Origin: Okamejei kenojei | Lineage: Eukaryota | NCBI GenBank assembly: GCA_035221665.1 | Contig: CM069148.1 | Span: 11,656,001-11,720,000, forward strand | Length of the DNA: 64,000 nt | Reading direction: 5' to 3' | Part shown: positions 1-64,000 of the stretch, one piece after another | How positions within the stretch are numbered: the first letter of the stretch is position 1 | Layout: each line of letters opens with the position of its first letter | The notes under the pieces: model-generated | Told to the model about the DNA's origin: nothing | The model's database searches: none | The model's input: the letters and a program-made list of their open reading frames with translations, nothing else | Position numbers and translations under genes: made by a program

Positions 1-27
1 CTGTCTGGTGTGTTCCTTGGGCTTCAT
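1..27 (-). pseudogene. First 9 codons of a Tc1 transposase (MKPKEHTRQ), continuing beyond the window
   Basis: Reverse complement of 27..1 is ATG AAG CCC AAG GAA CAC ACC AGA CAG, downstream of the left IR/DR and TATA box. Intactness cannot be judged here. Confidence 0.65.
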
Positions 28-413
28 GATGCCCAAGGAACATTGTTCACTAATGTTCTCTAACAAACCTCTGAGGCCTTCACAGAACAGCTGTATTTAT
101 ACTGAGATTAGATTGCACACAAGTGGACTCTATTTACTAATTACGTGACTTCTGAAGACAATTGGTTGCACTGGATTATATTTAGGGGTATCAGAGTAAA
201 GGGGGCTGAATACTTTTGCACGCCACACTTTTCAGTTTTTTATTTGTAAAAAAATTTGAAAACCATCTATAATTTTCCTTCCACTTCACAATTATGCGCC
301 ACTTTGTGTTGGTCTATCGCCTAAAATCCCAATAAAATACTTTTACGTTTGTGGTTGTAACGTGACAAAATGTGGAGAAGTTCAAGGTGTATGAATACTT
401 TTGCAAGCCAGTA
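1..413 (-). mobile_element. 5' end of a Tc1/mariner DNA transposon (IR/DR type, Passport/PPTN-like), cut by the window edge
   Basis: The minus strand from ~413 reads TA-..TGGCTTGCAAAAGTATTCA (outer repeat). An inner direct repeat GCGTGCAAAAGTATTCAGCCCCC lies at ~201-223, a TATAAATA box at 101-94, and an ATG at 27 starts MKPKEHTRQ, resembling Tc1 transposase N-termini such as MKTKELTKQ. Confidence 0.85.
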
Positions 414-1139
414 TACATTCCAATCACAAGCAATTTGTCTTGTTGTAGAAGCATAATCATGGAAACTTACAACAGTGCTAAATCTACATTTGATCATAGA
501 TGTTCATTCATGTTTCTAGAGATGTTTATTTTTCTATATTTGATTCCCTAGCAATTAAATGAAATCCTTTCTATTAGTGTAACATCATATTTAAAGAAAA
601 TGCATTATTTTCTTTGAGCGTGAAAGCTCAGACATCAAAATAAGCGATGGTGGATCTGTCTACCATAGAAAGCAGACAAAGAAACCTGTTACTTGGGCCA
701 ATGCAATGGCAACCTGACTGATTCAGTTGGACGTTGATGACTGGCAGATGCCAATGCAGTCCTCCCAACAGGGTGATGAGCAATGAAATTGGAGTCAGCC
801 GTCAGCCTCTGTGCTGCCAGCAATGCTCTGCATGAACTTAATGCACCCTTCAAGGTTACAGAAAACTCGCAACAATGCTAACTCAACATTTGATTTTCCT
901 AGTTTGTTGCAGTGGCTTATGCATTCACTATTACAATCAATACAATTACATTTTGGTTGCATTTTGGTTTGGTGTGATTTTCAAATATGTTACTTTTATA
1001 TCTTTGCAAACACTTCTCCACCCCACCCCTTTATTTGAAGTGCTTGTGACATACCAAATCTTCGCAAATAAGGAAGCAGTAAAGTTATATTCCAATTCCA
1101 ATCTAAATTCTGAATTTATTTAAATGATCTTCTAGAAAT

Positions 1140-3545
1140 CACTTGACAAAGCTCTTTAACATGGCATTAAATTAAAGAGCTAATTTAATCAATGGGAATT
1201 TCCTGATTAGGAAATTGACTGAGTGACAGGAGACAGGGTGTGAATAATGGGCAGGTAGTGAAATTAGCAGATGAATAGTGGTGACCTACAATTATTTGTG
1301 TTGGAGCTTCACTATTCACTGTATCATACAAGATTCTACATTGGAACCATGCTATTCACTGTATTTATTAATCATTTGGGTGATGGGATAAAAATCCATG
1401 CATTCAGTGTTAAAATTGGCAGCTAATTAAGCACTGTAGATGATAGAAATCAGATGAAAGTAATAAGATAATGAATTGGAAATTGTAGCAAATGGATTCA
1501 GTGCAGGTAAACTTGTGTAATCAACTTGATGGTCAGCAGGAATAGAACAAAATTATAAAAGAATCGTAGAAACGTTACGACACCAAAGGTGGCTATTCGG
1601 CCCGTAGAGAAGGAGCTACCCAACCTAATCCCACTCCTGCAGGCCGCAGCACTTCAAGTACACAAGCAAAGAGTTGTTTAAATGTGATGAGCGTTTCTGC
1701 CTCTGCCACTGCCAGACAGTGAGTTTCAGAACTCTTCTACTCTCTGCGTGAAAAGGAAATCTCCATTCCCCTCCTCCCGTATAATCCTTCTACCAATTAC
1801 TTCAAATCTGTCTCCTGCTTTTGACCCCTCTGCTAAGTGAAACTGGCTCTTCCTATTTACTCGAGGTCCCCATAATTGTATACACATCAAGTCTTTCAGG
1901 CTATACACGTCAAGTCTCTCTAATATAATGAAAACAACTTTAACTAATCCGACTTTTCCTCTTGGTTACAATTAACTAATATCCTCTGCTTCCTTGTCAA
2001 TATGATCACATCTTTTCTGTAATATAGTGAGAAATCATATGCAGTACTCAAATTCTGCCTACTTCCTAAATGATAAAATGCCCAAAACAGTAGAAACCGA
2101 GAGATATGATTTTTGCTATGTAGATTATTAAAGTGCATTATACAGGTAGCCAAAATAATAAAACAAGGTAATTGTAATGAAAAGCATGATCTTGGTATCT
2201 AGAAACCTGCAGCTCACAGGAATAAAGGTTACTATTGCTGAACAAAATTTATGGTAATGGCACAGCTGGAATGCTGTATTTAGTTCTGAATTCCATGGCT
2301 TAAGAGGATCTATTATCCTGGGAGGAAATACAGGATCAGTTTATTAGAACGGTGCTGGGATTGCAAGGGTGAAAATAAATATGTGTAAATTCAGAACTCT
2401 AGAGAATGATTTGACTTACTGGTAAGTTTTCAAAATAATCAGAAGAACTCTTAGAAGTTAGAGAATAAATATTTCTGGTGTTTGTGGCATCCATTGACAA
2501 AATCTTAATAAAAACAATTAGAGCCTAGCCATTCAATCGACAACTTAGAAAATTCTTCAATATGCAATAACGATAGTTAAAATCTGTAACTTCTTCTATA
2601 ATGGGCAGTTAATATCAGGTCATAGTATTATAAGGTTGTATTGCACAGAAAAGGGTTATTTAGCCCATCACATCCATTCTAACCTTTCAGCCCATCTACA
2701 CAAATCCTATTGACCCGCATTAGGTCCATATCCTTCAGTACTGTATCTATTTAAATGCCTATTTAAATTTCTCTTGAACATAAATTCTCTTGAATATGAC
2801 TTCACCACCAACTCTGGAAGTGAGTTCCAGATATCAACCACACTCCGTGTAAACAAAAACTACAAATCTTCTTTAAAACTCCTTTCTCTCACTTTAAATC
2901 AATGTGTTCTTGTTTTTCATATCGCTGCTCTGGGATAAAGATTCTGATTATCTACCCTATCTATGCCTCTTAGAATTTTTTACACCTCTATCAAGTTACC
3001 TCTCAGCTACCACTCCAAGGAACAAAACACACCCTTGCACTTGTTGGATTAAATTCACCACCCAGCTTTCTATCTTATCTATATTCTGACACAGCCTTGG
3101 ATTGATTGGTCTAGCTTTCCCTGTAATAAAGAAGGCCGAGGAGGGGGGGGGGGTGATCTGATAAAGGCATATACAATTATAAAAGGTATAGAGAGAGTAA
3201 AAAGCCAGAACTAGGGCAGGGGAATCAAGAACTGGAGGGAGGGGGAGGGGGAGGGGGAGGGGGGGGGCATGTTTAATGTGAGAAGAAAGACATGTAAAGG
3301 AAGATCTGAAGGGTACATTTATTATTTTCACACTGAAGTTGGTGAACATCAGGAACAAGCTTTCAGAGGTGGAGACGGAAATTAATACATACCTTCTGTT
3401 TAAGAAACATTTAATCAGGCACTTAAATAGGCATGGATTCAGACCAAAAGAAAGATATAGCTAATATAGAAGGTTAGAAAGATTGGCACGAACACGGTGG
3501 TCTGCAGGGCTAGTTTCGGTGTTGTACAACTCTATGACTCTGACT
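1140..3545. mobile_element. Cluster of decayed CR1/HER-type LINE fragments in both orientations
   Basis: Degenerate CR1 RT-like and 3'-tail sequence: + pieces at ~1140-1550, ~2150-2600 and ~3155-3545 (tail ending ctctatgactctgact); - pieces at ~1560-2040 and ~2620-3060. Boundaries are approximate. Confidence 0.55.
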
Positions 3546-6199
3546 TTTCTGTTTGACAATGGCATTGCAGCAATGGGAATGCTGGCTGACATGGCAAGTG
3601 GCTCTTTCCCACCCCCTGTGTGTCTCCAGGCAACAAAGGCTGGCAATATGATGACCAAGTAACCATGCCACTCCTCAGCTGGATAATTGGATTTCGAGTA
3701 AATTGTTATGAGGTCTATGTCTCTGCAAGAGCTGCCAGCCTTGAACTGTAACTCATTCAAGATTCACTCCTGATACTACTTCAAATGCTGCTTTTGTTCT
3801 TGCACCATTTAACATAATTATGTTTTAAAATGGCACACCACTTTTTCATAAAGAATATTCTAAGTATAATTAATTGTGAAAGTTATAAATCTAGACTTTA
3901 CAGATTGTTTTAATTTATTGTTTAAAAAAAGTGTTTCCCCCTGCTATTCAATGCCATGCAGTTTTACTGTTAGTTGTTTGACCCTACATCATTCTTAAGG
4001 TACCTGTGTAGTTATCTGTTTGCAGACATATGAAAACACATACACTGCACAATGCTGCAGTGTTAAGGGCATTGTGCAGTGTGACATTTCTACAGTGCAG
4101 ATTAAACCAAGAAGGCAAGGTAAATCTGAAAGTTAAATGGGATTTAACTAAACCACACAACTGCATTGTGTCAGTTAGAAAGTCAAGAATACTAACACAT
4201 GGTAATGGATTCAAAGTTTTTTTTTGTCTAGAGGTAGTAGATTGTATATACAAGCAATGCCTGCCCATGTGAATCCTCACAAATAGTTGTTGTGTTGGAA
4301 GAAAAAAAGACTATTTGACATGCATGTAATACTTTGGCAACAAGCCGCTGCAAGTCTAAAACCCTGCCAACTGTCATTATCCTTCTGGTAAATTCAGTTC
4401 TTATAAACTGTGTGATAGCATAGGACTGCATAGTTCCCATTGAACCAAAGCTTGTCTGAGTAGCAGCATTTTCCACTCTTGAATGGGACTGTTGGCCTCA
4501 TGGGGATTTGTGTCTTAGAATGTGGTAAGTGATTAGATTGTCCCACATTTTAAAATGATCCACTGTTCTGCTGCTGCTGAAAGACATTTTCTACTCTTCC
4601 CAGCCAGCTTTGTCAAAGCAGTGGATTATCTCTGTGGTTTTCTTTGTGATATGTATTCTAACCTAATGTCAATTTACTCAAGACTTGCAATATATCAGCA
4701 CTGTCCCTCTTTATGGTTAGGAATCTAATTGCCACATGTTTTCTTTAAAATCTGTTAAGGGAATCTGAACTAACACTGCAAAATCTTGTAAAATTAGTTC
4801 ATGAGGATTCTTTGAATCACTGAGACAAGTATAGTTTTTTAATTCTATTTTAAATGTGGTTCCAAATGACTCTTGGCAATCCTAGTAAAATAACACAAAA
4901 TTTTCTTATGCCTTATACTTTTGCTTTATTTTGTTTTTAAATGGACTGATGCATCTGTCAGAATCCCAAATGTGTGAAAGATGTGCCTGTGAACCATAAA
5001 GTACCAGTTATAAAAAAAGAAGAGCTGTTTGTTCCACCAACTCACATCCAAGTGTCACATAGTCAATCCTATTCTTGCACTTTATCCATATTCTTCATTG
5101 TTACTTTTCAAATAGATATGTAATTAACGTTTGGATTTACATACTCTGATTGGCAAATACATATATATAGCGAATATCACAATCTATCACAAGTGCAATA
5201 ATTTTGTTTTAACTTTGCATATTGCTTTTGAATATCTTAAATATATATATCGCTCACTAATTAATGTTTATTGTTCGTTACTATTTTCTCTCAGAGAGTG
5301 TTCTTAAACTTTTTCAGTTCATCCCTTAAACCTTTTCAGTTCATCCCTTATACACTGCTAATGGTAATTTCTCAGCTGAAGTCATATATGCCATTGACCC
5401 AAATAAATAAGTCTGAGATAATTCTAAATAATCTAACAATGTTTTCCAAGGAATATCCATTGGCATAGTGATTTATCAGTGCCTGCAGAAACACAGCTGA
5501 TGGACCTATCTGTGGCTTGAGAGCCATTGCGTTTAGCATTATAGGATGCAACTTACAAACTGGGAGGTTGGGACCTAGTCTTGATCCATCTGGTTGTGGA
5601 GGAGAGAGATTCTGGAAGTTTGGGGTCAGGTTATTGAATCAAGGTGGGAGGATGCCACATCAGAGAACTGAACTTGGGAAGGATTCACATTAGCGGTGCA
5701 GAACTGAGAGAAATGGTCATGGTCTGCTATTCAGTACAATAAGGGGTATGTTGGGAGCTTGAGAAGAACAGGCAAATAAATAAATGACAAGATTCACCTG
5801 AATATAGTCCCTAAAGCTGATCTGGGATCTGTTCAGTGAACCCCCCTTTAAAATCATAATGCTATGAAATCATTTATGTCCAAAAGAATCTTGCACAGAA
5901 AATGGTGTTGTTGGTGTGTGGCTGATATGTGGTCTGCTTATCCACGCAAGTGAGTTTCGTCATTGTAATTTCTCTGGTGGATTTCTAGAGTGGTGTGCTA
6001 TAGTCTTGAAACATTCACAGCTATGGTCCACTGTGAATAAGAATAGTTTTCATGTGTATGGTATTGATAATTCTTCAAAGTGTTGCAATGAACATTAATT
6101 TTTTTGAAATGATACATTGCTAACAAAGGCTGGAAAGTTAGTTTGTAAAGTTTATGCTACTTGTGAGAAATTGTGCCACCAGTACACATTGGGAAATTA

Positions 6200-6320
6200 G
6201 GGTCTCAACCTGAAACATCACCTATTCCATTTCTCCAGAGATGCTGTCTGACCCTGAGTTGCTCTGGCTTTTTGTGTCAATCTTCGGTTTAAACCAGCAT
6301 CAGCAGTTTGTTCCAACACA
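6200..6320 (+). mobile_element. Penelope-derived short terminal fragment
   Basis: agggtctcaacctgaaacatcacctattcc...ctccagagatgctg...ctgagttgctct matches the 3' terminus seen attached to GIY-YIG coding sequence at 24016-24112 and 33926-34020. Confidence 0.7.
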
Positions 6321-6443
6321 CAATTCACTTCTGCACATATCTTCCATTCTGGGGATAAGGTAGAAAAAATAAATAAATTTCTGTTTGTTTTGTAATTATG
6401 AAACCTAGAGTTAAAACACTTTACTGTCTCTCTTTGTATTTAG

Positions 6444-6686
6444 AAAATGCAGATCACCATATAAAATGGGAAACCGTATGCGTATGCAAAGTGGAAAACC
6501 ATCTTTCCGATCTACAGTTGGATTTCATACTTGCTCACAGAGCAGAAGAGCAAGATTTCAAAACTCATTTGAAAGCTGCAGCAAGGTTTCAGCCTGTAAA
6601 AGCAATATTTCAACTCATAAAATGAAATGCAGACTTCGGCTTCCAAGGATCAAAAGATGCTTGAGTGCTCCCCCTGGAACAATTAG
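6444..6686 (+). CDS. DCDC1: DCDC1 coding exon, N-terminal region (KCRSPYKMGNR...RCLSAPPGTIR)
   Basis: Polypyrimidine tract plus TAG acceptor at 6441-6443; donor AG|GTAATT at 6686/6687. It ends in phase 2, and G9757 completes codon AGG in frame with the next exon. SAPPGTIR resembles SAPVGQLR of human DCDC1 as I recall it. Confidence 0.75.
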
Positions 6687-7849
6687 GTAATTACATCCAG
6701 GAACTTAATCTAATGTTTCAAAATTACTTGGGAAAAATTGAATTGTCTTATATGTCTGAGAAATATTACAAAATAGTTGATTTTGTACATTTAAATGCAA
6801 TTACTGTAGCAATATGTGCCAAGCGGATAATCAATTTCCACATTAAGAAAGATTCCACAAACAGCAATGTGATGAATGATCATTGAAACACTTTGGTAGT
6901 ACTGGCTGAATGAAAAATGTTGGCAGTTGAATTTAAATGCTGTTGCCCAAGTAAATAATTATCTGTAAAACATTTGTTATACTTATCCAATCTATTTTTC
7001 AGCCAGTTACTAGCAAAATCATATTATTACAGACTGACTTATTTTATGGCCTGCTAACCTGGAAGGATCAAGACTTGTGATTGGGGCAGTGGGGAGAGCT
7101 TTAAATGAAAGCTTTTCACTGTACCTCGATATACGTGACAATAAATTAAACTCAAACTCAAATGATCAGAAACTGTATGATTGAGGGAGAGGGGAAACGC
7201 CGGAATTCAGCAACATTTCTGATGATAGCTGGATGTTGCTTTCAGTGGTTTGCTCAAATAACTGGGTTTTTTAGGGCATGCCTGGCTGACAGTAGGATGG
7301 AAATATTTCAAGAGAGTGGATTGTGCACAATGATAGGAGGTTCTACAGAAATTGCTTTGCCCATTCATTTCAAATGAGCAAGGTATTTAGGCAAGTATAT
7401 TATTTCCATAAACTGTATGTTTATAAATATTTTAAGTAATTATAAGTGATAAATGTATTCCTTTTTTTTTTACCACTTTGAATAGTTTTAATAGTTGTTA
7501 ATTGGTTTAATGTATTTATGAATGTTTTTCAATGTCATTCACTTTGAAGTTTCCATCTAAGTCAGGAGATGTGGCTTAAAAGCAGAACCTGCTGGAAACA
7601 CTCAGCAGGTCAAGAGGTGCAGCTTAAATAGTTGTCATTATGTTTAAAGATTGGCGTTATTGTGGTTGCCTCATGTGATCCTGTTACATCATTGCATCAG
7701 GCCAGCTTCCCCCCAGCTAATTCCTGCTGGGAGGATCACCCGAGTAAATAATGGATTTATTTTAGAAATTTGGTCATTTCTGCTGCTGTATTGTTGTCTT
7801 TATTGCAATGCTGTTTGTGGGGATTTTACTGTTAATAAAAATTACATCT

Positions 7850-8545
7850 ATGCCCTCTCGATGAAAACGATTCCACCATCTATCCATTTTACGCCTCTTA
7901 TTATTTTATATACCTCTTTCAGGTTACCACTATCCTCCTCTACAGTAAAAAACACCCCAACCTATCCTCTCTTTCTCTCTCTCTATAACTAACATTCTCC
8001 AAACTAGGCAACATCCTGGTGAATTTCATCTGCCGTCACTCCAGCACCAATCATATTCATCCGATATTGAGGCGCTCAGAACTGCATACATTACTCTGCA
8101 CAAATGCGGTCTAATCAGTCTTTTGTAAAGTTGCAACATAATCACCCAACTTTTATTTCTATGCCCCGACATGTGAAGGCAAGTTTGCCATATATCTTTG
8201 TCACATCGACCTGGTTTCCTACGATCAGGTAACAATGGATTTGAACTCAAAGGATCCTCAGCTCATCAGCATTTCTTCATCCTCTATTATTTATTATATC
8301 TGTCTTATCCCTTTTTGATTTCCCGAAACGACATCCGCTCACTCTTGTCAGAATTAACTTGCAACAGTCAATGCTTCACCCAACTTTCCTCATTATCCAC
8401 AACACTATCAACTTTCAAAACATCCATAAACTTATTGATCAAACCTCCCACATTCACATCCAATTGTTAATATACATCACAAACCACAAAGGTTGCAGCA
8501 CCAAGCCTGTGGTACACCACTGGTCACAGATTTACAATCAGAAAA
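7850..8545 (-). mobile_element. Decayed CR1/HER LINE ORF2 3' region
   Basis: Minus-strand ORFs contain CR1-like RT motifs SVTSGVPQ and IMLQLYKRLIRPHL. Confidence 0.7.
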
Positions 8546-9756
8546 GTACTTCTGAGCATGCACAGCCAACCACACGACTTGAAAGTCCGATGGTGATGGC
8601 TGTTCCCTCTTCTCTTGATTGTAGTGGCAGAATAGTGACTCATTGAGGAGAGGGTTGGGCGCACACTGCATTTGCTTCTCACTGTTATGTCAGGGAAAAT
8701 AGGTCTAGGTACAGCTGTCCCTCTGAATAAACGTAGTGGAGATACCTGTTTTATGATATTTTACTTGATATTTTAATTAATTGTTGGTATTTTTAACACA
8801 TTTATTGCTTCCTTTTTTGATTAATAGTCATAAACTCATAGCGTGGAAATAGACCGTTCGGCCTAACTTGCCATACCGACCAGCATGTCCCATTTACACT
8901 AGTCCCACCAGCCTGCATTTGGCCCATATCCCTCTAAACTTGTCCTATCCATGTACCTGTCTAATATGTATTTTTTAATTAGTTAAGTGGTTTTAATAAT
9001 CATCGATGTTTATAAGTTTTGACAGCCAGCGAGATGTCAATAGCATTCCCAGATCATAGATGTTGAGGAACGTTGCTTCAAGATCCACAGCCTGAAATGT
9101 ACTCACTGCCTGTAACCTGTTCCACATTGAGGAATGCTTATTGGACATGGTGGGTCAGCTTGTTCAGTCCTGCGCATGATGAAGAAGTAACCATGGGTTA
9201 GACAGTGATGGCAGGCGGCAGCAAGCCTGGGCAGGACCAAGAATCTAGTCGGGCAATTTAAAACTCCTCCCATGCTGTTATCATTAGTTCTATTGGAAAA
9301 TGGAAAAAAAAAATCAGTTTGGCTCTGAAGGTGCACACTGAAGGCAATGTTCTTTGTGACAGATACTAAATAATCTTTATGCTTGATACTGAGCTGATGT
9401 CTGTACAAACATGTTAACAATTGCCCTCAGATTTTATCTCAATGGTTGATAAATTGCTGGAATTAGTTGGGATTGTCACTTTAAAATGGTTTTCTGAAAT
9501 TGGCAGGCTAGATTAGCGATGATGGGACCAAACGTGAGCATTGCTGGTCACGGCCTCACTGACTGGTAAAATAGCTTGACTGGTAAAATACCTATTAGCA
9601 TACTCCCGATTTTATGTTCTTAATCACCTACATAATCTACTCAATTTTTTTCTTTTCACAGTCATGCATTTGCTTAACATATTAAATACATCACTATTAT
9701 TTTATCTTGCTTATTGTTACTTGATTCACGCACTGAATTAATTTCATTTTACACAG

Positions 9757-9916
9757 GAAGGTACATTCTTCATTTTCTTCAAGGATGCTGACAGCTCATA
9801 GAGATGGCAAACAAAAGCCACTCTTTAAACGTCAGGAGTGGATCATAAAAGTGACAGCCTTCAAGAATGGGACACATAATAACCCTACAAAAATTGCAGT
9901 ACCTAGCATCAAAATG
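9757..9916 (+). CDS. DCDC1: DCDC1 coding exon, start of the first DCX-like domain (IIKVTAFKNG...KIAVPSIKM)
   Basis: Acceptor ttttacacAG|G at 9756/9757; donor ATG|GTAATG at 9916/9917; phases 2 to 0. The KVTAFKNG motif is typical of the doublecortin domain N-terminus. Confidence 0.92.
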
Positions 9917-10264
9917 GTAATGGCTTATATGAAGAAATTCTTTTTAGCACTAGGTACAATAGCAGTTCTAAGATAGATATGCCAGCTATTGCTCATGAAT
10001 AATTTAATTTTTAGATCTTGTATTTCTCTGCAATTTATTATTTTTAGACTGATAATCTTTGTGAAGACTCAACATTCCTGGGGTATTATTCACGGAGGCA
10101 TCCGCAACATGTTACATTGTAGAAATTGGAGCTTATAATAATTATTTTAGGAGCATAAAAGGACAGTGAAGCACAGTTTAGAAGCTCAATGTTCTGTGCT
10201 TTAGGAACCTGCAACATATATCTGGCTCAAAATTGGGTCAAGCAATGTCAATGTAGGCAAAAGG

Positions 10265-10790
10265 TTTGTATGGACAGGGTGGCGAAGAAAATTTTTGGCA
10301 GGCTTGCCTTCATTGGGAAGGTTATAGAGTACAAACGCTGGTGCATCATGATGCAGCTGTACAAGTCGTTGGTGTGACTACACTTGGAGTACTGGTTGTG
10401 CAGTTCTGGTTGCCCAGCTATAGAAAGGAGGAAAGTTGGAAAAGGTTGGGTTCACCAGGCTGTTAGCTAGACTTATTGAAGTATATGAAAATCACGAGAG
10501 GCACGAATAAAGTGATCAGATCACCCACAATCTTTTTCCCAGCATAGACGAGTCTAAGACTAAGAGCACGGGCTGAAGGTGAGAGGGAAGAGGGGAGAGA
10601 TTTAGTTGAGACCTTAGGGGCAACCTATCACTCAGAATGTAGTACTAGCTGCCAAACAAAGCTATAAAAACGGATATAATTCCAACTTTGAAAAGCCATT
10701 TGACAGATATATGGATAGGAATGTTTTAGACAGATATGGACCAAATGCAGGCAAATGGTACTAGTCCAGAATGCCTGTATAGCTCAATGA
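10265..10790 (+). mobile_element. CR1/HER LINE 3' fragment
   Basis: Translates to KKIFGRLAFIGKVIEYKRWCIMMQLYKSLV..VQFWLPSYRKE, followed by the HER-like 3' UTR (gatatggaccaaatgcaggcaaatgg). Confidence 0.75.
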
Positions 10791-11379
10791 CTATGGCGAA
10801 GTGTAAATCGCCATTGGGGGCTGATCAGGACTGGGAGGAAAGTGGAAATATTGTCAATACATGCAGCTCACGGATTAAGAAAGCATTCCATTCGTAGTAA
10901 CTGTTCATAACCTGGATTCTTTGCAAATTGGAAATAAACAGGGTCACAGAAACAGCTATGCCACGAGAGCAAGAAGACAAGGGAAGAGTGGCCACTAGCT
11001 GGCCTTCCCGATTAAGTGAGTGAATCTGGTTGTGGCAATCTCACACTCACTGGGCAGAAGATGTCTGCAACCCCTGCAGCATCTGGCAAAACCATCCCCA
11101 TGAAGACCTTTGAACAGCCAGCACAGTGGCTCAAATCACTGATACCCACTGAAAATATTACCCCTCAATAGCATTCAGCCACATGGCAATGCTCCAACCA
11201 CACTGGCTAACTCCATATCACGATTCAACTCACAGTCACCAGTGAAGCTCGAGAAAGTTAGGGAACAAAAAATAGTTTAGAAATTTATTGGAAAATGTTC
11301 GTGAAGTCAAACATTTGTAGGTCGGCTTTCGTAACCCTGGGACTGGCCGTATATAGCAGTATAAGAGGAGGGGTGAAAA

Positions 11380-12140
11380 AGAGGCTGGTCGATGATAGAT
11401 GGGAGGAGATGGGTGGATGATGGGCAGGTGGAACTAGTTGGGGCAAAGGTACAGGAAACAAGTGGAGAAGAAAATGAGGTGGATAGTGATGTGCATGGGA
11501 GAAGAACACGGGGGTATCCCATTGGGTGTAAGCTACCCAAGTGGAATATGGCGTGTTGTTCCAATTTGTGTTTGGCAATTCTGCAGCAATAGAGAAATTG
11601 AAGGACTGAGAGGGTGGTGCGGGAGTGGGAAGGAGAGCTAAAATAACATCCAACAAATTTTGCAGTTTCAGGTCCTGACCTTTGCCTTCCACACACAACC
11701 CACCTGTCCACTTAGTTTTTTTCTCTCTGTGTTCACCTTTTCCAATCAACTTCCACTACCTGGTTCAATCTGTTTATCATCCCCTCCCCATCCGGTTCCA
11801 ACCATCACCTATCAGCATGACTCTTCTTCCCCACTCAGTGTCATCTTCCCATAACTTCCTCACCATCCAGTTCCACCTATTACCTATAAGCCTCTATTGT
11901 ACAATTTCCCCTAACCTTCCATCTTGTACTTCTATATACTGGCCATCTTTTCTCTTCCCCCTCAGTTCTGATGCAGGGTCTTAGTCAGTTCTGATGCAGG
12001 GTCTTAGTCAGTTCGGATGCAGGGTCTTAGTCAGTTCTGATGCAGGGTCTTAGCAGCTTTGGTCTCCACAAGCTTGACTTGTTGAGTTTCTCCAGCATTC
12101 TGTTTTAATTTTTCAGATTAGCAGCATCTACAGATTCTTT
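11380..12140. mobile_element. Old Penelope-like element remnant with inverted arrangement
   Basis: The minus strand at 11500-11640 encodes KHKLEQHAIFHLGSLHPMG (PLE GIY-YIG C-terminus). A + strand pyrimidine-rich 3' region and terminal motif (gagtttctccagcattctg) follow. Confidence 0.6.
11962..12053 (+). repeat. Tandem repeat, 4 x 23 bp (TCAGTTCTGATGCAGGGTCTTAG)
   Basis: Units start at 11962, 11985, 12008 (one T>G) and 12031. Confidence 0.95.
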
Positions 12141-13352
12141 TGCCTTTATACAAATTTTATGCACAGAATAGTTCTATTTTAGCAAATTATGCTGTTAAAA
12201 GGACATTAAATAACTTTGTATCTATCAATAGTTGCAGCATTTGCTTAATAATATTTTCCGTGTTAAGAAGGAATAACATCAGGATTCTTTATATTCTGCT
12301 GATACAATGCAACACGGCATCAGAAACAAACGTACCATATCCATTGATCGAATACTAAGATCATGAGAAAACTCCTGATCTTAATGGCTGTTGGATTAAT
12401 TAAATTGACACTTACCTTTCCAGTGTCACATATGGGATCAACCTGTCTGAGTCCAGCAGTAAGTTTGGTGACAGTGGTGATGGGGCAGATGGTGTTGGGT
12501 GGGCTGGGGCGAGGAAGAGAAATGGTTGTTTCTCCACTGCAACAATACCCTCAACTGTAATAATATGAGTAATAATTTGAGGTTCATACAATTAACCTGG
12601 CAGCATGCTGGAGTTGGGTCTAAGCAAGATTCTGGAACTCAGAATAGGAAGCCATGAAAAACATATATATTGTATATAATATATATATATTGTAATATAA
12701 AATATATGTGTATTTCTGATATGTGTTGATTTTAAAAGTTGTTTCAGTTCACATATTATGTGTGAGTAAAGAATCTAAAAACAGTTGCTAGCAATGAACC
12801 TAACTATCATTATAATTACCACTGTTGAACTAATATTTCAATCCATTTGGCAATTTGCTGCTGTTGATAAGATGATTCAATAAGCACTCCAGCACACTGG
12901 AAAAGACTCATGGATATATTGCTATATTAAAGAGATAACTTTACATACGCTACATTTTCATAAGCTACCATTTTGTGTAAGGGTTAGTGGATTTTTGTTT
13001 GTATTCAAAGAATGAATTAAGATCTGAGTATGGTGATAGCATTTAGTACAAAACTGTATAATTTAGTTTGTACCACATAGAAAAACTAGAACATTTGTGT
13101 AGTCTTCTCTCAGTCTTTTTTCTTTGAAATCAAATTATCTGGTATTTGAATTTTTTTGGCACCATGTGTCAATTTTACTTTATTATGTTTCAGAAGTGTT
13201 TGTCATTATTAAGAATGAAACTGGTTTAATTATTACTGATATCGCAAATGAAAAATAATTAATTAAATTATTTATAATTTTACTATAATTTCAAAACTAT
13301 ATTTGAAGATAATTTTATTGTATTTATGGTTGATTATTTATTTCATTCTCAG

Positions 13353-38197: not shown

Positions 38198-41100
38198 GTG
38201 AGATGCAACACTTTTAAAGAGGCTACTTTTCAGTTGTGTCTATTATAGACAGTGATTGGCACTTATGTCATTAAATAAATGTGACATGTATTACATGTGT
38301 TCCAGTACCCAGTGGAGGCCAGAATACTTTCACTGTGATCTCTGAGCCAACAATAATGATGCTAATTGTATCTGTCTTTCAGTGTAAGATGTCATGTGCC
38401 TAATCTTTCTGTGACACACTGTGAAATGTTACAGCAATTCACACACTTGGGAATGCTGTGAATGCAAATATGTCATTCACGAAAAATGACAGACCACCCT
38501 CTTCCTTTCCTTCTCAGCTACTTTTTAAGCTACAGGATGTATATGGGTCTTTTAAAGTACCATTTCAAAATCTCTATACCATGTTTCAAACAGTGAAATA
38601 ATTCACTAAATAATATGATGAGCAAAACCTGTTAAAAGTGAATAGCTAGTGAAGCGGAATAAACAGTTAACATTTGCGGTTTACATTGAATTTGCTTGAG
38701 GAGCAATATCCTGAATCCCAAAATCAAATTAGTACTTTTTAAATTGTTTTGGTAGTTTAAACAATAAATTGGTGAAGAATTGGTTTAGTTGAAGGATTGG
38801 TAATTCTAAGTCCAAATCGATATTAGAAGAACAGCTACTTTGATTTTTATCATGAAGCTGTCTCAGCTAAATTACTGAGTAATCAAATCCATCCTGTGTC
38901 TGTTTAATATATTCAATGTCTACAAATCACTTATAAGCCCAGACATATTTCTTCATCCCCCAACCTTGCTTTATTTCCTAAAAATTCAGTTTAATAGCTG
39001 AGAAAACTTTTAACACTTTCAGTCATTCTGGGTACTGGCATCTAATTAGCATTCCCATTACATGGTTGTTTTGGTGGCAGAGATGCTGCAGCTGGAATGC
39101 TATTGTGCTCTATTCCTCTGTTTGGGGACAAACACTGCTGGGGAAGGAACGTGTGAAAAAGCCACACCATAGTGACTGAAAGAGGGAGGCAGTGTTTTCT
39201 GTAGGCTTCAAGCTGGGTAGCTGTCATTCATGGCCTCCGTACAGCTAAACAGATCAAAAAAGAGAAGACAGAACCACCTTTCAATTTAAAGTCTATTCCT
39301 GCCTTACTTCTATTTAATTTAGGCATTTTATTTTGTCTATATTTTCTTCAAATCAATCACATAAATGTTCCACCATGGTGGAAAGTACATTTTTGCCTCT
39401 TGAATGAGATGTGATCATATACATTTTGAATTAATAAAAGTATTCTGTGAAATGTACAACTGTTACTGATCATTGAATAGACATGCCATTCAACAGTGAT
39501 ACTGGGAAAGATCCCCTTGAGTGCTATAGTATGCCAGTTTCTCTGCAGGAGTATAACTCAACAGGTTCTGTACATTCACAGTCCATTCAATTGCTCGTAG
39601 AGCTTAATATGTCATTTTGGACTACACTGTAAAGTTTATTTCTTTATAAAATGTCAATGAAAATTGTGCTTTATACTTCTGTATTTCTAACACAATCTCA
39701 GAATGAGATTTTTTTTAATGCATGACAACATCATGTCTCGGTTTTATTTCTAAACTTGCCTTTCCTCCTTCAATTTACTGGGTCCGTACAATGCCCAATA
39801 ATTGTTGATCATCTGTTTGAGGTTTTTTTTGTAGTATCAAATTGTCTGCAACTCACGCTCTGTGTTGATGTTTGACTGTTCAAGCTTGGGAATGATAGAC
39901 ATTTTGTGTCAATGTGTTATGCTCGTTTATTCCTCATATTGATTTTTACCTCAAAACAATGATTTTTTTTGCAGCACTTAAGAGTACAATAGAACTAACT
40001 ATACAAAATAAAAGAGAAATAGGAGAAGTACTGGAGAATTTGTGTGCCAATTATTATGAAGTATCCAAGACAGAGGTTTATTTGTAATTAAAATTGGGAA
40101 GATTCTGATTATTTCTTGAAGACCAGGGTAATTCCACAAGGAGAGTGTTCTGAATTATATTAAATTATTCCCTTACAGCTATCTTCTGAAATGGTTTTAA
40201 TTTTTGAATAACTATGCACATCTAACACCAACCATAAAATGAGACACAATTGATATTTATTGAGATAGATCTCATTGAAGTGACAAAATATGGTTTAGTT
40301 TATTTGCAGTAAAATGGTAGATTTTACATATTAGGATTATAGCCATATGTAAAATGAACATAAAAAATATTATAACTTGGCTGATTAAAAATAACTTAAG
40401 AAAAAGTCGAGAATATTGTTTGCATCTGGATGGTGAACTTTCTAGCTTATCTATGTAAAATGCAGTTATGCCATGAAATCATTCCAAATATTTATTTATT
40501 AAAAAAAAAAATTATTTGAACAGGCCATATAATTTTAAAATATGAAGTCATATGTAATAATATATATTAATTAATAAAAATTAGATTTTGTATGTTTTTA
40601 TAAGTTTTTGAATATTATTAATTTCTCTCAATATATTACAATTTATAAATGTTCCTGCCATATATTAGATTATTAATTTTGGCTAATTTATATTCAACAT
40701 TTAAATTTTGTCACCAACTTTCACTATAAAAATATACAACCCGTACTTTCAACATTGGAAGTCTTATTTGGGGGAAACTTGTCAATTTTACTTTTTGTCT
40801 TTATTGAAGGCAAACCGTTTAACTCTAACAACATGAATTTAAATAAGTATTAAGTTTAATTTGTACAGAATGCTATACATTCTTAGGAAGAATTTGAAAA
40901 ATATTTACTTTTCTCTCTTACAATGCATTGTCAGTCTTACTGCAGCAAACTATTAGCATCATTAAAAGAAAATATAATAGTCTGGTGTTAAGATGTCTTG
41001 GAGCTTAGTCTTCACGGGCCATAGAACTGCTGCCTATAATCGGGACTGTTAATGGAACAATCTTTGTTAGACTTGTAAAAGCAGTTTGTGACTTTAACTA

Positions 41101-42815
41101 CAGTATTTGAGGGTGGTTGTTAGGAAGGTGGAAATTAAAATTTATTGATGCTAATTATTTATTTTTGCATATCGAGCTATCAAAGCCATTTATCATTCTG
41201 TTCTCATTTATTATTTTTAAGTGATGCAACAGCGCCTGACTTCAATGTCACGTTGAATTGTGATTAGAAATGCTGGAATGCAACATTGTACTGCAGCGTG
41301 ACCCCTCCTCTCCCCGCCCTGCCAGTACTCCTCCCCCACCTCACCCATCCCTGCTGTCTGGATACACATTTTATGCCCTTGAACATATTCAGTGAAGTTT
41401 CACGATTAAAATTATTTTGAGCAATGCCCTGGGATATTTTTACAATTCTACAGCTGCAGAGGTAGTGATAAAATCTATGTTTCTATGTTTCTTATCACTT
41501 CTGTGCAAGGAACAAGGAAGAAGTGAAATTACTCTCTGACTCAACAACTACGATTTCCAAGGAAGACTGGTACATATGACATTGTCCACTGACTAAACTT
41601 TGCTTGGCTGCACCTAGTGAAAATCTGCCAAAAATCCTACGTGATAAAATGCTTTTTAGAATGAGGAACCACAGGAATTATTGAGTTCCAAGTCAACTAG
41701 CCTGACTCTGATGTTATAGGAAGAGGAGAAAAATTTGGAAAGAACATTTAATAGTTCATCAAAAGAATAATATCAATGAAGAAAATTTTATATCATTTTT
41801 ATGTGCAGTACTATTTACGACACCCGTTCAGAAATTTAAACCTGAAGGAGTCTATCATATGTAAAGTGTTCAGGGACCTATTTTTAAGAGTTATGATTCG
41901 GTGGTATACAAATTATTCTTTGGAGATGACATTAAAAAATGTGTTAGGATTTTAATACACAATCAACCATGTTCATTTGACCCAGTGCTAAAATTCAACC
42001 CGAGACCTCATTAACATGATTAATGTCACCGGTCAATGCTAACTCCAAGTTTAGTGCACAATCAATGGGCCTGATTTCATGAATGGGGTGACATTAAGTG
42101 AAGCTATCTAGCACTGATTGAAAACGCCTGTTACAGGGGAATTGCTTTATGGCTGCAGCTGGTGTGCTAGTTATTTCAAGGGTTTAAGAGTTTGTTGGCA
42201 ATTCAGCTGCAAAGCGTTGAGATTGATTGTCTAAGAAAGTTGTTTAGGCTGAGGTTGATGAGGAGCTGAGAAAGGGAGAATCTTTTGTTTTTCATAGAAT
42301 GTCATGATTTCCTTCAGGCAAATAGTCAAACATTAGTGAGAGGAAGCACCAAAGAAGGTCAATGTCAGGAGTCAAATTCCCAAGACATTGTTCAATGTCC
42401 AAAAAACTAGTGATCTCATGGGCATGGCCAAGGTTGGTGCACCATCAATTATAGTAATACAGATAGTGCAGGAATAAGCAGCAGCGGAATGCTAAATGAA
42501 ACTTTGGTAGTATTTTCCTATTTGTATTTAATGAGGTGGAGATAATCTCTTGTTGCATTTAGTTATTATTTTGCCACATGTGGTACCAATGTTCCTGGCA
42601 TTTTATTAGTATATAAGAAACAAAATGTGCATTAAAGGCAGGTTAGGCTTTATTATAGACATTCTGAAGTCCAACAGACACAAGTTTATTCTGTCCAACG
42701 CATCCACATAAGACAACCTGGCAATTCCAGGTATTATAAAAACGAACATTCTCCAAATTACTTCTAATATGTTTGGAGACAAATATCTGCATGATATTCC
42801 AGATGTAGCCTTAAT

Positions 42816-42960
42816 TTTCTTTTTTCATATGGCGTGCACAGCCTAGTTGTAAGACAACTTGTTCTGTTTGATCTTCTGTTTGATCTTCTGGTTGTGCATG
42901 CCAGGTTGATTGCATTCGTCGAACAGAGTGGACCACGTGAAGGTTGCAATCTCCCATCCT
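42816..42960 (-). mobile_element. Short ribozyme-headed retroposon, copy B
   Basis: Perfect 12-bp TSD TGTAGCCTTAAT at 42804-42815 and 42961-42972; A/GAA-rich tail; homologous to 47060-47201 and 61129-61250. Confidence 0.92.
42908..42960 (-). ncRNA. HDV/CPEB3-like ribozyme fold, copy B
   Basis: AGGATGG GA GATTGCA ACC TTCACGT GGT CCACTCT G TTCGA C GAA TGCAATC: P1 with one mismatch, perfect 7-bp P2, P3 ACC/GGT, catalytic-position C at 42918. Confidence 0.8.
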
Positions 42961-43432
42961 TGTAGCCTTAATAATGCCTTATAATACAGAAGCATAACTT
43001 TAGTGGTATTCTGTTCCTTTTGTGCAGTTTATTCGCTGATCCTCATATCTTGATTAGCTGAATGCTCAAAAATGAGAAACACAAGGGTTTGCTAAATACC
43101 CGACTCCTCATACTGTTGCAATGCCCAGAATGTATAGCTTCTCTGCCTTGATGTTTCAGCATCCACTGAGCGCTTCCCTCTCAGAATTTTGTATGTCTCA
43201 ATGAGATCAGTTCACATTCTTCTAAACTTCAGTAAATTTAGACCATTCTTCTGCAATCTGTCCTCCTTGGCTTACACCCTCATTCTAGAGATAATTCGAC
43301 TGAATCTACATTCCATTGACTCTGGGGAAAGGATCCGTCCTTTGGTGTGGAGGCCAAATCTCCCCATCAAATTTCTATTTTAATGTTGTTCAGATTTTAC
43401 TGCATGCAAACACAGTTTACCCCATTACCAGA

Positions 43433-43790
43433 GTACACAAAGTTCTGAAGTAACTCAGCAGGTCAAGCAGCATCTCTGGAGAGCATGGATAGATGATGTT
43501 TCGGGTCAAGACCTTTCTTCAGAAACATCAGAGGTTTAGCTCTTAGGACTAAAGGAATCAAGGGATATTGGGAAAAAAACAGGAACGGGCTACTGATTTT
43601 GGATGATCAGCCATGATCATATTGAATGGCGGTGCTGGCTCGAAGGGCCGAATGGCCAACTCCTGCACCTATTTTCTATGGTTCTATGTTTCTATCCACA
43701 TTCTCCAGAGATGCTGCCTGACCTGCTGAGTTACTCCAGTATTTTGTGCCCTATTGTGCACTAAGCAGCATCCACAGTTCTTTGTTTCTG
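43433..43790. mobile_element. Penelope-derived foldback element with a CR1 3' tail (~43531-43693, +) inserted in its centre
   Basis: Inverted arms (gtaactcagcaggtcaagcagcatctctggaga / tctccagagatgctgcctgacctgctgagttac) are separated by a CR1 tail ending ttctatggttctatgtttctat. Confidence 0.8.
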
Positions 43791-44338
43791 CATTACTAGA
43801 GAAACTGCATGTTGAATTAAATATTTTGCAATCACACTTGAAGCTTTTGATTGATTGTAAGGTACAATATGGAAACAAGCCCTTCAGTGCTCTGAGTCCA
43901 TGCCGACCATCGATCATCCATTGACATTAGTTCTGTGTTATTCCACTTTTGCATGCACTCCTTACCCACTAGGGGTAATTATCTTATAATCCCTCGTGTA
44001 TTCTGAGTTTACAATGGAAGAAGGATCATTGACATGTAAAGGAAGATTCTGCATAAATTAAAATGGATTTTACAAGGGGAAATATTAATAAGATCGTGTT
44101 TTTCTCATTCAATTCAAGGTTTCATTAATAAATATGCTAAGATCACACAAGATTCCCTTTTCCCTTTTGTAAAACGTTGGTTGTAAAATAGCTGGTGGTT
44201 TTTAGACAAGTTTAACCAATATTAGCTTTTATTTTAAATTGAATTCAAAATCACATGGCGATAGATGAAATTACACTTCAAGTTTACTAGTCCAGTAACA
44301 TGATGGGTCACTACAATTGATAGAAGTCATTACTTAAA

Positions 44339-44569
44339 GTGTAGGAAAGAACTGCAGATGGTGGTTTAAATCAAAGACTCAAAATGCTGGAGTAATTCAG
44401 CGAATCAGGCAGCATCTCTGGAGCAAAGGAATGGGTTGGAGAGAAGAAATGGGTGACGTTTTGGGTCGAGACCCTTAAGAAGGGTTACCCATTTCCTCTC
44501 TCCAACCTGTTCCTTCACTCTAGAGATGCTGCCTAACCGGCTGAGTTACTCCAGCATTTTGCATCTACC
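44339..44569. mobile_element. Penelope-derived foldback element with 14-bp TSD
   Basis: TSD AGTCATTACTTAAA at 44325-44338 and 44570-44583; inverted arms of about 75 bp around a truncated hammerhead centre. Confidence 0.9.
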
Positions 44570-45171
44570 AGTCATTACTTAAATATTTGTTAAGGATGAA
44601 GATATGCCAATGTGAGAGGAAGCAAACAAACCTGCGGATGAGTCTGACGTTACTCCCCACACCCCTGCATCCATAACCCACAATCACTCCCAATCTGATT
44701 TAAGTTCCTCTCCTGATTTGTTTAATCTTCAATTCAGGAAGCCAATGGACGATATTTTGACCTTGGATGTGTGCCCAGAAACAATAGGCTCTGCAAAGAT
44801 GTGTTCAATGTCTTGAGTGAGAGAGAGTGGAAGAAGGGTTGGTCTTCTGAATATTTCTGTTTGGTTCTGTTGAATTTGTCCCGCAGTTTTCCATCAAAGC
44901 AATTTATAATCCCTCATACTTTTATAAGACCACTGATTATTTAGATCCATAAATCTACCACATTGGAGCAGGAGAGGATAATATTAATACTGGTACTTTG
45001 TGGACATATTATTATAGCAACAAAATTAAAATAATATACAGTAGATATTTAAACACTATACTCTTCTTTTTAATTTGTTTTTGCTTTTTTGCTTTGGATA
45101 ATGGTAATTTCTTTGCAAAAGATTTTTACTGCCCATGGCTAAAACATACAGTAACTAAAACAGATCACTTG

Positions 45172-45385
45172 GTTTAGGTTTAGAGATGCAGCGCGGAAAC
45201 AGGCCCTTCAGCCCACCGAGTCCGTGTCGACCAGCGATCCCCGCACGTTAACACTATCCTACACACACTTCGAGGAATTTACATTTATACTGAGCCAATT
45301 AACCTACAAACCTGTACATCTTTGGAGTGTGTGAAGAAACGGAAGATCTCAGAGAAATCTCATGCGGTCGCAGGGAGAATGTACA
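45172..45385 (-). mobile_element. HE1-type SINE 3' portion
   Basis: Reverse complement of the HE1 tail and core (tttagagatgcagcgcggaaacaggccc..aattaacctacaaacctgtac). Confidence 0.85.
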
Positions 45386-45387
45386 TT

Positions 45388-45637
45388 AGAGAGAGAGAGG
45401 GAGAGGGGGACTGGAGAGAGAGAGGGGGGGAGGAGAGAGAGAGGGGTAGGGGAGAGGGGGGGAGGGGGAGGAGAGAGAGGGGGGGGAGGAGAGAGAGANN
45501 NNNNNNNNNNNNNNNNNNNNNNNNNNNNNNNNNNNNNNNNNNNNNNNNNNNNNNNNNNNNNNNNNNNNNNNNNNNNNNNNNNNNNNNNNNNNNNNNNNNN
45601 NNNNNNNNNNNNNNNNNNNNNNNNNNNNNNNNNNNNN
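45388..45637. other. Purine-rich (GA/GGA) simple repeat running into an assembly gap of 139 N (45499-45637)
   Basis: Directly visible in the sequence. Confidence 0.97.
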
Positions 45638-46394
45638 AGATTCCTTCCTTCCATCCAGCCCCTTAATGTTTACCCAGGTCACGGGGAGATGTTGCTACCA
45701 AATGACTTTCAATTATAAACTTCTGGACAAATGCAAGAAAGCAGCTATGCCATATAATACACAATAAACTGTATTACCAATACACAATAAACAAGTTATG
45801 CATTTTGTACTCTTACATGGGTATGACTGTGCATTAAAAAAAAGTCAGCAAAATGGTACCACATAAAAATACAGATTTCCTCAGCAAAATACTGATTTTC
45901 AGGTTTTTAGAATACTGAAATGCTTTGACAAAAATGCTTTGACAAAACTTGGCAGCTCTGAATATATCGTGATATCAGCAAACTACTAAAAGAAACCTAA
46001 AAATCCAGGAGCTAAGGCAGGCCCTTGGACCCCACCCGTCAACTCAGCGTAAGATTTTTCATTTTCAAACATTGGCAGCTATGACATATGTACTTAAGTT
46101 CATGGCAGAAAAGAGCTGTTATGGTGTCAGAGAAGTTAGGACCAACCCATCACCACTATCCAACCTTTCCCAGTCACATCAAGGTCAACCAAATTTGCAC
46201 CAAGTTTTACCTAATACAGTAAAATACATTTAAATCTCTGATTGCTATTTGCATTGCTGTTTAGTGATTAATGTGACTGCAAGATCAGTGCAGAAGTGTG
46301 TAATCAACGCTTTAGCTGCTAAATCTGGACTGTGACCAATCTCCATAATTTCTATGATCTTAACTGCATATTACATTGATATAGGATCACAGAT

Positions 46395-46680
46395 TCATGC
46401 AGAGTGGAAACAGGCCCTTTGGCCCACTGAGTCCACACTGACCATCAATCACCCATTCACACTGGTTCTATGTTATCCCACTTTCTCATCCAGTCCCTAC
46501 ACGTCAGGGGCAATTTACAGCAGCCAATTAACCTATAAATCTGCACGTCTTTGTGATGTGGGAGGAACCCCAAGCGGTCACAGGGAAATTGTGCAAACCC
46601 CATACATACAGCACTCGAGGTCAGTATCAAACCCAGAACTCTATGCACTATGAGGCAGCGACTCTACCAGCTGCTCCACT
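46395..46680 (-). mobile_element. Older HE1-type SINE
   Basis: Reverse-complement match running from the tail (ggaaacaggccctttggcccactgagtcc) to the head (tgaggcagcgactctacc). Confidence 0.8.
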
Positions 46681-47059
46681 GGGTTACCGGTCCCTCCCTT
46701 GTTTTTTGGCATCAGTCCAGAGGAAGTTTGGCTTTGGAGATGGTACAGTGTACATTCATCAGGATGATGCAAGAGCGTAGAGTGTTAAATGATGAGAGCA
46801 AAGACTTGGTTTGCATTTTTGAGTTTAGAAGGTTGAGTACTGAACTAATCAAGATATATAAAAATGTTCAAGGAATCATTCAGGCGGCACAGTGGCGTAG
46901 CGGTAGAGTTGCTGCCTCACAGCACCAGAGACCTGGGTTCGATCCTGACTATGCGTGCTGTCTGTACAGAGTTTGTTTACCTGTGTCCACATGTGTTTTC
47001 TCCGGGTGTTCCAGTTTCCTCCCACATTCCAAAGACATACAGGTTTGTAGGTTAATTGG

Positions 47060-47113
47060 GGGGTGGGGGATTGCAACCTTCACGTGGTCCGCCCTGTTTC
47101 GACGAATGAAATC
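47060..47113 (+). ncRNA. HDV/CPEB3-like ribozyme fold, copy A
   Basis: P1 GGGGTGG(47060-66)/CCGCCCT(47089-95) with a leading G.U pair; P2 GATTGCA(47069-75)/TGAAATC(47107-13, one mismatch); P3 ACC/GGT; L3 TTCACGT; J4/2 C(47103)GAA. Confidence 0.82.
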
Positions 47114-47201
47114 AACCTGGCGTGCACAATCAAGTAAGATCAAATAGACCTAGTTGTCCTACAACTTTAGGCTGTGCACGCCATACGCAAGGAGAAGAAG
47201 A
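47060..47201 (+). mobile_element. Short ribozyme-headed retroposon, copy A
   Basis: TSD AGGTTAATTG at 47049-47058 and 47202-47211 (11 bp with one mismatch if the next base is counted); (GAA)n tail; it splits an HE1 SINE. Confidence 0.93.
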
Positions 47202-47553
47202 AGGTTAATTGACCTTGGTAAGTTGTAAGATTGACCCTGGTGTGTAGGATAGTGTTATTCTACGGGGTGATCGCTAGTCAGTGTGGACTCGGTGTGCCGA
47301 AGGGCCTGTTTCTGCGTTGTATCTCTAAAGTCTAAAGAATTTAACTGGAAAGATGCAGAACAGTGATTTGTTCTGGGGATAGTCCAACATAATCAAGAAA
47401 TATGATCAGGAAACTATTTTCAGCACATTTAGACGTGAGGGGGTCTAGGAAGTTTGACACTTGCTATTCTTGAATTCAATGATGATGAAGCAATTTAAAG
47501 TTTTATGATTCAGGTTGTTAGATTTTTAAGGGGCAAGGATTTCAAGGAAGTAA

Positions 47554-47628
47554 GACAAAAATGCTGGAGAAACTCAGCGGGTGAGGCAGCATCTATGGAG
47601 CGAAGGAAATAACCGAAACCCTTCTTTC
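47554..47628 (-). mobile_element. Penelope-derived terminal fragment with 14-bp TSD, later interrupted by an L1
   Basis: TTTCAAGGAAGTAA at 47540-47553 and 49154-49167. Confidence 0.75.
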
Positions 47629-49143
47629 TTTTTTTCTTTTTTTTTCCTTTTTTCTTTTTTAAAATATTTTTATTTTCTAATTTTTATAAAATAGATAGAC
47701 AAGCGAGTAGAAACAGATAGCAAAAGAAATAAAGGACAGAGATGAGAAGCTAAAAAGATTGAAAGAAAAGGAGAAAGTAGAGAAAAGAGAGAATAGGAGA
47801 GATCTACCTATTTCGTTTTTGTTTTTGCCCATCCGTCACCCAGTTCTAAACCATTTAATTTCTAAGGTTATATTATGTTGCACCATATGCTTGTAAAAAG
47901 TTGATAAAAGGAGACCATGTCTTTAAGAATTGGTCTACTTTGCCTAGTAGGAGGAATCTCATTTCTTCAAGATGTAACGTTTCCGACATATTTGAAATCC
48001 ACATTTTGAATGTTGGCGTGGTTGCGTTTTTCCAAAATTTGAGTACAAGTTTTTTTGCTGTTATTAAACCGTAATTAAGAAAGGTTTCTTGGAATATAGT
48101 TAGTTTACTTCCCTCTTCCATTGATCCAAAGACAATCAGTTCTGTATTGGGTGGGGTTCAATTTTGTGTTAAATAGTTTTGTAAAAATTCCAAAAATGTC
48201 ATTCCAAAATTTATGCAGTTTTGTACAAGAGACAAAGGAATGTGCTCTAGTGGCATTTTGAGTTAGACATTTGTCACAGATGGGGGCAACATTTTAAAAT
48301 ATTTTATTCAGTCTAGTTTTCGAATAATATAATTTATGTAAAATTTTAAATTGAATTAGGTTATGTCTTACATTAATTGAACATTTATTTACATATAATA
48401 GATTTTTTTCCCATCTATCGTTCGGAATTTTTATCAATAACTCTTGTTCCCAGTCCCTTCTAATTGCCTCTGTCATTGGTGTTTCTACATTTAGAATTAT
48501 ATTATATAAGTAAGATATTAAATTGCTTGATTCTGCCTTTCTATTCATTCCTTCCTCTAATAAATCTGGGGTTAGAGTTTGATATCCTTGTGTATATATT
48601 TTCAAATAATCTTGAATTTGAAGATATTTGAAATATTGATTACTTTTCAAATTATATTTTAGTTGTAATTGTTGGAATGATAAAAGTTTTCCCTTTTCAT
48701 ACATATCTCCCATCATTTTAATTCCTATTCTTTCCCATTGATTAAACGTTTTTATCAATAATAGATGAATGATGGATTATTAGCTATTGGAGAAAGAAGC
48801 GATAATTTTCTTGATTTTAAAGTTCATTTTATTTGTTTCCAAATTCATATTATACTGTGAATAATTGGATTCTAATTATATATTATATTGTTCAGTTTCA
48901 TCGGGGAAAGAAGGATCGCTCCTATATTATAAGGGGAACAATCCTCTTTCTCCATTCTTATCCAATCTACCTGTTGGGCAGAACTGTCCAACCAGTAGAT
49001 TATATTTTTAATATTCACTGCCCAATAGTAATACAATAAGTTAGGGAGTGTCAGTCCCCCTGATTCTTTAGATTTACACAAGTGTTTTCTTTGAATTCTG
49101 TGTGATTTATAATCCCATATGAAGTTTATAATATCATATTATT
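47629..49143 (-). mobile_element. 5'-truncated L1-clade LINE (ORF2 C-terminus, 3' UTR, poly-A tail)
   Basis: Frameshifted ORFs KSKESGGLTLPNLLYYYWA, LLSFQQLQLKYNL..FKYLQI, IQFKILHKLYYS, AKKLVLKFWK. T-rich tail on + at ~47625-47660. TSD GAAACCCTTCTTTC at 47615-47628 and 49144-49157. Confidence 0.92.
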
Positions 49144-50839
49144 GAAACCCTTCTTTCAAGGAAGTAAAATGTGTTTTGGTTCATATCAACCACAATCTAA
49201 TTAAAAAATTGAAGGGTCTTAAAAGGGCTGAATCGCCTAGTCCTGTTTCTAATTTCCATGCTAATGGTTCTCAGAGCAGTGAACTCTTCAATAACCTTTT
49301 ACTAGTCAATATCTTTTTAAACTGCATGCCTCCCATTTGGGAGCAGAGAAGTCTGCATCTGTGTAATCAGGCAAACACTCTCCTACAACTAGTTAATCCT
49401 TTATTAAGTAGAACTGAAGAGGGAATCTCCACTCTCCAAACATTTAAGTTTGGAAACAGCTTCATAGTGACCTCCTAACTTGAAGTATAATGCACTCTCA
49501 CAGAGAGAAAGTAGGTTTCAGTAGTAATTGTGGTTCCCCACTTGAGTCCCATTGTTAACACCTCACTCATTATCATTATTCTTCCCTTCAGCTGAATAGA
49601 TAGGATATTTACTTATGAGTATGCCTAAAGAATTAAATGCTCCAATTAACTCTGGTTTTTGATGCAATTTGAATATTTAAACTAAAGTAGACATTACTTT
49701 GAATCACAACAAACATGTAATTTAACCCTACTTGCTTTAGTTACCCAAGCTTTTTATTTGTTCTTCGAACATGAGATATAAGAGAAGCAATAAACTATAC
49801 AACTTCTTAAGCCTACCACACCTTTCATTACAATGCACCAATGGATTTGTCTCTTCTTCTGTGCCTATTATCCTTGATTCTTCCATAACTCCTAAATCCT
49901 TTGGTTCAATCCTGCTTGACTCAGCATATTGCACCTCTGCAATCCCTTTATCAAACCAATTAAAGAATAAATTGACCTTGACAATTTGCTTGGTAAAATT
50001 GTAACTTGTCCCTAGTGTGTGTCGGATAGTGTAAGTATGCAGAGATTGCTGGTCAGCGCAAACTGTGTGTTAAAGGGCTTATTTCTGCTCTGTATCTCTA
50101 AACTAAGCTAAACTTAACTTTGATTTTATTTGTTTAAATAGGTGGGTATCTCCATATGAAACGATAGGCAAGGGCAAGTAGTCTTTTTATTTTTTATTTT
50201 AACAATTTTAATGTTTCTAAATCACTTTTAATTTTTCTGCTATTTAATCTATTTCAATAGCCTTTGAATGTTTCTGATGAGGTGTAATATATTATCAGGG
50301 GTTGGATCACACTCCAAAGCTGAAGCTTCCACAATGTATGGAGCATGTTCTGCATTGAGGGAGGCCCCAGTTAGAGCTCAGCTGTGTGAGCTCATAGCCC
50401 ACTGTTGCAGCAACCACATCGACTCTGCATGCAGGTTGATGTTACTGTTGTGTGACCAGAGACCTCTGTTCCATGGTGCAAAGGCACACGGTTCAAGTTG
50501 GATATTGCACACGACTTATGCTCAGAAGTGTCCAACTGTGGTAGAGCCGTTAATTGCCTCTGCAAATCGCCCCGGGAGTGCTGGGAGTGGATAACATAGA
50601 ACTAGTGTGAATGGGTGATAAATGGTCGGCATGAACTTGGTAGGGCTTAGGGCATATTTCGATGCTGTATCTCTAAAATTTATAGATAAATAATATAGCA
50701 CTTCAATTCGGTTGTGTGCCATGTATATGCTGTGATAGATTTTCAAGGCTTGTTATAAATATCTCTTCCGATTCAGTGTAGCACCAGATCTCATAACTGG
50801 AATAGAGGTAATTAAAAAAAATAACGATCGTGATAATTA

Positions 50840-51860
50840 TTGAGCAAAAAACAAAATGGCGGAGGAACTCAGTGGATCAGGTAGCATCTGTGGTGGAATG
50901 GACCGATGAGCATTTCTTGATTAATAAGAGTGTCAACGGTTACTGGGAGAAGGTAGGAGAATGGGGTTGAGAGGGAAAGATAGATCAGCCATGATTGCAT
51001 GGTGGAGTAAACTTGATGGGCTGAATGGCCTACTTCTGCTCCTATGTCTTGATCTTATGATGGCATTTTGGGTTGGGGCCTTCTTTAGACTCCTGAGACT
51101 TTAACGGGATCCCCACCTGAAATACAGTCTGCCCATTCCCTCCACAGATGTTACCTGAACCACTCAGTTCCTCCAGGTCACTATTTATGCTCAAGATTTC
51201 AGCATCAGCATTTCCTTGTGTCTCCATGTGATTATTATTGGTCAAATAGCGAAACTAAAAATCTACTGCTATCTCATTAAATACCCTAATTTTACCATCA
51301 CCGTGTTCTAGAAATCTGATATGAAAACAGACAAGGTTGGAAACCTCAACGGGTCTGCAGAATCATGGAAAGTGCAACAGTTAACATTCCGGCTCTGGAA
51401 TCCTTCATCAGAAAATAAAACAAATCAGTGTTGGAGTAGGTGGTAATAGGAAGTTAGAACAGAGGAATTATCTCTTCTTAAGGTTACAAGTTCATTATTG
51501 TGTGCAATCGTGGGGTTTGAGGACCATGGATGGTGAGGTTGTGGGACAAGCCCAGCAGGACAGTTGAAATGAATAGAAAAAGAAAAATTGATCAAAATGA
51601 TGACAGACCAATTCTAATGCAAATGGAAAGATAGAGTGAGTTCCCTAAAGATGGATAATTCGATGTCAAGTCCGGGAGGCTGCAACATGCTAAGATGGAA
51701 GATGACTCTTTATTTCTCAAGCTTACATTGGATCACATTGTAACAGTGTAGGATGCTAGTGACAGAAAGGTCAGACTGGGATGGAGAATTATAGAGGTAG
51801 GCAAGTGAAAGCTCAGGGTCACTCCTGCAGAATGCCATAGGTGCATGAAAAAGGTGATCC
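50840..51860. mobile_element. Old Penelope-derived pieces: a foldback ~50840-51225 with a CR1 tail in its centre, and a minus-strand GIY-YIG/3' remnant ~51305-51860
   Basis: Inverted arms ggaggaactcagtggatcaggtagcatctgtgg / ccacagatgttacctgaaccactcagttcctcc. Degenerate endonuclease C-terminus near 51650-51830. Confidence 0.6.
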
Positions 51861-52254
51861 TTAATTGGAATTTTGTGTTTCAACAATTTCTTGTAACGAT
51901 TACCAACTTTGAAACCAAGATAATGTTATGGGTATAGGTTACTAATTCCTTGTAGTGTACACTACATTTGGATCATTATAATGAGGACCTGGGCCTCAGA
52001 TTTGCAGAGCCCCACGTATCCCAATTTTGAATATCACCTAAAAGTCATCATTAGGCACTGTGCAGGCATAATCTGGCAAGTTGCTATTACCTGATTCCTT
52101 AAATGTATTAACATAATTATATTGCAACTCTTTACAGTTATAATGTCTTTCTTTCAAAGATGTGGAACCCACATTACCATTGTTCCATTAAGTAAAAAAC
52201 AACATGTTGCTGCTGACAGACTGAGGAGTGAAAGTTTAATTGACAATGTAGGCA

Positions 52255-53460
52255 GGCATTTTTTTAATACATTTTTATTGAGCCATTAAAAAATGGGTAC
52301 AGATTATGTTGCCATATCCAAGCTCATTTTTTTCCAAATGTACATATCAAAACAGAACATTTGGGTATAATACAAAAAATATTGGCGGGCATGTCTATGA
52401 AAACAAAATTTAATAAATAAATAAATAAATAAATAAACAATGGGTGAAAAAAAAAGTAAATAATAAAAATAAATAAGTTCATAAGTAAAGTGCAGGAGGC
52501 GACGGCAGTATATAGGGAGCAGTTCAGTGCAATAATTATTTGTGAAGACTTGATTCTCAAGCTTCTAACTTTCTTGTCTTCTATCCCTTACTCTTATTTT
52601 CATTAAAATTGATAGTTTAGAGTGTAGATAAGGTTTGTGTTATGTGTCAATATTCTTCTGTGCAAGAAATGACATAAATAGTTGCCAGATTTTATTAAAT
52701 TGGTTGACTCTATTCTTTAGAACATATCTTATTCTTTCTAAATGTAATGTACTGGTCAAGTCATGAAGCCACATTCTGAAATTGGGAGCTGTTGTTTTTT
52801 TCCATGACATGAGCAGTAGTTTCTTTGCCGTAATGAGACAGTAGGAGAGGAATTGTCGTTGAGCAGTTGTGAGTGGTCTTGATGTTTCAGATACCCTGAG
52901 GATGATTAATAAGGGCTCGGGGTTTAATGGGATGTTAAGAATGTCTGAAATATTCTTAAATATATCAGACCAGAAAGAGGTGAGTTTAGGGCACGATAAA
53001 AAGTTATGAAAAAGAGTAGCATCTGAGGAGTGACATTTATCACAAGTAGGAGAAACATTTGGATATATACTGTGTATTTTTGCCTTGGAGTAGTGACGTC
53101 TATGTATAATTTTGAACTGTATGAGGCAGTGTCTAGCATTGTTTGAGCACCTATGTGTAAGTTTGAGGCTTTTCTCCCATATTTCATCTGGTATTTGTAC
53201 ATTTACGTTGTTTTCCCAATTGACCTTATATTTGCTAGAGGATGGAGAGGTTATTGATAGAACCCATACATATAGGAGATGAATTTGTTTTTATATGGTG
53301 ATGTTTTAAGGTAGTCATCTATTTGAGACAATTTCAAGATAGTTTTGACATTTTTTTGGCAGAGGACTCTTGGGGGAATAAAGTGCGATGTGAAATCTGT
53401 GATCTTTGGACCAGCTGAAGGATAGAAACATTCTTCCTGCTTTTAGGTTTCTCATGATAA
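52255..53460 (-). mobile_element. Decayed L1-clade LINE 3' fragment
   Basis: T-rich tail tttttttaatacatttttattg; minus-strand translation near 52780-52900 gives ..LITAKKLLLMSWKK, like the L1 at 48000-48070. Confidence 0.65.
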
Positions 53461-55559
53461 CAAAATGCATTATGTGCATATACATACTACTAAATGTATG
53501 CATACTAGGATGCACAAATATATATGCATTATGATTAAGCATAGTCTCTACGAATCACCAGAGTTAGAGCAAAATATCTCAGTGTTTTTCAAGGCCACAT
53601 ACTATTTTTTTATACTTCCTCTAAGTTATCATTATGGGGGATGGTGTATGTTTATTTATGTTTATTAATATTACAAGCCAGTGTGTAAAAAAATTCTGAA
53701 CCAAGAGAGAAGACTTCTTATTAGACTGGATTGATAAAAAAAATCCTTAATAAGCTTAATGTGCCAACAAATATTGTTTTTATCTATTTTGCTCAAAGTG
53801 CTAATATGTAAAAGTGCCAAGTGCAAATATATAAAAAATATGTTTATATGTAAACTTGTAGCGTTCATTTTGAATGACTTTGAGTTTAGTTTATTGTCAC
53901 ATGTTGGAAGATACTGTGAAGCATGCTAACTGTTTAAACATGCTGTTATCACTGCTACTTGCTTTGCTTTATGAATATTAGGGATAGCTAGCAGGAACTA
54001 GGTTTCAAAAGCTGCATCAAATTATATGATAATGCTAAACAAGATTGAATATTTCTGAAGAGATAAAAATTTGTCAATGGGTGGATTTCTATTACAGGCA
54101 AAATTTAAGCAGCACTAACATTGCAATCAGATTTGCTCTTGTGACATATTTATAGAGTAATAGGAAGCTCGAGTTGATGTTCCAGGTTGAGTTACTTTCT
54201 ATACTTATTCTGCACTAAGAAGAGGCACACCGATGAGCATAGAAAATCAACCCTGGTCCACATTTGAGCATTAATGGAAAGCAGCATTTGTTTAATCCTA
54301 ATACTTATTTTCTGGTATAAGTGGCATCCAAACTCAACTGGGTTGAAAATAAATGAGTATAAAATGCATTGGAGAAAATTAAAAATTTCTGCCTGATGAC
54401 TCCAATGGATGTCAGTTATGGATCAAACCCAACATCAGTTAAATGAAGTGAAAATTGTATTCTTGGCTTGATAAAGATGAAAATGGATTTCTGGTCATGA
54501 AGTAGATGTACATGTCACTTTTTAAAAAGGTGTTAGCAATTTACTTCACCAACTAAAGTGTGAGTTCCATATGATACTGGACTCAAAATCTGAGCAATCA
54601 ATAAAAGCTTCTACTTCATTACGTTTATAATAAAGGGCTATAGATCTGCACAGCATAAATGTTAGTAAGTTGGAAATTTGCAAGGACAGTGTGTTGATTC
54701 TGTCATCTAAAACAACATCGCCACCTTGAGGCACAATGTACTCAGTGTTGTATTCATCAGTGTTTGTAACAGTAAAATATTCTCAGATAGAGACAGTGGG
54801 GAAATTGCCCCATATGCATTTCCAATGACTTCAAATTGGACTCTCTGATTTAGCTTTGGTGTGTATATTGAACCTGTAGATTACTGTTAATAACAGGGAA
54901 TGTAAAATCAATATTTACTCTAACAGGGGGATAGTTTAACCCATTTAAAATAGACCAGTTAACAAACCTGTTGCATCTTAATAGTTAGGAATGTAAGACT
55001 GGAAATAGGCAATACTACCCCATTAGTTTGCTTCACCATTCAATAAGATAATAACACCTGTTCTTCAACCTTTCATATATCTTGATCTTCTTACTCAAGA
55101 AAAGTTTGTAAGTACATACATGGCAATTCTAGAAATGCAACATTATAGGCGGGCCGTCTCCAAATTTCTTCCAAATTTTATCAGAAAATAATATTTCCTA
55201 ATCCCAGTCCCAAGTAACCTAGTTCTAATTTATAGCTCCAGTTTTTGCTCCAGTTTGCAGCATTTGCAATCTCTTGTGCCTCTAACCTCATTATAATTTT
55301 AACATATCTTCACACTCAAAGGACAACAAAGGTTCAAACAATGTTTATTTTCTGTAATTCAATTTCTCAATAACCTTTCTTGATAAATTGGAAGCACGTT
55401 CCACTAAATTCAGGATGTTAGACTAAATTTTCTAATTTGCTTCAAGTTTGAATTGCGTGATTTCCTTTTTTCTGCAGCACATTAGTTTGCGATGAAAATA
55501 GTTTACAGTAAGGAATTCTTTAGTGACTATTCCTCTTGCAAAATACTCAGTTCCCTAAG

Positions 55560-56492
55560 TTATCCTATCAGGAGGCTAGATAGTTTGGGTCTGTATACCT
55601 TGAATTTTAAAAGAACGATGAGTGACATGTAAGATCCACAGGGAGCTTGACAGGGTAGCTGTTTATCTTTGGTTTAAATGTTTTCACTCGTGGGCGAACA
55701 ATGGGACATAGCAACAACATAATGGGATGTAGCTAAAATGGAGGCCAGATAAAACTGAAGTGTGTAGAACATTGTTCTCTCAGAGGATAGTGATGCTCTA
55801 AATCTCTGCACCCAAGGCTGATGGAGGACAGATTATTAGATACAGGTCCACCACCAATTTTCCCACAACTGGTGAACCAACACCTCCTTCAAAAACTGGA
55901 CAAAATTACGAGGGCACACTTGAAATTCCACCCCCAGAATTCACCAAAAAATGTGGCACCTAAGCCACATGACGCGCCCAATCTCGATTTCAACAGGACT
56001 TCTGCGGCCGATTAGTTGAATTTGCGCCCTACGGTCAAGGCACTGGAACTCCGGCCTGGCTGCAGCCGACAGATCCATACCTACAGCTTATTTCCGAGAC
56101 GACTTTGCGGGCAATCATCTTGGCCCCTCGACGGCCCAAGCAAACAGTTCCGGTACTGTTCGATAATCCAAAAAGGTTCTGAACGGGGGGGGGGGGGGGG
56201 GGGGGGGGGGGGCATACTATGGTGGACCGGAGGTACATTGGAGGTACAGGAAACTCTGCTCTGTCGAATGTGGCTACCTGGATTGAAAAAGGGGTGCTGG
56301 TGGTGGAAGCAGATTTGATAGTGGTGTTTAAGAGTCTTTTAGGTAGCCATATAGAGTCATGGAATTTAAGGATATGGATCATGTGTAGGACGAGGAGATT
56401 AACGTGGCATTATGTTCGGTACAGACATAATGGGCCAAAGGGCCTCTTTGTACGATTTGTACAAAGGTGCTGTACCGTTCTATGTTCTATGA
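55560..56492 (+). mobile_element. CR1/HER 3' fragment split by a TIR element
   Basis: CR1-like sequence at ~55560-55840 and ~56270-56492, ending ttctatgttctatgatt. Confidence 0.55.
55843..56230. mobile_element. Possible non-autonomous Tc1/pogo-type TIR element (MITE-like)
   Basis: TA|CAGGTCCACCA at 55841-55853 and inverted TGGTGGACCGG at 56220-56230 (10/11 match); CpG-rich interior containing a G28 run. Confidence 0.4.
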
Positions 56493-56786
56493 TTCTTGTT
56501 TTTAGTCTAAATGTGGAATATTTTGGTTTGCTTATTTAACCAAGACTGCTATCATTAAGGCAATCATTATTATTCATGGAAGCTGGCAATAGTGTTTTCA
56601 ACTAACATTTAATTTCAATGATCTGTTTCATGATTTTGCAGTTGCAGGAGCAGAGATCCAGAGAAGGAAAATGGAGTCACAAAGTTGCTTCCTCATTTCC
56701 ATCCATGCCCTGATCAGAGGGTGGCTCTCATGTTGAGTTAGATAATTGTTTGTTGCATAATTCTATTGTTGGAGGTGGTGGCGAGG

Positions 56787-57052
56787 CTTAGTTTAGCTTA
56801 GATTAATTTAGCTTAGTTTAGTTTAAAGATGTGGAAGCAAGGTCCTTTGACACACTTTATCCACGCCGACAATCGATCAGCCATACACTAGTCCAATTAA
56901 CCTACAAACCTGCATGCCTCTTGAATGTGGGAGAAAACCGGAGAAAACCCACAAAGTCACAGGGAGAAGGTGCAAACTCTGCACAGACAGCACCCGTAGT
57001 CTGGATTTAATCCAATTCTCTGGCGCTGTGAGGCAGCAGCACTACCGCTGTC
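56787..57052 (-). mobile_element. HE1-type SINE with (TTTAG)-like tail
   Basis: Reverse-complement match of tail, core and head (ctctggcgctgtgaggcagcagcactaccgctg). Confidence 0.85.
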
Positions 57053-57539
57053 CAAAGCTTCATCGATAAACTTGATATCACACCTTAGACGCTGGGGAAA
57101 TATGTGAAAGATGAAGGAATGGTAAACAAAGTTGAAATCTCAAGATACATTTGAAGTGGCCAAACAATCATCGGAGGAAGAGATGAATCTCTAGAGACAA
57201 AAGGCACCAATGGGAGTAAAGAGAGATCATGTATATGGTATTGAGATGTAAATGTTAGACAGCAGAGTCGACAAATACACATATGTCCTGCTCTTCTGTT
57301 TCCATGAGTACCTTCCATGGCTGAACTCACCTTTGGATTGTGCGCAAGGAATAAGTTATGAATTACTCTTGTGACTCTTTAATGCATAAAAATTAAGTTC
57401 TGATTATTTTTTTCAGTAAAACACCTTGGAAATGTTGGAAATCTGAGATAAAGACTGTTTCTGCAAGAACAATTAGACAGCAGCATCTGTTAAGAGAGAA
57501 TTAGAGTTAAAGTCACTTAAGGTTGCTGATAGAATACAT

Positions 57540-58600
57540 TGTAATTGTACCCTCCTCTACCACCTCTTCTGGCAGCTCTGTCCACGCCACCCTCTGTGTG
57601 GAACAACTGACCCCTCAGATCTCCTCAAATCTTTCCTCTCTTCCCTTAAACCTGTGCCCTTAGCCTGAAGAAGGGTGCAAACCCGAAACGTCTCTCTAAA
57701 TGGGACATGTTGGGCAAGTTAGGCTGAAGGGCCTATTTCTACGCTGTATTACTCTATGACTCTGGATGCTTTCAAGAGAGAGCTAGATAGGACTCTTAAA
57801 AATAGTGGAGTCAGGGGATATGGGGAGAATGCAGGAATGGGGTACTGAATGAGGATGATCAGCCATGATCACATTGAATGGCGGTGCTGGCTCAAAGGGC
57901 CGAATGGCCCACTCCTTCACCTATTGTCTATTGTCTATTGTCTATTGTCTATTGACTATAAGTGTATAAAATTATGAGAGGCATAGATGTAGACAATCAG
58001 AACCTTTTTCCCAGGATGAAAATATCAAACACTAGAACATGGAACATGCTGTCAGGGTTGGTGATCGATGCAGGTCTAACAGTGGCCTGTAAGCGACTGT
58101 TTGATAGGCATGTGTATATGCAGGGAATGGAGGGATATGGATTACATGCAGGTGGATATAATAGATGGTCTTGGACTCATATGCGACATAGACATTGTGG
58201 GCCAAAGGACTTATTTCTATGCTGTTCAATATTCTGTATTTCAGGCCGATGAACTCCCATGATGAGAGGTCATCAACATGACATTAATTTTATTAAACTT
58301 TCTCACAGTTTAGCCAATATCCAGGTGAAGCTGACAATGTTCCTGTCAGGTGTTTGCATTTTACCTGCCTTGATTTATGTAGTTTCCATAGTCTGAAGAA
58401 GCGTCCTGACTATAAATGTTGCCTATTCCTGTTCTCCAGAGATGCTGCCTGACCTTCTGAGTTATTCCAGCACTTTGTGTCGCAATTATTATGTGTTTCC
58501 CATGTACTCCAGAGATGCTTCCTGATCCACTGAGTTACTCAAGTACTTTGTGTCACTTTTGGTAAACCAGCATCTGCAGTTCTTTGTATCTAAGTAATAA
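57540..58600. mobile_element. Pile-up of CR1/HER tails and Penelope terminal fragments
   Basis: CR1 - at ~57540-57660; hammerhead piece ctgaagaagggtgcaaacccgaaacgtc at 57665-57692; CR1 + tails at 57700-57958 ((ctattgt)n) and 57960-58225; PLE ends at 58390-58595. Confidence 0.7.
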
Positions 58601-58737
58601 TTATGTCAGCTGCAGCTCTGGAATGTGGGAGGAAACTCGATAACCCGTAATGGTCAGTATTGTGCTTCTAGTATGTATCTTCTGCTTTTCAGATGAGATG
58701 TTAAACCAAGGCTTTGTATGTCACTATTTTTCCCATT

Positions 58738-59130
58738 ATTTTTGTTTGGAATCTGGATATTGATTGCAATACCAGCATTTATTCACCACTCCAAACCGTC
58801 CTTGAGAAGGTGGTGGTGAACCACTGCTGACTCTCTGGTGAAGGTACTTCCATGATATTATTGCGTTGAGAGTTTCAGGACTTAGACTCAGCAAAGATGA
58901 AGGATCATTAACATATTTCCAAGTCAGGCTGAAGTACGACTTGGAAGTGAATCTGCAGATGATGTTGAACACATTGACATGTTACCTTTGTCCTTCTTGT
59001 GATTGAAGTCATGGGTCTGGAAGGTTTTATGAGAGTAGCCTGGGTGATTAACTGAAGTGCATTTTGTAGATGGTACAACACGGAAACAGCTACGATGCGC
59101 TTGCTAATGATGGAATCAAGAGAATGGCCT
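58738..59130 (-). mobile_element. Old CR1/L2-clade LINE 3' end
   Basis: ccagcatttattc..ccttgagaaggtggtggtga..gagtttcaggactt..tttccaagtcagg resembles a common chondrichthyan LINE 3' region; assignment is from memory. Confidence 0.5.
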
Positions 59131-59289
59131 TCACGCTCAAGTCATGTCAAGTCAAGAGTTTGATTGTCATATGCATTGGGACCGGAACAACTTCCAAACA
59201 TTGTTCAAAATGGCAGAACACTGATTAATTTAGAGAAGGAGGATAGTCAGTGGCAAGAGGAGGTTTCTTTGCCCAATTACCTAATTTAG

Positions 59290-59487
59290 CAAAGAACTGC
59301 AGATGCTAGCTTACACCGAAGGTGGACACAAAATGCTCATCACGAAATAACTCAGTGGAACAGGCAGCATCTCTGGAGAGAAGGAATAGGTAAAGAAGGG
59401 TCTCGATCCAAAATTTCACCCATGCCTTCTCTCCAGAGATGCTGCCTGTCCCGCTGAGTTACTCCAGCATGTTGTGTCTATCTTCGA
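59290..59487. mobile_element. Penelope-derived foldback element
   Basis: Arms taactcagtggaacaggcagcatctctggagagaagg / ccttctctccagagatgctgcctgtcccgctgagtta. Possible decayed TSD acctaatttag / acctgattcag. Confidence 0.8.
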
Positions 59488-61128
59488 CCTGATTCAGTAC
59501 TCTGAAGAAGAACAAAGTAGCTATCCTTAGTGTCCTCATCCTTAATTCAACATCATCAACTGGTCATTATCTCACAACTGTTAATAAGAGTTTAACAAAC
59601 ATAGGATGAAGGCATTTTTCCTACATTAGAACATTGTTTTCAGGCAATGTGGGTGCATCGTATAAATGCAGGGAGAGATTGGTAAGACTGTAATGTGAAT
59701 AATCTTTGGTTGGTCTACAGAAAATGAAGAGGAAAGAGTATAATTCCTCCTAGATATGTATTGATACTCTAAGCTAGTTATTAGTGAATACATGAAGTAG
59801 TTTGCAAGATAACTTTCTACGAGATTTGGTTCTTCAAAAGATAAAAGTTTCTCTTAAAATGTGCCTCAACTGTTTGTGGGTCTTTTTGACTCTCTAGTGT
59901 AATGCCTGTGCTTGAATATGCTCCAGAATATACTACTATAACTGAAGTGGCGTGACATAGGATGGAAAGGTAAATGCTGCAAGCAAAGAGATGGCAATTA
60001 ACCATAAGAAACTGATTCGAAAATAAAATATTTTAAATTTTGAACAAAAGATAATGAAGAGAAAAGGGGAAAAAAGTGACATAGCAGTATAAGTAGGAAG
60101 TGAGTCGTAGTGGAAGGAGTGGGGCTAAGGATAAAGAAGATAATGAATGCTTGGAAGCTTGAAGATTATATCAGCGCAGATATTTATCAAGGAAGAGGAT
60201 GCTGCCAAAATCGTAGAAGGGGAGGTAGTAAAGACGGAGTGAAATTTCCTAATGAGGATATACAGAACAAGATAAGAAACAGGACAAGGAAGAACTGCTA
60301 GAGCTTCTTCCACCTTTTAGTAAGATGTTGGCTGGTCCAATCTTGGCCTCATCGACACTAGAAGGGCTGGTTCTGCTTAAAGAAAACAATTTATCTGATC
60401 TGAATGTAATGCATCGTAAGTTGCTAAGGAAAGTGTGGCCACTGTAGAAGTGCTTGCCGTAATCTTCCAGGATACAGGGCAAGCTTCCTTAGGTACAGGA
60501 GAAACCCCAGGGCAATGGGAAATGACAAACATTTGATTTAGGTTTTTTATTATTATTGTCACGTACTGAGACAGTGAAAACATTTGTTTTCCATTCCATC
60601 CAGGCAGATCAGACCGCACATAAGTACATACATATAGCAAGGTAGTGCAAAAGAGAGAACAGAATACAGAATGTAGTATACAGTGTTACAACCACAGTTA
60701 GAGTGCAGATTAAAAAAGGGGCATGTGGTGCAACACAGTACATTGGAAGATCAAGAATTCATCTTAACATGTGAGAAGAACTTTCCAAGAATTGGATGAC
60801 AGCAGGAAATCTGGTGATATGTGCTTTCAAACCTCCGTATCATCTGCCTTACGGGAGAGGGCAGAAGGGAGGATGACTGGGTCGAGAGGGATCCTTGATT
60901 ATGTTGGTTGTTTTCCTGAGGGAGCGGGAATTGTCGATGGAGTCAATGCATGATGGTTTGGGTTTCCTTCACAACTCTCTGCAAATTCTTATGGTCTTGG
61001 GAAGATCAGTTGGCATACCAAACTGTGTTGCATCTGTATAAGATCCATTTGATGGTGAATCGGTAAAAATTGGTGAGAGGCATTGGAAACATACCGAATG
61101 TTCTTAACTTTCTGAGATAGCAGAGGCA

Positions 61129-61250
61129 ACTTCTTCTTCTTGCATAAAGTTGTAAGTCAACTGATTATATTTGATCTCGTTTGTGGATGTCGGGTTGATT
61201 GCATTAGTCGAAACAAGGTGGACCACGTGAAGGTTGCAATCTCCCACTCC
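61129..61250 (-). mobile_element. Short ribozyme-headed retroposon, copy C (internal 3' deletion), inserted in the Rex1-type LINE
   Basis: Perfect 10-bp TSD AGCAGAGGCA at 61119-61128 and 61251-61260; tail GCAAGAAGAAGAAG. Confidence 0.9.
61197..61250 (-). ncRNA. HDV/CPEB3-like ribozyme fold, copy C
   Basis: GGAGTGG GA GATTGCA ACC TTCACGT GGT CCACCTT G TTTCGA C TAA TGCAATC: perfect P2 and P3, P1 with one mismatch, J4/2 CUAA with the C at 61207. Confidence 0.8.
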
Positions 61251-62898
61251 AGCAGAGGCACTGATGTGATTTCTTGGCAGGTGAGTCAATGTGGTTGGAC
61301 TAGGATAAATTGTTCATGATGTTTGCACCTAGAAACTTGGCGCACCTGACCATATTCAATTCAGCAACATTGATACTGACAGCATTGATACACCCGGTTT
61401 CCTGAAGTTGATGACCAGCCCTTGTTTTGCTACTGATGTTGAGGGAGAGGTTGCTGTCTTGATACCATGCCACTAAGCCCTCCATCTCCTTCCTGTTCTC
61501 TTCTCGTCAATCTTTGATATCCTGCCCACTATGGTGGTATCAACTGCAAACTTGTAAACAGAGTGCAAATAGAATTTGACCACATAGTCGCAAATGTGTA
61601 GGGAGTACAGTAAGGGGAATGCCATTTGCGGAGCACCTGTATTGAGAATTATCATGGACGATGTTTGTTGCCTTACTGATTGTGGTCTGCCAGAAGTCAA
61701 GGATCCAGTTGCAAAGTTGGGTGCTGAGTTCTCTGTCCTGGAGATTGGAGATGAGTGGTTAGAATTATGGTGTTGCAGGTGGAGATATAGTCAATAAATA
61801 TGAGTCTGACGTGAGTGGCTTTGCTATCCAGATCTCCCTGGGATGAGTGTAAGGCTCGGGAGATGACATCTGCTGTAGACCTGTTTCAATGGAATAAGGC
61901 AGTCTGGGAGGCTTGCATTAATGTGCGCCATGACCAGCCTTTCAAAGCACTACATGATGGTAGATGTTGGAGTCACCAGGCACCCTTCATTGACTTTATC
62001 TTTGACAAAGGGATTATAGTGGTCTTTTTCAAGCATTTGGGAATCTTAGATGGGAGTACGGAAATGTTAAGAATATCTGTGAACTCTTGCTAGTTTGCCC
62101 ACATGCTTGCTGAAGACATAGTCAGGGCCAGTTGCTTTCTGCGGGTCAACTGTCTGAAAGTCTTATGTGATATCCGACACTGATCATGGCTGCAGGTACA
62201 TCCAAGGTTATCGGAGCAGATTATGTTATTTCACTGAACTCCCTCTTCGAAATGAGAATGGAATTCTTTGAGAAAATCATGGAGGGTTGCACTGCTGCCA
62301 ATAATTCTACCTGCCTTTACTTTATAGTCTATTTTAGATTCAAGCTTTGCCACAATTGACCATGCTTTTGATATTAGTCTGGGACTAGGTCGGATCGGTA
62401 TTGTCTCTTGATATCCCATATGGCTTTGTGAAGGTCATACCTAGAATTCCTGTATAGGTCAGCGTCACCCAACCTTACAGCTGGACTTCAGGAGGGAGTG
62501 GATCTCCTGGATTGTCCATGGTTTCCGGTTTGGGCGACAGTCAGATTGATTTATTTGTCTTGCAGTCCACTACACTCTAGTTTGTGATAGCAGTGGTGTA
62601 CTCATCTTGGTCAGCTACCATTTCCTTGAATGTGAACCAGCCTGCCAACTAAAAGCAGTCACATGTGATCTCATGTTTTTTCTCAGGCCGGCACTATACA
62701 ACTCTGTGTGCTGGTTCCCTGCTCTTCAGTATCTGCCTCTAATCATGGAGAAGCACAGGCTGGAGTTCCTCTATCTCTAGCACTTGTTTTTTTTCTCATG
62801 TTAAAATTGAGTTGTATAAAAAGTTCCAAACATTTCCCATCCATATTATGCTCAATCATAACATTGTTGCTATATATGTGTTGTGCACCTGACAATTC

Positions 62899-63010
62899 GG
62901 GTCTGAAGAAGGGTCTCGACCCGAAACATCACCCATTCCTTCTCTCCAGAGATGCTATGCTGCCAGTCCCGCTGAGTTACTCCAGCAGTTTGTGTTTACC
63001 TTTGATATTT
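62899..63010 (+). mobile_element. Penelope-derived terminal fragment with hammerhead motif (62899-62934)
   Basis: gggt-CTGAAGA-a-GGGTC-tc-GACCC-GAAA-C-ATC-accc, where gggt/accc can form helix I, followed by the conserved terminal segment. Confidence 0.8.
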
Positions 63011-64000
63011 CAGGCAGTCCTTTTTTCAACAGTACTGTTTTGTCAGAGATTTTGGTGAAATGTTAGATTGTGCCTCTGTCATGGTGATGCTAAATATTCC
63101 AAGGCATCATTTGAAAGAGAATAAGAGCCAAAAAGCAAAGTAAAACTGCATATACTGGGATCTGAAATTGGAATTGCAGTTGTTCTGCTGTTTTGACATA
63201 TTTTCTTCCCTCCGAAGTAAAACACAAATAGATAACATAACTTTTAATCTTATCTCACACTTAAGTGTGAGTCCTTCCTGCAACAGAAGCATTTTTTTGG
63301 AATACATATCTCCAGAAAAATCCAAGAAGTATGACATCTTCACTTTGCTATAAAGATGACAGCTGAAATTGCTTTTTAATAACAAAAATTTAATATTGAG
63401 CAAATTTTCATTATTAACCTAAGCTCTAATTTGTGAATACATTAATACATTACAAATTTAATTAGCAGCTTGTTTGAATGGAGATTTAGCTAGTCTATTT
63501 AGGCTCCAGTAAACGAATGCAAATCCTTGCTCTGCTAGTAATTGTAAAGATTTTGATGTGCTGTAAAACATTATATTTGTGTTCAGTGTGATGGGCAGTG
63601 TTGTAAAATATACAAATGATACTTTTACAAATTAAATAAGCAAGGAGTATCATCTTGCAAAATACTTAGGGCACTAATAGAGGATATGGAAATCTCAATT
63701 CATGAACTCTGCTTATGGTTTGGATTTTTTGAGAAGTGCAATAAAAATAAACAATTCTCCATATCGATCCAAAGATTTGAAAAAAATAAATTAACTGGAA
63801 AATCTAGCAAAAACAATGTTGTTGACCAATTTAATTTTATTCAGGTATACATGGCGCCAAGTTAGTGCAGCAACTTTCAGTGTGGGAAAGGATGGGGGGG
63901 AGGGGAATGCTGGTGGGTGGGGTTGACACAATAATGGAAGTGTGGGTTTGACAGTTCTGCCTGAACAGCTTCAACACCCACAGGTATTATTCATGTGACA

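Follow-up and report, generated by a model that had tools for sequence, protein, structure and literature searches.

A Short Retroposed Element within a DCDC1 Intron

The window analysed here, a contiguous skate sequence of 64 kb, contains six DCDC1-like exons on its plus strand (6442-38200), whose identity to the little skate protein is 82-100%. The last of them ends at 38200 and the next exon lies past the window end, positions 38201-64000 (+) being part of an intron of about 57 kb. The element considered here, hereafter copy B, is antisense to this host gene and runs from 42960 to 42816 on the minus strand, bracketed by two identical 12-mers. These form a target-site duplication (TSD) whose upstream copy (42961-42972) and downstream copy (42804-42815, both on the minus strand) are identical at 12/12 positions. 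The bases flanking the two copies differ, which makes 12 bp the full TSD length, and, for a fixed point, this 12-mer would recur by chance in the following 50 nt with a probability of about 6e-6. The upstream copy stops directly before 42960, the first base of the 7-nt P1 5' strand of a predicted ribozyme head. The DNA adjoining the element is single-copy, and the nearest repeat matches, short and weak, are found about 150-200 nt upstream and about 70 nt downstream. The preliminary description, in which a perfect 12-bp TSD abuts the element exactly at ribozyme position 1 in non-repetitive flank, is thus borne out, and the TSD together with the single-copy flanks supports its view of copy B as an independent retroposed insertion.

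Beyond the head, the element consists of a body (42831-42902, minus strand), with a closing stem of about 10 bp around an A-rich stretch and a small hairpin (42845-42859), a terminal motif (42826-42831, minus strand), whose family form is matched by the final 6-7 bases in two families of Vingi-type LINEs, and a decayed (AAG)n tail (42816-42825, minus strand). A 12-bp duplication specific to this copy lies within the body (42862-42894, minus strand). The folding z-score of the body stem is -4.03 in copy B and -1.51 in another copy, L003.

Two further copies are present in the window. One (47060-47195, plus strand) is sense to DCDC1, lies inside another repeat and carries a P2 mismatch; the other (61142-61250, minus strand) is antisense to DCDC1 and lacks part of the 3' stem. 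As a random 200-kb genome sample contained no copy of the mini-element, the three copies in the window overstate its genome-wide density.

The site of copy B is occupied in all six related species compared (organisms B-G). Starting in the left flank, the contigs of organisms B, D and E cover 45-58 bases of the element, and that of organism C 29 bases, while contigs of organisms C, E and F cross the right flank into the head. In organism G, the flank adjoins 28 letters of the head, and the upstream TSD is affected by a short deletion. Flank divergence at the locus reaches about 6% among these species (34 other letters over about 560). The empty site, which had been proposed as a check, was seen in none of the six species, and no joint skipping the element was present among those listed. 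Since all of them carry copy B, the insertion is older than their split. Copy B is an old, mutated and otherwise ordinary, decayed member of its family.

The Head of Copy B Is Predicted to Be a Decayed, P4-Less HDV-Like Fold

The first 53 bases of copy B can be read, all on the minus strand, as the successive segments of an HDV-like ribozyme fold. The P1 5' strand (42954-42960) is followed by a 2-nt J1/2 (42952-42953), the P2 5' strand (42945-42951), a 3-bp P3 closed by the L3 loop TTCACGT (42932-42944), the P1 3' strand (42925-42931), J1/4 GT with a 4-nt loop in the place of P4 (42919-42924; the loop is of 5 nt in the family), J4/2 CGAA (42915-42918), with the predicted catalytic C at 42918, and the P2 3' strand (42908-42914). 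P2 pairs at 7/7 positions and P3 at 3/3, L3 is identical to the Rfam CPEB3 consensus, and a P1.1 of a single pair may form between J1/4 and C22 of L3. The perfect 7-bp P2 and the intact L3 and J4/2 of the preliminary description are therefore all found as claimed. Its P1, given as AGGATGG/CCACTCT, does start at 42960 but is a decayed form, with an A-U start, an A·C mismatch at position 4 and a G·U wobble; as it differs from the P1 of the family, it is not the working helix.

Relative to the family majority, the P1 5' strand has changed from G to A at positions 1 and 4, and one C to T change in the 3' strand creates the G·U wobble. The same three differences separate copy B from its close relative L004, together with the loss of one loop base, the 12-nt duplication and a 2-nt deletion. 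The resulting A-U pair keeps a purine at position 1 and loses the wobble. With an HDV descriptor written for this analysis, which gave 0 matches in the Markov control (10 × 64 kb), copy B is matched only if one P1 mismatch is allowed. An Rfam search of the 64-kb window and of the element gave no ribozyme match on its head, and against the CPEB3 model RF00622 (gathering cut-off, 35 bits) it had no match at E up to 10. The z-score of nested folding, a procedure which cannot show a pseudoknot, is -2.29 for copy B and -0.75 and -1.08 for two other copies.

As a ribozyme, copy B is probably weak or dead, and it probably serves no function in the host; antisense to DCDC1 and with a broken P1, it probably now does nothing. 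Because its P1 was damaged after insertion, it would make a poor substrate for the in vitro cleavage assay suggested earlier, and an assay on this copy could be falsely negative.

Copy B Belongs to a Large Mini-Element Family

The family has a layout of about 135 nt, made up of a P4-less head of the HDV/CPEB3 type, a stem-loop body closed by a stem of about 10 bp, and an (AAG)n tail. A 22-mer from the 5' end (the head) has 9,563 exact matches in the genome and one from the 3' end 8,462, the reversed controls having 0. The exact 5' motif is also present in 45/91 copies that were selected on their 3' motif, an overlap which gives an estimate of about 19,000 copies. The 3'-motif sample was drawn from a list of 100 places, of which it comprises the first 90, all of them on contig C1, and the set of 85 aligned copies was obtained by leaving out one duplicate locus and 5 truncated copies. 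Copies diverge by about 7% from the family majority. Being dispersed, with a TSD that varies, a simple-repeat 3' tail and no ORF, the family is a non-autonomous non-LTR retroposon.

The family P1 is composed of G1·U, five G-C pairs and one U·G or U-A pair; G1·U is found in 66/85 copies and G4-C in 75/85. A 5-nt loop stands where P4 would be. The predicted catalytic C of J4/2, at family position 44, is present in 77/85 copies, and an A·C mismatch lies at the base of the P3 stem in 7/85. The strict HDV descriptor is passed by 35/90 copies and a relaxed form by 53/90, with 0 matches in the Markov controls, so that the family fits the nested double pseudoknot of HDV-like ribozymes (P1 of 6-7 bp, P2 of about 7 bp, P3 of 3 bp, L3 of 7 nt and P1.1). 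Two main subfamilies (L081-L170) are split at family positions 8, 45, 58, 61, 71, 123 and 127, and the variants that distinguish subfamilies fall at tolerant sites, namely J1/2 (A/G), the second base of J4/2 (G/T), the U·G or U-A pair of P1 and the hairpin loop. There is almost no covariation within the family (pair table of 85 copies). What supports the fold is the comparison between families: in the heads of LINEs and mini-elements, which are presumed to be homologous, the stems differ in sequence and yet pair.

The CpG of L3 (family positions 24-25), which lies in the word CACGTG, has decayed in 3/79 cases, compared with 52/245 for other CpGs (p=1e-4); genome-wide, the ratio is 7,695 to 6,843. 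Selection on source ribozymes was considered as a cause of this low decay and is unsupported, as the CpG that contains the catalytic C is changed in 10/31 cases, like other CpGs.

A second mini-family (L192-L195, L197 and L199, around 1500-1680) has a P4-less, CPEB3-like head that scores 38.5 bits on RF00622; it further comprises a closing stem and a hairpin, and it shares its terminal motif with another Vingi-type family. Homology between the bodies of the two mini-families was tried and is weak: across 16 pairs, 0 to 125 of 300 shuffles reached the observed score.

The 5' Ends of Copies Coincide with the First Base of P1

The preliminary description would have been contradicted by copies routinely extending 5' beyond P1 with shared sequence. 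Since reverse transcription starts at the 3' end, 5' ends were mapped in copies selected by their 3' motif. No such routine extension was found: positions 1-4 are reached by 86/91 copies. When the 66 copies with a TSD score of at least 9 are considered, the TSD ends at -1 to +2 of G1 in 53 and at -4 to +3 in 62, and in only one, a truncated copy, does it end further upstream. In controls with swapped flanks, such a score at an offset of -1 to +2 was reached in 1/300. TSD length varies from 8 to 15, with a mode of 11-12 (68 junctions).

Small departures from G1 are of two kinds. Offsets of +1 to +3 correspond to G microhomology, the next target base being G in 25/49 (p 3e-6), and offsets of -1 to -4 to 1-4 extra bases without common sequence. 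Furthermore, T stands directly before G1 in 43/85 copies (L081-L170), against a background of 28% (p 9e-6). Microhomology, the untemplated addition of A and a preference in nicking are possible sources of this T/G junction bias.

Upstream sequence is common to only one pair among 85 copies. In a set ranked by similarity, 7/29 copies do share upstream DNA, and a 5' extension was considered for them. It was rejected, as these copies also share their downstream DNA and their TSD, which indicates one nested insertion amplified together with a carrier repeat. Copies multiplied in this way, with both flanks and the TSD in common, are L005, L009, L010, L012, L015, L016, L029, L283 and L339.

Vingi-Type LINEs Are the Likely Partners

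LINEs with related heads were reached by an RF00622 search of the genome, followed by protein searches from the endonuclease/RT remnants found in this way. The model is exceeded over its cut-off at 30 genome loci, two of which lead into such remnants. L171, L174, L176 and L196 (from position 1500 on) carry heads of 38-67 bits on the CPEB3 model, and it is those of L176 and L196 that lead into endonuclease/RT remnants. Overall, the sister heads score 38.5-66.8 bits, including 52.8 bits for the head of one LINE family, located upstream of endonuclease/RT remnants.

Several LINE families of 3.1-3.2 kb were recovered, each with a single APE and RT ORF (Pfam PF03372/PF14529 and PF00078) and no Pfam match to RNase H; relatives of about 1,000-1,050 aa carry the same domains. 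This is the compact architecture described for Vingi elements, with one ORF, APE and RT and no RNase H (PMC13708176). The LINE heads pass the same HDV descriptor with different P1, P2 and P3 sequences, and a check of four full-length LINE copies showed the TSD stopping at G1 in three of them and slightly upstream, by a few bases, in the other. In addition, the 5' end of Vingi-2_Gav, printed in the supplement of PMC5786205, belongs by eye to the type of the CPEB3-like heads of the skate. Vingi does not appear among the ribozyme-bearing clades listed in the main text of the same article. By their architecture and this one published 5' end, the partner LINEs are likely to be of Vingi type. Some LINE copies (L298, L302, L307, L323 and L324, near 1100-1500) have by eye inverted 5' segments, as would be expected from twin priming.

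An (AAG)n tail closes every LINE 3' end seen. The seven terminal bases of one LINE family are identical to those of one main mini-element subfamily, and another shares its terminal six bases with the other main subfamily, which hints at partner switching. In a bipartite, internally deleted LINE derivative, both ends should correspond to a single autonomous LINE; in the mini-element, the 3' terminal 6-7 bases and the tail match a LINE, and its head matches a different family weakly: the closest LINE head aligns over only 28-35 nt of the core (E 0.04-0.05). No LINE with the exact head or body of the mini-element was present in 100 LINE loci, some of them overlapping, and the 70-nt body matched none of the LINEs seen. 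A pattern joining the head to an endonuclease gave 25 matches, about the number expected by chance, 23 of which continue as the mini-element and none as a parent LINE, and a search with a tail pattern gave 23 matches and no LINE. From sequence comparison, dependence of the mini-element on a Vingi-type LINE nevertheless appears likely.

Proposed Mechanism and Alternative Explanations

Taken together, we consider it probable that copy B is an old insertion of a skate retroposon of about 135 nt, with a predicted P4-less HDV-like head, that was likely copied by a Vingi-type protein. A source copy would be transcribed, likely within a host transcript, and the head would then cut 5' of G1, releasing an RNA with a fixed and protected 5' end. 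This cleavage step is suggested by the fold, by the 5' ends at G1 and by the precedent of R2 and L1Tc. In HDV-like ribozymes, cleavage takes place at the first P1 nucleotide (PMC4908430), and in trypanosome elements the cut was placed at +1 by primer extension (PMC4035085). A mosquito ribozyme is slowed by very short J1/2 linkers (PMC4908430); the 2-nt J1/2 of the mini-element has the length found in the Rfam CPEB3 consensus. The Vingi APE-RT protein would nick the target and prime on the (AAG)n tail, as the tail, the terminal motif and the TSD size, common to mini-element and LINEs, lead us to infer. The cDNA could then be extended as far as G1 and joined to the target, in many cases by way of a G microhomology of 1-2 bases, within a TSD of 8-15 bp. 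Once inserted, the copy decays neutrally, as is observed.

The preliminary description went from the junction to an inserted RNA that was the 3' product of self-cleavage. However, the 5' boundary alone cannot separate self-cleavage from an internal promoter starting at +1: a Pr77-like promoter predicts the same boundary, which consequently does not establish that the template was a cleavage product. One alternative is thus that a Pol II internal promoter of the Pr77 type sets the 5' end, the fold being either inherited or a stable cap. The Pr77 of L1Tc is both promoter and ribozyme (PMC8256844; PMC3383444), the stability of the fold is one determinant of insertion efficiency for R2 templates (PMC11331408), and the low decay of the L3 CpG concerns an E-box-like word. 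A promoter alone, though, would not need a catalytic core, and G1·U, L3, the G of J1/4 and the C-N-N-A of J4/2 are kept in at least 6 head families whose stems differ. Such conservation favours real catalysis in the source elements, and we regard a promoter-only origin of the 5' end as improbable, the roles of promoter and ribozyme not being exclusive.

The two remaining alternatives deny either the ribozyme or the partner. A chance likeness to an HDV ribozyme, produced by the G-rich start and the internal stems of what would be a plain Pol III SINE, would agree with the precise 5' ends that SINEs likewise show, with a sense strand free of T4 runs, with the lack of an Rfam ribozyme match on the head, and with a weak word at +37 of the element that by eye resembles a B box. 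It is hard to reconcile with the absence of chance descriptor matches in 640 kb of controls, with the agreement of L3, J1/4 and J4/2 with the Rfam CPEB3 consensus, and with a sister P4-less mini-family that lies over the RF00622 cut-off at 38.5 bits; moreover, neither the window nor the element has a tRNA, 5S or 7SL match in Rfam. We give this explanation hardly any credence. Mobilisation by a LINE of another clade, such as RTE or Ingi, with a coincidental match to Vingi ends, would fit the failure of the LINE loci and pattern searches to yield a direct parent, and these clades too make bipartite derivatives and carry ribozymes (PMC5786205). Against it, the (AAG)n tail and the terminal 6-7 bases are identical to those of two Vingi-type families, and TSD size, T/G junction bias and head class are the same as in Vingi-type LINEs, so that it seems very unlikely to us.

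Significance and Comparison with Known Systems

If the heads cleave, the family would be a very compact natural retroposon, reduced to a ribozyme of about 54 nt, a short body and a tail, and would make P4-less HDV-like ribozymes available in large numbers from a vertebrate. Its natural variants, which number in the thousands and have sharp 5' junctions, allow ribozyme-defined template ends to be tested outside rDNA, a question that bears on Vingi-based gene-insertion tools. As the sister Vingi heads are nearly identical to the CPEB3 ribozyme, the origin of the mammalian ribozyme becomes testable as well. The human genome holds traces of Vingi (PMC5753468), which makes a Vingi origin of this ribozyme plausible. 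On balance, we lean slightly towards a wider view, in which vertebrate Vingi LINEs are routinely headed by HDV-like ribozymes, the skate retroposon, P4-less, promoter-free and of about 19,000 copies, has switched its partner LINE from one subfamily to the other, and the CPEB3 ribozyme is a domesticated Vingi 5' end. In our literature searches, no paper was listed that treats the mini-element family or derives the CPEB3 ribozyme from Vingi; the family may already have been named.

Ribozyme-headed, non-autonomous LINE derivatives (NARTc, RIME, SIDER and the R2 SIDEs) and bipartite derivatives of Vingi are already known. What differs here is the P4-less head, the amplification in a vertebrate and the likeness between Vingi and CPEB3. 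NARTc, RIME and SIDER, from the L1Tc/ingi clade of trypanosomatids, are likewise described as short, non-autonomous retroposons with an HDV-like head, a ribozyme that cuts 5' of +1 and an Ingi-group LINE as partner (PMC4035085). The skate element differs from them by its vertebrate host, its P4-less head, its (AAG)n tail, its cleavage, which is predicted, and its body, which matches no LINE seen. The R2 SIDEs of Drosophila likewise combine a ribozyme head with a 3' end recognised by a LINE, but are specific to rDNA, whereas the skate family is dispersed, with TSDs of 8-15 bp and a partner of APE type (PMC3414825). The non-autonomous derivatives of Vingi elements, for example of Vingi-1_EE, and bipartite LINEs likely have the partner clade in common with it, and their bipartite layout may be that of the skate element as well (PMC5786205).

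As to the ribozyme itself, the minimal HDV-like and theta ribozymes are also devoid of P4, with a catalytic C in J4/2 and a cut at G1. Almost all of those reported come from gut phages, where they lie beside tRNAs: in a search which included human, mouse and protist genomes, nearly 99% were in Caudoviricetes (PMC10879173). The skate P4-less heads, in contrast, belong to a vertebrate retroposon of about 1e4 copies, and, while the theta ribozyme adjoins a phage tRNA, copy B lies in a skate intron with no tRNA match nearby in Rfam. Finally, the mini-element head resembles the mammalian CPEB3 ribozyme (RF00622) in L3 (UUCACGU), J1/4 (GU), J4/2 (CGAA), its 7-bp P2 and its 2-nt J1/2, and differs from it in the sequences of P1, P2 and P3, in the lack of P4 and of any RF00622 match.

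Follow-up and report, generated by a model that had tools for sequence, protein, structure and literature searches.

We describe here a family of short dispersed elements that is probably best understood as a Vingi-like LINE reduced by internal deletion to a non-coding derivative, headed by a predicted P4-less HDV-like ribozyme that likely frees the element's own 5' end, and moved, likely in trans, by a Vingi reverse transcriptase (RT). The element is ~140 nt long, has no ORF, ends in a simple-repeat GAA tail and is present in ~32,000-37,000 copies (about 35,000) in the genome. Since it has the same head and the same last ~40 bases as a 3.1-kb LINE, named V-f in this work, it corresponds to a SIDE (short internally deleted element).

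The window, i.e., the whole 64,000-nt stretch of DNA that was analysed, contains three copies of the element (A, B and C), which the earlier note had located correctly and which proved to be homologous by full-length alignment. Their features are as follows:

47060..47201, + strand: copy A of the short element, which sits inside another dispersed repeat
47049..47058, + strand: left TSD of copy A, with its right partner at 47202-47211 (10 bp)
47060..47113, + strand: predicted HDV-like ribozyme head of copy A, 54 nt, with a P2 mismatch at 47109
47060..47136, + strand: segment that comes from the parent LINE's 5' end (family V-f) and has 82-88% identity to V-f copies
47137..47158, + strand: linker at the junction, which contains a short tandem duplication; boundaries approximate
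47159..47201, + strand: segment that comes from the parent LINE's 3' end, followed by the (GAA)n tail; identity to V-f ends 87-95%
42816..42960, - strand: copy B, with a 12-bp TSD at 42961-42972 and 42804-42815
61129..61250, - strand: copy C, with a 10-bp TSD, its 3' part carrying a 16-nt deletion

Each copy is flanked by a TSD of its own (10, 12 and 10 bp for A, B and C, respectively), and 3/3 begin at nucleotide 1 of P1, copy A with one extra G at 47059, between the TSD and the element; both observations agree with what had been claimed before. The reported lack of recognisable tRNA A and B boxes was also borne out, as a regular-expression search gave 0 matches in any copy and no tRNA was detected by ARAGORN in the window. 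Nor was any Rfam small-RNA match obtained that would indicate a SINE head derived from tRNA, 7SL or 5S RNA, and the head is LINE-derived. One helix-breaking change was found in each copy (in P2 for A, and in P1 for B and C), as expected of aged insertions. The flanks of copy B were covered by contigs of 4/4 runs (organisms A, B, D and F), with the left flank continuing into the element in contigs of three runs (X5, X7 and X11) and the element into the right flank in contigs of three (X1, X7 and X11); since contigs of other organisms span these junctions, the insertion is common to related organisms. The repeat split by copy A occupies positions 46899-47058 and 47212-47329, recurs in the window at 22312-22478, 45179-45385, 46514-46681 and 56893-57050, and presumably resembles a tRNA-derived SINE. 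A separate, abundant palindromic repeat family is found at 29253-29439, 44329-44567, 58386-58593, 59276-59487 and 62901-63031, and yields sub-threshold microRNA matches in Rfam.

The first lead was a LINE fragment with an RT, which we take to be Vingi-like, in a random sample of the genome, and protein searches then revealed several families. Full-length copies of V-a to V-d start at G1 of the same fold and have longer P4 regions; the 3' ends of V-a, V-b and V-c consist, as in the short element, of a short motif followed by (GAA)n, and V-b has exactly the last 9 nt of the short element and the same tail. These four families were rejected as the direct parent, given that the short element matches them only in its last 9-10 nt, an observation that by itself would favour an independent system of the SINE type, with a head that is a novel ribozyme and just the tail borrowed from a LINE. 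A LINE with the short-element head and a longer P4 was a second rejected candidate (45 + 3 matches): the 30 loci examined from the first set were short-element variants, and 3/3 from the second set were assigned to them on the basis of the matches listed. No LINE came up among the 30, 30/40 and at least 12 loci of the tail-anchored and negative-pattern searches; those based on exclusion patterns missed it because the parent has the very bases that were excluded.

A search for tails with other upstream sequence led to a second deletion variant, whose body matches 25 nt of the V-f 5' UTR. The V-f DNA search gave 45 matches, and 14 of the 30 loci examined among them displayed the short-element head followed by the LINE 5' UTR. 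In 5/18 extended loci (L408, L409, L411, L412 and L413), the head, the endonuclease, the RT-protein homology and the common 3' end occur in this order; L408 spans 3.09 kb and L411 3.04 kb, the latter beginning at G1 and having a TSD. Copy A is 82-88% identical to V-f over its first 77 nt and 87-95% over its last 31-40 nt, and this 3' match was found in five V-f loci that also bear the head. The 3'-derived segment comprises the last codons, the stop and the 3' UTR of the parent, and the final few bases of the junction linker align to the parent 3' end as well; the idea that a hairpin at the junction was an inverted duplication was dropped because the parent itself contains part of this sequence. 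One LINE family accounts for the head, for the ~25 nt that follow it and for the last ~40 nt. The earlier note's undescribed system is therefore not supported, and its independent SINE head is refuted by a parent that matches both ends; we assign this reading a negligible probability. Two of its other suggestions were supported, namely that the element depends on a LINE by way of its 3' end, as the last ~40 nt are the V-f 3' end, and the possibility of a non-autonomous Vingi derivative.

The V-f LINE (3.0-3.1 kb) aligns to residues 1-751 of the 777 of V-b with 33-42% identity, its frames being broken, and a Pfam scan of V-b revealed an endonuclease and RVT_1, with no RNase H match. The Vingi clade is defined by compact elements with a single ORF encoding an APE endonuclease and an RT, and no RNase H (PMC13708176), and the printed 5' end of Vingi-2_Gav displays the same fold, L3 and J4/2. 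Based on this anatomy and resemblance rather than on a tree, the parent is designated Vingi-like. The ESM Atlas yielded generic RT clusters only.

Several other members of the group were recorded. A rarer second V-f deletion variant has another junction, with ~92 nt of the 5' end joined to ~25 nt of the 3' end (loci L339, L343, L345, L357, L358 and L361, around 1410-1540); the two junction types indicate that V-f was shortened in this way on two or more occasions. Another short family, ~200 bp in length, bears TSDs and a GAA tail and matches V-d over its first 172 nt, full P4 included (L306, L310, L311, L313, L315, L317, L320, L321, L323, L325, L329, L332, L334 and L335, at about 1484-1690 in the orientation of the element); the pattern used to detect this family gave 840 matches against 4 for controls, and ~2/3 of the first 100 were V-b/V-d heads. 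The V-e LINE family (L290, L291, L292 and L284) is ~30% identical to the V-b endonuclease and has long open frames and, in 2/3 copies, a GAA tail; on visual inspection, its 5' end shows P1, P3 and L3 of the same fold. Young full-length V-b copies of ~3.2 kb with TSDs were found to have interrupted frames in 4/4 cases (L295, L296, L297 and L298). Copies of V-d on contigs C27, C29 and C398 (L214, L215, L216, L235, L240-L242, L244 and L246) have flanks alike at ~98% identity and thus belong to a larger duplicated unit instead of separate insertions.

The genome-wide abundance of the short element was estimated in two ways. Eight copies were counted in 599 kb without N from 60 position-chosen 10-kb samples, which corresponds to ~37,000 copies (95% interval 16,000-73,000). 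An exact head 20-mer occurs 10,829 times in the genome and a tail 18-mer 8,835 times, compared to 0 for the reversed control of each; as the head 20-mer was present in 10/30 tail-anchored copies, its count leads to an estimate of ~32,000. The density of ~1 per 20 kb given earlier does not extend to the genome, where it is ~1 per 75 kb, and that of the window is thus a local excess. Among the 30 tail-anchored copies, the head adjoins the tail in 27, whereas 5' truncation was seen in 2 and an interrupting insertion in 1. In a pool of 160 copies that includes sets chosen by their head, 99 have an exact TSD of at least 7 bp, with a mode of 11-12 bp; in these 99, no base lies between the TSD and G1 in 61, one in 15 and 2-5 in 23.

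Such 5' ends would also be produced by an internal promoter, and we therefore considered, as the main alternative, a reading with the same parentage in which the head's chief role is that of an RNA polymerase II promoter inside the element, or of a 5' handle used by the Vingi protein, with cleavage weak or dispensable. Transcription of bipartite LINEs probably relies on polymerase II (PMC5786205), and the L1Tc/NARTc head doubles as promoter and ribozyme (PMC4035085). The single extra bases at the 5' junction (n=15) are mostly T (11 T, 3 G and 1 A), which argues slightly against this alternative. Copying of a cap is expected to leave an extra G.

The structure of the head bears on the same question. 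The 54-nt head is likely a self-cutting RNA of the type of the mammalian CPEB3 ribozyme, although unusually small. In the predicted fold, P1 is formed by positions 1-7/30-36, P2 by 10-16/48-54 and P3 by 17-19/27-29, with L3 at 20-26, the P1.1 pair C22-G37, a 6-nt loop instead of P4, and C44 at the catalytic position, which is C47103 as previously assigned. The short P4 pointed out in the earlier note is real, but it is not peculiar to the short element, being already present in the V-f LINE, from which it was inherited. A nested-double-pseudoknot descriptor (at most 1 mismatch) matched two sites in the window, copies A and C, against 0 in 4 shuffles of the 64 kb on both strands; copy B was missed because its first base is A. 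Together with the pairing kept across families, this match sustains the HDV/CPEB3-type fold that had been put forward.

Conservation of the pairing was assessed in alignment A3, built with MAFFT from 10 heads (3 short element, 2 V-a, 2 V-b, 1 V-d and 2 V-c). All 180/180 cells are paired, compared to 37-49% in slid controls, and a two-sided change is present in 12/18 pairs; the covariation score was reached by 0/500 shuffles, figures that overstate independence, since the heads were picked as well formed from four or five lineages, with V-b and V-d having P1 and P2 in common. The P1.1 pair itself changes from C22-G37 to U22-A37 in V-c. The helix covariation sought by the earlier note was therefore found across five families, but not within the short family alone, where no pair changes on both sides. 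Two-sided changes that keep the pairing, including P1.1, would not be needed for a DNA promoter, and we regard a head acting chiefly as a promoter or protein handle as unlikely.

Sequence conservation within the family was studied in a set of 40 copies that were not picked by a head search, although positions 13-31 had to match loosely for a copy to be included. No copy departs from C22 or C44 (40/40), and the consensus base was found in 32 copies for G1, 32 for U36, 39 for U20, 36 for G25 and 40 for C44, positions 20 and 25 lying inside the loosely matched anchor. Hallmarks of HDV-like ribozymes are the G1.U wobble, U20, G25 and the C that opens J4/2 (PMC4836649). Five head columns vary in at least 12% of the copies: J1/2, J4/2 position 2, a loop CpG, a P1 U-A/U.G swap and U29C in P3; that is, three unpaired columns (one of them a CpG), one that keeps its pair and one that breaks it. 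The pair-breaking U29C marks a subfamily of 6/40 copies, and the 6-nt loop, as read off the sequence, permits a 2-bp hairpin occupying G37 and C44; both count against obligatory cleavage, and the amplification of the P3-breaking subfamily is compatible with a promoter-type role of the head.

Comparisons with covariance models were less favourable to the fold, and the Rfam check proposed in the earlier note came out negative, with no HDV or CPEB3 match in a cmscan of the whole window at E<=5. Model RF02682 aligns the heads from G1 to the end of P2, scoring 32.6 and 34.1 bits for V-d-type heads and 14.4 bits (E 1.9) for the short element, all below the gathering threshold of 44, and no Rfam ribozyme match was obtained with the V-a and V-c heads. 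None of the folding z-scores, from a method that omits pseudoknots, was significant. A metagenome scan gave 6 matches in bacterial-looking DNA, which were taken as chance. The low Rfam score of the short element, the z-scores and the possible competing hairpin are what would be expected if the P4-less head were a dead relic of an ancestral Vingi ribozyme, retained since deletion derivatives keep the first bases of the LINE; besides, certain well-folded trypanosome SIDER heads are inactive (PMC4035085). However, P4-less HDV-like theta ribozymes are active (PMC10879173 and a bioRxiv preprint), the autonomous parent has the same short head, and only one of the five variable columns breaks a pair, so that we find a dead relic distinctly improbable.

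Returning to the reading of a mobile, ribozyme-headed LINE derivative, the short element consists of the first ~77 nt of the LINE joined to its last ~40 nt. A host transcript reading through a copy would most likely serve as the RNA source, in which the head would fold and cut 5' of G1 with the help of C44 and Mg2+, as do the HDV and CPEB3 ribozymes, on which this step is modelled (PMC4836649). The Vingi protein would then recognise the RNA 3' end, and target-primed reverse transcription would insert the RNA, generating 11-12-bp TSDs. The helper may have switched from the decayed V-f to the younger V-b, which ends, like the short element, in the same 9 nt and tail: copy-to-copy identity is 87-89% for V-f and 97.5-99% for V-b, and some short-element copies are identical to one another (L004, L006 and L010), which suggests that the youngest were moved by V-b or by another young family.

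The relation to the CPEB3 ribozyme was explored through a by-eye comparison of positions 2-74 of Vingi-2_Gav (PMC5786205 supplement) with the chimpanzee CPEB3 ribozyme (PMC8233481 supplement). The 5' end of this Repbase element and the ribozyme are identical at 52/54 positions outside P4 (38/40 over positions 2 to 41 and 14/14 at the 3' end), the P4 interior being different. It is Vingi-2_Gav, and not the short family, that provides this near-identical match, and no CPEB3-like head was found among 1.7 Mb of loci from this genome. The tRNA-headed SINE2-1_AMi (PMC5786205 supplement) carries a Vingi 5' segment in which the P4 stem arms match the CPEB3 ribozyme and L3 is changed. We lean, with limited confidence, towards a broader proposal, in which Vingi LINEs would generally start with an active HDV-like ribozyme, this lineage would have cut it to a P4-less 54-nt core at ~35,000 sites, and the CPEB3 ribozyme would be a domesticated Vingi 5' end. 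As for published accounts, the main text of PMC8233481 is silent on origin or transposons, CPEB3 is nowhere mentioned in PMC5753468, and no publication joining CPEB3 and Vingi, or giving a source for the CPEB3 ribozyme, was found in a search that took in a minority of subscription papers.

In the same literature, no paper was found on Vingi ribozymes or on an animal genome with a P4-less HDV-like fold, and no mention of Vingi was found in the listed papers on sharks or skates. The list of ribozyme-bearing clades in PMC5786205 comprises R1, R2, R4, RTE and Ingi along with LOA, with Vingi absent from it. The architecture of a ribozyme-headed SIDE is already known; within the literature searched, a ribozyme on Vingi elements, an animal example of a P4-less HDV-like fold and a source for the CPEB3 ribozyme are apparently unpublished. 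Since most subscription papers, Repbase and Dfam lay outside the search, a prior entry for the short family is quite possible. If the head cuts, the genome would hold tens of thousands of self-cleaving sites, and selection would be expected against intronic copies on the sense strand. Vingi-1_Acar has been employed for gene writing, its native 5' UTR included (PMC13708176), so that a ribozyme in it would affect template design. The mammalian CPEB3 ribozyme is 159 million years old (PMC8233481), and the match described above, if it holds, would give it a transposon origin.

Among known systems, the R2 SIDEs of Drosophila likewise combine a 5' HDV-like ribozyme with the 3' end of the parent, lack an ORF and are mobilised in trans, as we infer here (Eickbush and Eickbush, 2012; PMC3414825). 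They are few, are found only in 28S rDNA and have had their cleavage demonstrated (PMC3414825), whereas the short family is dispersed in ~35,000 copies, originates from an APE-type LINE and bears a 54-nt head without a P4 stem, its ribozyme being predicted. The NARTc, RIME and SIDER elements of trypanosomatids (L1Tc/Ingi clade) are also short and dispersed, and keep the ribozyme-bearing 5' end of the Ingi group (PMC4035085), of which Vingi is the sister clade (PMC5786205, PMC13708176). The present family differs from them in its animal host, (GAA)n tail and shorter head; in addition, promoter and ribozyme activity have been demonstrated for L1Tc (PMC4035085), whereas the ribozyme described here is predicted. 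Non-autonomous derivatives have been reported for Vingi itself (Kojima, 2018; PMC5786205), such as Vingi-1_EE, and resemble the short element in being internal deletions of a Vingi LINE (PMC5786205, PMC4494074). Some SINEs use HDV-like ribozymes according to a review (PMC6765202). The minimal HDV-like or theta ribozymes also form a nested double pseudoknot that lacks a P4 domain, but they have been reported almost entirely from gut phages (PMC10879173 and the preprint), whereas here the fold heads an animal LINE and its derivative. Finally, the head shares with the mammalian CPEB3 ribozyme the same core numbering, an identical L3 (7/7), G37-U38 and, in about half of the short copies, the sequence of the 4-nt J4/2 (PMC4836649); the two differ in the sequences of P1, P2 and P3 and in the P4 that the short element lacks, and the CPEB3 ribozyme is a single conserved intronic copy (PMC4836649).
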